The notes under the pieces: model-generated
The model's database searches: none
The model's input: only the letters and a program-made list of their open reading frames with translations
Told to the model about the DNA's origin: nothing
Translations under genes and position numbers: made by a program
Source: Acidobacteriota bacterium
GTDB taxonomy: Bacteria; Acidobacteriota; UBA890; WLXD01
Assembly (NCBI GenBank): GCA_965205505.1
Contig: CBDBHB010000008.1
Span: 992,001 to 1,056,000, forward strand
Length of the DNA: 64,000 nucleotides
Reading direction: 5' to 3'
Shown here: positions 1 through 64,000 of the stretch, in pieces
Numbering within the stretch: position 1 is the first letter of the stretch
How the letters are laid out: the number at the start of each line of letters is the position of its first letter

Positions 1-986
1 CGCCAGTCGGCCGTCCACGCGCCAACGGGTGTACGGATGTTCTGCACCTCGCCATCGAGGGCTGGCTGCAGGTCGAAGATACGCAGCGGGGCGTAGCGGT
101 ATTCGGTCTCGGCGATCGCGTAGCGACCGTCCGGTGTGGGCGTGAACGTGTGGCCGTACTCCACTCCCTGGATACCGGTCAGCGAGAACAGCATCTCGGG
201 CGCCTCCAGGTTGGTGACGTCATAGACGTAGTATCCGTCGGTGCCGCCACCGTAAAAGCGGTCGGTCTGCGTGTCCTCGTGCCAGCCGACGTAAAAGTCG
301 TGATAGCCACGGTAGCCACGATCACCTCCCGAGCCCGTTCCGACGGGTACGTTCGCCACACGCGCGTCGTCCATGTGTCCGGTAATCACGTGCACCAGGT
401 CATAGACGTTGGCACCGGGTCCCGCCAGGGTCGTGAACAGCAACGGGCGGCCGTTGCTGTGCGCGTAGATGTAGATGTTGTGAAAGCCGCCTACCATCTC
501 CGGCTCGCTGATGCGTGCCACCTCAACGATTTTCTCAGGCAGGCCGGTGACATCGAAGATGATGGCGCCGAGATCCGCGTCCGGTCCACCCTGCGCGAAC
601 TGCACCGATAGCACGACGTAGTAACGACCCTCCCACATGAAGTACTTGATGTCCTTGCCACCGGCACCGGCATGCAAGTCCTGGTCCTCGATACGCCACT
701 CGTGAATACGTTTCGGGTTGGAGGGATCGGTGAGATCGATCACGTCCATTCCCTTCTCGCCGAACTCGCCGAATACCTCACGCGCCACGTACGCGTAGGG
801 GCGCGAGAGCTCCTGTTCAATCTCGATATCGGCAACGCTGAGCGGCGCGCCCAGCGGCAGGTGGGCCACCACCTCGATGTTGTCGCTACCGGGTTTGTCA
901 GGGGTCCACTGCTGTTCGACCGCGCCGGCCGAGGTCGCGGCAATGAAGAAGCTGGTGGCAGCAAGAGCGGTCAATCGACGTGACAT
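1..986 (-). CDS. Secreted LVIVD-repeat (beta-propeller) protein, 3' end outside the window
   Basis: Manual translation (absent from the ORF track because it runs off the edge): GGAGG RBS, then ATG at 986, MSRRLTALAATSFFIAATSAGA signal peptide, NIEVVAHLPL, YAYVA, GMDVIDLTDPSNP, AIIFDVT and GFHNIYIY repeats. Confidence 0.75.
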   Translation of the reverse strand, partial: MSRRLTALAATSFFIAATSAGAVEQQWTPDKPGSDNIEVVAHLPLGAPLSVADIEIEQELSRPYAYVAREVFGEFGEKGMDVIDLTDPSNPKRIHEWRIEDQDLHAGAGGKDIKYFMWEGRYYVVLSVQFAQGGPDADLGAIIFDVTGLPEKIVEVARISEPEMVGGFHNIYIYAHSNGRPLLFTTLAGPGANVYDLVHVITGHMDDARVANVPVGTGSGGDRGYRGYHDFYVGWHEDTQTDRFYGGGTDGYYVYDVTNLEAPEMLFSLTGIQGVEYGHTFTPTPDGRYAIAETEYRYAPLRIFDLQPALDGEVQNIRTPVGAWTADW

Positions 987-2121
987 GCTGAACCTCCACT
1001 GTGTTCGAGATACTACTGAGGAACTGGGAGAATCGATGATGCGCGTCTGTCGACTCCGACGACCCCGCTGGCGAGGCCGGGTGCCTTCCAAGGTCGCGTC
1101 GAGTCAACGTTGACTCGAGTAGTCGCAGCAACCGGTCGGCATCGACCGCGACGGCTACGGCGACGGCCGGCGCATCGTGCCAGGGCTTCCACTCCTCTGG
1201 AGCGTCGAGCGGTGCCGTGATCGTCTGCCCCCTGGCGATTCCCTCAGTCGCCACGCGGACGCGCGCATCCTGCGTCGAGAAGATGTCCGGATCAATGAGA
1301 TACGCCACCGCCGAGGGATCGTGCACGTAGAAGCCGCCCGTCACGCCGATCGACTCATAGAACTGCTTGTAGAAGCGGGTTATGCGGTAGATAAAGGCGC
1401 CGATATCGTTGCTGTGTGCCAGGCGCTCGAGGACGCTCTCGGTAAGCCGTACCTGCGTCGTCACGTCGAGGCCGACCATCGTGACTTTCCACGATGCGGC
1501 CAGCACGATGTCGGCGGCGTGCGGGTCACCCGCGATGTTCGCCTCGGCGACCGGCGAAACGTTGCCGGGCACTGGGGCAGCACCGCCCATCAGCACGACC
1601 TGCTTGACCAGGCTTGGAAGCGCCGGCTCGATCGCCAAGGCGACGGCGAGGTTGGTCAGCCGACCCAGGGCAAGGAGCGTCACCTCGCCCGGGTTGCTAC
1701 GTACGGTCTCGACGATGAAGCGGGCGGCGCCCACATCGATCGGTGCGGTCGTCGGTGGCGGCGTATCGATGTTGCCGATGCCGTCGGAGCCATGGACAAA
1801 GTCGGGCGGCGAGGGCGTCTCGCCTATCCACGGGCTAGAGGCACCGCGGGCCACCGAAACGCGACGGCCGGCGAGCTCCACCAAGCGCAGCGCGTTCAGC
1901 GTCGCCCGCTCGATGTCGGCGTTGCCGAACACCGTCGTGATGCCGAGAACGTCGAGCGCCGGCGAGCGCAATGCAAAGAGAATGGCGATCGAATCGTCGA
2001 TCCCCGGGTCCGCATCGATGATCACTTTCTGCGCTTGGCGCTCGGCCGGCGCTACGTCCGCCGCGCCCGGAGCCACCGAGATCATCAGGAGGCCTATCAG
2101 AAGCGCGAGGTAACTGCTCAT
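898..2121 (-). CDS. Inosine/uridine-preferring nucleoside hydrolase with signal peptide
   Basis: IIDADPGIDD motif, GNVSPVAEANIAGDPHAA, HDP. The last ~65 aa look non-homologous and overlap the next gene by 89 bp. Confidence 0.9.
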   Translation of the reverse strand: MSSYLALLIGLLMISVAPGAADVAPAERQAQKVIIDADPGIDDSIAILFALRSPALDVLGITTVFGNADIERATLNALRLVELAGRRVSVARGASSPWIGETPSPPDFVHGSDGIGNIDTPPPTTAPIDVGAARFIVETVRSNPGEVTLLALGRLTNLAVALAIEPALPSLVKQVVLMGGAAPVPGNVSPVAEANIAGDPHAADIVLAASWKVTMVGLDVTTQVRLTESVLERLAHSNDIGAFIYRITRFYKQFYESIGVTGGFYVHDPSAVAYLIDPDIFSTQDARVRVATEGIARGQTITAPLDAPEEWKPWHDAPAVAVAVAVDADRLLRLLESTLTRRDLGRHPASPAGSSESTDAHHRFSQFLSSISNTVEVQHVTSIDRSCCHQLLHCRDLGRRGRTAVDP

Positions 2122-2155
2122 GGTCCGTCGCCTCGTCAGACTCAGCGCCTGGCCG

Positions 2156-3880
2156 TCATTGCCGTGCGTACTCGAGCTCGCCGTCGATAAAGGTCATGTC
2201 GACGGCGATTTCCTTGATGGTTGCAGGGGGCACGCTCGTCGGATCCGCTGAGAGGACTACGAAATCCGCCAGCTTTCCGCTCTCGATCGACCCCTTGATC
2301 TCTTCGTCGAAGGTCGAGTAGGCGCCCCCAAGGGTCCAAACACGAATGGCGTCTTCGACGCTGATCTTCTGCTCCGCACCATAGACCTTTCCCTGAGCAC
2401 TGGCTCGCGTAACCATGCTCTGGATTCGGAGCATCGGATCCGCCGCACTCACGCCGTAGTCGGAGTTTCCGGCCACCGGAATGCCGAGCTCTAAGGCTGA
2501 TCGATTGGCATGCATCATCTTCCAGCGTGTCGCGCCGTAGGCCTCCATCTTGTCGCCGTGCTCGTACACGTAGGAATGCAAAGCCAGGACGACGCCGAGC
2601 TCCTTGACCCTCCTGAGAATGGTGGGATTGACGATGCTCGCGTGCTCGATGCGGTGTCGATGATTCCTGCGCGGCCGACGATTCAAAGCTCGCTCGAGCG
2701 CGTCGAGAACCATGTCGATCTCGCGGTCGCCGTTCGAGTGTACGGCAACCTGGAATCCGGCCTCGTGAATCTCGAGAATCATGGCGTCGAGATCCTCTTG
2801 AGATCTGGCCGGTGGGATGCCGTAGTAGTCGCGCTCGCCCGTTGCCGGATTGGTCATCTCGTAGGGCTCGTATAGCCAGCAGGTTCTCCCCGAGAGCGAG
2901 TTGCCATGGAAGCTCTTGATCGCGCCGATTCTCAGATGGTCGCTACCAAACCCTGTGCGCAGGCCGAGCGCTCGTAGCGCCGGCAGGTGGCGGAATTCGA
3001 ACATGATGCTCACCCTGACCGGTTGGCCTTGCTCGGCCGCGTCCTGGTAAACCTCGAAGGCCGCTGGACCGCTCCCTGCATCGACGACGCTGGTGATGCC
3101 CTTGCTCAGGAAGGCCTCGAAGGTCCGCAGCGTCCCCTGCGTCTGTTCGTCGCGTGTGGCCTCGGCCAACGGAGGACCGGCGCGCATGATGGGCTCGATG
3201 GCGTTTTCCCATACCACCCCCGTGGGGCGCCCTTCGTTGTCGCGCTCAAACCCCCCGCCAGGTGGGTCCGGTGTCGCGCTGTCGATGGAGGCCGTCTCCA
3301 GAGCCAGGGAATTGACCGCCGATACATGGCCACTGGAATGAGTGATGAAGATCGGATGAACCGTTGAGGCCTGATCCAGATCCCAGCGACTCGGGTGTCG
3401 GCCGAGCTTGGTGTCCTGGTATCGAGTGCCAATCACCCACTCGCCCTCTGGGGTGATGGAAGCCTTTCCCCTCAACGCAGCGACAACGTCCTGCATCGTT
3501 GGCACGTTGTCCGGACTCAGGTCGACCCTGCCCAAGCGCGACGTCACCGGATACGTCGGCCCCGGGTGCATGTGGGCGTCGACGTAACCGGGGACGAGGG
3601 TCTTGCCGCCAGCATCAATGATCTGTGTGTTTGGGCCGATCAGCGAACGTATCTCTACGTCGCTCCCCACCATCACGAATTTACCGTCTCGAATCGCTAG
3701 CGCTTCGGCCCTCGGATTCCTGTCGTCGACGGTAATGATTTTCGCCGAGATCACCACCAAGTCGGCGGTCAAGCGCTCTTGCGTCGCAACAGGAGAAGAC
3801 ACCGACAAGGCCCAAATGCCGACTGTCACAGCGGCGGCAACCGACCGTTGACTGAGGCGAACACCGGCCTGGACAGGCAT
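2156..3880 (-). CDS. Amidohydrolase family 3 (YtcJ-like), secreted
   Basis: PGYVDAHMH, VAVHSNGD, HRIEHAS, NSDY, GSIESGKLADFVVL; N-terminal signal-like segment. Confidence 0.9.
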   Translation of the reverse strand: MPVQAGVRLSQRSVAAAVTVGIWALSVSSPVATQERLTADLVVISAKIITVDDRNPRAEALAIRDGKFVMVGSDVEIRSLIGPNTQIIDAGGKTLVPGYVDAHMHPGPTYPVTSRLGRVDLSPDNVPTMQDVVAALRGKASITPEGEWVIGTRYQDTKLGRHPSRWDLDQASTVHPIFITHSSGHVSAVNSLALETASIDSATPDPPGGGFERDNEGRPTGVVWENAIEPIMRAGPPLAEATRDEQTQGTLRTFEAFLSKGITSVVDAGSGPAAFEVYQDAAEQGQPVRVSIMFEFRHLPALRALGLRTGFGSDHLRIGAIKSFHGNSLSGRTCWLYEPYEMTNPATGERDYYGIPPARSQEDLDAMILEIHEAGFQVAVHSNGDREIDMVLDALERALNRRPRRNHRHRIEHASIVNPTILRRVKELGVVLALHSYVYEHGDKMEAYGATRWKMMHANRSALELGIPVAGNSDYGVSAADPMLRIQSMVTRASAQGKVYGAEQKISVEDAIRVWTLGGAYSTFDEEIKGSIESGKLADFVVLSADPTSVPPATIKEIAVDMTFIDGELEYARQ

Positions 3881-3930
3881 CGGGCATCTCGTGGGTTTGC
3901 CGGGTGTCCGGCGAGGGCCGTAGTCGATGA

Positions 3931-4761
3931 TCAGGGTCTTGCGCCGCCAGCGAGACGAGCTTCGATCTTGTCCAAGACCGGAGCAACATCGGCGATTCCG
4001 TCCACCACATAGTGGGCGCCGGCCTGACTCATTCGGCGATACGCTTCAGACAGGCGTTCCGTGTAATCAGCCGGCTCGAGGGCGTCGATCTCCGCTTCGG
4101 TCAGCCCGATCTCGTTGCCGGTCTTGGCCAATCCTATTGTCCACATCCCGGCATTGAGACCTTCCGAAATGTCCGGCAGCGTGTCGCCGATCTTTACAAT
4201 TGCTTCCATAGGGTAGACCTGCAGATCGAGAGCGTTCTTGAGGCACATCCAGGGATGGGGCCGAGCAGCAGGCACGTCGGTCGCACAGACCGTGGCGTCT
4301 GGCTCGTAGCCGCGTCTCTTGGCCTCCAGCAGGAGCAAATCCATCATCTCGCCCGTATACCCAGTCGTTGACCCGATCTTCAGCCCACGGTCGCGAAAGG
4401 CCGCTACAGCATCGAGCGTGCCGGGTATCAGATCCGCGTAGTCGGCCAAGCAATCCAGCTGCAGCGGGATGAACTGCTGGAACATGGACTCGACGTCGTC
4501 GTCGCTTGGGGCGCTCCCGTGAGCCTCGCGCCACATCGACTCCACTTCTTCCATTCTCGAGATCGCATGGATGTGGACCTTCTTGTGAGCGCCCATAGGA
4601 ATCCGCGCTTGCCCGATCGTGATGGGCACTTTCATACGCTTGAAGACTTCGACGAAGACAACCGCCGGGGCATAGCATCCATAGTCTAAGGTCGTGCCAG
4701 CCCAATCCAGGATCACGGCTTTCAAGCGGCCTCGGTACGATCGTTTGAAGTAGAACTCCAT
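3931..4761 (-). CDS. phnX: Phosphonoacetaldehyde hydrolase (phosphonatase, HAD family)
   Basis: VILDWAGTTLDYGCYAP nucleophile motif, PMGAHKKVHI Schiff-base Lys region, KIGDTLPDISEGLNAGMWT, GNEIGL. Confidence 0.95.
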   Translation of the reverse strand: MEFYFKRSYRGRLKAVILDWAGTTLDYGCYAPAVVFVEVFKRMKVPITIGQARIPMGAHKKVHIHAISRMEEVESMWREAHGSAPSDDDVESMFQQFIPLQLDCLADYADLIPGTLDAVAAFRDRGLKIGSTTGYTGEMMDLLLLEAKRRGYEPDATVCATDVPAARPHPWMCLKNALDLQVYPMEAIVKIGDTLPDISEGLNAGMWTIGLAKTGNEIGLTEAEIDALEPADYTERLSEAYRRMSQAGAHYVVDGIADVAPVLDKIEARLAGGARP

Positions 4762-4838
4762 GAGGGCTCCCCCTTAAGACGGCGTCTCGATTTCACCTCA
4801 GCCAGGAATCGAAGGCCTCTGGTTGCGCGCGTCTGTGC

Positions 4839-6476
4839 CTATTCCTTCAGGCCGAAGGTGAAGATCACATTTCCCGCGGCGACCGAAATGTACTGTTGCC
4901 CGTTCACGGCGTAGGTCATCGGCGCCGAATGCACACGGGCGCCTACGTTCACGTGCCATAGCTCCTTGCCGCTGGCGGCGTCGAGCGCGAAGAAATAGCC
5001 GCCGACCGTGCCGCCGAAGACCAGATCTCCAGCAGTCGACAGCAACCCCGACGTGGAGTGCGGCGCTAGCGGGAACTCCCAACGGAGGTCGCCGGTCGCC
5101 GGGTCGATAGCTCGGATGGCGCTCTGATAGCTGTCCACCGGCAGCACGCGACGCCCGGCACCGCCCGAGTAGTACTCGCCTTCCACATACTCCTGATCAC
5201 GCTTGAAGTACTCCTGCTCGCCATCGAAGGCATTGACGTAGAACAGGCCGGTACGCGGACTGTACGCCGGTGACCACCAGTTGGTGGCTCCATACACCGA
5301 TGGCGACACGACGACGCCCTCGAACGTCGGCGACGTGTCAGGGAAGCGGATCGGACGCCCGTTCTCATCCAGGCCTTCTGCCCAGGTTTGCCTGGCGAAC
5401 GACTCGCCGACCAGAAACTCGCCGGTCTGGCGGTCGAGCGTGTAGTAGAAGCCGTTGCGGTTGGCCCACATCATTACCTTGCGCATCTCGCCTTCGTAGA
5501 CCACTTCGCCGAGGATCGGAATCTGGATGGCATCCCAGTCGTGCACGTCATGCGGGGTGAACTGGAAATACCATGCCAACTCGCCCGTGTCGGCATCCAG
5601 CGCCAGGGCCGAGTCGGAATACAAGTTGTCGCCCAACCGGACGTCGCCGTTCCAGTCGGGGCCAGGATTCCCCGTGCCCCAGTAGATGAGGTCGAGATTC
5701 GGATCGTACGAGCCGGTGATCCAGGTGGGAGACCCGCCCGTGCGCCACGATTCACCCGCCCAGGTCCGATTGTCGGCGTGCTCCGGCCCCGGGATGGTCC
5801 AGGCACGCCATTCCCGCTCGCCGGTCTCGGCATTGTAGGAATCGAGAAAGCCGCGGATGCCGTACTCCCCACCGGCGATGCCGGTCACAACATGGTCCTT
5901 GACGATCAACGGCGCCGCAGTCTTACTGTAGCCGGAGCTGTACTCCGCAACTTCCCGATTCCACACCAGGTTGCCGCTGCGCGCGTCGATGGCCACCAGA
6001 TGCGCGTCCAGCGTGCTCATGTAGAGCGTCTCACCCAGGATCGCGACGCCGCGATTGTTGCGACCGCAGCACAAGCGCAGGTCGTCGGGCAGCTCGTGAT
6101 CATAGCGCCAGTACGGGCGCCCGGTTGCGGCATGGAGCGCCACGACGTTGCTTGGCGCCTCGGTAACGAACATCACACCGTCGACGACCAGCGGCGTGGT
6201 CTCGGCGCGATCGATGGCGGGAATCTGGTAGGCCCACTTGAGCTCGAGATCTGCCACGTTCCGGGTGTGCACACGGTCGAGCCGGCTGTGACGCTGGCTG
6301 TCGAGGGTCCCCGAGTACATCAACCAGTTCTCCGGCTCGTTCGCCGCGTTCAGCAGTCGCTCCCAGGTCACCGGCGAAAGCGCTGGCGTCGGCGCTTTCG
6401 TGCTCGGTGGTTCCTGGGCCGGCACGAGCGGCACGAACGTGAAGATGGCAATGACAAACAGGAGACGTTTCATCAT
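4839..6476 (-). CDS. PQQ-dependent dehydrogenase, methanol/ethanol family
   Basis: Signal peptide, vicinal CC (LCCGRNNRG), GGEYG, WGTGNPGP, TPHDVHDWDA, NRNGFYYTLDR, PMTYAVNGQQY. Confidence 0.92.
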   Translation of the reverse strand: MMKRLLFVIAIFTFVPLVPAQEPPSTKAPTPALSPVTWERLLNAANEPENWLMYSGTLDSQRHSRLDRVHTRNVADLELKWAYQIPAIDRAETTPLVVDGVMFVTEAPSNVVALHAATGRPYWRYDHELPDDLRLCCGRNNRGVAILGETLYMSTLDAHLVAIDARSGNLVWNREVAEYSSGYSKTAAPLIVKDHVVTGIAGGEYGIRGFLDSYNAETGEREWRAWTIPGPEHADNRTWAGESWRTGGSPTWITGSYDPNLDLIYWGTGNPGPDWNGDVRLGDNLYSDSALALDADTGELAWYFQFTPHDVHDWDAIQIPILGEVVYEGEMRKVMMWANRNGFYYTLDRQTGEFLVGESFARQTWAEGLDENGRPIRFPDTSPTFEGVVVSPSVYGATNWWSPAYSPRTGLFYVNAFDGEQEYFKRDQEYVEGEYYSGGAGRRVLPVDSYQSAIRAIDPATGDLRWEFPLAPHSTSGLLSTAGDLVFGGTVGGYFFALDAASGKELWHVNVGARVHSAPMTYAVNGQQYISVAAGNVIFTFGLKE

Positions 6477-7279
6477 CGACGCTCCTTCCGCAGCGAGAAA
6501 AGGTAGGCAACCAGGTCGTCCACCTCCCCCGTAGTCAGCGTGTTCTCATAGCTCGGCATGCTCGAAGTCGTAATCCGATCGCTGCCGCTGATCTGACTCT
6601 TCGAAAAGTGCCAGAGGTTCTCGTCCTCGTCCATCATGCTGAGCGTGAACGTATCTTCGTTCATCCGCAGACCCTCGACGACGGTACCGTCATGCTGTGT
6701 GACCCGTAGCGTCCACCAGCGCGGCGCGACCTCTTCATTCGGATCGAGCAGGTCGGCCTTGAGCTCGTCTGGATCGCGGCGGTTCGCAACCACCGAAAGG
6801 TCGGGTCCGAGCCGACCGCCTTCCCCGCCAACCATGTGGCAGCTTGCGCAGTTGCCCTTCCCGTCGAAGACCTGTCGTCCGGCGCTGGGGCTACCCGGAA
6901 GGTCGTAGTCGGCAGGATCGAGGTTCAATGAGTGGATGTAAGTGATGATTTGCCAGACCGTCTGGTCCGGCGCCTGCGGGCTGATCCCCATCATGGCGGT
7001 ACCGTCGATACCCTCGCGAATGACATTGAAGAGCCCGGCGTCGGTGCTGGCCGTCGCAAAGGTGCCCGTCGTGAGGTCGGGCGCCCCGGTCTCGCCACCG
7101 CCGGTCCCGTCGAGGCCATGGCAGCGCCCGCATTGGGACAGGAACACGCGCCTGCCCATCCGGAGGTCGACCGAGGTCGTGAGCGGGTTCTCCTGGGCTG
7201 CTGCCGGCGCGGCGGTCCCGCCGACGATCAGCAGACCGCCGATGAGAGCGGTTCGAACGGCACTAGCCCGAAGGCGCAT
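6473..7279 (-). CDS. Diheme cytochrome c, probable electron-acceptor partner of the adjacent PQQ dehydrogenase
   Basis: CGRCH and CASCH heme motifs, GPDLS, SMPSY; overlaps the dehydrogenase start; start chosen at ATG 7279 after AGAGG. Confidence 0.88.
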   Translation of the reverse strand: MRLRASAVRTALIGGLLIVGGTAAPAAAQENPLTTSVDLRMGRRVFLSQCGRCHGLDGTGGGETGAPDLTTGTFATASTDAGLFNVIREGIDGTAMMGISPQAPDQTVWQIITYIHSLNLDPADYDLPGSPSAGRQVFDGKGNCASCHMVGGEGGRLGPDLSVVANRRDPDELKADLLDPNEEVAPRWWTLRVTQHDGTVVEGLRMNEDTFTLSMMDEDENLWHFSKSQISGSDRITTSSMPSYENTLTTGEVDDLVAYLFSLRKERR

Positions 7280-7357
7280 GGGGCAACCTCTCTTGAAGTC
7301 GGTTAGCGGACGTGTGGGCGCCATCGGCACCCTCACGACCTGATACGACCGTAGTGT

Positions 7358-8098
7358 TTACCGTACCGGCTCGTCCCCCATCAGTCGCGCCAGCATCGGC
7401 TCCATGGCCTCGGCCCAGATCTGATAGCCACGTTCTTGCGGGTGTAGGGCGTCGGGCATGACGCTCTCCGGCAGGACACCGTCGTCCTCCAGAAAGCTAT
7501 CGCCGATGTCCAGATAGTGGATCCACCTACCGTCGTCGAGCTCGGCGATGACGGAGTTGGCTGCTGTGTTGACGCCGCGTTGCCAGTCGTCGCCCGCTCT
7601 ACCCCGCGGAAACACGGCCAACAGGAGGATCTTCGTTTCCGGCAGCAGAGCTCGCAGCGTGTTGCAGATCGCGCCGATCCCCTCAGCGATATCGTCCGGA
7701 GTGTAGTTGCGGGAGTTGTTGGTGCCGATCATCAGCACCGCCACCTTGGGGCTGACGCGGTCGAGCTGACCGTGGATCAGCCGCCACAGCACGTGCTGCG
7801 TGCGATCGCCGCTGAAGCCGAGATTCACCGCCTTGCGGTGCCCGTAGTACTTGTCCCAGGTTTCCTTGCCGGCGCTTTCCCAGCTGTGGGTTATGGAGTC
7901 GCCGATGAACAGCAGGTCGACATCGCCGCCCCCGATCTGTCGAACGTTGTTGTAGAAGCGGCTCATCCACCATGCTCTGTCGGCGCGCGGCGTCGGCACA
8001 GTGGCGGGGTCCTGTGCCTGCACGATGCCGGTCGTTGCCATCTGCACGCACAGGAGCAGCAGCAGAACCTTTCTCGGTGCCCTCTTCGCAGCTCTCAT
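7358..8098 (-). CDS. SGNH/GDSL hydrolase (PAF acetylhydrolase Ib-like)
   Basis: FIGDSIT, GFSGDRT, IGTNN, DALHP. The longer ORF call runs into the upstream repeat element. Confidence 0.9.
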   Translation of the reverse strand: MRAAKRAPRKVLLLLLCVQMATTGIVQAQDPATVPTPRADRAWWMSRFYNNVRQIGGGDVDLLFIGDSITHSWESAGKETWDKYYGHRKAVNLGFSGDRTQHVLWRLIHGQLDRVSPKVAVLMIGTNNSRNYTPDDIAEGIGAICNTLRALLPETKILLLAVFPRGRAGDDWQRGVNTAANSVIAELDDGRWIHYLDIGDSFLEDDGVLPESVMPDALHPQERGYQIWAEAMEPMLARLMGDEPVR

Positions 8099-8167
8099 CG
8101 TGTGCGCCTCCGTCCACCGATTCACGCACCGTCTGCAGGCAAGCTGCGATGTCCGCGATCGGTTGTC

Positions 8168-8346
8168 TAGCAGGGTGCTGAAAAACTCTGGTGGGTCTGG
8201 CGCGTGGGTCTTGCTGGCGAGATCAAGGAAGAGCGACGATGGCGATGCCAGGGCGCATCGTCGAGGAGCTCTGACGCTGAGATCGTCGGCAACCCCCATG
8301 CGCCTTACAGGTTACAGACCCACCAGAGTTTTTCAGCACCCTGCTA
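8168..8346. mobile_element. Non-autonomous TIR element (MITE-like), single-arm form
   Basis: Perfect 32-bp terminal inverted repeats tagcagggtgctgaaaaactctggtgggtctg (8168-8199 / 8315-8346); internal ggcgatg-N8-catcgtcg hairpin; no coding capacity. Confidence 0.85.
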
Positions 8347-9807
8347 TAGCAACACCTTCTCGAACACGCGGCCGGCCACGTCTGTGAGTCGGTGATCACG
8401 GCCCTGATACCTGTACGTCAGTCGTTTGTGGTCGATGCCCAGACAGTGGAGGATCGTCGCCTGCAGGTCGTGCACGTGCACCGGGTCCTCGAGGATGTTG
8501 TACGAGAAGTCGTCGGTCCGTCCGAGGGAGACGCCGGGCTTGATACCTCCACCGGCCATCCACATGGTGAAACAACGTGGATGGTGGTCGCGCCCGTAGT
8601 TGTCTTCTTTCAGGGTGCCCTGGCAGTAGACCGTGCGGCCGAACTCCCCGCCCCAGATCACCAGCGTCTCGTCGAGCAGGCCGCGCTGCTTCAGGTCGGT
8701 GATCAGCCCTGCCGAGGCCTGATCGGTATCCTGACACTGCAGTGCGAGGTCGCGCGGTAGATCCAGGTGCTGGTCCCAGCCGCGATGGTACAGCTGCACG
8801 AAGCGCACGCCCTTCTCGGCAAGCCGGCGCGCCAGCAAGCAGTTGGCCGCGTAGGTGCTTGGCCGGCGTGCGTCTTCGCCGTACAGATCGAATGTGCTTG
8901 CCGGCTCGTCGGAGAGGTCCATCAGATCGGGCACCGACGCTTGCATCCGGTAGGCCAGCTCGTACTGGGCAATGCGCGTCTCGATCTCCGGATCACCGAG
9001 CGTCGCGGCACGTTCCTGGTTGATTGTCCGGATCGCGTCGATCAGGCGGCGGCGATTCGTGCGGCTAATGCCGGGGGGGTCTGAGAGGTGCAGCACCGGG
9101 TCACCGCTCGATTGAAAGTTGACGCCCTGATGATTCGACGGCAGAAAGCCGCTGCCCCACAACCGGGAGAACAGCGGCTGCTGGTCGAACTTCGCGCTGC
9201 CGCGTGAGAGCAGAGCGATGAAGGTCGGAAGATCCTGGTTCGCGCTGCCGAGGCCGTAGCTGAGCCACGCACCCATGCTGGGGCGACCCGGCTGCTGGCT
9301 GCCGCTCTGGATGAAGGTGATCGCGGGATCGTGATTGATAGCGTCGGTGTGCACGCTCTTGATGATGGCGATGTCGTCGACGATCTTCGCCGTATGCGGC
9401 AACAGCTCGCTGATCCAGGTCCCCGATTGTCCGTACTGGTCGAAGCCGAAGATCGGGTTCACGAGCGGGAACCGATCCTGTCCCGAGCTCATGCCGGTCA
9501 GCCGCTGTCCCTGGCGAACCGAGTCGGGAAGCTCGGTGCCGTGCAGCTCTCTCAGCTTGGGCTTGTAGTCGAAGAGATCCATTTGCGAGGGTGCGCCCGA
9601 CTGAAACAGGAAGATGGCACGCTTGGCCTTCGGGGCGAAGTGGGGCAGCACTCCTGGCGTTACACCGGCCTGCCCTCCTTCCCCGGCGGCCCACACCAGC
9701 TCGGGGGGCAGCAGCGCGGTCAGCGCCGCCACGCCGATGCCGGTGCGCGCCCGCGAGAACAGCTGTCGACGCGTCACCCGGAGCTCGTCCTCGCGTATGG
9801 GATCCAA
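8344..9807 (-). CDS. DUF1501 family (sulfatase-like) protein with Tat signal
   Basis: TRRQLFS Tat-like motif, [47 protein letters not shown]; probable TTG start at 9807. Confidence 0.9.
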
Positions 9808-9812
9808 CCTTG

Positions 9813-12800
9813 CTACTCCCGCGTGATCGTCTCGTCGAGGTTCATGATGATGCCGGCGACGTTGGCCAGGCCGCCAGCTCGATGGGGTCGTGGCCGGGAT
9901 CGTAGCTGCCCTCACCGACGGTCAGCAGCTGGTGGGCGGCCTCGGGATCGTCGCGGTACTCGTCGAGCTGCCCCTGCGCCGCCTCGACGAATGTCGGGTC
10001 GTTCAACAACACCAGCGCCTGCAGCGGCGTGTTCGTCCGTGGCCGGCGCACCGTGCACGACTCGCGGTCGGGCGCATCGAACGTATTGAGCGACGGCGGC
10101 GGCACGGTGCGCTTCCAGAACGAGTACATGCTGCGACGGTAGAGATCTTCGCCGTGGCTCGGCGTGTAAGACTGCGCCGTGAAGTGCGCGCCGTAGGCTA
10201 GCGGCTTCCACAAGTCGGCTGGTTGGTACGGAAACACGCTCGGCCCGCCGATGGCGCCGTTCAGCAACCCGCTCACCGCCAGCGCGCCATCGCGAATCAT
10301 CTCGGCGGGCAGCCGGAACCGTGACGCGCGGCTCAGCAGCCGGTTCTCTGGATCATGCTCCGCATGCCATGGCGTCAGGCGCGACGACTGCCGATAGGTA
10401 GACGAGGTGACGATCAGCCGCTGCATGGCCTTGACGTCCCACCCCGACCGGACGAACTCGGTGGCTAGCCAATCGAGCAGCTCGGGGTGGCTCGGCAGCT
10501 CGCTCCGGGTTCCGAAGTCCTCCAGCGTCTTGACCAGGCCGGTGCCGAAGTACATCTCCCAGTACCGGTTCACGGTGACCCGTGCCGTGAGCGGGTGCCC
10601 GGGGTCGACGAGCCATCGTGCCAGTCCGAGCCTGTTGGCCTCGGCGCCGGCAGGCAACGGCGGCAGCGCGCTGGGTGTGCCCGGCGAGACGGGATCAGTT
10701 TGGTTTCGATAGTCGCCCCGGCGCAGGATGAACGTCTGGCGCGGCTCCTCGCGCTCCGCCATGACCATCGTCGTGACGACGGTGTCCTCGAGCGCAGCGA
10801 GCTCGCTCCTGAGGGTCTTCAGCTGGCGGTGAGCGCGCCGGTACTGCGGCGGCGCATGCCGTGTGAGGAAGTAGTCGCGGAGCTCCTCGTCCTGCACCTC
10901 GCGCAGGTCAGTTTGCTCCTCGCTTTCGCCCACTGGCTCCTCCGACCGGTCGGTGTGTATCTCGTCGAGGATGCTCCGCACCGGCAGGTCGGTGACCAGG
11001 CGGTCGATCTCGTAGGCCTCGATCTTTCGCGCGTAGAACCTCAGGTCGTCGACCAATCCCGCATAGCCATCCACGGGCCGATCCGATCCGACATGAAGGT
11101 CGCCGCCGATCCGCAGCACGGAAGCCGACTCGATCGTCCCCTCCAAGCTGTCGTGCTCGATCACCACCTCGACCGGCCTACCATCCACGTAGAGCTGTAC
11201 ACCCGCCGCTTGGCGCGATCCGTCATAGACGATTGCCACGTGCTGCCACCGGAACATAATCAGCGGCTCCGCGCGTCCTCACCGACAGGGCGCTCGATGG
11301 CCAGTCGTGGATCAGCCGAAAGTACAGGTGTGTGCCGATATTGGCCCGTGGCAACACGATCGATTCTCCGAAGGAGACGGCGTAGCCACGGTGCCCCCTG
11401 CCCTCGTCGACCTTCGAAACGAGCGCTTAGCGAGCTTGCCTCGATGACGGGGAAACCCAGGCCGCGATCGACAACGGCTGCGCTGCGTCCAGGTCCAGCG
11501 CCGATGCATCGTCTAGATCGGCGTGCGTCTCGCCGTCGAGGTACGCCGCCTCGCCGACGCGGCCGTCGCGGTATGCGAGATACGCGCTACTGGCCTTGGC
11601 GTGCAGATAGTGCCCGCTGGTATCGGCAAGGTGGCCGTCGAACTCGAAGTGAGCGACCAGATCGTCACGTGGGGCGGTCGGGACCGTGGCCAGGGCGCCC
11701 GCCTCCCATCGCCCCTGCAGGTGGCCGATCGTCGCCTCCGGCAGCTCGTCTTCGAGCGCTTCGATCCGCGCCTCGATCGAGGTGAGTGTCCGGTCTTCGT
11801 CGGGCGTGGGCACGAGCACGAACGGCTCTGCGTTGCCGGCCTGGCCGTCCAGCCCCACCTCGTCGACGTTGTTGAAGAAGGCGAAAAAGCGATAGAAGTC
11901 TCTCTGGCTGATGGGGTCGTACTTGTGGTCGTGGCACCGGCTACACCCCATCGTCAGGCCCATCCAGACCGTCGAGGTCGTGTGGAGACGGTCGACGACA
12001 TACTCGACGAGGTATTCCTCGGGGATGGCGCCACCCTCGTAATTGATCATGTGGTTGCGGTTGAATCCCGTGGCAATCAGCTGCGCCCGCGTCGGGTCCG
12101 GCAAGAGGTCGCCGGCAAGCTGCTCGATGGTGAACCGGTCGAACGGCATGTTGGCGTTGTAGGCGTCGATCACCCCGTCACGCCAGGGCCACATGTCACG
12201 GTGACTGTCGATGTGGTAGCCGTGCGTGTCGGCGTAGCGCGCCAGATCCAACCAGCGCATCGCCATGCGCTCACCGTAGCGCGGTGAGCTCACCAATCGT
12301 TCGACCACCTTCTCGTAGGCGTCCGGCGAGTCGTCAGCCAGGTATGACTCGACCTCCGCCGGAGTGGGCGGAAGGCCGGTAAGATCGTAGGAAGCGCGTC
12401 GTATCAGGGTCGACCGGTCAGCCTCCTCCGACGGTTTCAGTCCTTCCCGCCCCAGGCGAGCGCGTACGAAAGCATCGATCGGGTTCCGGCCCCAGTCGAC
12501 GTCTGTGACCGTCGGGACCTCGGGTCGTACGGGAGCGACAAACGCCCACGGAGGCTCCCACTCGGCACCCTGATCGATCCAACTGCGGATCTTCCCGATC
12601 TCGTTCGGCGTTAGCGACAGACCCGAGCCCGCCTTCGGCATGCGGCGGTGCTCGGACTCGTCGGTGATGCGCTGGTAAAGGGCGCTCTCGGCCGCGGCAC
12701 CGGGCACGACAACGGGACCACCGAATCGACCGCGATCACCGAACAACCCCTCCTCCACGTCGAGCCGAAGTCCCCGCTGGCGCCCTGCATCATCCGGCCC

Positions 12801-13292
12801 GTGGCACACGAAGCAGTTCTCGGACAGTATCGGCCGCACGTCGAAGTCGAAATCCACGACTCGATCGCTCGTCAGCATCACCGGCACGAGCGCCACACCA
12901 GTCCCCAGTTTGGCGCCGGCGTCGATCCACGCACGGATGGACTCGATCTCACCTTCCGTCAGCGCCAGCCCGGAGCTGACGGGTGGCATACGCTCGATGC
13001 CGTCACGCGCGGTCAGCCGTCGATACAGCGTGCTGCTTCCCGCGTCTCCCGGAACGATGGTCGACAATGGACCGTCCGGCGTGTCGAGGCGAAGCTCGCT
13101 CACCCGAGTCGATTCGTCGGAGCCGTGGCACGCCAAGCAATTCGCTGCGAGAAGCGGCTGGATGTCGCGGCTGAACTCGGGTGTCGCGGACGGGGTCTGT
13201 GGCTGGGCCCGCGCCGCCGGTACGATCGCCGATAGCCCACAGGCGAGAGTTACCGCCACGATCACGGTGAAGGCAACGCGCCGTGCCATCAT
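9813..13292 (-). pseudogene. Planctomycete cytochrome c / DUF1549 / LamG / DUF1553 protein, disrupted
   Basis: CLACH, CFVCH and CSRCHDHKYDP motifs; in-frame TAA at 11427-11429; +1 frameshift near 11270; -1 frameshift near 9865 hiding the terminal NLDETITRE*; apparent deletion after FVEAA. Confidence 0.85.
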
Positions 13293-13497
13293 CGAGCTCA
13301 CCAAGTCCGCGGCGCCACATCGGCACCGCCCTGTGAGTGGGTCGCCAAGGGGCCAGTAGACCACCGAGCATCAAGCATCATTCGAATCTGGGAGTCTCAC
13401 CTGCACTTCCGAGAGGAGCATGATAGTAGCTGGCTCGTTCCTTGTGGGAAGGAGCGACCCGGTTAGGCTCGAACGCGGGTTCGAGAAAGGAGTAACT

Positions 13498-14835
13498 GTG
13501 ACTAGTGCACGATTGCTAGCCGTGTGTTGGGCTCTCGCTGGTCTCGCGATCGGCCTGGAATCCCACGCGCAGGAGTCGAAACAAAACTACGAGATCATGA
13601 GGCTCATACGTCACGAGAAAATGGATCTCATCCTGCCGGGCGCCCTGCGCGACAACAACGTCGACATGTGGATTCACGTCGTACAGAGCGGCAATATGGA
13701 TCCTCTTGCGCTGGACTTGGGCGGTTGGTTCGAATACCGAGCTTGGGAGCCGTTCGGCTACTACATCTTTACGGATCGGGGTGGTGACAGGATCGAGCGG
13801 ATAATCCTGGGTGGCGAGGACCAGGAAGGTCTCTATGACATTTCCGGTTCGGGAAGCGACCTACTGAAGCTGGTCGAGGAGCGCGATCCGGAGGTGATCG
13901 CCGTCAACATGTCGACCTCGCTTCCCATCGCGAACGGTCTTTCTCATACGGCGTACATGAGCATGATCGCAGCGTTGGGCGAGAAATACGCCCAGAGAAT
14001 CGTCTCTGCAGAACAGGTGACCACCGACTTCCGGGTCAGACGAGTGCAGCGGGAGATCATCGCATTCGCAAACGCGCTGGAGATCCAGCGACAGATCATG
14101 GAGGCGGCCCTACGGAGGATCAGACCCGGAATCACAACTCCTGAAGAAATCGGCTGGTGGGCGGCCGACCAGCTACTGGAGCAAGGAATCGGCCCCTCCT
14201 ATCAAGCGGCGACTCTGTTTCTGCCCTACATGCCGGGAGGCGCCCGAGATGGCGTGTATCAGCGCGGCGCGTTCATATCCTGGGACATGGGTATCGGTTA
14301 CTTGAACTTCGGTACCGACATCAAGCGAAACGCGTATGTCCTGAGGGACGATGAGACGGACATACCCGACGGACTAAGGCACGCCTGGGACCGCGGCATG
14401 AAGGCGCGCGAGATTCTTCGGAAGACGTTCAAGGCCGGCAGGACGGCAGGAGAATCTCTCGAGGCGATCGTCGCTGCCCTGGAAGCAGCCGATTATGTGT
14501 ATACGCCTTCCGACGATCGGACCTCGCAATACAGAGACCTGGTGACAGAGCTCGGAGACGACGAGAGGTCGGGGTTCTCGATCGACTTCCATGCCACCGG
14601 AAACACCAGCGTCGGCGACGCCACGGCAGGCCCCTCGATAGCGCCGTGGCGTTCGACGACGACCCATATCACAGTGCAGCCGAACTACATCTTCTCGCTC
14701 GAGTTCGAGCTCAATACATGGGTTCCGGAATGGAATCGGCGCATAGGCATCAACTTCGAAGACAACGCGATTGTCACCAACCTCGGTGTTGAATACCTGA
14801 GTCCTATAAACGAAAGGATCATCATCATCCGCTAG
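13498..14835 (+). CDS. M24 family (Xaa-Pro aminopeptidase-like) secreted metallopeptidase
   Basis: AAAGGAG RBS with GTG start, signal peptide, WDMGIGYLNFGTDIKRNAY, HATG, SLE, FEDN metal-ligand positions. Confidence 0.8.
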   Translation: MTSARLLAVCWALAGLAIGLESHAQESKQNYEIMRLIRHEKMDLILPGALRDNNVDMWIHVVQSGNMDPLALDLGGWFEYRAWEPFGYYIFTDRGGDRIERIILGGEDQEGLYDISGSGSDLLKLVEERDPEVIAVNMSTSLPIANGLSHTAYMSMIAALGEKYAQRIVSAEQVTTDFRVRRVQREIIAFANALEIQRQIMEAALRRIRPGITTPEEIGWWAADQLLEQGIGPSYQAATLFLPYMPGGARDGVYQRGAFISWDMGIGYLNFGTDIKRNAYVLRDDETDIPDGLRHAWDRGMKAREILRKTFKAGRTAGESLEAIVAALEAADYVYTPSDDRTSQYRDLVTELGDDERSGFSIDFHATGNTSVGDATAGPSIAPWRSTTTHITVQPNYIFSLEFELNTWVPEWNRRIGINFEDNAIVTNLGVEYLSPINERIIIIR

Positions 14836-14871
14836 GCCTGTAACAGAGGTCGTGGTCACAAAGGGGTCAAG

Positions 14872-16596
14872 GTGGACGATTCTATATCGAAGGCGACCGC
14901 GTCGAAGCTCCGCCGCCGCTGCTTCCTCACCTGCTGCGGCAGTCTCGGGCTCGGCTCGACACTCTTCCCGGGCACGTTGTGGGTCCGTTCGCAGGAGGCC
15001 GAGGAAGCGATCACCAGCGAGATGATCGCAGACGCGGCACGGATCGCCGGCCTGGAGTTCTCCGAAGAGGACCGCGCCGAGATGGTGGAGACCATCAACG
15101 CCAATCTGGCGAGCCTCGAGGAGCTGCGGCAGATTCCCATCGACCAGAACGTCCCGCCGCCCCTGTACTTCAACCCGGCCGTGCCCGGGCTAACGTTCGA
15201 CGACGAGCGCCGCCCCTTCACGCCGAGCGCACCACCCGACGTTGCGCTCCCCACCGCCATCGAAGAGGTCGCCTTTTGGCCGGTCACACATCTGGCGCGC
15301 TTGTTGGAATCGCGCCAAGTGAGCTCGGTAGAGTTGACCCGCATGTACCTCACCCGGTTGCAACACTACGACCCGGTTCTCGAGTGCGTGGTTACGCTGA
15401 CCCGGGAGCTGGCGATGGAGCAAGCCAGACGCGCCGACCGAGAGATCGACGCCGGAATGTACCGTGGCCCGTTGCACGGCATCCCGTGGGGGGTGAAGGA
15501 CCTGTTTGCGAAACGCGGCTACCCGACGACCTGGGGATCGGCAGCCTACCGCGACCAGACGATCGATCTGGATGCCACGGTGATCACGCGCCTCGAGGAG
15601 GCGGGCGCGGTGCTGGTGGCGAAGCTCTCCACCGGTGAGCTCGCCAGGGGCGACCGCTGGTTCGGCGGCCGCACTCGCAACCCGTGGAACACCGAGCAGG
15701 GATCGGGTGGGTCGTCCGCCGGGCCGGCAGCGGCGACTGCCGGCGGGCTGGTCGGCTTCGCCGTGGGCACCGAGACCCTCGGATCGATCGTCGGCCCGTC
15801 GAGAACATGCGGTATCTCGGGGATGCGCCCGACCTTCGGAAGGGTGAGCCGGCACGGCGTCATGCCAGTGAGCTGGAGTCTCGATAAGGCGGGGCCGATG
15901 TGTCGCGCCGTGGAGGACTGCGCCATCGTGTTCCATGCCATCTACGGCCCCGATGGACTCGATCTCGCGGTCGTCGACAGGCCGTTCAACTGGAACGCCG
16001 GACTCCCCGTCGAAACGCTACGAGTCGGCTACTTGCAGGATGCCTTCGAGGCCGAGCCCGGCGGGCCCGACGCGGCGACGGCGCGCGCCAACGACGCCGC
16101 AACGATCGAGACGCTGCGATCGCTGGGCATCCAGCTGCAGCCGGTCAGCCTGCCGGAGCACGCTGGCATGGACGCGCTGCAGATGCTCCTCGTCGACGAG
16201 GCGGCCGCGTTCGACGAGCTCGTGCAGAGCGGCAGGATCGACCTTCTCATCCAGGACCGCGACGAGCCGGAGGACATGCTGATGCGCACCGCCAGGCTGA
16301 CACCGGCGGTGGAGTACATCCAGATGAACCGCCTCCGTATGCTGATGATGCAGGAGATGGCCGCCGCACTGCGCGACATCGACGTCTTCGTCGCCCCCCA
16401 CGGGGGCGGCCCGATCAACAGCGCGACGAACCTGACGGGACACCCGGCCGTCACCGTCGCCAACGGGTTTACCGACGCCGGCACCCCCACGGGGATCCTC
16501 TTTGTGGGAAAGCTGTACGGCGAGGCGGAGATGCTCGCCGTTGCCAGGGAGTATCAGGAAGCCACGGACTTCCACCTCCGGCACCCGCCGCTGTAG
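14872..16596 (+). CDS. Amidase signature enzyme, Tat-like signal
   Basis: GPLHGIPWGVKDL, SGGSSAGPA, GTETLGSI catalytic motifs; RRCFL near the N-terminus. Confidence 0.92.
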   Translation: MDDSISKATASKLRRRCFLTCCGSLGLGSTLFPGTLWVRSQEAEEAITSEMIADAARIAGLEFSEEDRAEMVETINANLASLEELRQIPIDQNVPPPLYFNPAVPGLTFDDERRPFTPSAPPDVALPTAIEEVAFWPVTHLARLLESRQVSSVELTRMYLTRLQHYDPVLECVVTLTRELAMEQARRADREIDAGMYRGPLHGIPWGVKDLFAKRGYPTTWGSAAYRDQTIDLDATVITRLEEAGAVLVAKLSTGELARGDRWFGGRTRNPWNTEQGSGGSSAGPAAATAGGLVGFAVGTETLGSIVGPSRTCGISGMRPTFGRVSRHGVMPVSWSLDKAGPMCRAVEDCAIVFHAIYGPDGLDLAVVDRPFNWNAGLPVETLRVGYLQDAFEAEPGGPDAATARANDAATIETLRSLGIQLQPVSLPEHAGMDALQMLLVDEAAAFDELVQSGRIDLLIQDRDEPEDMLMRTARLTPAVEYIQMNRLRMLMMQEMAAALRDIDVFVAPHGGGPINSATNLTGHPAVTVANGFTDAGTPTGILFVGKLYGEAEMLAVAREYQEATDFHLRHPPL

Positions 16597-16625
16597 AAAT
16601 CCGGCGCCCGACAGGGTCGCCCGGG

Positions 16626-17003
16626 CTACTCCCGGCCCTTCAGAAGCTTGTCCAGCTCAGCGAAGGGGTTTTGGGTGACCGAAGATCGCTCACCGCGACG
16701 CCGCGCCGTGCCGGAGGATTCCGCGACCGCACGCCGGGAGTGCTCGTTGTCGTGGCACCAGTAACAGAGAAGCTCCCAGTTGCTGCCGTCCGGCGGGTTG
16801 TTGGTGTGATCGTGGTCCTTGTGGTGGACGGTCAGTTCGCTGAGGTTCTTGCTAACGAAATCGCGCCCGCAGCTGCCGCAAACCCAGGGCAGCAACTTCA
16901 GCGCCCGGCCGCGGTAGCTGCTGTCCCACTCGGCCCGCGCACGACGACCTTCGGCAACGATTCGATCGCTTCGACCCCGGTCTGACGGCTTGCTCGGTGC
17001 CAT
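16626..17003 (-). CDS. yajD: HNH nuclease YajD
   Basis: YRGRALKLLPWVCGSCGR...LTVHHKDHDHTNNPPDGSNWELLCYWCHDNEH...NPFAEL matches the YajD pattern. Confidence 0.9.
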   Translation of the reverse strand: MAPSKPSDRGRSDRIVAEGRRARAEWDSSYRGRALKLLPWVCGSCGRDFVSKNLSELTVHHKDHDHTNNPPDGSNWELLCYWCHDNEHSRRAVAESSGTARRRGERSSVTQNPFAELDKLLKGRE

Positions 17004-17034
17004 GGCAGCGTTCCTGCGCTCGAGTAACTCGTGC

Positions 17035-17313
17035 CTAGCAGGCCGTGGTGAAAGTGTGGTGGGTCTGGTTACGGCGAGTTGGGGCCAGATGCAAGGCGGC
17101 CTGACACAGGCGATGCCCTAGCCATCGTCGAGGAAGGCCAACGCCGCAAATGGCCCCAAATCGCCGTAACCCTTCGGGCGACAGGGGGTTGCGCGCGTAT
17201 GCTGCGTCGTTCCTCGTCAACGATGCGGTACCCATCGCCTCCTCCTCTCTCCTTGCCTCCACTTCGCAACACCCTGTCGCCAGACCCACCACACTTTCAC
17301 CACGGCCTACTAG
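17035..17313. mobile_element. Non-autonomous TIR element (MITE-like), double-arm form
   Basis: CTAG-bounded 34-bp TIRs ctagcaggccgtggtgaaagtgtggtgggtctgg (1 mismatch); two internal inverted-repeat arms joined by cccttcggg. Confidence 0.88.
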
Positions 17314-17437
17314 CTTGCCACACGAGTTCAGACTGGTGACCGTTGAGGCCGTTTCCTCCCGGCCCGGCCTTCCCGTCCGCCCCTGCGGGCCCTGTAGTTT
17401 TATCTCGCGCGCCCTGGCGATAGGCTGCATCGAGCGG

Positions 17438-19126
17438 ATGATGGAAATGACGACCCCCACCAGATTGCTGACGACCGTAACTCGTGCGATACCGCCGCCG
17501 GCGAGTAGGGCTATTGAACCCTTGTCGAAAACCGGCCGTCTCGTTGCCTGCTTGCTGTTCGTATCGTTGAACGTTGCCGTGATGGGCTCATGCGGCACCA
17601 CCGAGGGCCGGATACCGCGTCTCCGGCTCGAGGGACCGATCCCCAATACCGCAGACTCGCACACGTGGAACGGCGCCATGTGGCAGCGGCTGCCAATCGA
17701 CCTGGCCGAGTACCGCTATGTCGAGGAGGAGTACTACGTATCGGGCGGTGCTCACGTCTACGACTGGGTCCCGGACAGCGACTTCGACTTGGTGGTCTTC
17801 GACCCTGCGACCAAGAACTGGCTCCCCTACGAGGACAGGGACCTGCTCGAAGCCACCGAGTACACCACCAGAATCATGGTTCGTCGCCCGCAGAACATGA
17901 CGGAGTTCAGTGGTCGGGTCGTCGTCGAGATCATCAACATGAGCGCCGGCTACGACTGGACGGCGATCTGGGCGGCGCTGTGGGAACAGATCTTGAAGCA
18001 AGGAGACGTGTACGTCGGCGTCACCAGCAAGCCGAACGTCTTTCCCGGCATGGTCGAGTTCGACGCAGGCCGGTACGGGCGCCTGTCGATGCCCAACCCC
18101 CTACCCCCGGATGAGCAGGCCTGCGGCATGCTGCCGGGAGAGCCCGGCTACGACCCGAATCTCTCAAAGCTTTCGGAAAACGGGTTGTCATGGGACATCT
18201 TCACCCAGATCGGTACACTACTGAAGTCGAATGCCCCTCACAACCCGCTCGGGCAGGCCGCCGAACGCCTATACCTCACGGGCGAGTCGCAGTCGGGGTC
18301 GTACCTGTCTCGGTATTTCCGCTGGTTCCACCAGCGCGCCAACCTGCCCGACGGCAAGCCCGTCTACGACGGCTACCTGGCGGAAGCTGGGGGGACCACT
18401 ACAGCCCGCAGCGGCGGCCTCCATCAATGCGGGCCAGAGGTCAATCCGCTTCCCGACGATGATCCGCAGTGGAGCATTCCGGGGCGCCGTGTCCCCTATT
18501 TCGTCGTGCTCTCCGAATGGGACTTTCCGCTTGCCAACCGTAGTCCTTTCGCTTCAGCCCGCAGGCCAAATGCCAATACCGCAGACGACCAGTTCATGTT
18601 GTGGGAGCTAACCGGTGCCAGTCATGGCTGGACGTGGCAATACAACTATAGCGACGCCGCGCGGGACGATGTGGCAGCGGCTGGCTTCGGCGCCTACGAC
18701 TTCGTTTGTGATTCGAATCAGCCAGAGATCAACCTCTATATGGTCGAGAAGGCCGCCTACGTGTTGCTTGATCGTTGGGTTACCTCGGGCGTCGCTCCCC
18801 CAAACGCCGACTACATCCAGACAAGCGGTTCCGCGAACGCCCCGGGCCCGTCGCGCGACGAGTACGGCAATGCCATCGGCGGCCTGCGCATGCCGGAGAT
18901 TACTGTCCCGATTGCGAGCTACCGAGGAAACTACGTGCCGGCGCCGGACTGCAGAGACACGATCCTGCCATTCGATCAGGCCACCATCGACAAGCTCTAT
19001 CCGACGCGCGGCGACTATCTAAAGCAGTTCGAGGCGGCCACGAGAGCATTGGTCACAGAAGGCTTCCTCCTTCAGGAAGACGCCCTCAAGCTCATCAAAG
19101 CGGCGGAGCGAAGGGACATCCCTTGA
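17438..19126 (+). CDS. Alpha/beta hydrolase domain protein, probable lipoprotein
   Basis: YVEEEYYVSG, FSGRVVVE, GESQSG nucleophile elbow, GASH, RDEYGNAIGGLRMP. Start uncertain (17438-17581); the ORF-track extension lies inside the MITE. Confidence 0.8.
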   Translation: MMEMTTPTRLLTTVTRAIPPPASRAIEPLSKTGRLVACLLFVSLNVAVMGSCGTTEGRIPRLRLEGPIPNTADSHTWNGAMWQRLPIDLAEYRYVEEEYYVSGGAHVYDWVPDSDFDLVVFDPATKNWLPYEDRDLLEATEYTTRIMVRRPQNMTEFSGRVVVEIINMSAGYDWTAIWAALWEQILKQGDVYVGVTSKPNVFPGMVEFDAGRYGRLSMPNPLPPDEQACGMLPGEPGYDPNLSKLSENGLSWDIFTQIGTLLKSNAPHNPLGQAAERLYLTGESQSGSYLSRYFRWFHQRANLPDGKPVYDGYLAEAGGTTTARSGGLHQCGPEVNPLPDDDPQWSIPGRRVPYFVVLSEWDFPLANRSPFASARRPNANTADDQFMLWELTGASHGWTWQYNYSDAARDDVAAAGFGAYDFVCDSNQPEINLYMVEKAAYVLLDRWVTSGVAPPNADYIQTSGSANAPGPSRDEYGNAIGGLRMPEITVPIASYRGNYVPAPDCRDTILPFDQATIDKLYPTRGDYLKQFEAATRALVTEGFLLQEDALKLIKAAERRDIP

Positions 19127-19764
19127 GCAGCGCGGCTATCGCATTCGCTTGGGCCGTGGCCGTCGGTACCGCGGCGGCCAGTGCCGCAGCAATACCCATG
19201 GCGCAGAATCCGCAGCAGATCTTCGACCGTGCCGTCGACGACTTCCGCGCCGGGCGCATCAGCGAATCGGCGGCCGGATTCGACCGGCTGGCCGAGTTGC
19301 TTCCCAACTACGCACCTCAGCTCTGGCAGAGGGGCGTCGCCCTCTATTACGCAGGGCGCTACCAAGACTGCCGCGAGCAGTTCGAAGCGCACCGCACCGT
19401 CAATCCGAACGACGTCGAGAACGCCGCTTGGCACTTCCTCTGCGTCGCCCGCGCCGAGACCCTGGAGGCAGCGCGCGCCGCCCTGCTGCCCGTGGGGCCC
19501 GACCGGCGGACACCAATGACGGAGATCTACGGGATGTTTCGCGGCGACCTCGCCCCCGAGGAGGTACTCGCAGCTGCCGGCGGCCGGTCCTCGGCCCAAT
19601 TCTACGCCCACCTCTACTTGGGTCTGTACTTCGAGGCATCGGGACACGACGAAGCGGCATTCGAGCACATCGCTGCCGCCGCCGATGAGCAATATGCCAG
19701 GATGGGCGGCTACATGTACATGGTCGCCAGCGTGCACCTTGGCGGCTTGCAGCGGCACGACTAG
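19123..19764 (+). CDS. TPR-repeat protein (NlpI-like)
   Basis: TTG start overlapping the upstream TGA; LWQRGVALYYAG, VNPNDVENAAWHFLC, FYAHLYLGLYFE. Confidence 0.8.
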   Translation: MSSAAIAFAWAVAVGTAAASAAAIPMAQNPQQIFDRAVDDFRAGRISESAAGFDRLAELLPNYAPQLWQRGVALYYAGRYQDCREQFEAHRTVNPNDVENAAWHFLCVARAETLEAARAALLPVGPDRRTPMTEIYGMFRGDLAPEEVLAAAGGRSSAQFYAHLYLGLYFEASGHDEAAFEHIAAAADEQYARMGGYMYMVASVHLGGLQRHD

Positions 19765-19784
19765 TGCTAGCAGGGTGCTAGAGA

Positions 19785-22095
19785 TCACGCTGGGCGCAGG
19801 TGCTCCAAGAAGTAGTCCTTCACCGCGTCACGCCAGTAGCGCGCGCTCGCTCCCGACAGACGGTGGCTCTGCTCCGGCAGGATGAGCAGGTCACTTCTTG
19901 CCCGCACGAGTAAAAGCCTCGATCATCCGCATGGTGTGGGCGAAGGGCGTGTTGACATCGCTGGTGCCGATCGTCAACAGCACCTTTCCCTGCAGATTCT
20001 CGGCAAGACGGAGGTTGGAGGCATAGTCCCAGGCCTCCCGGTTGTTCTGCGGCAGTCCGAGATACGGCTCGCTGGGCTCCGGCGATCCAGCCAGATCTAC
20101 CACCGGCGACGAGGAGACCCCGACATGAAAGACTTCCGGCGCCGTCAGCATTGCCCGCAGCGTGAAGTAGCCCCCCCAAGAGTAGCCATGTACCCCGACA
20201 CGCCCCATGTCGATGTAGGGCCGACGCTCCGCCAGTTGGCGTAACGCGGCGACATGATCGGGGATCTCATGACGCCCGATGTTCTGGTAGACGACGTCCT
20301 GAAAGTCCTTGCCTCGCAACGGTGTGCCGCGGGCATCGACGACGAAAGTGAGATAACCGAACTGCGCCATTGCCTGAGCGAAAACAGCTCGCCTGCTGCT
20401 CGTGAACGTGCGGGGCACGACGGCGCTCTGCGACCCGGCGTAGATGAAGTCGATGATCGGATAGCTGCGACCCGGATCAAAGTCGTAGGGCTTGTAGAGC
20501 AGCCCCCACAGGTCGGTCTCGCCGTCGGCTGCCTTGACGACGAACTCCTCAGGCGGTGTCCACTGCAACGCTTCGAGCGCCGATACGTCGGCGGTCGAGA
20601 GCACCTGCAGTAGCTCTCCATCGGCCTGCCTCAACTCCACCGCAGGGGGTCTGCCGACCGAGGAGTGTGTGTCGACAAAATGGGTCGCCGCCGGGGCAAA
20701 CGCGATCTGGTGCCGGCCAACACCCTCCGTCAGACGCCGCCAACCAGCGCCCTCGAAGTCGATTCGATAGAGGTGATCGTCATACGGCCGGTCACGTTCC
20801 GCCTACGCCATGAAGTAGATCCAGCCGGCGTCGTGGTCGACTGCCACCACTCTGTTGACCGGAAACTCGCCGTGGGTGAGGCGCCGTACGAGGGTGCCGT
20901 CGAGCCCATACAAGTAGAGGTGTGTCCAGCCGTCACGCTCCGACAACCAGAGAAAGCGCCCATCTTCGAGCAGCGTCAGAAAGTTGTCGGCGACACCGTA
21001 GAAGCGAAGCCCCTCGACGTAGGTTTCCTGCTCCTCCGTTACGACGACTCGACTTGTTCCCGTGCTCGGGTCGGCGGCCATCAGGTCCATCCGTTTCATC
21101 AGCCGATCCAGTCGAAGGAAGAAAACCTCTTTGCCGGTTGGCCCCCAGCCGATCAGATGGAATATCTGATCCGGATCATCGCCGACGTCGATCTCCACTT
21201 GTTGCGTCGAATAGATGTCCACGATGAACAATCGATTCTGTGGTTGGCTGGCACCGGCCAGCGGATACAGCTGCCACTCGACCTCCTCCTCGCCCGGCTT
21301 GAGCCAATGGACGATAGGCATTCGGTGCGCTCCACGAGAATCCACCCGACGCGTCAAGAGATTGCTACCGTCGGGCGACCACTTGGTATCCCAGGTGCTC
21401 CAACCGTCGAGCTCCTCCCCATCACTGGTGAGCTCGACCAGCCGCCCATCCTCGGTGGAACGCAGCCAGAGGTTGTCGTCCTGATCGCGGACAAACCAAC
21501 TTCCATCGGGTGAGCGCAGCTCGTAGAGGTCCGGTTCCGTGCTCGGGAACGCTCGTCGCACCAGCTGTGGCGTGAGGCGCTCTCGTTCGGCCCGCGAGTC
21601 GACCGGCAATGCCTCGATCTCGTAGGTGGCGAGCCGGATTTCGAACTCGCGGTCCTCAACCACGAACCTGGCCGCCCGCTCGTCGTCTAGGAACGTGAAG
21701 CTGTCGAAGGGCAAGCCCTCGTAGGGTGGCTCGTGCCCGAGCGGTAGCGTCAACGCCCGTCGCAAACGGTCGACGTCGAAGAGCGGCGCCTTCTGGTTGG
21801 CTACCGGGTCGACCTTGAAGATCATCGTCCTTTCCGGCATTCCCTCGGCGTACCAAAATCCGCTGCCATCGGCGAGCCAATGCGGTCGCGCCGAAGCGCC
21901 CTTCACGAGCGATGGAAACTCCAGGTAACGCTCGTACATCTCCTGCCGCGACCCAGGCTCGGGCGTCGACACCACCTGCGAGGTGGCCAGCTCGGTGTGC
22001 GTGGCATACAGCGTTTGCGATCCGAGCCCGGCCACGGCAACGAGCAACCCGATCACCAAAGGCCGATCACGAGCCTTCATCGATAGTTCCATCAT
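19785..22095 (-). pseudogene. S9 family dipeptidyl peptidase IV, disrupted
   Basis: DPP IV N-terminal propeller plus GYSWGG and SDVN; in-frame TAG at 20803-20805 with the reading frame continuing; frameshift near 19894 puts DLLILPEQSH (catalytic His)...LRPA* out of frame. Confidence 0.88.
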
Positions 22096-22318
22096 CCCTC
22101 CTGCGCCCGCTGCGGGCGATTCTCTGCGTGCCGCACAAGAACGCCAGGACACTAGCAGGTCGCGGTGGAAGAAGCGGTGTTCCGCCAAAGGCCTTTCTTC
22201 CTGCCTACACGGCATTGTTCGCCCTGGCACGGCGGCGTTCGACTGGGCGGCGGCAGAGCCACGGGTTGCGCCTCGGTGGCGAGCCGGTTGCCAGCCGGGC
22301 ACCGATGCCTTAGCATCC

Positions 22319-22342
22319 GGCCACCTCGACAAAGAGGTGGCC
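22319..22342. other. 9-bp stem hairpin in a divergent intergenic region
   Basis: ggccacctc-gacaaa-gaggtggcc perfect inverted repeat; function unknown. Confidence 0.4.
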
Positions 22343-22436
22343 TAAGCGGCCTCCCGGCGCTCGCCCTCCGCTGTGTACGACCCATCCGGGCCGTCAGACA
22401 GCCAGAGCCAGCCGTCGCTCTGAACGGAGGGATGAC

Positions 22437-24059
22437 GTGCAGCGACTTCGAATCGGCGTTCTGGATCTCGTAGCGCGAGCGCCCACCAAGGCCCTCTGGG
22501 CCCGGGTAATGAACGCCAACCTCGCGAGCGTCATGCCGCAGGTGATCGCGGTCTGGTGCGAGGATGCCGGCCACGACGTCAAGCTGGTCTGCTACACGGG
22601 GGCAGAGGACCTCCTCGAGGAGCTTCCCGAGGACATCGACCTGCTGTTCATCGGTGCGTTTTCACAGGCGGCGCAGCTTTCGTACGCGCTCAGCAACCTC
22701 TTCCGCAGCCGTGGCGTGGTGACGGTTCTCGGCGGCCCACACGCGCGCTGTTATCCGGATGACGCGCGCCGCTACTTCGACTACGTGGTCGGATTCACCG
22801 ATCGCGAGATCGTCGGCGAGATCCTCTCCGATTGTCAGCCGCACCGACCGCTGGGCGTGCACCTGGCGGCGAGGACACAACCGCAGGAGCTTCCGAGCGT
22901 TCGGCAGCGCTGGAAATACATCGAACCGACGCTGCGCCACGTGCCAACAAGCATCAAGATGGTGCCCATGCTCGGCAGCGTCGGGTGTCCCTACACCTGC
23001 AGCTTCTGCATCGACGCCGAGGTCGACTACCAGCCGCTCGACTACGAGCAGATCCGCGACGACTTGCGCTTTCTCGTCAAGGTAATGCCCAACCCCACCG
23101 TCGGCTGGCACGACCCGAACTTCGGCGTGCGTTTCGACGACTACTTGACCACCATCGAGGAAGCGGTGCCCCCGGGCAGCATCCGATTCGCCGCCGAGAG
23201 CAGCCTGTCGCTGCTCTCGGAGCCGAATGTGCGGCGCCTACGCAATGCCGGCTTCAAGGGCCTGTTGCCGGGCATCGAGTCTTGGTACGACCTCGGCGGC
23301 AAATCGCGTACCGGGCTCAAGTTCGGGGCCGACAAGGTCCGGCAGGTATCTGAGCACGTGAACATGATCTTCGACTACATCCCCTACATTCAGACCAACT
23401 TCGTGCTCGGCCTCGACTGTGACGAAGGGGCAGAGCCCTTCGATCTCACCAAGAGCTTCATCGATCGGACGCCGGCTACGTTTCCCGGCTATTCGCTCTT
23501 GTCTGCGTTCGGCGAAGCGGCGCCGCTGAACCTCGAGCTGCAGCGGGCCGGACGCGTGCTCCCGTTCCCCTTCCACTTCCTGAACAACAACCATGCGATG
23601 AACGTCAAGCCGAAGAACTACGGGTGGGGCGAGTTCTACGACCGTGTCATCGACTTGACCCGCTACACGTTCTCGCCGCGGCGGATCATGCGGCGTGCCC
23701 GGGCCTCACAACGCGGCTTCGCGACCTGGCTCAACGTGGTGCGCGCGATCTCGTCGGAGGGTTACGGCCGCATCCGCTACTACACGGAGCTACGGCGGCG
23801 ACTGCGGGAGGATAGGCCGCTGAGACGCTACTACGAGCGCGAGACCGACGAGCTCCCGGAGTTCTTCGTAAACCGTATCCGCAACGACCTGGGCCCGCTC
23901 TGGGAATACCTGCCCTCTGGGGCACTCGATCACGAGCCCAACGCCTACCTGCAGAAGACCAGCGGTACTGGGCTCGGCGCTAAGGCTGTAGCGCCGGCCT
24001 TGGCAAATTCGTTGATAGCTCCGCCCGGACAACCGCAAGCACCGGCAAGCAACCCCTAG
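22437..24059 (+). CDS. B12-binding domain radical SAM protein
   Basis: N-terminal cobalamin-binding-like domain (VLGGPHA), GCPYTCSFC CxxxCxxC motif, GIES. Confidence 0.85.
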   Translation: MQRLRIGVLDLVARAPTKALWARVMNANLASVMPQVIAVWCEDAGHDVKLVCYTGAEDLLEELPEDIDLLFIGAFSQAAQLSYALSNLFRSRGVVTVLGGPHARCYPDDARRYFDYVVGFTDREIVGEILSDCQPHRPLGVHLAARTQPQELPSVRQRWKYIEPTLRHVPTSIKMVPMLGSVGCPYTCSFCIDAEVDYQPLDYEQIRDDLRFLVKVMPNPTVGWHDPNFGVRFDDYLTTIEEAVPPGSIRFAAESSLSLLSEPNVRRLRNAGFKGLLPGIESWYDLGGKSRTGLKFGADKVRQVSEHVNMIFDYIPYIQTNFVLGLDCDEGAEPFDLTKSFIDRTPATFPGYSLLSAFGEAAPLNLELQRAGRVLPFPFHFLNNNHAMNVKPKNYGWGEFYDRVIDLTRYTFSPRRIMRRARASQRGFATWLNVVRAISSEGYGRIRYYTELRRRLREDRPLRRYYERETDELPEFFVNRIRNDLGPLWEYLPSGALDHEPNAYLQKTSGTGLGAKAVAPALANSLIAPPGQPQAPASNP

Positions 24060-24946
24060 CAGGGTGCCCGTAGCTCGGTGTCGAGCAGATCCTCCAACAG
24101 CTTCACCACATGCAGCTCGCCCTGCTCGCCGCCGTACTGGGATTTGGCACGGAGGAAGACCTGCTCGACCAACGTTCCAAGCTCCAGCGGCACATCCAAC
24201 TCACGGCCGAGGTCACTGATCAGGTGGAGGTCCTTACAGCACAGATTGAGGGTGAACGACGGGTCGTAGTCGCCTCGAAATAGCGCCGGAACGTCGTGTT
24301 CAGCCACCCAGCTGTTGCCGGCGCTCGACTTGATGATCTCCCATACCGTCGGTAATCCGATGCCAGCCTTGGCACCCAGCATCAACCCTTCGCCAATCGC
24401 CACCGCATTGATGAACCACAGCAGGTTGGTCAACAGCTTGGCCGCCAGCCCGGTACCCAGCGGGCCGGCATAGAAGATTTTCTCCCCCATTGCTTCAAAC
24501 ACCGGTAGCTGTCGCTCGAAAACCTCCCGTTCTCCGCCGACAAAGTAGACCGATCGACCAGCCTGGGCGCCATCCACCGCCCCGGTGACCGGGGCATCCA
24601 GAGTGTCCACTCCCCGCTCGGCGGCCAGAGCGGCCAGGCGCTTCAACAGCTTGGGCGAGTTGGTGCTCAGATCAATCCAGGTGCTGCCTGAGCGCGCGCC
24701 GGCCAGAACTCCTTCGTCGCCGAGCATCACCGCTTCGACCTGCGGCGGGCCGGGGAGCGAACAGAGAATCGTATCCGCGGATTGGGCCAGCTCGCGTGGA
24801 CTGTCGGCCCACTTCGCGCCGCCCGCCAGCAGATTATCAGCGGCTGACTGGCTTAGGTCATGCACCGTCAACGCGAAGCCGGCCCTGATCAAGTTGGCCG
24901 CCATGGGGTTGCCCATATTCCCCAGGCCAATGAACCCAATCGTCAT
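24056..24946 (-). CDS. 3-hydroxyisobutyrate dehydrogenase family NAD(P)-dependent oxidoreductase
   Basis: IGFIGLGNMGNPMA, LDAPVTG, AKLLTN, KDL. Confidence 0.92.
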   Translation of the reverse strand: MTIGFIGLGNMGNPMAANLIRAGFALTVHDLSQSAADNLLAGGAKWADSPRELAQSADTILCSLPGPPQVEAVMLGDEGVLAGARSGSTWIDLSTNSPKLLKRLAALAAERGVDTLDAPVTGAVDGAQAGRSVYFVGGEREVFERQLPVFEAMGEKIFYAGPLGTGLAAKLLTNLLWFINAVAIGEGLMLGAKAGIGLPTVWEIIKSSAGNSWVAEHDVPALFRGDYDPSFTLNLCCKDLHLISDLGRELDVPLELGTLVEQVFLRAKSQYGGEQGELHVVKLLEDLLDTELRAPC

Positions 24947-25089
24947 CGTCGTTTCTGTAACAGGAGCCAGGCGGCCAGGTCCGGGAAACGATAGGCGGAG
25001 TCCGACAGGAAGCCGGTCTGCAGTTGCGGCTGCGACACTGGGCCGACAGCGGCGAGCAGCAACACGCCTATCAAGACAGTCTGTGGCAT
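24943..25089 (-). CDS. 48-aa small ORF with signal-like N-terminus (small protein or gene remnant)
   Basis: MPQTVLIGVLLLAAVGPVSQ...QKRR*; its TGA overlaps the dehydrogenase ATG (ATGA). Confidence 0.4.
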   Translation of the reverse strand: MPQTVLIGVLLLAAVGPVSQPQLQTGFLSDSAYRFPDLAAWLLLQKRR

Positions 25090-25122
25090 GGGGTTCTTCC
25101 GTTGGTAGACCGCGGGGCGCTA

Positions 25123-25680
25123 CTACTTCGAGACCCCCTCGACGATTCTCTTCAGCGCCACCAATTCGCGGTCGAAGCGGGGCTTGTTGGCCTCGTACCC
25201 CTCACGCGTCATCACGGCGAGTTGTTCCGGCGTCAGCCGAGATCCCTCTTCCGCCGCTAGCACCGTCTCCGTGTAGACGTCGTAGGTCACCAGAGTGTGA
25301 TCATCGTGTCCGGCCAAAGTCCAGGTGGCGTACCCGATCAAGGCCCCATGGCCGGGCAGGGTGAGCTTGATGGTGCGTCGCTCGTTGGGGACGAGCTCGA
25401 CGTTCTTGACCAAATACTCGATGGTGTCCGGAGCCGTGGAGTCGAACGCAGCGAAGACCTCTCCGACGGCGCCCGGCTCTCCGGCGTGGTGGCGCAGGGG
25501 GAGCGCTTCTTTCCAGGCACTCGGATCGACGATGTGGGGCCAGACTTCGGATGCTGGACGATCGATGACGACCGAGCTGTGGGTGACCAGCTCGATGGCG
25601 ACGCGGGTGTCGCTCCCCTGCGTGGTGAAGACGGATATCGCTGCGACAGCGGTGGCTAGCGCCAGCACGCCGGTGCACAT
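25123..25680 (-). CDS. SRPBCC/polyketide cyclase family protein
   Basis: SVVIDRPASEVWPHIVD...ELVALKRIVE; GAGGAG RBS before ATG 25680. Confidence 0.8.
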   Translation of the reverse strand: MCTGVLALATAVAAISVFTTQGSDTRVAIELVTHSSVVIDRPASEVWPHIVDPSAWKEALPLRHHAGEPGAVGEVFAAFDSTAPDTIEYLVKNVELVPNERRTIKLTLPGHGALIGYATWTLAGHDDHTLVTYDVYTETVLAAEEGSRLTPEQLAVMTREGYEANKPRFDRELVALKRIVEGVSK

Positions 25681-25810
25681 GATTGGCGCAACTCCTCGTT
25701 GGCAGCTTGACTGTGGGGATGCCCCTCTGATCGCGGCGAGCATCCGAATGATGCTGAGCCGGAGACGGGCTACTGTCAACCTGAGTCAATGGATGGCCGC
25801 TCAGGCTCCC

Positions 25811-25897
25811 GCAAGCATCGAGGAGAGCGCCTCACGAGCGGCAGCCGACCTGCCGCCAACGACTTCCCGAAGGGAAGTCCTTGTCCTGTTCGATCGC
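25811..25897 (+). repeat. Degenerate copy of the RBS and 5' end of the dienelactone hydrolase gene (27996-28081)
   Basis: Shared blocks catcgaggag, ccgccaacgacttcccgaa (19 bp) and cctgttcgatcgc (13 bp); ATG has become ACG. Confidence 0.75.
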
Positions 25898-25954
25898 CTC
25901 AACACCGGCTGGCTGGCCTTCAGCGAGGCGCACGAGGCGCATGGCAGGAGTGCT

Positions 25955-27595
<1,641 letters not shown>

Positions 27596-27634
27596 ACGCG
27601 CAACCGAGGGCGACCCGGCAGCGAGGCGCCGAAC

Positions 27635-27659
27635 TTCACGTTCATCTTTGCTCCTCCGA
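27635..27659 (-). repeat. 25-bp exact repeat of the translation-start region of the 58148-59221 gene
   Basis: ttcacgttcatctttgctcctccga at 27635-27659 and 59211-59235 (minus strand: GGAGG...ATGAACGTGAA). Confidence 0.8.
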
Positions 27660-27769
27660 GGCGACGGGCGCTCCGCCACACTGTCCGTCCATGAGCTCTC
27701 CTGACGGCCGGATTGTAGGCAGGCGCGTCGCATACAGCCATCCTCACCGCTTCGATCCTCGCCCACCGG

Positions 27770-27794
27770 GCACCAGAGTTCTTCAGCACCTGCT
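27770..27794. repeat. Solo TIR remnant of the MITE family
   Basis: caccagagttcttcagcacctgct versus caccagagtttttcagcaccctgct in the 8168 element. Confidence 0.65.
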
Positions 27795-28018
27795 GCAGAC
27801 GGCCGGATGGAGCTTGCAAGAGCCGCGCTGCGGAAATTGGCAGGACGGCTGCCGCAGCACTCCGCCCTGTGGCAGGCTCACTGCGCCGGCCGGGGCCAGC
27901 CGCCTACCACCGAACGCCTCTCGTTTCGCTGGCACGATAGCCAGCTCGACTCGCCGTCCGTCCAAACAGACGCCAGCATGAATCACGCGCCCCACGCAAA
28001 CATCGAGGAGGCTCCCTG

Positions 28019-28909
28019 ATGAGCGCCCAACGACCGACCGCCAACGACTTCCCGAAAGAGATCCTTTCCCTGTTCGATCGCTACGTCCACGGCATGATCG
28101 ACCGGCGTGCCTTCCTCGAGGGGGCCGGCAAGTTCGCCGCCGGAAGCATGACGGCGATGGCCATGCTCGACAGTCTGAGCCCCCGCTACGCCCAGGCACA
28201 GCAGGTGGCGCCGACCGACGAGCGCATGCGCGCCGAGTACATCGAGTACTCGTCGCCTAACGGCGCCGGCACCATGCGTGGCTACATGGCACGACCGGCC
28301 GGGGAAGGTAGGAAGCCGGCAGTTCTGGTCGTTCACGAGAACCGCGGGCTAAACCCCTATGTCGAAGACGTCGTGCGCCGCTTCGCAGTGGCCGACTTCC
28401 TGGCGTTCGGCCCCGACGCCCTGTTCCCTCTCGGCGGCTACCCGGGCAACGACGACGACGGCCGTGCCCTACAGCGTCAGCGTGATCGCGACGAGATGAT
28501 GGAAGATTTCGTGGCTGCAGCAGAGCTCCTCATGGCCGACGAGGGCTCTACCGGCCGCGTCGGCGCCGTCGGCTTCTGCTTCGGCGGAGGAGTCGTCAAC
28601 TACCTGGCGACGCGCCTCCCGAACCTGGGGGCGGGGGTGCCGTTCTACGGCTCGCAGCCCGCTGCAGAGGATGTTCCCAAGATCGAGGCGCCGCTCATGA
28701 TCCAGTACGCCGGCCTGGACGAACGCGTCAACGCCGGCTGGCCGGCCTTCGAGGAAGCCTTGGACACTCATGGCAAGACGTACACGATGCACATGTACGA
28801 CGACGTCAACCACGGTTTCCATAACGACACCACGCCGCGGTTCGATCCGTCGGCGGCGAAGCTGGCTGAAGAACGCACGATCGCCTTCTTCAACGAACAC
28901 CTCAGGTAG
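28019..28909 (+). CDS. Dienelactone hydrolase family protein (YghX-like), Tat signal
   Basis: [32 protein letters not shown]. Confidence 0.92.
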
Positions 28910-28918
28910 GACAAGACC

Positions 28919-29920
28919 GTGAACGCCGGCACCCGACCAGGTCGCTACGCTGAGCACGCCCGGCGCACCATCGGCCCGGTTGCCGTGGCGCTGCTCTTGG
29001 CCGTCGGCTGCGGCCCTGCCGAGCCTCCATCGACCTCCGATACCGGAACCTCGAATCTGCACGCCAACTTCGAGCCTCAGGATCGAGATTACAGAATCGT
29101 CTTCAGCTCCGAGCGTGACGGCAATTCTGAGATCTACCTCATGAACCAGGATGGCTCCGGGCTCACGAGGCTCACCGACAACCCTGCTAGCGACGCCCTT
29201 CCCTACTGCTCCCCCGATGGCTCCCGGATCGTCTTCTCATCAGACAGAGAAGAAAGGAAGCAGCTGTATCTGATGGACGTCGACGGCAGCGACGTAACGC
29301 GCCTCACTCACAACGACTACGACAACAACTCGCCCTCCTGGTCACCAAACGGCAGCAAGATTGCGTTCAGCTCGGGCGGCAACGCAACACCGTCGAACCT
29401 CTTCACGATCCAGCCCGACGGATCGAACGAGCTCCAGGTGACGAACATTGCCGGCTACAACTTTCTTTCCCCGACGTGGTCGCCAGACGGCACCAAGCTG
29501 GCGGCCGAGGGAGGGCAGCTGGGGGAAACCATCACGACCGAGTGGGGCGAGGCCGGAAGATTGCAAATCTGGACGTTCAACGCCGATGGTTCCGATCCCA
29601 CTCAGCTAACGCAGTTGGACGCCTACAATGGTTATCCGGCGTGGTCTCCAACCGGATCGAGCATCGTCTTCGACTCCACCTTGGAGGGCTGGGCCGACAT
29701 CCTGTCGGTGAGCTTGGCCGACCAGAGCGTTACCAACCTGAGCAGGGACCCGCGTTCGAACGAATTCGCCGCCTGGTCACCGGACGGTGCCAAGATCGCA
29801 TTCGTTGCCGACCGGGACGGCAACAACGAGATCTACGTGATGGATGCAGATGGTGGTAACCAGATCCGATTGACGAGCCACGAAGCGGCAGAATCGGGGC
29901 CCGCCTGGTGCTCGCCCTGA
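28919..29920 (+). CDS. TolB-like PD40-repeat lipoprotein
   Basis: LAVGC lipobox; repeated WSPDG / [12 protein letters not shown] units. Confidence 0.88.
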
Positions 29921-30149
29921 AGCGCCGCGGAATGGGCTGCACGTAGTACGTTACCCGCCGGGTCGGGCGACTCGCCGCCGCTGGGTGGCGAGGCCGGCCA
30001 GAATCGCCGGACGCGGCGAGACAGAGCGCTTCCGTGGTCGATGTCACCAACAGTTGGATTCCTCCCGCCATGCCTCTATCCTGTTGTCGGCGCAAGGGTA
30101 TGCTATCTTGGGCAACATTCGACGTGCCTCGGGGCGGAGGACACCGATC

Positions 30150-32654
30150 ATGAGAAGCGCGAAGCTGTTGATGCTCTTAATGGTGCCGCTGTTGTTCTTC
30201 CACACGCAGGCTGCGAGCCAGGCAACGAACCCGACTACGGCGCTACCGCAGACACTCGCGCCGCCATCGCAGAGCGCCACGAGTCCCGTCGCATCGACGG
30301 CGCCTTTGCCAGCCGAGATCATCGACGCCTATTGCGTGTTTTGCCACAACCAGGAGCTGCTCACGGGTGGGCTGACGCTCGACGGGATCGACCTCGAGGG
30401 TGTGGGTCAGGACCCCGAGGTGTGGGAGAAGGTGTGGCACATGGTTCGTACGGGGCAGATGCCCCCGCCGGAGATGCCGCGGCCCGACAAAGAGACCTTG
30501 AGCGCCATGCTGGCGTGGCTGGAAGCGGAGCTGGATGACGCGGCCGCGGCGAATCCCAACCCGGGTAGGGTTGGTATTCATCGAATGAACCGGACGGAGT
30601 ACACCAACGCTGTCCGCGACCTGCTGGCGGTGGAGATCGACGCAACAGCGCTCCTCTTGTCCGACGAGGCCGACGAGGGCTTCGACAATATTGCGGAGAG
30701 CCTGACGATCTCGCCGGCGCATCTGGAGCGCTACCTGTCTGCGGCCCGAACGATCAGCCGCCTCGCGGTGGGCGACCCGACGATGGGGGCTGTCGCGAGC
30801 TCCAAGCTCCATCAGCTGCCCGTGTTCCTGAATCAGGACGTTCGCATCAGCGAGGACCAGCCCTTCGGATCCCGCGGCGGTTTGGCCGTTCGCCACAACT
30901 TCGAGCTCGATGGCGAGTACGTCGTCAAGGTGCTACTGAGACGTCAGATCTACTCCTACATCGTCGGCCTGCGTGATGCCCAGCAAATTGACGTACGCAT
31001 CGACGGGAAGCGCGTTGCGCGCTTCACGGTGGGCGGCGAGGGACGAGAAAAGGGCATCGCCGCCCCATTAACCTGGGCCGGGGAAATCCGTGGGGACATC
31101 GAGTGGGAAAACTACATGCACTCCGCCGACGCTGCCCTGGAGGCCCGCGTGCCCGTGCGGGCCGGTGCGCGAACGGTGTCGGTCTCGTTCGTTCAGCAGC
31201 CGCGCGAGCTCGAGGAAGCGTTGCAGCCGCGGAGCCTCGGCTTCGGGTTCATGTCGGATCAGCTGTACGACGGCTTGGCCGCCGTCGAGAGCGTCGGCAT
31301 TGCCGGTCCGTACCTCGCCGAGGGACCGGGGGATACGCCCAGCCGCCGCCTGGTGTTCGTGTGCCGCCCGCCGACCCCGGCCGACGAAGCGCCCTGTGCC
31401 CGGAAGATCTTGTCGACGCTCGCTCGACGCGCCTATCGCCGACCGGTCACGGACGCGGAGCTGCAGACGCTCGTCGACTTCTACGACACCGGCCGCAGCA
31501 CCGGGGGGTTCGATGCGGGAATCCAAGCGGCAATCGAGCGACTGCTGGTCAGCGTCAACTTCCTACTGCGGGTCGACACCCCCCCACCCGGCGCTGCTCC
31601 CGGCGGGGCGTATCGGCTCAGTGACCTAGACCTGGCCTCGCGGCTGTCTTTCTTCTTGTGGAGCAGCATCCCGGACGAGGAGCTTCTCGATCTGGCGACT
31701 CGCGGCGAGCTCAGTCAGCCAGCAGTTCTCGAAAGCCAAGTACGCCGCATGTTGGCCGACACTCGGTCGAGGATGCTCGTGGAGGACTTCGCAAGTCAGT
31801 GGCTCGGCTTCGGGAAGGCTCTTGTATGGCGGCCCGATCCGGACCTGTTCTTCGAGTTCGACGAAAACCTGCGGCACGCTTTCCTGAAGGAGACCGAGCT
31901 CTTCGTCGACAGCCAGCTGCGCGAAGATCACAGTGTGTTGGACCTGTTGTCCGCCGACTACACATTCGTCAACGAGCGACTGGCCCAGCACTACGGCATT
32001 CCGGGTATCAAGGGCGAGCGCTTTCGGCGCGTGACGCTCGACGATGGCGTGCGCGGCGGTCTTCTAGGCCAAGGGAGCATCCTTATGGTGACTTCCTATC
32101 CGGATCGCACGGCGCCGGTCGTGCGTGGGCGCTGGATGCTCGAGAACATCCTCGGCATGCCACCCCCCCCACCACCAGAGAGCGTGCCGGATTTGGAGCC
32201 GACGGCCAGTGATGGCCGCGTCCTTTCGATGCGAGAGCAAATGGAGCAACATCGGAGGAATCCGGAGTGCGCCACCTGTCACGTGCGCATGGACCCGCTG
32301 GGCTTCGCACTAGAGAACTTCGACGCGGTGGGCCGTTGGCGTACGATGAGCAACGGAATTCCGATCGATGCATCATCCGTATTCGCCGACGGCACGCCCA
32401 TCGATGGTATTGCGGGCATCCGGAAGCTATTGTCGGACCACCGTGAGAACTTGGTCCGCACGTTTACGGCAAAGCTACTGACCTACGCCCTCGGGCGAGG
32501 GGTCGAGTACTACGACAATCCCGCCATTCGCAAGATTCTGCGCCGCGCCGCCGCCACCAATTACCGGTGGTCATCCATCATCCAGGGAATCGTCGACAGC
32601 GAGCCATTCCAGATGGGGAAAGCGCCGCTTCAGATGGAGAGCACCGCGTCATGA
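30150..32654 (+). CDS. DUF1587/1592/1588/1595/1585 cytochrome c-like protein
   Basis: CVFCH, RMNRTEYTNAVRDLL, ASRLSFFLWSSIPD, CATCHVRMDPLGFALENFD, LLTYALGRG. Confidence 0.9.
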   Translation: MRSAKLLMLLMVPLLFFHTQAASQATNPTTALPQTLAPPSQSATSPVASTAPLPAEIIDAYCVFCHNQELLTGGLTLDGIDLEGVGQDPEVWEKVWHMVRTGQMPPPEMPRPDKETLSAMLAWLEAELDDAAAANPNPGRVGIHRMNRTEYTNAVRDLLAVEIDATALLLSDEADEGFDNIAESLTISPAHLERYLSAARTISRLAVGDPTMGAVASSKLHQLPVFLNQDVRISEDQPFGSRGGLAVRHNFELDGEYVVKVLLRRQIYSYIVGLRDAQQIDVRIDGKRVARFTVGGEGREKGIAAPLTWAGEIRGDIEWENYMHSADAALEARVPVRAGARTVSVSFVQQPRELEEALQPRSLGFGFMSDQLYDGLAAVESVGIAGPYLAEGPGDTPSRRLVFVCRPPTPADEAPCARKILSTLARRAYRRPVTDAELQTLVDFYDTGRSTGGFDAGIQAAIERLLVSVNFLLRVDTPPPGAAPGGAYRLSDLDLASRLSFFLWSSIPDEELLDLATRGELSQPAVLESQVRRMLADTRSRMLVEDFASQWLGFGKALVWRPDPDLFFEFDENLRHAFLKETELFVDSQLREDHSVLDLLSADYTFVNERLAQHYGIPGIKGERFRRVTLDDGVRGGLLGQGSILMVTSYPDRTAPVVRGRWMLENILGMPPPPPPESVPDLEPTASDGRVLSMREQMEQHRRNPECATCHVRMDPLGFALENFDAVGRWRTMSNGIPIDASSVFADGTPIDGIAGIRKLLSDHRENLVRTFTAKLLTYALGRGVEYYDNPAIRKILRRAAATNYRWSSIIQGIVDSEPFQMGKAPLQMESTAS

Positions 32655-33988
32655 TCATCGCCAAGAAGGCCATTCCCCGGCGCACGGTGCTACGAGGGTT
32701 GGGCGCCGCCGTCGCACTTCCGCTGCTGGACGCAATGGTGCCGGCAGCGACCGCTCTCAGTCAGACGCCGGCCAAAGCAATAAAACGCTTCGGCGCCGTC
32801 TACGTACCGAACGGGGTGATTCCGGATCGGTGGTTCCCTGCCGCGGTGGGCTCCGATTTCGAGTTTTCGTACGCGTTGAAACCACTGGAGCCGTTTCGCG
32901 ATCGACTGAAGGTGTTGGGCGGCCTCGACAGCGACCCGGTCAGGCCACCCGGCGCGCCCTCCGCGGTTCACGCGCGGGCGAGCACGAAGTTCCTGACCAA
33001 CGTGCACCCCAGCCGTGCGCTCAAAGCCGGCATCTCGATGGACCAGCTGGCCGCCCGAGAGCTGGGTCGAACAACGCAGCTGCCATCGCTCGAGCTCGCC
33101 CTGGATACGGTGGATGCCGCGGCGACTTGCGACGATGGAAGCTGTATCTACACGGGAACGATTTCCTGGGCCGGACCGACTTCGCCGCTACCTATGGAGA
33201 CCGATCCTGCGGCCGTCTTCGAGCGCTTGTTCGGCGAAGACACCACCGATCCGGCGGCGCGCCGCGCCAGCGCACTGCGCAAGACCAGCATTCTCGATTC
33301 GGTGCTCGCAGAGGTCTCGCTGCTCAAGAACAAGGTCGGTCCGAGCGACCAATCCCGACTGGCTGGATACCTGGAGAGCGTGCGCGCGGTGGAGCAGCGT
33401 ATACAGAGAGCGGTCGAGCAGAACGTCGAGCTGCCGGCATTCGACCGGCCAGCCGGCGTTCCAGGCGACTACGCTGAGCATGCGAAGCTGATGTTCGACT
33501 TGCAGGTAATTGCCTACCAGGCCGACATCACTCGCGTCTGCACGTTCATGATGGGAAGGGAGTTCAACGGCCGCACCTACCCCGAGATCGGCGTACCCGA
33601 CTCGCACCACCCGATCTCGCATCACCGGAATGACCCCGAGAAGGTCGACAAGTGTGCCCAGATCAACCGCTACCATACGAAGCTGTTCAGCCATCTGCTG
33701 GAGAAACTGGCCGCGACGCCGGACGGCGACGGGTCGTTGCTGGACCAGGTGGTCATCAAGTTCGGCGCCGGCATGAACGACGGCAACAGCCACATCGTCA
33801 ACGATCTACCGATCGTGCTAGCGGGTGGCGGCGCTGGCCAGCTCGAAGGTGGACAGTACATTCGCTACGGGGAGGGCACGCCGCTCGCAAACCTGCATGT
33901 CGCGCTGCTCGACAAACTGGGGGTACCGGTAGAGAGCTTCGGCAATAGTACGGCCCGTCTCAAGCTCGACTACCTCGGCGGAATCTGA
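32651..33988 (+). CDS. DUF1552 (HxxSHH) protein, Tat signal
   Basis: PRRTVLRGLG, YVPNG, SMDQ, HHPISHH, DGDGSLLD; ATGA-coupled to the upstream gene. Confidence 0.9.
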   Translation: MIIAKKAIPRRTVLRGLGAAVALPLLDAMVPAATALSQTPAKAIKRFGAVYVPNGVIPDRWFPAAVGSDFEFSYALKPLEPFRDRLKVLGGLDSDPVRPPGAPSAVHARASTKFLTNVHPSRALKAGISMDQLAARELGRTTQLPSLELALDTVDAAATCDDGSCIYTGTISWAGPTSPLPMETDPAAVFERLFGEDTTDPAARRASALRKTSILDSVLAEVSLLKNKVGPSDQSRLAGYLESVRAVEQRIQRAVEQNVELPAFDRPAGVPGDYAEHAKLMFDLQVIAYQADITRVCTFMMGREFNGRTYPEIGVPDSHHPISHHRNDPEKVDKCAQINRYHTKLFSHLLEKLAATPDGDGSLLDQVVIKFGAGMNDGNSHIVNDLPIVLAGGGAGQLEGGQYIRYGEGTPLANLHVALLDKLGVPVESFGNSTARLKLDYLGGI

Positions 33989-34002
33989 GCGCGGGCCGGC
34001 GA

Positions 34003-35496
34003 ATGTCTGTCAACCGCCGGACCGCAGCAGCGTGGATGGTAGCGGCGTTGCTCGCCACCGACGGCGTCGCCGCGAGCGGCCAGCTGCACCTCGCCGACGC
34101 CGTCAAAGAGAAGAACGCGGCGGCCATCCAGGCCCTACTGCAGCAGGACGTCGACGTGAGCTCGCCCCAGGCCGACGGGGCGACGGCGCTGCACTGGGCC
34201 GCCTACCAGGACGATCTGGAGCTGGTCGACCAGCTGATCAGCGCCGGCGCCAACGTCAACGCGGCCAATGATCTGGGGGTCACGCCCCTCGCACTGACAA
34301 GCACCAACGGCAACACGGCGATCGTGAGGCGCCTGCTCGAGGCAGGAGCTGATCCCAACGTAGGCGGCGAGACCGGCGTCACGCCGCTGATGCAAGCCGC
34401 GCGGATCGGCGGCGTGGGCGCTGTACAGGCGTTGCTCGAGTTCGAGGCGGACGTGAACGCGCACACCAGTGACCGGCTGCAAACGGCCCTGATGTGGGCC
34501 GCGGCGCAGCGCCACCCGGAGGTGGTCGACGTACTGCTAGACCACGACGCCGACATCCACGCCCGCACCCGCACGCGCCGTGAGGTCGTCATGCTCGACC
34601 TGGGACGGCGGCGAGCTGCCAGGACGGCGGCCGAGGACGCGGCGGAGATCGAGCGCGGAGGAATCACGGCGCTGTTGTTCGCGGCCCAGTCCGGCGACTT
34701 GGATTCAGCGAGACTTCTCCTGGACGCCGGGTCGGACGTGAACGACGCCGGAGCGGACGGCAACTCGGCGCTGGTCGCGGCGGCGTTCTCCGGTCAGGGA
34801 GCCGTTGCCAGGATGCTGCTGGACGCCGGAGCGAATCCGCACAGCGCCGGTGGCGGTTACACGGCGATGCATGCGGCGGTCCTCCGAAGCGATCTCGACA
34901 CCATCGCGGCGCTCCTGGCACACGGCGCAGACATCAACGCGCCGCTCACGAAGGGCAGCCCGATCCGGCGGTACACCTCACACTGGGCTCTCTCGAGTGC
35001 CTGGGCCGGGGCAACGCCGTTGATGCTCGCGTGCCACTACCTGGAAAATCAGATCATGCGGCTGCTGCTCCGCAGCGGTGCCGCCATGACGGCTCTTCCC
35101 AACGAGACTACACCGCTCCTGGTGGCAGCAGGAACCTACGTCGAACGACGCGTCAACCGTCCGCTGGACCACTCCGACACCCCGACAGTCCTCGGTGACA
35201 TTTTCTTTGAGCGCTCAGCAGAGGCTTCGCTCGAGGCTGTCGAGATCCTGCTCGGCGCCGGCGCCGACGTGGACGAAGCGAACCCGGCCGGCGACACTCC
35301 GATGCACGCCGCGGCGGCCAACGGGTTCACGGCTGTGATCGAGTTGCTCGCCGACCGGGGCGCGAAGCTGAACGCAAAGAACCAGCGCGACCAAACGCCG
35401 CTGGCGCTGACATCCGGAAGAGGCGCCCCGGGAAGCACGGCGACCAACCGCGAGAAAGCCGCGACGCTGTTGAGAGAGCTCGGCGCCACGGAGTAA
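34003..35496 (+). CDS. Secreted ankyrin-repeat protein
   Basis: Multiple GxTPLxxAA/GATALHWAA repeats; signal peptide. Confidence 0.92.
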   Translation: MSVNRRTAAAWMVAALLATDGVAASGQLHLADAVKEKNAAAIQALLQQDVDVSSPQADGATALHWAAYQDDLELVDQLISAGANVNAANDLGVTPLALTSTNGNTAIVRRLLEAGADPNVGGETGVTPLMQAARIGGVGAVQALLEFEADVNAHTSDRLQTALMWAAAQRHPEVVDVLLDHDADIHARTRTRREVVMLDLGRRRAARTAAEDAAEIERGGITALLFAAQSGDLDSARLLLDAGSDVNDAGADGNSALVAAAFSGQGAVARMLLDAGANPHSAGGGYTAMHAAVLRSDLDTIAALLAHGADINAPLTKGSPIRRYTSHWALSSAWAGATPLMLACHYLENQIMRLLLRSGAAMTALPNETTPLLVAAGTYVERRVNRPLDHSDTPTVLGDIFFERSAEASLEAVEILLGAGADVDEANPAGDTPMHAAAANGFTAVIELLADRGAKLNAKNQRDQTPLALTSGRGAPGSTATNREKAATLLRELGATE

Positions 35497-35515
35497 GAGC
35501 GAACAGGCTGCGACG

Positions 35516-35974
35516 ATGGTGATCAAAGTTCTTCGTTTGCTGGCGCTGGTGCTGCTGCTGAATATCGCCCGTTACCTCGTCGCACCGGTTCTCGAGGTGC
35601 CGCTGATTTTCGAAGGGCTGTTCGGTGCCATGGCTGCGAACCCGCAACACTTCAACAGCGACTTCACGAGTTGGGACTTCCTGACCTCGTACGCGTACAA
35701 CGGCGCGATGTGGCTCACGATGACGCTGTTGTTCCATCTGCTGCGTCCGGCGCTTCGGGGGTCGGATATGGTTGCTAGCCTCAAGATATACGCTCTAGGC
35801 TGGCTGTTCTTTGCGAGCGTCAGCGGCATCTACATGAACCACTACAGCCATCCTGGCGACTTCTACGCTTGGAACGTGGCCGACGCGGTGATCGCTTTCG
35901 GCGTGGTCGCCCTGGTCAATGGAGTCGCCTATCGTCGCGTGATGGGACCATCCGCCGCCGATGCCCGGGCCTGA
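35516..35974 (+). CDS. Hypothetical 4-TM membrane protein
   Basis: 152-aa ORF with four hydrophobic segments, 19 bp after the ankyrin gene. Confidence 0.7.
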   Translation: MVIKVLRLLALVLLLNIARYLVAPVLEVPLIFEGLFGAMAANPQHFNSDFTSWDFLTSYAYNGAMWLTMTLLFHLLRPALRGSDMVASLKIYALGWLFFASVSGIYMNHYSHPGDFYAWNVADAVIAFGVVALVNGVAYRRVMGPSAADARA

Positions 35975-36025
35975 TCCGCTGCCATTGAGCGAGATCGGCC
36001 GTCGCGTCAATCCGTCGACCGGGTT

Positions 36026-36343
36026 TCAACGTGGTGTCGTCTCACGCGCGACGAGCGCCTCGACCGCCAGATGCGCCGCGCCGATTGCACCCGCGGTCAT
36101 CGCGTCGGCCATCGCATCCGAGTTGGCTATCGCGATACGTCCGAAGGGCTGGCGGGCCGCCCGGGCGGCAGCTCATTGAGCAGCCAATCAACCTCGCCGG
36201 TCTCGGGATCGTGACCGTAGGCATAACCGTGGGGCCAGCGATTCACCGTGATCGCCTCGATGTCACGTGCCGGATCGAACCCCCCGGTAGACAGGATGCA
36301 GTCTAGCTGATCCCTGATGTTGCGCTCGAACGTCTCGAATGTC
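36026..36343 (-). pseudogene. C-terminal remnant of a spermidine dehydrogenase-like flavoprotein
   Basis: FETFERNIRDQL...GFDPARDIEAITVNRWPHGYAY, then a frameshift into ARQPFGRIAIANSDA...AVEAL; the N-terminal bulk is missing. Confidence 0.8.
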
Positions 36344-36437
36344 CCTCCTCCCTTCGTTCGCCGTGAATATGGCACGCACGCGGCACGGAGTGCTAGGGTG
36401 CTGGTTCGATCGTCCTTGGAGAGACTGTGGGGAGCGG

Positions 36438-37715
36438 ATGAGACACGGGAAGCACTTACGGCACCTCGGCTGGCTTTTGGCGCTCAGCTGGCTGGCTGCT
36501 GAGCCGACAACGGCGCTTGGCCAGGAGTGGACGCAGTGGCGCGGGTCACAGCGGGACGGCAAAGCTGCGGCAGAGCTCCTACCATCAGCCCTGCCGAGTG
36601 AGCTCGAGCGCCGCTGGCGCATCGAAGTGGGGCGTGGCTATTCCAGCCCGGTGGTGACGGGTGATCGCATCTTCCTGCTGACGCGGGAAGCCGATGAAGA
36701 GGTCGTTCGATCGCTTGATCTGAGCAGCGGCGCCACCATCTGGCGACAAGCCTACGCCGCTCCCTACGAAGTGAACGTGTCCGCAACCCGCCATGGCGAC
36801 GGGCCCAAGTCCACTCCCGTGCTCTCCGGCGGCAAGCTCTATGTGTTCGGCATCGACGGCATCTTGTCTTGTTTCGATGCCGAGTCGGGCGACCTCGTTT
36901 GGCGTCGCGAGTTTGCCGGCGAGTACCCGACTACCTCACCAATCTACGGTGCCTCAGCATCGCCGTTGGTCGATGGCGGCAGCGTCTTCATTCACGTTGG
37001 CGGTTATCACGATGGCGGGATTGCCGCATTCGATGTGGACACCGGCGAACCGATTTGGACCACCCGCGGCGATGGTCCCGGACACTCTTCCCCGATTCTG
37101 TTGCAGCTACACGGGCAGCGTCAGCTCATCACCCAAACCGATGCCCACATCGTAGGGGTGACCCCGGAGAGCGGCCGTATCCTCTGGAAGATCCCGTTCA
37201 CGACCGACTACGACCAGAGCATCGTCACGCCTGTGGTCGATGGTGAGCATTTGATCTTCTCCGGGCTGGACAAGGGGGTCTTCGCTGTCGAGATCCTCCG
37301 CGATGGCGACTCATGGACATCGGTGGAGCTCTGGCGTAATGACGACCTGCCCATGTATATGAGCTCGCCAGTGCTCGTCGGCACGCGGCTGTTCGGGTTC
37401 ACCCACAAGCGGAGCGGACAGTTCTTCGCCGTCGACGTCGCTAGCGGCCAAACCCTCTGGACCAGCCTCGGCAGGGAGGGCGATAACGCGGCGCTGGTGG
37501 GAATCGGGGATCGCCTCCTCGCCCTTACCGATGGCGGCGAGCTGATCGTGCTTGCAGCTGATGCGACCGAATTTCGGCCGCTGGCGCGCTACGAGGTAGC
37601 CCAGAGTGGTACCTACGCGCATCCAGTGCCAACCCGACAAGGAGTGCTCATCAAGGACGCCTCGTCGCTGTCGCTGTGGCAGATACCGGACGCCGGAGCG
37701 GAAGACGGGCAGTGA
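36438..37715 (+). CDS. PQQ-like (BamB-type) beta-propeller protein
   Basis: WTQWRG, GYSSPVV, STPV and ASPLV repeats; signal peptide. Confidence 0.88.
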   Translation: MRHGKHLRHLGWLLALSWLAAEPTTALGQEWTQWRGSQRDGKAAAELLPSALPSELERRWRIEVGRGYSSPVVTGDRIFLLTREADEEVVRSLDLSSGATIWRQAYAAPYEVNVSATRHGDGPKSTPVLSGGKLYVFGIDGILSCFDAESGDLVWRREFAGEYPTTSPIYGASASPLVDGGSVFIHVGGYHDGGIAAFDVDTGEPIWTTRGDGPGHSSPILLQLHGQRQLITQTDAHIVGVTPESGRILWKIPFTTDYDQSIVTPVVDGEHLIFSGLDKGVFAVEILRDGDSWTSVELWRNDDLPMYMSSPVLVGTRLFGFTHKRSGQFFAVDVASGQTLWTSLGREGDNAALVGIGDRLLALTDGGELIVLAADATEFRPLARYEVAQSGTYAHPVPTRQGVLIKDASSLSLWQIPDAGAEDGQ

Positions 37716-37717
37716 AC

Positions 37718-38569
37718 ATGGCCCAGGGGAAGCCTCACTCGGCGCGGCCGCGATGGGCGATCTGGGTTGCGAGCCTCGCTCTGGCCAACTGCGCCGGGGA
37801 TAGCGAGCCGGCAGAAGCTCTCCGGGATGCAGACCAGACCGCGCCCGTCGAGTCGAAGAAGCTTCCCTATGACCCGACAATCCTGGATGATCCGTCGCGC
37901 ACCGCCGACGACCGCTACCGCGATGAAGGCATGAGGCCGCTCGACGTCTACGCTTTCTTTGGCATTGAACCAGGTATGGACGTTGCCGATCTGGGCACGG
38001 CGATCATGTACAACGCCCACATCCTCAACCACATCGTCGGCTCCGAGGGCAAAGTCTACGCCATCATGGACTGGGGCCCGACGCTGGCCGACTGGCGGGC
38101 CGATCGGACTTTGCCGGCCTATGAGCAGCGCAACGCCAACGGCGCTCTGAGCAACGTCGAGGTGATCGGCACGCTCGAGGAGCTACCCGACAGGAGCCTC
38201 GACGCACTGATCATCGTTCGCCACTACCATGATTTCGGTGAACGGGACGCGCGTATGGCCCAGCTTCCCCGGTTTCTGCGGGCGCTGAAGCCGGGTGGAA
38301 TTCTGGGGGTAATCGATGCGCACACCAACAAGTCCGACGAGCGTGACGAGTCGGTACACCGGATGAACGAAGCGCTGGCACACGAGGAGATCTCGGGCGG
38401 TGGCTTCGAATTCGTGGCGTCGTCCGATCTGCTCCACAACAGCAACGACACCTTCGATTTCGACGGCCGCGAGGGAGCGCGAACACCCGACGATCCATCC
38501 GACGATGCTCCGATCCATCGCTACTTCATCCATCGATGGACGATGAAATTCCGCAAGCCACTGGGCTAG
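37718..38569 (+). CDS. Predicted class I SAM-dependent methyltransferase, lipoprotein
   Basis: LALANC lipobox, DRYRD..RP, FFGIEPGMDVADL, YHD, ALKPGGILGVIDA. Confidence 0.75.
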   Translation: MAQGKPHSARPRWAIWVASLALANCAGDSEPAEALRDADQTAPVESKKLPYDPTILDDPSRTADDRYRDEGMRPLDVYAFFGIEPGMDVADLGTAIMYNAHILNHIVGSEGKVYAIMDWGPTLADWRADRTLPAYEQRNANGALSNVEVIGTLEELPDRSLDALIIVRHYHDFGERDARMAQLPRFLRALKPGGILGVIDAHTNKSDERDESVHRMNEALAHEEISGGGFEFVASSDLLHNSNDTFDFDGREGARTPDDPSDDAPIHRYFIHRWTMKFRKPLG

Positions 38570-38623
38570 AAGCAGGGACAACGTCGCGCGGTTGCGCCCG
38601 GCCTCCCGTTGACTTCAAATCCA

Positions 38624-39583
38624 CTACCTCAGAATGCGCTGATCGCTGAGGTCTTTGCCGCCAACCGCCGTGGAGATCCGCGCTCCCCGGAACTCCTTGA
38701 TCTCGAGATCGGCGAGCGCGTTGACGATGTTGTATTGGGTCGGCATGTCCTCCCAGCGTGCCCGGTGGAACTGCAACGTCCCCTCGCCTCGCCAGGCTCC
38801 CTTGGGGACCTCGTTCGTATTGCCAGAGGGACTAAGAACGGCGTAATGCACGTCGGCGGTGCCCCACTCGCCGGTCTTCGGGATGTACTTGTAGTGAAGC
38901 GTTCCACTTAGCTCGCCATCTGTTCGGTCGGCCGCGGTCGACCCGCCGTCGGCAACCGGCACCTCCTGCAATTCCTTCACGCTCATGTCGAGGAACTTGA
39001 AGCCCATCCAGCTGGCGGTAACGTGGGTCTCTCCTTCGTACACCCTGGGCTCGGGAAGGTCGGCGTAGATCTTCGAGAACCCAAGCTCGTCGCGTCCAGT
39101 GAGAATTGGGTCCGTTAGGTTCTCCCAGAGCACCAGCAAGATGCTGCCGCTGGCGCGGTCTTCCCTGCCCTCGAACCTGGCGGGAAAGCTGACGCCGAGG
39201 ATGTTGTAGCCGCGCCCGGCGAGCCACGGGATCTCGGTGATGTAGGTGGCCGCGACGGTGACCACCGGCTCGCCGTTGAGCGAGAACCCTTCGGGGAGCA
39301 GCGCGGCCAGCTGTTCTGCATTGGTGAGGAAGCTCACCGCAATGGTCTTCTTCTGTGGCGCGCCGACGTTGTCGAACGTCTCGCCGTTCGGCCCCCGCCG
39401 CGGACCAGTACGGGGACCGAAATGCGTCGGCATTCGGTACATCGCATCGGGATCGAACGTGTAACTCATGGACGCTGCACCCTCTGCTGCAGGGACTCGG
39501 CCCGCGCTCGCGCCGGCACTCCACGCCGCAAGCGCCACCAACGAAACGACAACTGCAAACAACCAGCGGCTTCTCGTATTCAT
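38624..39583 (-). CDS. Acetoacetate decarboxylase-like family protein with signal peptide
   Basis: LLPEGF, PILTGRDELGFSKIYAD (Schiff-base Lys region); GAAGGAG RBS before ATG 39583. Confidence 0.8.
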   Translation of the reverse strand: MNTRSRWLFAVVVSLVALAAWSAGASAGRVPAAEGAASMSYTFDPDAMYRMPTHFGPRTGPRRGPNGETFDNVGAPQKKTIAVSFLTNAEQLAALLPEGFSLNGEPVVTVAATYITEIPWLAGRGYNILGVSFPARFEGREDRASGSILLVLWENLTDPILTGRDELGFSKIYADLPEPRVYEGETHVTASWMGFKFLDMSVKELQEVPVADGGSTAADRTDGELSGTLHYKYIPKTGEWGTADVHYAVLSPSGNTNEVPKGAWRGEGTLQFHRARWEDMPTQYNIVNALADLEIKEFRGARISTAVGGKDLSDQRILR

Positions 39584-39756
39584 GACCTTACTCCTTCGCT
39601 GCCACGCAGCCCGGGCTATCCATGGAGGGGCGGAGCTTAGCCGCGACCCGCAAAGAACGCCAAGTAGGCCAAGGCCCACCCACTTGACAGCAAGGGTGCG
39701 CGGGAGCAGCGTTCGGCACGAAGTCGAGCCCCGTCCACCCTGCGAAGAGTCCTGCA

Positions 39757-41445
39757 ATGCTCCGAACGTCGCTCATCGAGAAAACGGTGGTCGCTCTTTG
39801 CGTCTGCCTTCCTGTGTTGGCCCAAGATTCAGGACCCGAGCCCTCGCCGGTGGAAAGGGTCGACGAGGTGTTCTCCCGATGGGACACGACCACGGGTCCA
39901 GGCTGCGCCGTTTCCGTCGTCGAAAACGGCGAGATCGTCTACAAGCAAGCCTACGGGATGGCGAACCTCGATCACGACGTTCCCATCCGCGCCGACACGA
40001 TCTTCCACGTGGCGAGCGTGTCGAAGGAGTTCACCGCCGCCGCGATCGCGCTCCTGGCCATGGAGGGTCGGCTGTCGCTGGACGATCCGGTTCGAAAGCA
40101 CCTGCCATGGGTCCCTGACTTCGGACATACGATCACCATTCGAAACCTGATCCACCACAATAGTGGCATCCGCGATCAATGGGCCCTGCTGGAAATGACC
40201 GGCTGGAGATACTCCCGCGACCGGATCACCGACGACGATGTCATCTATCTCATCAAGCGACAGCGAGATCTCAACTTCCTGCCCGGAGAACGATACCTCT
40301 ACTCCAATAGCGGCTACACGTTGATGAGCCAGATCGTTCAGGCGGTCAGCGGACAATCGCTACGGGAGTTCACGACCGGCCGGATCTTCGAGCCGCTGGG
40401 CATGACGCGCACCCACTTCCGCGACGATTTCTCCGAGATCGTCAAGGGCCAAGCGTTCGGCTACCGCTGGGACGATGAAGCATCCGCCTTCCGTCTGAGC
40501 GTCACCAACTTCGACACCGTGGGCGCGACCAGCTTGCTGACCACGGTCGAGGACATGGCCCGGTGGGACCGGAACTTCATCGACGCCGCGGTCGGGGGAA
40601 AGGAGCTCCTCGATTTGATCCATGAGCCTGGGCGACTCAACAGCGGAAAGGAGCAGGACTACGCGTTCGGGCTCGTTCACGGAGCCTATCGTGGGCTCCG
40701 AACAGTAGGCCACGGAGGCTCGGACGCCGGCTACCGCGTACACTTCGTTCGATTCCCGGATCAGGGTTACAGCTTCGTGGTGCTGTGCAACCTGGCACAG
40801 ACGAACCCGGCGCGACTGACACGGGAGCTCGCCGACATCTACCTCGAGGGGCATCTGGATCCGGCCGACAGCGAAGAACCCGCCACGATGAACCCCGTCG
40901 CCCTGACGGACGAGGAGGTGTCCCACATCGAAGGTGTCTACTGGTCCGACGGCTTCGCGTCGGTCCTGCGAGTCGATCGTCGGGAGAATTCCGTCCAGCT
41001 CAGTTTCGCCGGGCAGGAATTCGAGATGATCCACACCGGCAACGGCCTGTTCTCCGTGCCCACGGTGGATCTCCTGTTGCGGTTCGAACCCGCGGCGCAA
41101 GGTGCCCAGCGGGCGCTCTTTTGGTTTGCCGACGATCCATCGAGCATCGAGGAGGCGGACAGGGTCCCTCCCATCGAGCTGTCCGAAGGCAGTCTCGGTG
41201 AGTTCGCCGGCGAGTACCAGAGTCCCGAGCTGGCGGTGACCTATCACATCGATCTGAACCAAGGGCAGCTGATCATCCACTGGCTCAAGCGGGATCCGTC
41301 GAAGTTGACCCCGCTGGCGGAGGACCTGTTGACGGCAGACGGCGTCGGAGCGCTCCGTTTCCAACGCGACGCGAGCGGTCAGGTCACCGGATTCACCCTC
41401 GACTCCGGACGTGTGAGGAACTTCCGATTCGAGCGCGCCAGATGA
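39757..41445 (+). CDS. Serine hydrolase (beta-lactamase/AmpC-like)
   Basis: FHVASVSK (SxxK), YLYSNSGY (YxN), HGG, IFEPLGM. Confidence 0.92.
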   Translation: MLRTSLIEKTVVALCVCLPVLAQDSGPEPSPVERVDEVFSRWDTTTGPGCAVSVVENGEIVYKQAYGMANLDHDVPIRADTIFHVASVSKEFTAAAIALLAMEGRLSLDDPVRKHLPWVPDFGHTITIRNLIHHNSGIRDQWALLEMTGWRYSRDRITDDDVIYLIKRQRDLNFLPGERYLYSNSGYTLMSQIVQAVSGQSLREFTTGRIFEPLGMTRTHFRDDFSEIVKGQAFGYRWDDEASAFRLSVTNFDTVGATSLLTTVEDMARWDRNFIDAAVGGKELLDLIHEPGRLNSGKEQDYAFGLVHGAYRGLRTVGHGGSDAGYRVHFVRFPDQGYSFVVLCNLAQTNPARLTRELADIYLEGHLDPADSEEPATMNPVALTDEEVSHIEGVYWSDGFASVLRVDRRENSVQLSFAGQEFEMIHTGNGLFSVPTVDLLLRFEPAAQGAQRALFWFADDPSSIEEADRVPPIELSEGSLGEFAGEYQSPELAVTYHIDLNQGQLIIHWLKRDPSKLTPLAEDLLTADGVGALRFQRDASGQVTGFTLDSGRVRNFRFERAR

Positions 41446-43580
41446 AGATTCCGCGGGGCGCGCCCCTGCGTCGCAAGAGCCAGCGCCGGTGGTTGTTCGC
41501 CGAGTTGATCGTGTTGTGCGCTTGCGCCGCACAGCTGTCGGATGCCGCCCAAACGTCCCGCGAGGTGGACGACATCGCGCTGGCGGACGAATCCCGCGGC
41601 GAGGACTGGCTGGCGTTCGGCCGCACCTACAGCGAGCAACGCTTCAGCCCACTGACCCAGATCAACACCTCCAACGTCGCCGAACTGTCGGTCGACTGGT
41701 ATCTCGATCTACCCAACGACCGGGGCCTGGTGTCGACTCCGCTGGTCGTCGACGGAGTGCTGTATTTCAACGGCAGCATGAACATCGTGCGGGCCGTCGA
41801 CGCCGCCACCGGTGCGCTCCTCTGGGAGTACGACCCGAAGGTCATGGAGCGTGTCGGCAGCCGCCGCTCACGCGTCGGCTGGGACCATAACCGCGGTATC
41901 GGCTTCTGGAAGGGCAAGGTCTACCTCGCCACCTGGGACGGCATTCTCGTTGCGCTCGATGCCGCCACCGGGGGCGAGCTGTGGAGCACGGCGACGATCG
42001 ATCCGGACCTTCACTACTTCATCACCGGCGCCCCCAAGATCTTCAAGGGGAAGGTGCTGGTGGGCAACGGCGGCACCGAGCTCGGCGCGTCGCGCGGCTA
42101 CGTCACCGCCTACGACGCCGAGACCGGCGAGCAGGCCTGGCGTTTCTGGATCGTGCCCGGCAACCCCGCCGACGGCTTCGAGAACGAGGCCATGGAGATG
42201 GCCGCCGAGACCTGGACCGGTGAGTGGTGGAAGTATGGCGGTGGCGGCAACGCCTGGCACGGGTTCACCTACGACGCCGACCTCGACGTGCTCTATGTCG
42301 GCACCGGCAACGGCTCGCCCTGGAATCAGAAGATCCGCAGCCCCGGCGGCGGCGATAACCTGTTCCTGTCGTCCATCGTCGCCCTCGATCCCGACACCGG
42401 CGAGTACCTCTGGCACTACCAGACGAACCCGGGAGAGACCTGGGACTACAACTCCAACATGGATATCGTCCTGGCCGATCTAACGATCGACGGGCGCACC
42501 GTGAAGGCGATCCTCCACGCGCCCAAGAATGGCTTCTTCTACGTCATTGATCGCGAAACCGGAAAGCTGATCTCCGCGGAATCCTTCACCGAGGTCACCT
42601 GGGCGACAGGAATCGATCTCGCGACCGGCCGCCCGATCGAGGTTCCGGGAGCCCGGTTCGAAGATCGACCGGCGAGCGTCGCACCAGGACCGAACGGAGG
42701 CCACAGCTGGCACGCCATGTCGTACAGCCCGATGACCGGGTTAACGTACATGCCGGTGCTCCACCAGTCGGTCACCTACAGCGACGAGGGCATTGACCTG
42801 GCGGGCTGGCGATCGCCGCTGCGGCAGGAGTTCAGCACCGGCGTCTCGACGATCGCCTCGAGCCCTTCCCGTGCCGACGGCGTTCGCGGATCGTTGCAGG
42901 CATGGGACCCGGTGCGTCAGGAGCTCGCCTGGGAGATTCCACTGCACGGCTACTGGAACCCCGGAACCATGACGACGGCCGGAAACCTGGTCTTCCAGGG
43001 ACGCGCCGACGGCAACTTCGTGGCCTACGACGCGAACAGCGGCGAGGAGCTCTGGATGTTCGACCTCGGCCTGGGCATCTCCGCCCCCCCAATCACCTAT
43101 GCGATCAACGGGCGCCAGTACGTCGCGCTGCTCGTCGGCTGGGGTGGATCGCTGGCCGCGTTCGGGGGCGAGCTCGGCGCATCCCACGGTTGGGCCTACG
43201 GGGTTCATGAGCGACGCCTGGTCGCGTTCTCCCTCGACGGCGAGGTCGCCCTTCCGGTCTTGCCTCCACCGGAGGTTCCGGTGCCGATCCGGGCGGCGGA
43301 CTTCGATGTCGACGTTGCGATGGCCCGGCAAGGGGCTGGCGGCTATCGCATGTGCGTCTACTGCCACGGTGGCGGCGCGCTGGCTTCAGGAATGGCGCCC
43401 GATCTCAGAGCCTCGCGCGTCGTGCTCTCGGACATCGCCTTCGCCACCGTGGTACGCGACGGCTCCCGCCTGGCGCGCGGAATGCCAGCCTACCCGGAGC
43501 TCACCGACGAGGAGCTTCTGACGCTGCGCCACTACATTCGGCAGCAGGCCGAGCGCGCCGCGAACGGCGGCTCGAGATAG
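41442..43580 (+). CDS. Quinohemoprotein (PQQ + heme c) dehydrogenase, paralog 1
   Basis: FGRTYSEQRFSPL, GNGGTE, GTGNGSPWN, WDYNS, APKNGFFY, C-terminal CVYCH. Confidence 0.92.
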   Translation: MKIPRGAPLRRKSQRRWLFAELIVLCACAAQLSDAAQTSREVDDIALADESRGEDWLAFGRTYSEQRFSPLTQINTSNVAELSVDWYLDLPNDRGLVSTPLVVDGVLYFNGSMNIVRAVDAATGALLWEYDPKVMERVGSRRSRVGWDHNRGIGFWKGKVYLATWDGILVALDAATGGELWSTATIDPDLHYFITGAPKIFKGKVLVGNGGTELGASRGYVTAYDAETGEQAWRFWIVPGNPADGFENEAMEMAAETWTGEWWKYGGGGNAWHGFTYDADLDVLYVGTGNGSPWNQKIRSPGGGDNLFLSSIVALDPDTGEYLWHYQTNPGETWDYNSNMDIVLADLTIDGRTVKAILHAPKNGFFYVIDRETGKLISAESFTEVTWATGIDLATGRPIEVPGARFEDRPASVAPGPNGGHSWHAMSYSPMTGLTYMPVLHQSVTYSDEGIDLAGWRSPLRQEFSTGVSTIASSPSRADGVRGSLQAWDPVRQELAWEIPLHGYWNPGTMTTAGNLVFQGRADGNFVAYDANSGEELWMFDLGLGISAPPITYAINGRQYVALLVGWGGSLAAFGGELGASHGWAYGVHERRLVAFSLDGEVALPVLPPPEVPVPIRAADFDVDVAMARQGAGGYRMCVYCHGGGALASGMAPDLRASRVVLSDIAFATVVRDGSRLARGMPAYPELTDEELLTLRHYIRQQAERAANGGSR

Positions 43581-43738
43581 CACGGCCCGCGCCCCACCGG
43601 TTGCTGCATATGTACCCGATCAGCCGCTCGAGATTCCGGCAGACGGGTTCGTTGTCCGAGCTGCTGTGTGCTACTAGAGTCCTGAGACTCGGTCGGCCGA
43701 AGATCTCGCCGCACGACCCGCACCGTAAGCGAGAGCCC

Positions 43739-45484
43739 ATGACACCGCGCTGGCGCATCCTCTTCAGCACTCTGCCTTTGCTCGCCTGCTTCTCGGCCGC
43801 TTGCGCCATCGGCGTCGATGAAGACTTCGACATTCTGATCGAGAATGGAATGGTCATTGATGGAACCGGGACTCCCTGGTTCCAAGCGGACGTCGGGATC
43901 AGCGGCGGTTCGATTGTCGCGGTGGGCGATCTCACCTCCAAGACTGCCCGAAAGACCATCGACGCTGCGGGACTGGTCGTTTCTCCGGGGTTCATCGACC
44001 TGCACGCTCACCCAGAGCGTGGCTTCAGCCAACCGGGTTCCAGCGCAAATCTCAATTATCTGGTCCAGGGTGTGACCACAGTCGTCACGGGAAACGACGG
44101 CGGGGGCACCTTCAGGGTTGCCGAGACCAAGGCGAATTGGGAAGGGCTCGGTATTGGAACCAACGCGGTCCACCTGGTCGGATTCGGTGCGGTCCGAGAG
44201 GAAGTCATGGGGGTGGAAACGCGTGCGCCTGTGCCGGACGAACTGGCGAAGATGCGATCGTTGGTTCGACAGGCGATGGAGGAGGGTGCCTGGGGAATGA
44301 GCTCGGGCTTGGAGTACGTTCCTGGCCGCTATGCCACTACCGAGGAGATCATCGCGGTGGCGAAAGTCGTCGGTGAGTTCAGTGGGATCTACTCGAGCCA
44401 CCAGCGCAACGAGTTCGACGGCGTGCTGGAGGCTACCAGGGAGACGATCAGAATCGCCGAAGAAGCCGGGGTGCGCGGCAACTCGACTCATCTCAAGATC
44501 GCGCGAAAAAACAACTGGGGGATGATGCAGGAGCTCATCGAGCTCATCAACGCGGCTCGGGCTCGAGGCGTGGAAGTGGGTGCCGACATGTACCCGTATC
44601 ACTTCGCATCGGGCGGTCCGATTCTGCCGATAGCGAGCAACCGTGGCTGGGCCCCCTTCCATCTTCCCAGCGACCTGGAGCCGTTTGCAGAGCTCAGACG
44701 AAGACTGAGCGACCGGAGCTTGCCGGATTCCGAGAGACAGGCGCTGAGGGCTCGCTACGTCGATGAGCTGGCGGACGCCCTGTCCGACGAGTCAAAGCGG
44801 GAGCAGATAAGAGAGTCGGTGCTCGTGGGCACGCCCGACAGACCGAGCTCTGTGGCTCTGGCGGGCTGGGATAGCTATCTGGTCGTGGTGGCCGACAAGA
44901 ACGCGGATCTGATAGGGCAGATCCTCTCCGACGTGGCGGAAGAACAGAACAGAGATCCTTTCGATGTTGCTGCAGAGCTCGTCATCGACGAGCCGGACCT
45001 GTACGTCGCTTGTGGGGTCATGTCGGAGGACGACATGAAGCTGGCGATGGCGCAGGATTGGCTGATGTTCTCCAGTGACGGAAACGCATCGCCCCTTGTG
45101 GAGGAGTCCGATGCGCCCAGCATCAGTCATCCGCGCTCTTTTGGTAGTCAAGCCAGAGTGCTCCGCAGGTACGTCAGGGATCAGGCAGTCCTGACATTAG
45201 AGGATGCCATCCGGAAGATGACCTCCCTTCCGGCCGGGTTTCTTCGAATGACCGATCGAGGGCTGCTCGTGAGCGGATACAAGGCGGATGTCGTCATATT
45301 CGACCCTGAGAACATCCGGGAGAACGCCACTCACGCTGATGCCCACCAGTACAGCACGGGGGTGCATTTCGTCCTCGTAGATGGAATCCTCGCGATAGAA
45401 GAGGGCGAGCACACCGGTGCGCTGCCGGGGAAGCTACTGACGCCCCATCGGGAGGGACCCGGGACGAACGTCGGGTTCCCCTGA
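43739..45484 (+). CDS. N-acyl-D-amino-acid deacylase family amidohydrolase
   Basis: PGFIDLHAH, GMSSGLEYVPG, SHQRNE, DMYPY, SSDG, HPRSFG, AIRKMTSLPA. Confidence 0.9.
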   Translation: MTPRWRILFSTLPLLACFSAACAIGVDEDFDILIENGMVIDGTGTPWFQADVGISGGSIVAVGDLTSKTARKTIDAAGLVVSPGFIDLHAHPERGFSQPGSSANLNYLVQGVTTVVTGNDGGGTFRVAETKANWEGLGIGTNAVHLVGFGAVREEVMGVETRAPVPDELAKMRSLVRQAMEEGAWGMSSGLEYVPGRYATTEEIIAVAKVVGEFSGIYSSHQRNEFDGVLEATRETIRIAEEAGVRGNSTHLKIARKNNWGMMQELIELINAARARGVEVGADMYPYHFASGGPILPIASNRGWAPFHLPSDLEPFAELRRRLSDRSLPDSERQALRARYVDELADALSDESKREQIRESVLVGTPDRPSSVALAGWDSYLVVVADKNADLIGQILSDVAEEQNRDPFDVAAELVIDEPDLYVACGVMSEDDMKLAMAQDWLMFSSDGNASPLVEESDAPSISHPRSFGSQARVLRRYVRDQAVLTLEDAIRKMTSLPAGFLRMTDRGLLVSGYKADVVIFDPENIRENATHADAHQYSTGVHFVLVDGILAIEEGEHTGALPGKLLTPHREGPGTNVGFP

Positions 45485-45526
45485 TTCACACGGAGCCCTA
45501 CCCCGCGCATCGGAGGGCTTCGTACG

Positions 45527-47230
45527 TCAGGCGATCGTCGCCCAGTTCTCGACGAGATGGTCGGCGGTTCGCCAGGCGAGCGCCTGCGCCGTGAGCGTCG
45601 GATTGTGCGCACCGCTGGTGCCCATCACCGATGCTCCGAGGACGCCGAGGTTGGGCGCCTCGTGCGAGAACCCCCAACAGTCGACGACGTTGGTGTCGGG
45701 ATCGTCGCCCATGCGGGTGCCGCCGTATGCGTGAGTCGTCGGGCCCATCGTGCCAATGCCGTTCTTCACGGTGTCCACCGCGCCGGCCTCCGTGAACCAC
45801 TGCACCATCTTGTCCTGCACGAAAGCGGAGAGCTTCCTCTCGTTGTCCTTGTAGCCGGCAGTGATGCGGCACACGGGGTACCCGAGCGGATCGGTCACGG
45901 TGGGGTGTAGGTCGAGATAGTTGCCTTCGTACGGCAGCGTCGTCGTCTGGATGTACGCCCAGGTCCAGCGGTCGGCGTTGTCGGCAATGAACGCCTTCCA
46001 GTCGGAGCCCCACCGAGGCGCCCGCCCGAACGTGTTCATGCTCGCGGCGCTGATCGCGCGTCTCTCGGTGTAGATCCACAGGTTTGCCCCACCGATGAAA
46101 TCGAGCCCCGCGTGGTCGAAGTTGTCGTCCGCCCAGTCGTCGATCGCCACGCCCTGCCCGGGGGTGCCATACCAGTTGTTCAGATCGTGCGGGAAGAGCG
46201 CCAACACCCCGCCGTTCTGACTGTGGCTGAGATAGTGCCCACCGACCTGCCCGTGGTTGTTCGACAGCCCGTTCGGGAACGCGGCCGACCTCGAAAGCAG
46301 CATGAGTCGGACGTTCTCGTACGTGTAGCTGGCGAGAAGCACTACGGAGGCCGGCTGGAAGTACGTCTCGTCGCCCTTGAAGTAACGGACGCCGCTAACG
46401 CGGCCGTGGGCGTCCACCTCGATGCTGGTGACGTGGGCTCGCGTGACGACGTCCAGGCGGCCCGTTTCCTGGGCCTTCGGGATCGTCGTGACCGCGGTCG
46501 AGCTCTTGGCGCTGACGTGACAGCCGCCGCGACCGCAGAAACCGTGGTAGACGCAGGCCGATCGGTCGCCGTAGGGCCTCGAGTTGATCGCCGCCGGCCC
46601 CGGGAACGGATGCCACCCGAGCCGTCGCGCCGCCCCGGTCATGAGCTCGGTGAACCCGGTGCCCCGCAGCGGCGGCATGGGGTAATCGCGACGTCGCGGC
46701 CCCTCGAAGATGTTGCCGCGCGGGTCGATCTCACCGCCGATGTTCCCCGCCTGGCCCGACACGCCGATCTCGTGTTCCACCCTGTCGTAGTACGGCTCGA
46801 GCTCCTCGAGACCGAGAGGCCAGTCCTGCACGGTAGAATCGGCCGGAATTCTCTCGGCGCCATACCTGCGCGTCGTCTCGCTGACGACCTTGCAATCCCA
46901 CGGGTTGAGGCGCCAGCTCTGCGCCCAGTAGTGCAGCGTGGTACCTCCGACCGCGTTCATCATCGGGTGGACGGTTGCGCGGGGCGAGTCGGGCGACGCC
47001 GCGTCGGGCCGGTGCACGGGTATCTCCCGGTTCGCCTTCTGCACCGCCCGCGGCCAGCCGCGCACGTTGTTCTGCAGCTCGTCGGGAGCGAAGTCAGACG
47101 GCGAATGCCACTCTCCGGCCTCCAGACCGATCACCTCGAGACCGGCTTCAACGAGCGGCAGGGCCGCGACGCCACCGGCGGCGCCCAGGCCGACGATGAC
47201 GACGTCAGTCTTCCTCAGCTCAACTGCCAC
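45527..47230 (-). CDS. GMC oxidoreductase, gluconate 2-dehydrogenase flavoprotein-like
   Basis: VVIVGLGAAGG, VGGTTLHY, CVYHGFCGRGGC, THAYGGTRMG, NPTLTAQAL; probable GTG start at 47230. Confidence 0.9.
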   Translation of the reverse strand: MAVELRKTDVVIVGLGAAGGVAALPLVEAGLEVIGLEAGEWHSPSDFAPDELQNNVRGWPRAVQKANREIPVHRPDAASPDSPRATVHPMMNAVGGTTLHYWAQSWRLNPWDCKVVSETTRRYGAERIPADSTVQDWPLGLEELEPYYDRVEHEIGVSGQAGNIGGEIDPRGNIFEGPRRRDYPMPPLRGTGFTELMTGAARRLGWHPFPGPAAINSRPYGDRSACVYHGFCGRGGCHVSAKSSTAVTTIPKAQETGRLDVVTRAHVTSIEVDAHGRVSGVRYFKGDETYFQPASVVLLASYTYENVRLMLLSRSAAFPNGLSNNHGQVGGHYLSHSQNGGVLALFPHDLNNWYGTPGQGVAIDDWADDNFDHAGLDFIGGANLWIYTERRAISAASMNTFGRAPRWGSDWKAFIADNADRWTWAYIQTTTLPYEGNYLDLHPTVTDPLGYPVCRITAGYKDNERKLSAFVQDKMVQWFTEAGAVDTVKNGIGTMGPTTHAYGGTRMGDDPDTNVVDCWGFSHEAPNLGVLGASVMGTSGAHNPTLTAQALAWRTADHLVENWATIA

Positions 47231-47411
47231 GGCACGTCCCCGGTGTGGAGAATCCGTCCCACTCATATCACGGTTCACGAGGAAGCCAAAGGGCGGCAAC
47301 CCCCATGCGCCCTACCGGTTACGGCGTCGTCTTTCGGAGCTTCGACAGCGTCGTTCCGTTGCCGGCTTCGACTCCCATCGCTAGAGTCTGGGCGGCGCGC
47401 TCCCCTTTGGG

Positions 47412-49598
47412 ATGGCCGACATCGGCAAGAACACAGAGGCTTGTCCATTGAACCGCCCGGGAATGCTGACTCGAGGAAGCTGCTACTCGCTACTTCTCAC
47501 GACGATGGCGTTGTTCGTCGGCGCCGCGCAATCCTCGCGCGCGGCGCAATCCGCTGGCACGACACAAGCCTCCGACGCGGTGGACGACCGGGCGCTGGCC
47601 GACGAGTCGCGCGGTGATGACTGGCTGGCCTTCGGCAAGACATACAGCGAGCAACGTTTCAGCCCGCTCGCCCAGATCAACGCGTCGAACGTGGCCGACC
47701 TGACGGTCGACTGGTATTTGGACTTGCCGAACGACCGGGGTCTAACGTCCACCCCGCTCGTCGTCGACGGGGTCCTCTACTTCATCGGCAGCATGAACGT
47801 CGTGCGCGCCGTCGACGGGGCCACCGGCGAGATGCTCTGGGAGTACGACCCGGACATCGTCGGACACGCCGCATACCGCATGCGGGCGGGCTGGGACCAC
47901 AACCGGGGCATCGGCTTCTGGCAGGGCAAGGTCTACGTCGCCACCTGGGACGGTCGACTCAACGCCGTCGACGCCACCACCGGCGAGGAGCTTTGGAGCG
48001 TGATGACGGTCGACCCGGCTGTTCACTACTACATCACCGGTGCCCCCAAGATCTTCAAGGGCAAGGTGCTGATCGGCAATGGCGGCACCGAGCACGGCGC
48101 GGCGCGCGGCTACGTCACCGCCTACGACGCGGAGACCGGTGAGCAGGCGTGGCGCTTTTGGATCGTGCCCGGGAACCCCGCCGACGGGTTCGAGAACGAC
48201 GCCATGGCGATGGCCGCCGAGACCTGGACTGGCGAGTGGTGGAAGTACGGCGGCGGCGGCAACGCCTGGCACGCGTTCACCTATGACGCCGAGCTCGACG
48301 TTCTCTACATCGGCACTGGCAACGGATCGCCGTGGAACCGGAAGATCCGCAGCCCCGGCGGCGGCGACAACCTCTTCCTGTGCTCCATCGTTGCCCTCGA
48401 TCCCGATACCGGCGAGTACCTGTGGCACTACCAGACGACGCCAGGCGAGACCTGGGACTACAACTCCAACATGGACATCGTCCTCGCCGATCTCACCATC
48501 GACGGACGCGAGGTCAAGGCGATCCTCCACGCCCCCAAGAACGGCTTCTTCTACGTGATCGACCGAGAGACCGGGAAGCTGATCTCGGCCGAACCCTACG
48601 CCGAGGTCAGCTGGGCGACGGAGATCGATCTGCAGACCGGGCGGCCGGTGGAGGTCGAGGGCGCGAGATACGAGGATCGACCGGCGCGGGTCACGCCTTC
48701 GTTCGCCGGCGCGCACAACTGGCACGCCATGTCGTACAGCCCGCTGACCGGATTGGCATACATACCTGCAATCCACCTCGCCATGATGTTCAGCGACGAG
48801 GGTATCGACCTCGAAGCCTGGGAGTCGCCCGTGGGACGAGGAGGCACGGGGGTATCAACCACGACGGTCGGCTCTTCAAGGTCGGACGGAGTCCTGGGTT
48901 CCCTGCGGGCGTGGGACCCCCTACGGCAGGAGCTCGCATGGGAGATTCCGCTGCCCGGTCTGTGGAACGCCGGAACGATGACGACAGCCGGCAACCTGGT
49001 GTTCCAAGGCCGCACCGACGGAACCTTCGCGGCCCATGGCGCCAGGACCGGCGAGACGCTGTGGACATTCGACATGGGTTCGGGGATCTCGGCGCCTCCG
49101 ATCACCTACGCGATCGACGGACGCCAGTACGTGGCCCTGCTCGTGGGCTGGGGCGGCGTGTGGGCGGGGATCGGCGGCACTGAGGCGGCCGCACATGGAT
49201 GGGCGTATGGAGTTCATCCGCGCCGACTGGTGGCCTTCTCCCTCGATGGCAGCACCGAGCTACCACCCTCGCCGCCGCCCGTGGTCCCGGTCCCGATCCG
49301 CGCTCCCGACTTCGTCGTCGACGGAGACCTGGCGCGGCAAGGCGCCGGCGAGCACGGCGGCCGGTGCGGCGGCTGTCACGGTGGAGGCCTGGTGGCGGGA
49401 GGTCAGGCACCCGACCTGCGAGCATCCGGCGTCGTGCTCTCGGGCATCGCGTTCGCGACCGTCGTACGCGACGGCTCGCGCCAAGCTCGCGGTATGCCAG
49501 CCTATCCGGAATTCACCGCCGAGCAGTTGCTGGCAATGCGTCATTACATCCGCCACGCGGCCGAGCAGGCGCTGGCCGGCACGGACCAGGAACGATAG
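47412..49598 (+). CDS. Quinohemoprotein (PQQ + heme c) dehydrogenase, paralog 2
   Basis: Closely similar to 41442-43580; CGGCH heme motif; the start may be 47463 or later. Confidence 0.92.
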   Translation: MADIGKNTEACPLNRPGMLTRGSCYSLLLTTMALFVGAAQSSRAAQSAGTTQASDAVDDRALADESRGDDWLAFGKTYSEQRFSPLAQINASNVADLTVDWYLDLPNDRGLTSTPLVVDGVLYFIGSMNVVRAVDGATGEMLWEYDPDIVGHAAYRMRAGWDHNRGIGFWQGKVYVATWDGRLNAVDATTGEELWSVMTVDPAVHYYITGAPKIFKGKVLIGNGGTEHGAARGYVTAYDAETGEQAWRFWIVPGNPADGFENDAMAMAAETWTGEWWKYGGGGNAWHAFTYDAELDVLYIGTGNGSPWNRKIRSPGGGDNLFLCSIVALDPDTGEYLWHYQTTPGETWDYNSNMDIVLADLTIDGREVKAILHAPKNGFFYVIDRETGKLISAEPYAEVSWATEIDLQTGRPVEVEGARYEDRPARVTPSFAGAHNWHAMSYSPLTGLAYIPAIHLAMMFSDEGIDLEAWESPVGRGGTGVSTTTVGSSRSDGVLGSLRAWDPLRQELAWEIPLPGLWNAGTMTTAGNLVFQGRTDGTFAAHGARTGETLWTFDMGSGISAPPITYAIDGRQYVALLVGWGGVWAGIGGTEAAAHGWAYGVHPRRLVAFSLDGSTELPPSPPPVVPVPIRAPDFVVDGDLARQGAGEHGGRCGGCHGGGLVAGGQAPDLRASGVVLSGIAFATVVRDGSRQARGMPAYPEFTAEQLLAMRHYIRHAAEQALAGTDQER

Positions 49599-49648
49599 CC
49601 GCCTTTGCCGAGCCGCCTGATTGACCGCTCCCCCGATCGGAGAACGGA

Positions 49649-51298
49649 ATGAACGTAGCCCGTACGGTAGTCGAGATCCTCAAGCGCGAGGGCGTGGAGT
49701 TCATCGTCGGCTATCCCGTCAACCCGATCCTGGAGGCAGCAGCAGAGGCAGACATCCGGCCGATCATCGTGCGTCAGGAGCGCACCGGGCTGCACATGGC
49801 CGACGCTTTCAGCCGCCTCAATTGCGGCGACCGCATCGGGGTCTTTGCCATGCAGTTCGGGCCCGGCACGGAGAACGCCTTCGGCGGTGTGGCACAAGCC
49901 TATGGTGAGTCGGTGCCGATTCTGGTGCTGCCGGGCGGATATCCGCGACACCTCGCGAACGTGACTCCCAACTTCAGCGCCCATCTCAACTTCCGTGGGA
50001 TCACCAAGCTGTGCGAGCGGCTTCCGTCCGCAGCCCTGCTGTCGGAGACGATGCGCCGCGCCTTTTCGCAGCTCCGCAACGGCCGCCCTCGGCCAGTGCT
50101 GATCGAGATTCCCTACGACGTATTCGAAGAGGAAGTGCCAGAGCCACTCGACTACGAGGCCGTCGTGACGACGCGCAGCGGCCCCGATCCCGACGCCGTT
50201 GCCGAGATTGCACGCGTGCTCAGCGAGGCGCGGCGACCGGTCCTCTACGCCGGTCAGGGCGTCCACTACGCGCGCGCCTGGAACGAGTTGCGCGAGTTGG
50301 CCGAGCTACTGAGCATCCCGGTGGCCACCAGCCTACAGGGAAAAAGCGCGTTCCCCGAAAACCACCCGCTGTCGCTCGGCTCCGGCGGGCGCGCAATGCC
50401 GCGACCGGTGCATCGATTCTTGCACGACGCCGACGTGATCTTCGGCATCGGGTGCAGCTTCACGCGCACATCGTACGGCGTCACGATCCCCACCGACGCC
50501 GTGATCGTCCACGCCACGCTCGACCCGGCCGACCTGAACAAAGACGTGCCCGTGCAGCACGCTCTCGTCGGCGACGCCCAGCTCACGCTGCGTGCGTTGC
50601 TCGCCGAGTTGCGGGCCGGAGCCCACCCCCGGGCCATTGAGCGTGCCGGCACCGTGCACGGCGACATTGCCGACATGAAACAGGCCTGGCTCGAGGCGTG
50701 GAAGCCCAAGCTCACGTCCGACCAGGTGCCGCTCTCGCCGTACCGTGTCATCTGGGAGCTCTCGAACGCTGTCGACCGTGAGCACACGATCATCACTCAC
50801 GACGCCGGCAGCCCGCGTGACCAGCTGTCGCCGTTCTGGGAGTGCATCGCGCCGCTTACCTATATCGGCTGGGGAAAGACCACGCAGCTCGGTTACGGCC
50901 TCGGCCTGGCGATGGGGGCCAAGCTCGCCGAGCCCGACAAGCTCTGCATCAACGTCTGGGGCGACGCCGCCATCGGTTTCACGGGTATGGACATCGAGAC
51001 CGCAGTGCGCGAACGCATTCCGATCCTGTCGATTCTGCTCAACAACTCCTCGATGGCAATCGAGATTCCGGTCATGCGCGTCGCCACCGAGAAATACCGC
51101 AGCACCGATATCTCGGGCAACTATGCTGATCTTGCGCGCGCGCTGGGGGCTTACGGCGAGCGTGTCACCGAGCCCGGGCAGATCGGCGAGGCGATCCTAC
51201 GAGGCATCCGAAAGACCCGAAAGGGAACCCCCGCTTTACTGGAGTTCATCACCGCCAAGGAGATCGAGATCTCCGCCTTCGACGAGGAAGGGAGTTGA
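49649..51298 (+). CDS. Thiamine-diphosphate-dependent enzyme (acetolactate synthase-like)
   Basis: VRQERTGLHMADA, GPGTEN, WGDAA...LLNN TPP-binding motif. Confidence 0.9.
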   Translation: MNVARTVVEILKREGVEFIVGYPVNPILEAAAEADIRPIIVRQERTGLHMADAFSRLNCGDRIGVFAMQFGPGTENAFGGVAQAYGESVPILVLPGGYPRHLANVTPNFSAHLNFRGITKLCERLPSAALLSETMRRAFSQLRNGRPRPVLIEIPYDVFEEEVPEPLDYEAVVTTRSGPDPDAVAEIARVLSEARRPVLYAGQGVHYARAWNELRELAELLSIPVATSLQGKSAFPENHPLSLGSGGRAMPRPVHRFLHDADVIFGIGCSFTRTSYGVTIPTDAVIVHATLDPADLNKDVPVQHALVGDAQLTLRALLAELRAGAHPRAIERAGTVHGDIADMKQAWLEAWKPKLTSDQVPLSPYRVIWELSNAVDREHTIITHDAGSPRDQLSPFWECIAPLTYIGWGKTTQLGYGLGLAMGAKLAEPDKLCINVWGDAAIGFTGMDIETAVRERIPILSILLNNSSMAIEIPVMRVATEKYRSTDISGNYADLARALGAYGERVTEPGQIGEAILRGIRKTRKGTPALLEFITAKEIEISAFDEEGS

Positions 51299-51480
51299 TG
51301 TCGAGGCGCTTCAAAGTCGTGGTCGAGGCCGAAAACCCCGATCGGGATCGGGTCGGCGCTGCGGCGTTCAACTGGCCGGCCGACGACTACGCGATGGAGC
51401 GTGGAGTGTCGCGATACGGCGTTCGATTGTCCGATCACATAGCCCGAGGTCAGACATGGCGAACAACCGCAGTATCGTGA
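51298..51480 (+). pseudogene. Truncated 5' end of an operon-coupled gene, possibly a D-2-hydroxyacid dehydrogenase
   Basis: TGATG coupling to the TPP enzyme with RBS; MSRRFKVVV...DDYAMER, then loss of plausibility. The family assignment is a weak recollection. Confidence 0.3.
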
Positions 51481-51742
51481 GATGACGCGGTACGACGCTG
51501 GGGACACCGGCTTCTAGACGCTCGAGAGTGGCGAGCGCCTCGGCGGCACGACCCAGGTAGCAGTGTTGGTGGGCCCGGAAGCTGCGCCCCGGGACTCCTG
51601 ATTCGTTCACGCTTTGCCCCCGTCGCTCTCCGTCAGCGTACCGTCCGCTTGCCGCAGACTCTACAATTCCACAGCCACACGACAGGATCCCCGGGTGCCG
51701 TGTATTGTGCGGCCGGTATCGAGGAGTAGGCCTCTGGCCAGC

Positions 51743-53575
51743 GTGCGCAGCAGACGACGGTTGGGTTCGACGATCCTGCTGATCGCCCTGGTGGTGGGCG
51801 CGCAGCCCGGACAAAGCTCTGCCGCCCGTGGCGTTCAGCAGGGCACCACGCAGACGTTCTTCCGCACCGAGACGCCCGGCGCGCTGCCACCTCTGCTTCG
51901 CAATCTGTCGCCGGTGACGGACGAGGACCTCGAGAACCCGCCCGACGGCGAGTGGCTGAGCCATAGGCGCGGCTACGCGCTCTTGGGTTACTCGCCGTTG
52001 GGCCAGATCAACCGCGACAACGTCACCGAGCTCGAGCTCGTGTGGGCGTGGGCGATGAACGGCCGCCGGACCCAGGTGCAGCCGCTGGTCCACGACGGCG
52101 TGATGTTCCTCAACCAGTCGGCGGACATCATCCAGGCACTCGACGCCGCCTCCGGCGATCTGCTCTGGAGCTACGATCGTGAGCTCCCGGACGGTTTGTT
52201 CCGGTTCGCCTACGCGAACCGCAATATCGCGATCTACGAGGACATGATCATCCTGGCCACCGGCGACGCACACCTAGTGGCCCTCGACGCCCGCACCGGC
52301 CAGGTGCGATGGGACGCAGAGGTCGCGGACCACTTCGAGGGCTACGGGTACTCGGCCGGGCCTATCGTTGCCGACGGCAGAATCATCGCGCCGATGTCGG
52401 GCTGCTACATGATCAACGAGGGCGGCTGCTGGGTCTCCGCCCACGACCCGGACGACGGCTCGGAGATCTGGCGGCGCATCACGATTGCCGCGCCCGACGA
52501 ACCGGGTGGGAAGAGCTGGGGCGGTATTCCGAGCACGGAACGATACGGAGGCTCCGTCTGGATGCCGCCGTCCTATGACCCCGAGACGCGCACGCTGTTC
52601 GTCGGCACGGCGGTTCCCATCCCGTGGGGCCGGGCCCAGCGGGCGGCGGGCGGTGATCTCCTCCACACCAACTCGACGCTGGCGTTGGACACCGTGACCG
52701 GTGAGATCAAGTGGGCGCAGCAGCACATTCCGGCTGGCAACTTCGACATGGATACCGTGTTCGAGCGGCACGTGGTCGTCGCCGAGGCGCGACCCGACCC
52801 CGCAGAGGTCCGGTGGATCACCGACGAACTACCTCAGCAGCCGCTGAAGATGCTGTTCGGCATGTTCGGAAAATCGGGAATCGTTCGCGCCATGGACGCC
52901 GAAACCGGGCGGCTGCTCTGGGCCCGCGAGACCTACTACCAGAACGTCGTGTCGGACATCGACGTGACGACCGGCCGCGCCGATCTGAACGAGAGCCTGA
53001 TGGGCGGCATCGGTGAGACAACGTTCATTTGCCCCAGCCTCGCCGGCGGCCGCAACTGGCCCGGGACTGCGATCGATCCCGACGCAGGGGTCTTCTTCGT
53101 CGGCTTCAACAACACCTGCATGGACTACACGCTCAAGGACGTATCTCCCGAGGCCGGCGCCTACCACGACAGCGCTAGCCTGAGATTGCGCCATCCGCCG
53201 AACTCGGACGGCAACGTCAGCGCGGTGATGGCGATCGAAATCGCGACCGGGCGCCAGCTGTGGCGTCACGACGGGCGCGGGTCCTCGCACAGTGGGGTCG
53301 TCGCCACCGGCGGCGGCCTAGTGTTTCACGGTGATATCAACCGCGACTTGCGGGCCCTGGACTCGCGAAACGGAGAGGAGTTGTGGGCGACGCGCCTACC
53401 GACCCCGGTTCTCGGGAGCGTCGTGACGTACGCCGTCGACGGTGTTCAATACCTGGCGGTGCCAACCGGCAGCACCAGCGGCTTCTACGGGCTCACTCCG
53501 GAGATACCACGGCCGGCGAGCAACTCGGCCTTGTTCGTGTTCCGACTGCGTGGCGCTCGCACGCCGACCGATTAG
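51743..53575 (+). CDS. PQQ-dependent dehydrogenase-like protein, divergent
   Basis: WLSHRRG..YSPLGQINRDNV, WMPPSYDP, NFDMD, GKSG, CPSLAGGRNW, VTYAVDGVQYLAV; start uncertain. Confidence 0.85.
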   Translation: MRSRRRLGSTILLIALVVGAQPGQSSAARGVQQGTTQTFFRTETPGALPPLLRNLSPVTDEDLENPPDGEWLSHRRGYALLGYSPLGQINRDNVTELELVWAWAMNGRRTQVQPLVHDGVMFLNQSADIIQALDAASGDLLWSYDRELPDGLFRFAYANRNIAIYEDMIILATGDAHLVALDARTGQVRWDAEVADHFEGYGYSAGPIVADGRIIAPMSGCYMINEGGCWVSAHDPDDGSEIWRRITIAAPDEPGGKSWGGIPSTERYGGSVWMPPSYDPETRTLFVGTAVPIPWGRAQRAAGGDLLHTNSTLALDTVTGEIKWAQQHIPAGNFDMDTVFERHVVVAEARPDPAEVRWITDELPQQPLKMLFGMFGKSGIVRAMDAETGRLLWARETYYQNVVSDIDVTTGRADLNESLMGGIGETTFICPSLAGGRNWPGTAIDPDAGVFFVGFNNTCMDYTLKDVSPEAGAYHDSASLRLRHPPNSDGNVSAVMAIEIATGRQLWRHDGRGSSHSGVVATGGGLVFHGDINRDLRALDSRNGEELWATRLPTPVLGSVVTYAVDGVQYLAVPTGSTSGFYGLTPEIPRPASNSALFVFRLRGARTPTD

Positions 53576-53648
53576 CGCGAATCCGGCCTCCGGTGACCGC
53601 CGTGACGCACACCACCGGTACAGGAGACCATCGCGATCAGGCGTGACC

Positions 53649-55055
53649 CTACGAGCCTGCCTCCGTGATGCGATAAAGGCGGGATGCCGTGCGCAGGAAC
53701 AGGCTGCCGCGCGCCAACGCCGGCGTCGCCATGATCATCTCGTCGAGGCTGTTGATCCCGAGCACCTCGAACTCCGCCCCGGCCCGGACCACATAAGTGT
53801 CGCCATCCTCGCTGGCGGCGAAGATGCGATCCTTGTACGCCCAGGGTGACGCGGTATAGGCGGTGGCCGCCGAGATACGCCGCTTGTCGTAGATCTCCTC
53901 ACCGGTGCGCGCATCGTGGGCGGTCATGAATCCGCGATCGTAAAGCGTATAGTACTGGTCGCCATAGACGAGCGGTGACGGATTGTAGGGACTCCCTTGC
54001 GGTAGCGACCAGGCGACGTGGTCGTTCGACGTCTCTCCCTTGAGGATCGAGATATCGCCACCGGCACCGGGCCGGATCGCGAAGACGGGTCGATGTTCAT
54101 CGCCTACGTAACCGGAAGCAAGGTATAGGAGGCCGAACTCCGTGAACGGGGTCGGGATCGTAATCGACGACATGCCACCCAACTCCCAGAGCGGCTTGCC
54201 GTCGAGATCGTAGGACCGCACCCGATCGGTGCCCGAAGTAACCACCTCGGTGCGCACCTCGTTTTCCCAGATGAACGGCGTCGCCCAATTGGTCCCCTCG
54301 TCGCGTAGCACCGTCCAGAAGTCCTCGCCGGTGACGGCGTCCACGGAGGCTATGAACGACTGGTCGTCGTTGTCGTTGACGATGTACAGGCGTCCCTCGT
54401 GCAGCGCCGGCGAGGCGGCCGTTCCCCAGCCGTTACGAGTCTGCACCATGGGCCAGCGCCGCTCCCACACCACGCTGCCCTCGAGATCGAGCGCGAACAG
54501 ACCGATGTTGCCGAAGTAGACGTAGATCCGCTTGCCGTCGGTCACCGGCGTCTCGGAAGCGTAGCTGTTCTTGAGATGGCGGGGTGTATCGGGAACACCA
54601 CGGTGCAGCTCCGTTTCCCAGCGCAGCTTACCGGTCTCGACGTCGTAGGCGTACACCACCCAGCGATGGGGGTCCGTGGGGGTCGGTCGCTCGCCGCCGA
54701 AGTAGAGCCCCGGAGTGGGCTCCTCCCCCGGAGCGGAGCTGATCACCGACGTCACCACGATGAGCTCGCCGGTGACGATCGGCGAGCTCCAGCCCATACC
54801 CGGAACCGGGGCATTCCAGACGACGTTGTCGGTTGTGCTCCAGTTGCTCGGAAGGGCGGAGTCGTCCGCGATGCCGCGTCCCCCCGGGCCGCGGAACTGG
54901 CGCCATTCCTGCCCGTCGGATGGCTGGGATGGCAGTCCGGACAGCGCCTGCGAGGTTACCGCCAGCCCCAGCGCCAACATGCCGAGCAGACAGATGAGGA
55001 CGTCGCGTCGATCTGCAGCCCGTCGCGACGAGCTTGGCATGGCAGGTAAGTACAT
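53649..55055 (-). CDS. PQQ-like (BamB-type) beta-propeller protein
   Basis: WRQFRGP, GWSSPIV, YASETPVTDG, WGTAASP, TASP, MATPA. Confidence 0.88.
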   Translation of the reverse strand: MYLPAMPSSSRRAADRRDVLICLLGMLALGLAVTSQALSGLPSQPSDGQEWRQFRGPGGRGIADDSALPSNWSTTDNVVWNAPVPGMGWSSPIVTGELIVVTSVISSAPGEEPTPGLYFGGERPTPTDPHRWVVYAYDVETGKLRWETELHRGVPDTPRHLKNSYASETPVTDGKRIYVYFGNIGLFALDLEGSVVWERRWPMVQTRNGWGTAASPALHEGRLYIVNDNDDQSFIASVDAVTGEDFWTVLRDEGTNWATPFIWENEVRTEVVTSGTDRVRSYDLDGKPLWELGGMSSITIPTPFTEFGLLYLASGYVGDEHRPVFAIRPGAGGDISILKGETSNDHVAWSLPQGSPYNPSPLVYGDQYYTLYDRGFMTAHDARTGEEIYDKRRISAATAYTASPWAYKDRIFAASEDGDTYVVRAGAEFEVLGINSLDEMIMATPALARGSLFLRTASRLYRITEAGS

Positions 55056-55155
55056 CGGCTCCCCTGGCTTCCTACGATCCAATAGCGCAATCTTGCCGAC
55101 GAATTCGGCCCGCGTGAAAGGGTGCCGTCTGTCGGACAGCAGGTAAAGGGAAATC

Positions 55156-57186
55156 GTGCACCGCCTGAAGCCACTGCGCGCGAGGTTGATGGGGATCACA
55201 TCCATCCTTCTGGTCGTGTCGTGCACTGCCCCGGCCGGCATCCAGCCTGCGAGCTCCGAGGGCGAGTGGCTCCATCACGGAGGCGATCCAGGGAGCCGCA
55301 AGTACTCTTCGCTCAATCAGATCGACAAGAGCAACGTCAGCGATCTGCGCATCGCGTGGCGATGGGAATCACCGGATGCGGCGATACGCGCCGCGAACCC
55401 CGCGCTACGACCGCCTTTTCTGCACGAGGCCACCCCGATCATGGCAGGTGGCGTCCTGTACACGACCACCTCTTACCATCTGGTCGTAGCGATCGACGCG
55501 GCCACCGGGCAGTCGTTGTGGACCTACGATCCCGGCGTGTGGAAACACAACGCCCGTCGTGGGTCATCCGAAAACCCCGCAAGCAACGCACCACCGAACT
55601 GGGCGTTCGCTCACCGCGGCGTCGCCTACTGGTCGGACGGCCGCACCCAGCGAGTCTACATGGGAACGGGCGATGGACGCTTGATCTCACTGGACGCCGA
55701 GACCGGACGTCCGGACCCGGATTTCGGGGACGCCGGCATTGTCGATCTGACCCAGGGCCTCTCGCGCCCGCTGGTGCGCGGCACGGTCGGTAGAGACAAC
55801 CGGCTCGCCTATGGAGTCAGCTCACCGCCCATGGTTTGCGGGGATGTGCTGGTGGTCGGCTCCAACCTCGTCGACGCGCTCATCGCGTTCGATGGCCCGC
55901 CCGGCGATGTCCTGGGCTACGACGCGCGGACCGGCGAGCAGCTGTGGCGATTCAACACGGTGCCGCAGCCGGCCGGACATGGTGCCGACACCTGGCCGCT
56001 GGACGCCCTCGACACTCATGGAAACGCCAACGTATGGACGCTGATGAGCTATGACCCCGAGCTCAACTACGTCTATCTCCCGGTCAGCGGAACGACCAAC
56101 GACTATTACGGCGGCCACCGCCCGGGCGACAACCTGTTTTCCCAATCGTTGGTCGCCGTGGATGTGGCAACGGGCCGCAGGGTCTGGCACTACCAGCTGA
56201 CTCATCACGGCCTGTGGGACTATGACCTCCCTGCGGCTCCGGTGCTGGCGGACATCGAGGTAAACGGCCGACAGATCAAGGCGGTCGCTCAGGGCTTCAC
56301 CTTCGTGTTCGATCGGGAAACGGGCGAGCCCGTCTGGCCGATAGAGGAACACGAGGTCCCCACCGCGCCGACCGTCGAAGGGGAGATGCTGTCACCGACG
56401 CAACCCTTTCCGACCGTCCCGGAAGCCTTCGAGCGTCAAGGCGTGACGCCCAGCAGCGTCATCGACTTCACGCCGGAGCTCAGACAGGAGGCCTTGACGA
56501 TTCTGCAGCAGTACAACCATGGCCCGCTGTACTCACCGCCGTCAGTGGAGGGCACGTTGATCATGCCGGGAAGAATCGGGGGAGCCAACTGGGGTGGCGC
56601 AGCATTCGACCCCGAAACCGGCGTTCTCTACGTCCCTTCCCTGTCCAAAGTCGACATTTACCGACTCGGCGCGGCGGATTCATCGACCGATTTTCGATTC
56701 GTTCGGGAAGAGTACGCCTGGGGCTCGGGCCCGCAGGGGTTGCCCTTGACCAAGCCGCCCTATGGCCGACTGACAGCCATAGGACTCAACGATCAGGGGC
56801 GGCATCTGTGGATGGTTCCGGTGGGCGAAGGACCGCGGCATCATCCGACGCTTCAGCCACTGGGGTTGCCCGATCTCGGTAGCCCGAGGTTCAGGTTCCC
56901 TCTCGTTACCGAGAACGGTCTGCTCTTCCTGAGCGAGGGGCGCGCCCCGGGCCGCGAGTCGGCATGGTGGGATTACGGCTCCGAAGCATCAACGGAGGAG
57001 TTGGAGGACACGCGTCTTCGCGCCCTGGACAAGGAGAACGGCACGTTGCTGTGGGAGTTCGAGCTGCCGGGTCCTGCGTCCGCACAACCCATGACGTACC
57101 TACACAACGGCCGGCAGTACCTTGTCATCGCCGTTGGAGGAATGGGGCTCTGGAAGCAGGAGCTCCTTGCTTTCGCGCTCCCATGA
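55156..57186 (+). CDS. PQQ-dependent glucose/quinate dehydrogenase-like lipoprotein
   Basis: LVVSC lipobox, KYSSLNQID, RGVAYW, DYYGGHRPGDNLF, HHGLWDYDLPAAP, GGANWGGAA, KPPYG. Confidence 0.88.
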   Translation: MHRLKPLRARLMGITSILLVVSCTAPAGIQPASSEGEWLHHGGDPGSRKYSSLNQIDKSNVSDLRIAWRWESPDAAIRAANPALRPPFLHEATPIMAGGVLYTTTSYHLVVAIDAATGQSLWTYDPGVWKHNARRGSSENPASNAPPNWAFAHRGVAYWSDGRTQRVYMGTGDGRLISLDAETGRPDPDFGDAGIVDLTQGLSRPLVRGTVGRDNRLAYGVSSPPMVCGDVLVVGSNLVDALIAFDGPPGDVLGYDARTGEQLWRFNTVPQPAGHGADTWPLDALDTHGNANVWTLMSYDPELNYVYLPVSGTTNDYYGGHRPGDNLFSQSLVAVDVATGRRVWHYQLTHHGLWDYDLPAAPVLADIEVNGRQIKAVAQGFTFVFDRETGEPVWPIEEHEVPTAPTVEGEMLSPTQPFPTVPEAFERQGVTPSSVIDFTPELRQEALTILQQYNHGPLYSPPSVEGTLIMPGRIGGANWGGAAFDPETGVLYVPSLSKVDIYRLGAADSSTDFRFVREEYAWGSGPQGLPLTKPPYGRLTAIGLNDQGRHLWMVPVGEGPRHHPTLQPLGLPDLGSPRFRFPLVTENGLLFLSEGRAPGRESAWWDYGSEASTEELEDTRLRALDKENGTLLWEFELPGPASAQPMTYLHNGRQYLVIAVGGMGLWKQELLAFALP

Positions 57187-57278
57187 TCCCGTCGGCTGGG
57201 AACTGATCTCCGAACACCGGATCAGGCCCGGCCCAAACGAAGTCCGGTTCAGCGTCCGGGCATTCGAGGAGAGGCTAA

Positions 57279-58136
57279 ATGTCCGCGAGAAGAGTCGCCC
57301 TATGGATCCTGGCGGTCGCCGTGGTCTGTTCGTTGGCTGTTTCCAGCACCCAAGCGCAGGAGTCGCCCGTGCGCATCTACAACACCGTGAAGCAGAAACT
57401 GATGGAAGGAAAGTCGGTGGTCGGCGGAACCGTCTCGTCGCCGGATCCGAACATCTACTGTGCGATGGCCAACGCCGGGTTCAATTTCCTCTGGATCGAG
57501 ATGCAGCACAGTCCGCTCGGCTTTCAGGACGTCGCCCGCATGATCTGGGCCTGCAGAGGGGCGCCGGCCATTCCTTTCATCCGCGTGCCCGACGCCACGG
57601 AGGGCGACATCCAGAAAGCGGTGGACATTGGCGCACTGGGAATCATCGTGCCGATGGTCGCCTCGGCGGAGAAGATGGAGCGAGCGGTTCGGTTCGCGAA
57701 GTACCCACCCGTGGGCGAGCGCAGCCAGGGCGGCGGCCAGTACCGAGCGCTTTGGGGCGACGACTACCGTGCGACCGCCAACGACAACATCATGGTGGTT
57801 GCCATGATCGAGCAGACAACCGGTGTAGCCGTTGCGGATGCGATCGCCGCCGTTCCCGGCGTCGACGCGATCTTTGCCGCAGCCACCGACCTCGGGAGCT
57901 TCTCGGGCAAGCGCCAGGGCGATCCGGAGTTCGAAGCAATCGTGACGACGATTCGCGACGCCACTTTGGGGGCGGGGCTGACGCTGGGGGGTCCCCTGGG
58001 CTGGGCGAACCGCGATGGGTTCAGCTTCTTTCAGGCCCCCGACGACACCCGCCTGATCTACTTGGGAGCGCAGGCAACGCTGAACAGCGCCGCTTCGGGA
58101 ATCGCGCGGATCGAGGGCACCGAGCAACAGCGATAA
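57279..58136 (+). CDS. HpcH/HpaI aldolase family protein with signal peptide
   Basis: FLWIEMQHS, IRVP, GIIVPMV, KYPPVGERS, AMIE, TDL. Confidence 0.9.
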   Translation: MSARRVALWILAVAVVCSLAVSSTQAQESPVRIYNTVKQKLMEGKSVVGGTVSSPDPNIYCAMANAGFNFLWIEMQHSPLGFQDVARMIWACRGAPAIPFIRVPDATEGDIQKAVDIGALGIIVPMVASAEKMERAVRFAKYPPVGERSQGGGQYRALWGDDYRATANDNIMVVAMIEQTTGVAVADAIAAVPGVDAIFAAATDLGSFSGKRQGDPEFEAIVTTIRDATLGAGLTLGGPLGWANRDGFSFFQAPDDTRLIYLGAQATLNSAASGIARIEGTEQQR

Positions 58137-58147
58137 ACATCAGCCTG

Positions 58148-59221
58148 CTACTGTCCCTCGCTTGTCTCCTCATAGCGCGCGCCGCTCAACACGTTGTAGA
58201 GGGAGTAGTTGCCTTCGTGACAGGCGTACTCGTAGAGCGGTTCGTCGAAACGCTCGAACGGAATCTGGCCTCCCCAGACGCTCGCATACATCGTCGGATC
58301 GTCGATGGTGAACTCGTAGAGAATGGTCTCCTCATCGACTCGGGTGAAGCGCTCGATCACCTTCCCGTCTTCCGAGCGGGGGACACCGCGGAACAAGTGA
58401 TCGGGATTCAAGTTGGTGGTCTCGACCACCAGCGTGTCCCCCTCCCAACGACCCCATGAGTCACCGAACCAGGGACGCATGTCGTTCGGAAGCGATGCGG
58501 GCTCACCGAGCCGGATGATCCGGGCGTCGTGCACCATCTCCGTCATGATCATCACGTGATCGGCGTTCTGCACGATCGTGTAGTTGTTGTTGTACCAGTA
58601 GTTGGGGAGCATCGGCGGACCGGCGTTGGAGCCGAACGACACGAGGCAGCGTTGCGCCAGAGGCAGGAGCTCGGGATGATCGTGCGGGCCGAACTGGCTC
58701 CTGAGCGTGGCACGTTCCTCGACCCGCCGACGTCCCTCGGGCGTCAGCTCCGGCACGACGCCATCCTCTGGGGTCGTGACCAGCGAGCTCCTGGGCACGC
58801 CATTCACTACCGCCACGCGCTCACCGGGCTCCCGGTAGACCTCGTTGTAGCAGCCAGTAGCCGTATCGATGCAGACGGGGTAGGTACCGCCCGTCGTCGG
58901 CGGCGGGCGGTTCGGGTCGCTCGGCGCGGAGCCCTTGGCGACGGTGGCCGCCTGACCCGCCTCGATCTCGGTAACCTGTTCGCGGCTGAGAACGGGCCCC
59001 AGGCCTGGCAGGCGCTCGACCGGGGTAAGCGTAGCGTTGGTCCAGTTCCCTTGAAGATCCGGGTGACCATGCGGCGTCCTGGGCACCTGCCACTGTACGG
59101 CATCGGAAACAGCGCTCTGCGCCGCCGCGGGCGACAACATCGTCGCCACCGACAACGAGATCACTGCGGTAGCCATGGCGCATCGCCTGAGCGACAACGA
59201 GGTCCAGAGATTCACGTTCAT
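58148..59221 (-). CDS. Conserved-looking hypothetical secreted protein
   Basis: GGAGG RBS, signal peptide, GHPDLQGNW, GDSWGRWEGDTLVVETTN, YEYACHEGN. Confidence 0.85.
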   Translation of the reverse strand: MNVNLWTSLSLRRCAMATAVISLSVATMLSPAAAQSAVSDAVQWQVPRTPHGHPDLQGNWTNATLTPVERLPGLGPVLSREQVTEIEAGQAATVAKGSAPSDPNRPPPTTGGTYPVCIDTATGCYNEVYREPGERVAVVNGVPRSSLVTTPEDGVVPELTPEGRRRVEERATLRSQFGPHDHPELLPLAQRCLVSFGSNAGPPMLPNYWYNNNYTIVQNADHVMIMTEMVHDARIIRLGEPASLPNDMRPWFGDSWGRWEGDTLVVETTNLNPDHLFRGVPRSEDGKVIERFTRVDEETILYEFTIDDPTMYASVWGGQIPFERFDEPLYEYACHEGNYSLYNVLSGARYEETSEGQ

Positions 59222-59530
59222 CTTTGCTCCTCCGAACGGACTGGCGCTCTACGAAGGTTTCCGCACATCGTCGGTCCTTTCACGAGCGCGACGCGCCCAA
59301 GACTGCCCGAGTGGGACACGCGCGCAAGTGTAACCGCAAGCGACGGTTATCATCCAGGCTGCCGCCCGGGTGTCTCCGAACCGACGCCGCCCACCAGGAT
59401 GGCGGATCACTCCCGGGCGCTACCCGGAACGCGCTCATCCCGGTTAGCCTAGAGGGTGCGAGCGAGGTGCCGGAGCGCCAGCAAGCGTTGGTGGAAGTGA
59501 GGCGGGCGTGGCAAGGAGGCGGCTAAGAAG

Positions 59531-60766
59531 ATGAAGATGCATCTCATCGAGCAGCGAACAACAGCGACGGCGGTCATCGCTCTGAGCGTCGTGCTTGCCT
59601 GCGCGCCGCAGGAGCCTGGATCCTCAGAGGAGACGAATCCGGCTCCGGAGTCAGCACCGTTGCGTGCCGCGCACGAAACGGTGAGCGACCCGAGTAACAC
59701 GTTCGTGGACGAGCTCGGGCTAAAGGCTGGTGTGTCGATCGACCATCCCGGCGTGGTGCATCCCGGTTCGGCTGATTTCCCGACCGGGCCGGCGATCGGT
59801 GAGCGACTCCCCGATTTCACCCTGCCGAACCAGCACGGTGAGGCAATCGACTTCCAGCAACACCATGCAGGACAAAAAGCTGTGCTCGTCTTTTATCGGT
59901 CCGCGGTCTGGTGACCGTACTGCATGACGCAGCTGGTCGAGCTGCAAAAGCAGATCACGGAATTCGACACGGCAGGAATCCATGTCTATGGCATCAGCTA
60001 CGATCCACAAGAGGCGCTCAAGAGCTTTTCGGACCGCTACGGGATCACCTACGACCTGCTCTCGGATGTCGGCTCGGTGGTGATCCGACGCTTCGGCATT
60101 CTCAACACCCTCATCGACCCAGAAGATCCCCGAGCCGGCGACTTCTACGGGGTCCCGTTCCCGGGTACGTATGTTGCGGACGAGTTCGGCGTCGTCACCG
60201 AGAAGTTCTTCAGCCGCCACTACGCAACCCGCGAGTCGGCTGGCACGATCCTCGACAAGGCCCTCGGAAAGGTCTTGCTACACGAGGAGTCGCCCCAAGC
60301 CAACGAGCAGGGCGACCGAGTCAGGGTCACCGCCTTCCTATCGGATGCGGATCTGAAACTGGAGGTCATCAACACACTCCATGTTCGCTTGGAGCTGGCC
60401 GAAGGATTTCACCTCTACGGTGAGCCACTCCCCGACGGTTTCTATCCGACCAGAATCAACGTTCGACCGGCTCGTGGCCTGAGAATCGGCGAGCCGGCCT
60501 ACCCGCCGACCACGCCGAAAGAGTTCGAGATTCTCGGTGTAACGCTGAACGTCTACCAGGAGGTCGCTGATATCGCCGTTCCGATCACCGGAACCACCGA
60601 GCTATGGGGGTCTTCTGAATCCGGTGGAGCCGACGGCCAACCGCCGGTCGAGCTGAGTATCTTCGTCGATTATCAGGTTTGCAGCGAAACGATCTGTTAC
60701 CGGCCGCAAAGCGCGCGTCTGATGATCGAGACGACGCTTGCGCCGCTGATTGAGCCGGCGGAATAG
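59531..60766 (+). CDS. Selenoprotein: AhpC/TSA (Prx-like, UxxC) domain fused to a DsbD-alpha-like domain, lipoprotein
   Basis: ORFs 59531-59914 and 59924-60766 are in the same frame. TGA 59912-59914 sits in VFYRSAVW-U-PYC, the position of the first Cys of the WCPxC motif. SECIS-like hairpin follows; VLAC lipobox; C-terminal YQVCSETICY. Confidence 0.88.
59915..59960 (+). promoter_or_regulatory. Bacterial SECIS-like element
   Basis: Upper stem gcagct/agctgc (59929-34/59940-45) with a G-initial loop ggtcg 20 nt after the UGA; possible lower pairs ctgc/gcag and ccgt/acgg. Confidence 0.75.
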
Positions 60767-60959
60767 GTACCAAACGATGGGGTGTGCCGAAAGCGGCGTA
60801 GGGCGCCGCTCCGGCCGCGTTATCGTTGCCGGAGTCGCGCATGTCACTTTCGGAACGCTTCTATCCCCGACGAAGGTCACGTGGTCCGGGGCTGCGGACG
60901 CGAGCCATGCCCTAGCCGCAAGCGATTCTCATTCATCGCCACTGCCGGAAGCCTGTGGC

Positions 60960-61288
60960 CGGAATTCCGAGCTCATCCGCTACAAGGCCCGACCGCTGCA
61001 CGGCATCTGGGCTACGGCACCGTTCCTGCACAACGGATCGGTGATGAATCTCTACGAGCTGTTGTTGCCGGCCAAGGATCGCCGCCGCGTATTCTACGTT
61101 GGCGGCCGAGAGTTCGATGCCGTCCGGATCGGTCTTGACACGCGGCGCGGGCCAGGGCGCACTCGCGTTGATACATCGCTACCGGGCAACTCGCGCATCG
61201 GCCACGAGTACGCCACGCAGCGACTCAGCAGGACGCAGCGCTGGCGACGCAGCGCTGGCAGCTGATCGAATACCTGAAGACGCTGTAG
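60960..61288 (+). pseudogene. C-terminal remnant of a RoxA-like/di-heme cytochrome c peroxidase family protein
   Basis: YKARPLHGIWATAPFLHNGSV, GNSRIGHEY; a 14-bp tandem duplication (61232-61259) shifts QLIEYLKTL* out of frame; no CxxCH or N-terminus remains. The left boundary is approximate. Confidence 0.82.
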
Positions 61289-61297
61289 TCGGCCGCC

Positions 61298-61666
61298 CTA
61301 GCCTCGTAGAAAACGGCTCCTGAGGCTACCGATGCTCTCGAGCTCACCTTCTTCATCCCGATACTGCCAGAACGCCCAACCGTTGCTCGAGAGCCGATGC
61401 GACCCGGCTCCCAACAACTCGCTGCAAGTGCTGCGGGCATGGCTGGCGGCCGACGAAAGCGTGTCAAAGCACCGACCCATGCAGGTCACCGTTCCGTCCA
61501 GCTCGATCTGAGCCTCGAGCTGCCTGTCGAGGTACATCCTCTCCAACGGCAGCGGCGGAACAATCACACCGGCGTCGATCAGGCCGCTCACTAGCACGCC
61601 CAGCCTCTTGGACGCCGCTGCTGCCTCAGGCTTCTGGGGTCGATCGCGGTCGTGAGCGGGCCGCAT
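61298..61666 (-). CDS. Stand-alone RAMA-domain-like protein
   Basis: LIDAGVI, FDTLSSAA, NGWAFWQY and LRSRF match the RAMA domain pattern; start uncertain. Confidence 0.65.
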   Translation of the reverse strand: MRPAHDRDRPQKPEAAAASKRLGVLVSGLIDAGVIVPPLPLERMYLDRQLEAQIELDGTVTCMGRCFDTLSSAASHARSTCSELLGAGSHRLSSNGWAFWQYRDEEGELESIGSLRSRFLRG

Positions 61667-61783
61667 GCGTAAGCCTCCATGGATGCGCGCTGACAGCTCG
61701 GGTGAGCTGCGGCACGCCGCCGGAGAGTCAAGTGTACAACGGCTGGCAAACGTGACCTGCCGCGGGTCGTATGTGAGCGAGTT

Positions 61784-61964
61784 CTAGCAGGCCGTGGTGA
61801 AGAGATTCTGCTAGCAGGCCGTGGTGAAAGTGTGGTGGGTCTGGCGACAGGGTCTGGCGAAGTGCAGGCAAGGAGAGAGGAGGAGGCGATGGGTACCCCA
61901 TCGTTGACGAGGAACGACGCAGCATACGCGCGCAACCCCCTGTCGCCCGAAGGGTTACGGCGAT
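61784..61964. mobile_element. Half copy of the double-arm MITE preceded by a duplicated TIR tip
   Basis: 61811-61964 is nearly the reverse complement of about 17160-17313; ctagcaggccgtggtgaa is repeated at 61784 and 61811. Confidence 0.85.
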
Positions 61965-61995
61965 ACCAGGGACGGGCCGTCGCGTCGCGTCGCGG

Positions 61996-63312
61996 TCAAC
62001 GTTGACGTCGCCGTAGCCGCGCCGAGCCGCGCCGACGGCGTCTGTGTCCCTGCGACCGCGCGGCGTCGCCGGATCGTGAGGGCGTGGTTCCGCCCCGCCC
62101 GCCGGCCCGGCGAGAAGGTCCGTGTCGATCGCCCGTGTCGAGGCGCTCTGCCTCGAAGCCCTCCACCGTGCGCCGTGGGATCGGGTTGCCGAGCTTACGC
62201 TCGGTGGCTCGAAGCCACGCCGTGTCATCGCGCGTTACGAAGGTCAGCGCCCGGCCCTCACGCTCCGCGCGCCCAGTACGACCGACGCGGTGCGTGTAGG
62301 CATCTGGCGTGTTCGGCACGTCGAAGTTGATGACGTACGAGACACCCTGCACGTCGATCCCGCGCGCCGCGATGTCGGTTGCAACCAGCACGTCGAAGGT
62401 TCGCTTCCTGAAGCCCTGCATGGCGCGCGATCGCTGCGACTGTGACATGTTGCCCTGTAGGCCTACGGCACGATGACCAGCCCGGTCGAGTTGCTGCGCC
62501 AGGCGGCGTGCCCGGTGCTTGGTGCGCGTGAAGACGATGGCCGACTCGCAGCCGTCTTCCTTCAGGATGCGCTCGAGTAGATCGCGCTTACGATCCTCGC
62601 GAACAGCCACCAAAGCGTGATCGACGGTCGTTGCCGGGCCCGAATGCGTCAGCTCGACGACGTGCGGATCCCGTAGCAGCACGTCGGCGAGCGCTCGAAT
62701 CTCTGCAGGCATGGTGGCAGAGAAAAGTAGGTTCTGTCGCTTCGGCGGCAACGCCGCCAGGATGCGTCGCAGGTCGGGCAGGAAGCCCATGTCGAACATG
62801 TGGTCGGCTTCGTCTAGCACGACGCTCTCGACCTCCCCGAGGTGGAGCACACCGCGCCCCATGAGATCGAGGATGCGGCCCGGACAGCCAACCACGAACT
62901 CTGGATGCCGACGCAGAGCCTGGATCTGACCATGAGCAGATACGCCGCCAAAGACGGTAACAACCCGCATCTGGGTAAAGCGCGCCAGCGCGCGAATCTC
63001 ATCGCCGATCTGTGTCGCCAGCTCGCGCGTTGGCGCCAGCACAAGCGCGCGCGGTCCGCGGCGTCGATCGCGGCCGAGGCGGTGCAGCAAGGGCAGCGCG
63101 AAGGCCGCCGTCTTGCCGGTACCAGTTTGGGCGAGGCCCAGCACATCGCGCCCCGCGAGGGCCGCGGGGATGGTGTCGGCCTGGATGGGTCGGGGCTCGA
63201 CAAAGCCCTCGGCGAGCACCCCTCGGAGGATGGAAGAATCGAAGCCGAACCGGTCGAAGCCGGCCGGAGAATCGGTCAGGTGTGAAGCCATAGTAATGAA
63301 CTGGGTCTCCAC
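61996..63312 (-). CDS. DEAD-box RNA helicase (RhlE-like)
   Basis: AQTGTGKT, PTRELA, DEAD, SAT, ARGID, HRVGRTGR, basic C-terminal tail. Confidence 0.95.
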   Translation of the reverse strand: METQFITMASHLTDSPAGFDRFGFDSSILRGVLAEGFVEPRPIQADTIPAALAGRDVLGLAQTGTGKTAAFALPLLHRLGRDRRRGPRALVLAPTRELATQIGDEIRALARFTQMRVVTVFGGVSAHGQIQALRRHPEFVVGCPGRILDLMGRGVLHLGEVESVVLDEADHMFDMGFLPDLRRILAALPPKRQNLLFSATMPAEIRALADVLLRDPHVVELTHSGPATTVDHALVAVREDRKRDLLERILKEDGCESAIVFTRTKHRARRLAQQLDRAGHRAVGLQGNMSQSQRSRAMQGFRKRTFDVLVATDIAARGIDVQGVSYVINFDVPNTPDAYTHRVGRTGRAEREGRALTFVTRDDTAWLRATERKLGNPIPRRTVEGFEAERLDTGDRHGPSRRAGGRGGTTPSRSGDAARSQGHRRRRRGSARLRRRQR

Positions 63313-63629
63313 CGTATCGGCGCACGTTTCGTGCGCACCAAGCGGTCGTTACGTTCCTGCCCGCACAACAGACGGGGGGGCAGATCGAACGATGGGCAGC
63401 GTGACCTCGGGAGGTAGTGGATGAGGTCCTGTTGTCGCCGCGAGTGGGTCAATGGACCCGCGTCACATCCAGGTGGCGCGACGCCGCCCCGCCCGCCACT
63501 CCGGGCTCCGGGCCGCCGAGCAGAGCCGCTGCAGCTGAAAGCCGACAGCGGATCTTAATAGGCGTTGAAGGCCATTCTAGCATCAACCTGTTCGGGCGGT
63601 CTCCGCATCGTAAGACCCGTCACACTTTC

Positions 63630-64000
63630 CTAGCAGCACCCTGGATCGTGCGAATCAGCGCGGCGGAGATCGCTCTTCTCCATCCGCTCTTCGGCCCATC
63701 GCTTCCAGCTCGACGATATCTGGGGTACCGAGAGGAGCCGCCCCGCATCGTCTCGGTCGCTTGTATAGATACGGAAGACATCGCCAACGGTCAGGTCATG
63801 GTCAGGCCGTTCGACGACTCGGATTTCGTCTCCGGCGCCCACGTCGCCCTCGACAGCGATCCGCAGGTAAGCACCCGGCCTACCGGCCTGAGAGAAGCGG
63901 CGGGGGAAACGCCTGTCCTCCATTCGCACACCGAGTCGCCAGCATGGGATACGTAGCTCCGTGACCTGCAGGACAGCATCCCCGATTTCCCAACGTTCTC
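63630..64000 (-). CDS. MOSC domain protein (YiiM-like), 5' end outside the window
   Basis: The frame is open to the window edge: ERWEIGDAVLQVTELRIPCWRL...GRPGAYLRIAVEGDVGAGD, followed by a 3-alpha-like tail. Confidence 0.85.
   Translation of the reverse strand, partial: ERWEIGDAVLQVTELRIPCWRLGVRMEDRRFPRRFSQAGRPGAYLRIAVEGDVGAGDEIRVVERPDHDLTVGDVFRIYTSDRDDAGRLLSVPQISSSWKRWAEERMEKSDLRRADSHDPGCC

Follow-up and report, generated by a model that had tools for sequence, protein, structure and literature searches.

The window, a 64,000-nucleotide stretch of an Acidobacteriota genome, carries on its forward strand a gene (59531..60766) of 411 codons and a TAG stop, whose ATG is preceded at a distance of 11 nt by the sequence AAGGAGG (59513..59519), which reads as Shine-Dalgarno-like. 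Under translation table 11, this gene appears as two ORFs in the same frame, 59531-59914 (127 aa, ending in SAVW) and 59924-60766 (280 aa, starting with MTQLVELQ). Translation with TGA as U yields one open frame of 411 residues, in which the sole U, at codon 128 (59912-59914), lies within the motif W-U-P-Y-C. This result confirms the claim of an earlier note on this DNA that a single in-frame TGA interrupts one continuous frame. Orthologues from the same genus are 71–92% identical across their full length, with one TGA in each. An assembly error does not explain the TGA, because independent contigs from four runs of four studies span the stretch with 0–1 differences, none of which affects this codon. 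No RNA run containing the stretch was found among the 24 runs listed. A cytochrome-c-like gene fragment is located just downstream of the gene. We consider it likely that the two adjacent ORFs constitute one gene, which encodes an exported two-domain redox lipoprotein using the TGA as selenocysteine.

The codon at 59912..59914, which would encode Sec128 at position 1 of W-U-P-Y-C, is TGA in every one of the 88 homologous loci in which this site is covered. A total of 89 loci were examined; L115 ends before the site and hence lies outside this count, and the figure becomes 87 of 87 without L022, which originates from the unpublished genome G047. Even at approximately 31–40% protein identity, relatives retain the TGA and a conserved frame on either side of it. 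An alignment of 62 sequences is likewise conserved across the site, and U128, C131, C384, and C389 are invariant in it. Cysteine forms are rare, as W-C-x-x-C occurs in three of the 120 protein relatives listed (P0009, P0049, and P0092). The check for selA, selB, selC, and selD suggested in the earlier note recovered the complete set from the genome: the protein models for selA (432 bits), selB (354.6 bits against a cut-off of 242), and selD (322.8 bits against 125) all score above their cut-offs, and a tRNA-Sec (tca) was identified by ARAGORN. The second check suggested there, for homologues with TGA or Cys at this position, thus returned both forms.

Bacterial SECIS elements are stem-loops situated shortly past the UGA, with a G in the loop. 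A hairpin of this type (GCAGCUGGUCGAGCUGC; 59929..59945 on the + strand) is present here, and its 6-bp stem, formed by GCAGCU and AGCUGC, begins 14 nt past the UGA. The loop GGUCG follows 20 nt past the UGA, and the G-initial loop described in the earlier note is therefore present at the distance given there. Its pairing is conserved across 78 distinct homologous segments, in which 468 of 468 stem cells are paired, while sliding the 3′ partner as a control lowers the pairing to 7–40%. Pair 30-40 is GC in 64 segments, AU in eight, and GU in six, with no mismatch, and pair 27-43 is GC in 77 and CG in one. Covariation is confined to these two of the six pairs because the stem sits within the conserved peptide TQLVELQ. 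The stem is complete in nine of nine Sec paralogues, including single-domain Sec paralogues of the same phylum, versus none of nine Cys paralogues, in which one to four of the six stem positions are paired. Folding of the hairpin region as a single sequence is unremarkable (z = -1.59; 14 of 200 shuffles fold equally well). No Rfam family matches within 59400-60900 at E <= 1; to our knowledge, Rfam contains no bacterial SECIS family for this gene class.

Since the Sec machinery is present, the TGA is conserved in every covering locus, the hairpin co-varies, and Cys homologues exist, the TGA very probably encodes selenocysteine, and these comparative data argue for a genuine Sec protein read across both ORFs. 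UGA128 would most likely be decoded through the binding of SelB to the hairpin downstream. Alternatively, the gene could be decaying and the TGA a nonsense mutation (TGC>TGA), or the TGA could be a genuine stop between two proteins. Gene callers do treat the TGA as a stop, and the cytochrome-c-like fragment downstream could be taken as a sign of decay. This reading is nonetheless already contradicted by the comparative data: the codon and its flanking frame persist in distant relatives, the hairpin co-varies, the decoding machinery is complete, and the independent assemblies agree. Moreover, a stop at this position would truncate a thioredoxin fold right at the active site. We regard the nonsense or stop reading as extremely improbable.

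Signal peptides of lipoproteins end in a lipobox with an invariant Cys. The N-terminus of the selenoprotein reads ALSVVLAC, and a hydrophobic stretch together with a regular expression assigns residues encoded by 59531..59602 (+ strand) to a putative signal peptide with the lipobox V-L-A-C, whose Cys24 is encoded at 59600-59602. By the same type of regular expression, [LV]-[LA]-A-C follows a hydrophobic stretch in the window and in seven close relatives (L016-L019, L060, L061, and L079), while more distant exported relatives have AxA-type signal ends instead of the lipobox. A hydrophobicity heuristic detected no hydrophobic N-terminus in 34 of the 88 relatives, and this signal-less clade possesses a basic C-terminal tail. 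A lipobox-type signal, as noted earlier, is thus supported for the gene in the window, whereas an obligatory periplasmic role is not; with 34 of 88 relatives devoid of a hydrophobic N-terminus, a periplasmic relay fed by CcdA cannot account for the family as a whole.

Residues 89-224 (59795..60202, + strand) form a Prx-fold (AhpC-TSA) domain, with a match to Pfam PF00578 of 104 bits (cut-off 26). The AF2 model of the protein has a pLDDT of 88.2 and a pTM of 0.84. In VIA-align comparisons, model residues 86-248 match BcpB (5epf) with a Z score of 19.3 and AhpE with 19.0, and the domain as a rule scores higher against peroxiredoxins (Z 16-19) than against ResA/DsbE-type proteins (Z 12-14.6). The best Foldseek matches of the whole model are Bcp4, BcpB, and PrxQ, the listing being filled by the Prx domain. 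These top matches, together with the HMMER alignment of Cys131 (59921..59923, + strand), position 2 of UxxC and invariant in the 62 sequences, to the peroxidatic Cys of BCP and AhpE, are consistent with a peroxidase. In such a mechanism, Sec128 or Cys131 would attack envelope peroxides, a U-x-x-C selenylsulfide would form, and the DsbD-alpha-like domain would recycle it, which would make the protein a self-sufficient equivalent of envelope peroxiredoxins that draw on a DsbD/ScsB-type protein. An ScsB-dependent envelope peroxiredoxin is named in the title of PMC3322552, and the PDB list includes natural fusions of Prx with a reductant (1nm3, hybrid Prx5; 4eo3, Prx-nitroreductase). However, the canonical peroxiredoxin set of Pro, Thr, Cys, and distal Arg, with the motif PxxxTxxC, is reduced here to Cys131. 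In the alignment to AhpE, Arg123 occupies the position of the conserved Pro, Sec128 that of the conserved Thr, and Pro211 that of Arg116, a column in which the R116A mutant entry has Ala. Furthermore, no NCBIfam model reaches its cut-off, as the best peroxiredoxin model scores 65.7 against 140 bits and SelL_rel_redox 29.5 against 120. Reviews also class UxxC Prx-fold selenoproteins as "Prx-like thiol:disulfide oxidoreductase", separate from the TxxU peroxiredoxins, and the domain has both features of that class, PF00578 above cut-off and the UxxC motif. Peroxidase activity therefore appears unlikely. Owing to the loss of three of the four catalytic residues of peroxiredoxins, the Prx-fold domain looks like a CxxC-type thiol:disulfide (here selenylsulfide) oxidoreductase.

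The C-terminal part, which contains FHLY...YQVCSETICY with Cys384 and Cys389, corresponds to a DsbD/ScsB-alpha-like Ig domain (model residues 253-403; 60287..60739, + strand). It matches Pfam DsbD_N (PF11412) at residues 281-395 with 47.3 bits (cut-off 25), and its Ig-like fold superimposes on the N-terminal domain of ScsB (6c29_A) with a Z score of 11.9 and an rmsd of 2.5 over 126 aligned residues (VIA-align). The HMM scan proposed in the earlier note accordingly placed both domains above their cut-offs, and Pfam and structure matches bear out the predicted fusion of a Prx-like UxxC domain to a domain resembling the DsbD N-terminal Ig-like redox domain. The alpha-like fold surfaced in the structure search only; when the PDB was searched by sequence, with either the protein or the family profile as query, the 60 chains listed were all of the Prx or Trx fold, and nDsbD was absent from them. 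Cys384-x4-Cys389 (CSETIC; 60680..60697, + strand) is a second putative redox center, both Cys being invariant in the 62 sequences. The spacing of this pair is C-x4-C, not the C-x5-C of C103/C109 in E. coli nDsbD.

The packing of the two domains was predicted by docking with the Cys-form homologue P0009 (57% identical) and a custom alignment, in place of the read-through protein of the window. The docking gave an ipSAE of 0.64 versus 0.00 for the best control. Of 80 solved complexes, 58 attain this mark, as do 2 of 110 mismatched pairs, although these benchmark counts hold only roughly here, given the use of P0009 and a custom alignment. At least 67% of the contacts are common to three runs, with a partner pLDDT of 81 or more. 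The Prx-fold and Ig-like domains are thus predicted to pack together. The confident contacts join the active-site loop (126-137) to the C-terminal tail (405-409) and to strand 278-282, and Cys384 and Cys389 are not among them; residues not named in this interface are uncertain, not absent. The tail, P-L-I-E-P (residues 405-409; 60743..60757, + strand; mapped from P0009 388-392), makes the lowest-error contacts and is predicted to rest on the loop of the Sec active site. In the AF2 model, a strand of 11 residues leads from Cys389 to the tail, and the two redox centers may consequently be far apart in the docking pose. This loop-to-tail interface is unlike the Cys-to-Cys contact of nDsbD and cDsbD described in the consulted portion of a preprint on SOQ1 (bioRxiv 10.1101/2021.03.16.435614), and the docking did not bear out the one-chain Sec/Cys relay put forward in the earlier note, since the Sec site is linked to the tail and one Ig strand instead of to Cys384/Cys389.

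Such an interface would also suit an Ig-like domain that serves as a fixed cap or docking module, with a structural or ligand-binding C-x4-C and U-x-x-C as the only catalytic motif. The pTM of the model suggests a fixed arrangement, and Gly replaces the first Cys of the Ig domain in 2 of the 121 proteins examined. On the other hand, the invariance of Cys384 and Cys389 extends to the export-less clade, in which a structural disulfide is unexpected, and the domain both exceeds the DsbD_N cut-off and matches the alpha domain of ScsB. Cysteines unnamed in the docking interface are, moreover, uncertain there and not thereby absent from it. An Ig-like domain that takes no part in electron transfer is, in our assessment, quite improbable.

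Several known selenoproteins and fusions resemble this protein. "Prx-like thiol:disulfide oxidoreductase" or "Prx-like 1" selenoproteins are credited to Kryukov & Gladyshev 2004 in a table of PMC13188914, and PMC2398784 counts 225 GOS sequences of the Prx-like thiol:disulfide oxidoreductase (PF00578, UxxC). They share with the present protein PF00578, Sec at position 1 of UxxC, and a SECIS hairpin a short way downstream, but the published descriptions are of proteins with a single domain. None of the fusions named in the section of PMC2398784 available to us (PP2C, Secretin_N-like, Unknown_2, and Unknown_3 with CxxC) is the present one. The combination was, however, described as a selenoprotein as early as 2021: PMC9402790, as far as its excerpted text goes, presents a Prx-like U/CxxC protein fused to Pfam11412 from GOS marine metagenomes. 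The architecture is therefore not undescribed, a possibility that the earlier note had left standing. Both proteins combine a PF00578-type Prx-like domain with PF11412, U/CxxC, and additional conserved Cys in the fused domain, and the chain studied here likewise carries PF00578 at 89-224 followed by PF11412 at 281-395. In the excerpt, that report devotes one sentence and one figure panel to the fusion, calls the domain "DsbC", and gives no mechanism, whereas the present case concerns a predicted lipoprotein from an Acidobacteriota MAG for which the exported/signal-less split, the SECIS covariation, and the CcdA-only context were worked out.

The periplasmic domains of DsbD and ScsB similarly place an Ig-like domain with a Cys pair beside a Trx-fold with a dithiol motif. 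In contrast to these proteins, in which alpha is joined to DsbD_TM, the 411-residue chain contains no transmembrane beta domain, its Trx-fold precedes the Ig domain and is of the Prx type, Sec replaces the first Cys, and C-x4-C stands in place of the nDsbD cysteines C103/C109 (bioRxiv 10.1101/2021.03.16.435614, in the portion consulted). The same portion of that preprint describes Arabidopsis SOQ1, which contains Trx-like and nDsbD-like domains in one chain and for which a flow from CCDA to the Trx-like domain, the nDsbD-like domain, and then the substrate is proposed. SOQ1 and the present protein have in common a Trx-fold with an nDsbD-like domain, membrane tethering and a location on the oxidizing side (both predicted for the present protein), and a separate CcdA-type protein, whereas SOQ1 is eukaryotic, uses Cys only, and has an NHL propeller between the domains. 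On our side, the likeness is based on the VIA-align row for 7djk and pertains to the Trx-fold part only.

By analogy with the periplasmic half of DsbD, the two conserved centers, Sec128/Cys131 on the Prx-fold and Cys384-x4-Cys389 on the Ig-like domain, would hand electrons from one to the other as a two-station relay, probably fed by the only DsbD-type membrane protein of the genome, which is CcdA-like and has no periplasmic domains. This sole DsbD_TM match, a 242-residue protein in a 246-codon frame, is located on another contig, and a 246-codon frame is likewise the sole match in each of four genomes of the same genus. In bacteria with a bare CcdA-type membrane protein, the exported form could supply the periplasmic half that is otherwise missing from a split DsbD, a proposal that we advance tentatively and consider doubtful. 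In this split DsbD, Sec128/Cys131 of the lipoprotein would act as the gamma-like station and Cys384/Cys389 as the alpha-like one, and electrons would pass from CcdA to the Sec center, then to the Ig-domain dithiol, and finally to envelope clients, with selenium speeding the first exchange. The signal-less clade with its basic tail would have branched off and put this two-station module to use in the cytoplasm. The occurrence of a CcdA-only context alongside the fusion in one genus and in G014 favors the split-DsbD proposal, while the coexistence of a full-length DsbD with the fusion in the relatives G005 and G047 speaks against it. Among 118 neighboring ORFs of 30 loci, no DsbD_TM, CcdA, or Ccm gene and no conserved redox partner was found near the fusion. 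PQQ dehydrogenases are neighbors in 4 of the 30 loci (L060, from the genus of the window, L062, L078, and L103) and in the window itself. The link to c-type cytochromes and PQQ enzymes suggested earlier thus finds little echo in these neighborhoods. In one of the 30 loci (L119), selB is directly upstream of the fusion.

The module pairs selenium with a DsbD-alpha-type domain and carries two conserved putative redox centers. If the exported form is indeed a periplasmic partner of a bare CcdA, it would explain how reducing power is distributed in the envelope of such bacteria. The main value of the present analysis lies in annotation, as databases hold this family almost exclusively as a fragment of approximately 280 residues without the active site. 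As anticipated, standard pipelines split the gene: 117 of the 120 database relatives listed lack the part before the TGA. The family is nonetheless far from rare: a metagenome scan yielded at least 554 confirmed stretches, and many of the metagenomic relatives are marine.

The selenoprotein gene is real and mis-annotated. Under translation table 11, it is split into an upstream ORF of 127 aa (59531–59914, forward strand) and a downstream ORF of 280 aa (59924–60766, forward strand) sharing its frame. Reading TGA as U joins them, as an earlier note had proposed, into a single 411-residue protein (59531–60766) with a lone U at codon 128 (59912–59914), in the context ...FYRSAVW-U-PYC-MTQLVELQ.... 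An AAGGAGG motif, read from the sequence, precedes its ATG by 11 nt on the same strand. A 1501-nt stretch recurs on contigs in four runs, each of a different study, with 0–1 differences, and the TGA is unchanged throughout. The genome of this organism (96% complete, 9 contigs) encodes SelA (432 bits), SelB (354.6 bits; cut-off 242), SelD (322.8 bits; cut-off 125), and tRNA-SeC(tca), all the components that the earlier note had listed for checking. The SelA profile matches contig C6 at two places with identical scores (10616–11695 and 191418–192497). Several other matches are likewise doubled at equal score (also C9:101790/C9:285079 and C3:8702/C4:2625), some in opposite orientations, suggesting that this metagenome-assembled genome contains large exact duplications or that its assembly is redundant.

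A search of 61 related genomes yielded full-length matches with exactly one TGA in the genome under study and seven others; identity to the protein is 71–92% in four genomes of the same genus and 31–42% in three related genomes (G005, G014, and G047). A metagenome scan returned at least 598 pattern matches, at least 554 of them encoding a relative, and the best 80 of these were examined together with 9 genomic loci. One of the 89 loci (L115) ends before the site; the TGA is present at W-U-x-x-C in all 88 that cover it, or 87 of 87 without L022 from the unpublished genome G047. Cys forms exist and are rare, W-C-x-x-C occurring in 3 of the 120 listed database relatives (P0009, P0049, and P0092). 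Among these 120, 54 begin at the Met directly after the motif, 62 further downstream, and 1 four residues early, indicating that gene callers cut the family at the UGA, just as the earlier note had anticipated for standard pipelines.

Downstream of the UGA lies a hairpin, GCAGCUGGUCGAGCUGC (59929–59945, forward strand), with a 6-bp stem that begins 14 nt after the UGA and a loop, GGUCG, that begins 20 nt after it, where the earlier note had placed it. Folding of the single sequence gives nothing out of the ordinary (z = −1.59, matched by 14 of 200 shuffles), and no Rfam family matched the region. Across 78 distinct 63-nt segments (alignment A2, L022 included), all 468 cells at the six stem positions show standard pairs, and sliding the 3′ partner by 1–3 columns lowers pairing to 7–40%. 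Pair 30–40 never mismatches: it reads GC in 64 segments, AU in 8, and GU in 6, through synonymous CAG/CAA and CUG/UUG changes. Pair 27–43 is reversed to CG in 1 segment and is GC in the other 77. Variation is confined to these two of the six pairs because the stem lies within the conserved peptide TQLVELQ. Single-domain paralogues from the same searches served as a control: all 9 with TGA have the full stem and none of the 9 with TGY do, the latter pairing at 1–4 of the 6 positions. Furthermore, four runs contain short contigs, from other genes or organisms, whose match at 95% identity or more is confined to the 40-nt UGA-plus-hairpin segment (59908–59948); the recoding module is thus conserved in nucleotide sequence between paralogous genes for Prx-like selenoproteins. 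Considering the Sec machinery, the conserved TGA, the Cys forms, the hairpin comparison, and the independent contigs, these sequence data make it very likely that UGA128 is decoded as selenocysteine. Elsewhere in the genome, further Prx-fold matches with one in-frame TGA lie at C8:837758–838198, C3:8702–9037, and C4:2625–2960, which makes several UxxC selenoproteins probable for this organism.

Both domains proposed in the earlier note were matched in Pfam, AhpC-TSA at residues 89–224 (104 bits) and DsbD_N at residues 281–395 (47.3 bits); no NCBIfam model reached its cut-off. Catalogues of UxxC Prx-fold selenoproteins go back to 2004–2008, according to the sections consulted of PMC13188914 and PMC2398784. 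The consulted part of the latter lists several fusions, with Prx-like/DsbD_N not among them (supplementary Figure S1 aside), and a passage in PMC9402790 (2021) presents this architecture without functional study. The selenoprotein is thus a further member of an already published fusion family. In an AF2 model based on 62 sequences (pLDDT 88.2, pTM 0.84), disorder is limited to residues 1–40. Residues 86–249 align best with peroxiredoxins (BcpB, Z 19.3; AhpE, Z 19.0), followed by ResA (Z 14.6) and DsbE/Trx-family thiol:disulfide oxidoreductases (Z about 12–14), and residues 253–403 match ScsB over its N-terminal periplasmic domain (6c29_A; Z 11.9, rmsd 2.5, 126 residues). In the profile alignment to AhpE, the peroxidatic Cys corresponds to Cys131, the conserved Thr to Sec128, the conserved Pro to Arg123, and Arg116 to Pro211, a column occupied by Ala in the R116A mutant entry. 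This comparison suggests a Prx-fold domain with a CxxC-type active site, which fits the name "Prx-like thiol:disulfide oxidoreductase" used in reviews. The 62 sequences share Sec128, Cys131, Cys384, and Cys389 without exception, and also His294 in the G-F-H-L-Y motif, showing two invariant dithiol-type centres, one on the Trx-superfamily domain and the other on the DsbD-alpha-type domain.

These centres would allow a reductase relay, in which reducing power is handed between Sec128/Cys131 and Cys384/Cys389. This relay is the preferred reading. A peroxidase function, for which an ScsB-dependent envelope peroxiredoxin (PMC3322552, in the part consulted) is a precedent in the opposite direction, comes next, since the domain lacks three of the four catalytic residues of peroxiredoxins. 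The two domains were docked with the natural Cys form P0009 (57% identical) as a stand-in, using our own alignment of search-result proteins. The score was 0.64, versus 0.00 for the best control. Of 80 solved complexes, 58 attained this mark of 0.64, as did 2 of the 110 mismatched pairs; these counts are rough given the alignment used. The three runs have at least 67% of their contacts in common, the partner pLDDT is at least 81, and the model supports packing of the Prx-fold domain against the Ig-like domain. In window numbering, the confident interface comprises residues 126–130, 132–134, and 136–137 (the Sec loop and its helix) with 228–243 on one side, and 271–284 with the C-terminal tail 405–409 (P-L-I-E-P) on the other. 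The earlier note envisaged a Sec/Cys relay within one chain, but Cys384 and Cys389 are absent from the named contacts. Since an 11-residue strand separates this pair from the tail in the AF2 model, the two centres may be far apart in the docked pose, as judged from contacts rather than coordinates. Exchange between two chains, or following domain motion, is possible.

Arabidopsis SOQ1 similarly combines Trx-like and nDsbD-like domains in one chain, and its proposed flow, in the consulted part of the preprint, runs from CCDA through the Trx-like domain and the nDsbD-like domain to the substrate (bioRxiv 10.1101/2021.03.16.435614). The only DsbD_TM protein in the genome is CcdA-like, with 242 residues and neither alpha nor gamma domains. 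The four same-genus genomes carry DsbD_TM solely as a 246-codon frame, and G014 as one of 305 codons; in the fusion-bearing G005 and G047 (the latter unpublished), the DsbD frames are long, at 617 and 927 codons, respectively. A further stand-alone DsbD_N protein of 193 aa with a signal peptide (C8:911702–912046; L059:1348–1929) contains E-G-F-H-I and Y-Q-A-C-N-D-A-A-C, with C-x4-C spacing identical to that of the fusion.

The N-terminus comprises K2, R9, a hydrophobic run, and V-L-A-C24, presumably the lipobox noted earlier, an ending common to seven close relatives. A hydrophobicity heuristic applied to 88 relatives assigned a hydrophobic N-terminus to 51, none to 34 (a few doubtful: L062, L022, and L099), and an incomplete one to 3. 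Outside the genus, the hydrophobic N-termini have mostly AxA-like ends. In most of the 34, the UGA follows the upstream stop by only about 76–96 codons, leaving no space for a signal, and many are extended at the C-terminus by about 75 residues of basic character. The family thus has an exported and an apparently cytoplasmic clade, with Sec and C-x4-C kept in both. In the signal-less clade (L108–L135, e.g. L111, L118, and L119), the extension has a conserved G-H-G-Q-R-E followed by an amphipathic Arg/Lys-rich stretch.

Among 118 neighbouring ORFs of 30 loci, there was no conserved partner gene and no DsbD_TM or Ccm gene. Support for the suggestion that the protein serves cytochromes c or PQQ enzymes goes no further than PQQ dehydrogenases, which adjoin in 4 of the 30 loci (L060 of the same genus, L062, L078, and L103) and in the window. 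In the window, three PQQ-type beta-propeller genes lie upstream within 6 kb, at 51614–53575 (forward), 53649–55241 (reverse), and 55156–57186 (forward; 603 bits to the PQQ dehydrogenase family). In metagenomic locus L119, selB (214–2367, forward) lies directly upstream of a signal-less family member. Positions 58148–59221 (reverse) encode, in divergent orientation, a protein of 357 aa that starts with a signal-like segment and has no match in Pfam; ORFs likened to it by size and position, also without a Pfam match, adjoin the selenoprotein gene in the same-genus loci L016–L019 and in L060. Overlapping the selenoprotein stop codon, a 171-aa ORF (60750–61265, forward) has as its sole match a 39-residue RoxA-like cytochrome-c motif (59.9 bits) and resembles a piece of a longer gene for a haem protein. 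Its counterpart in L016 has 251 aa.
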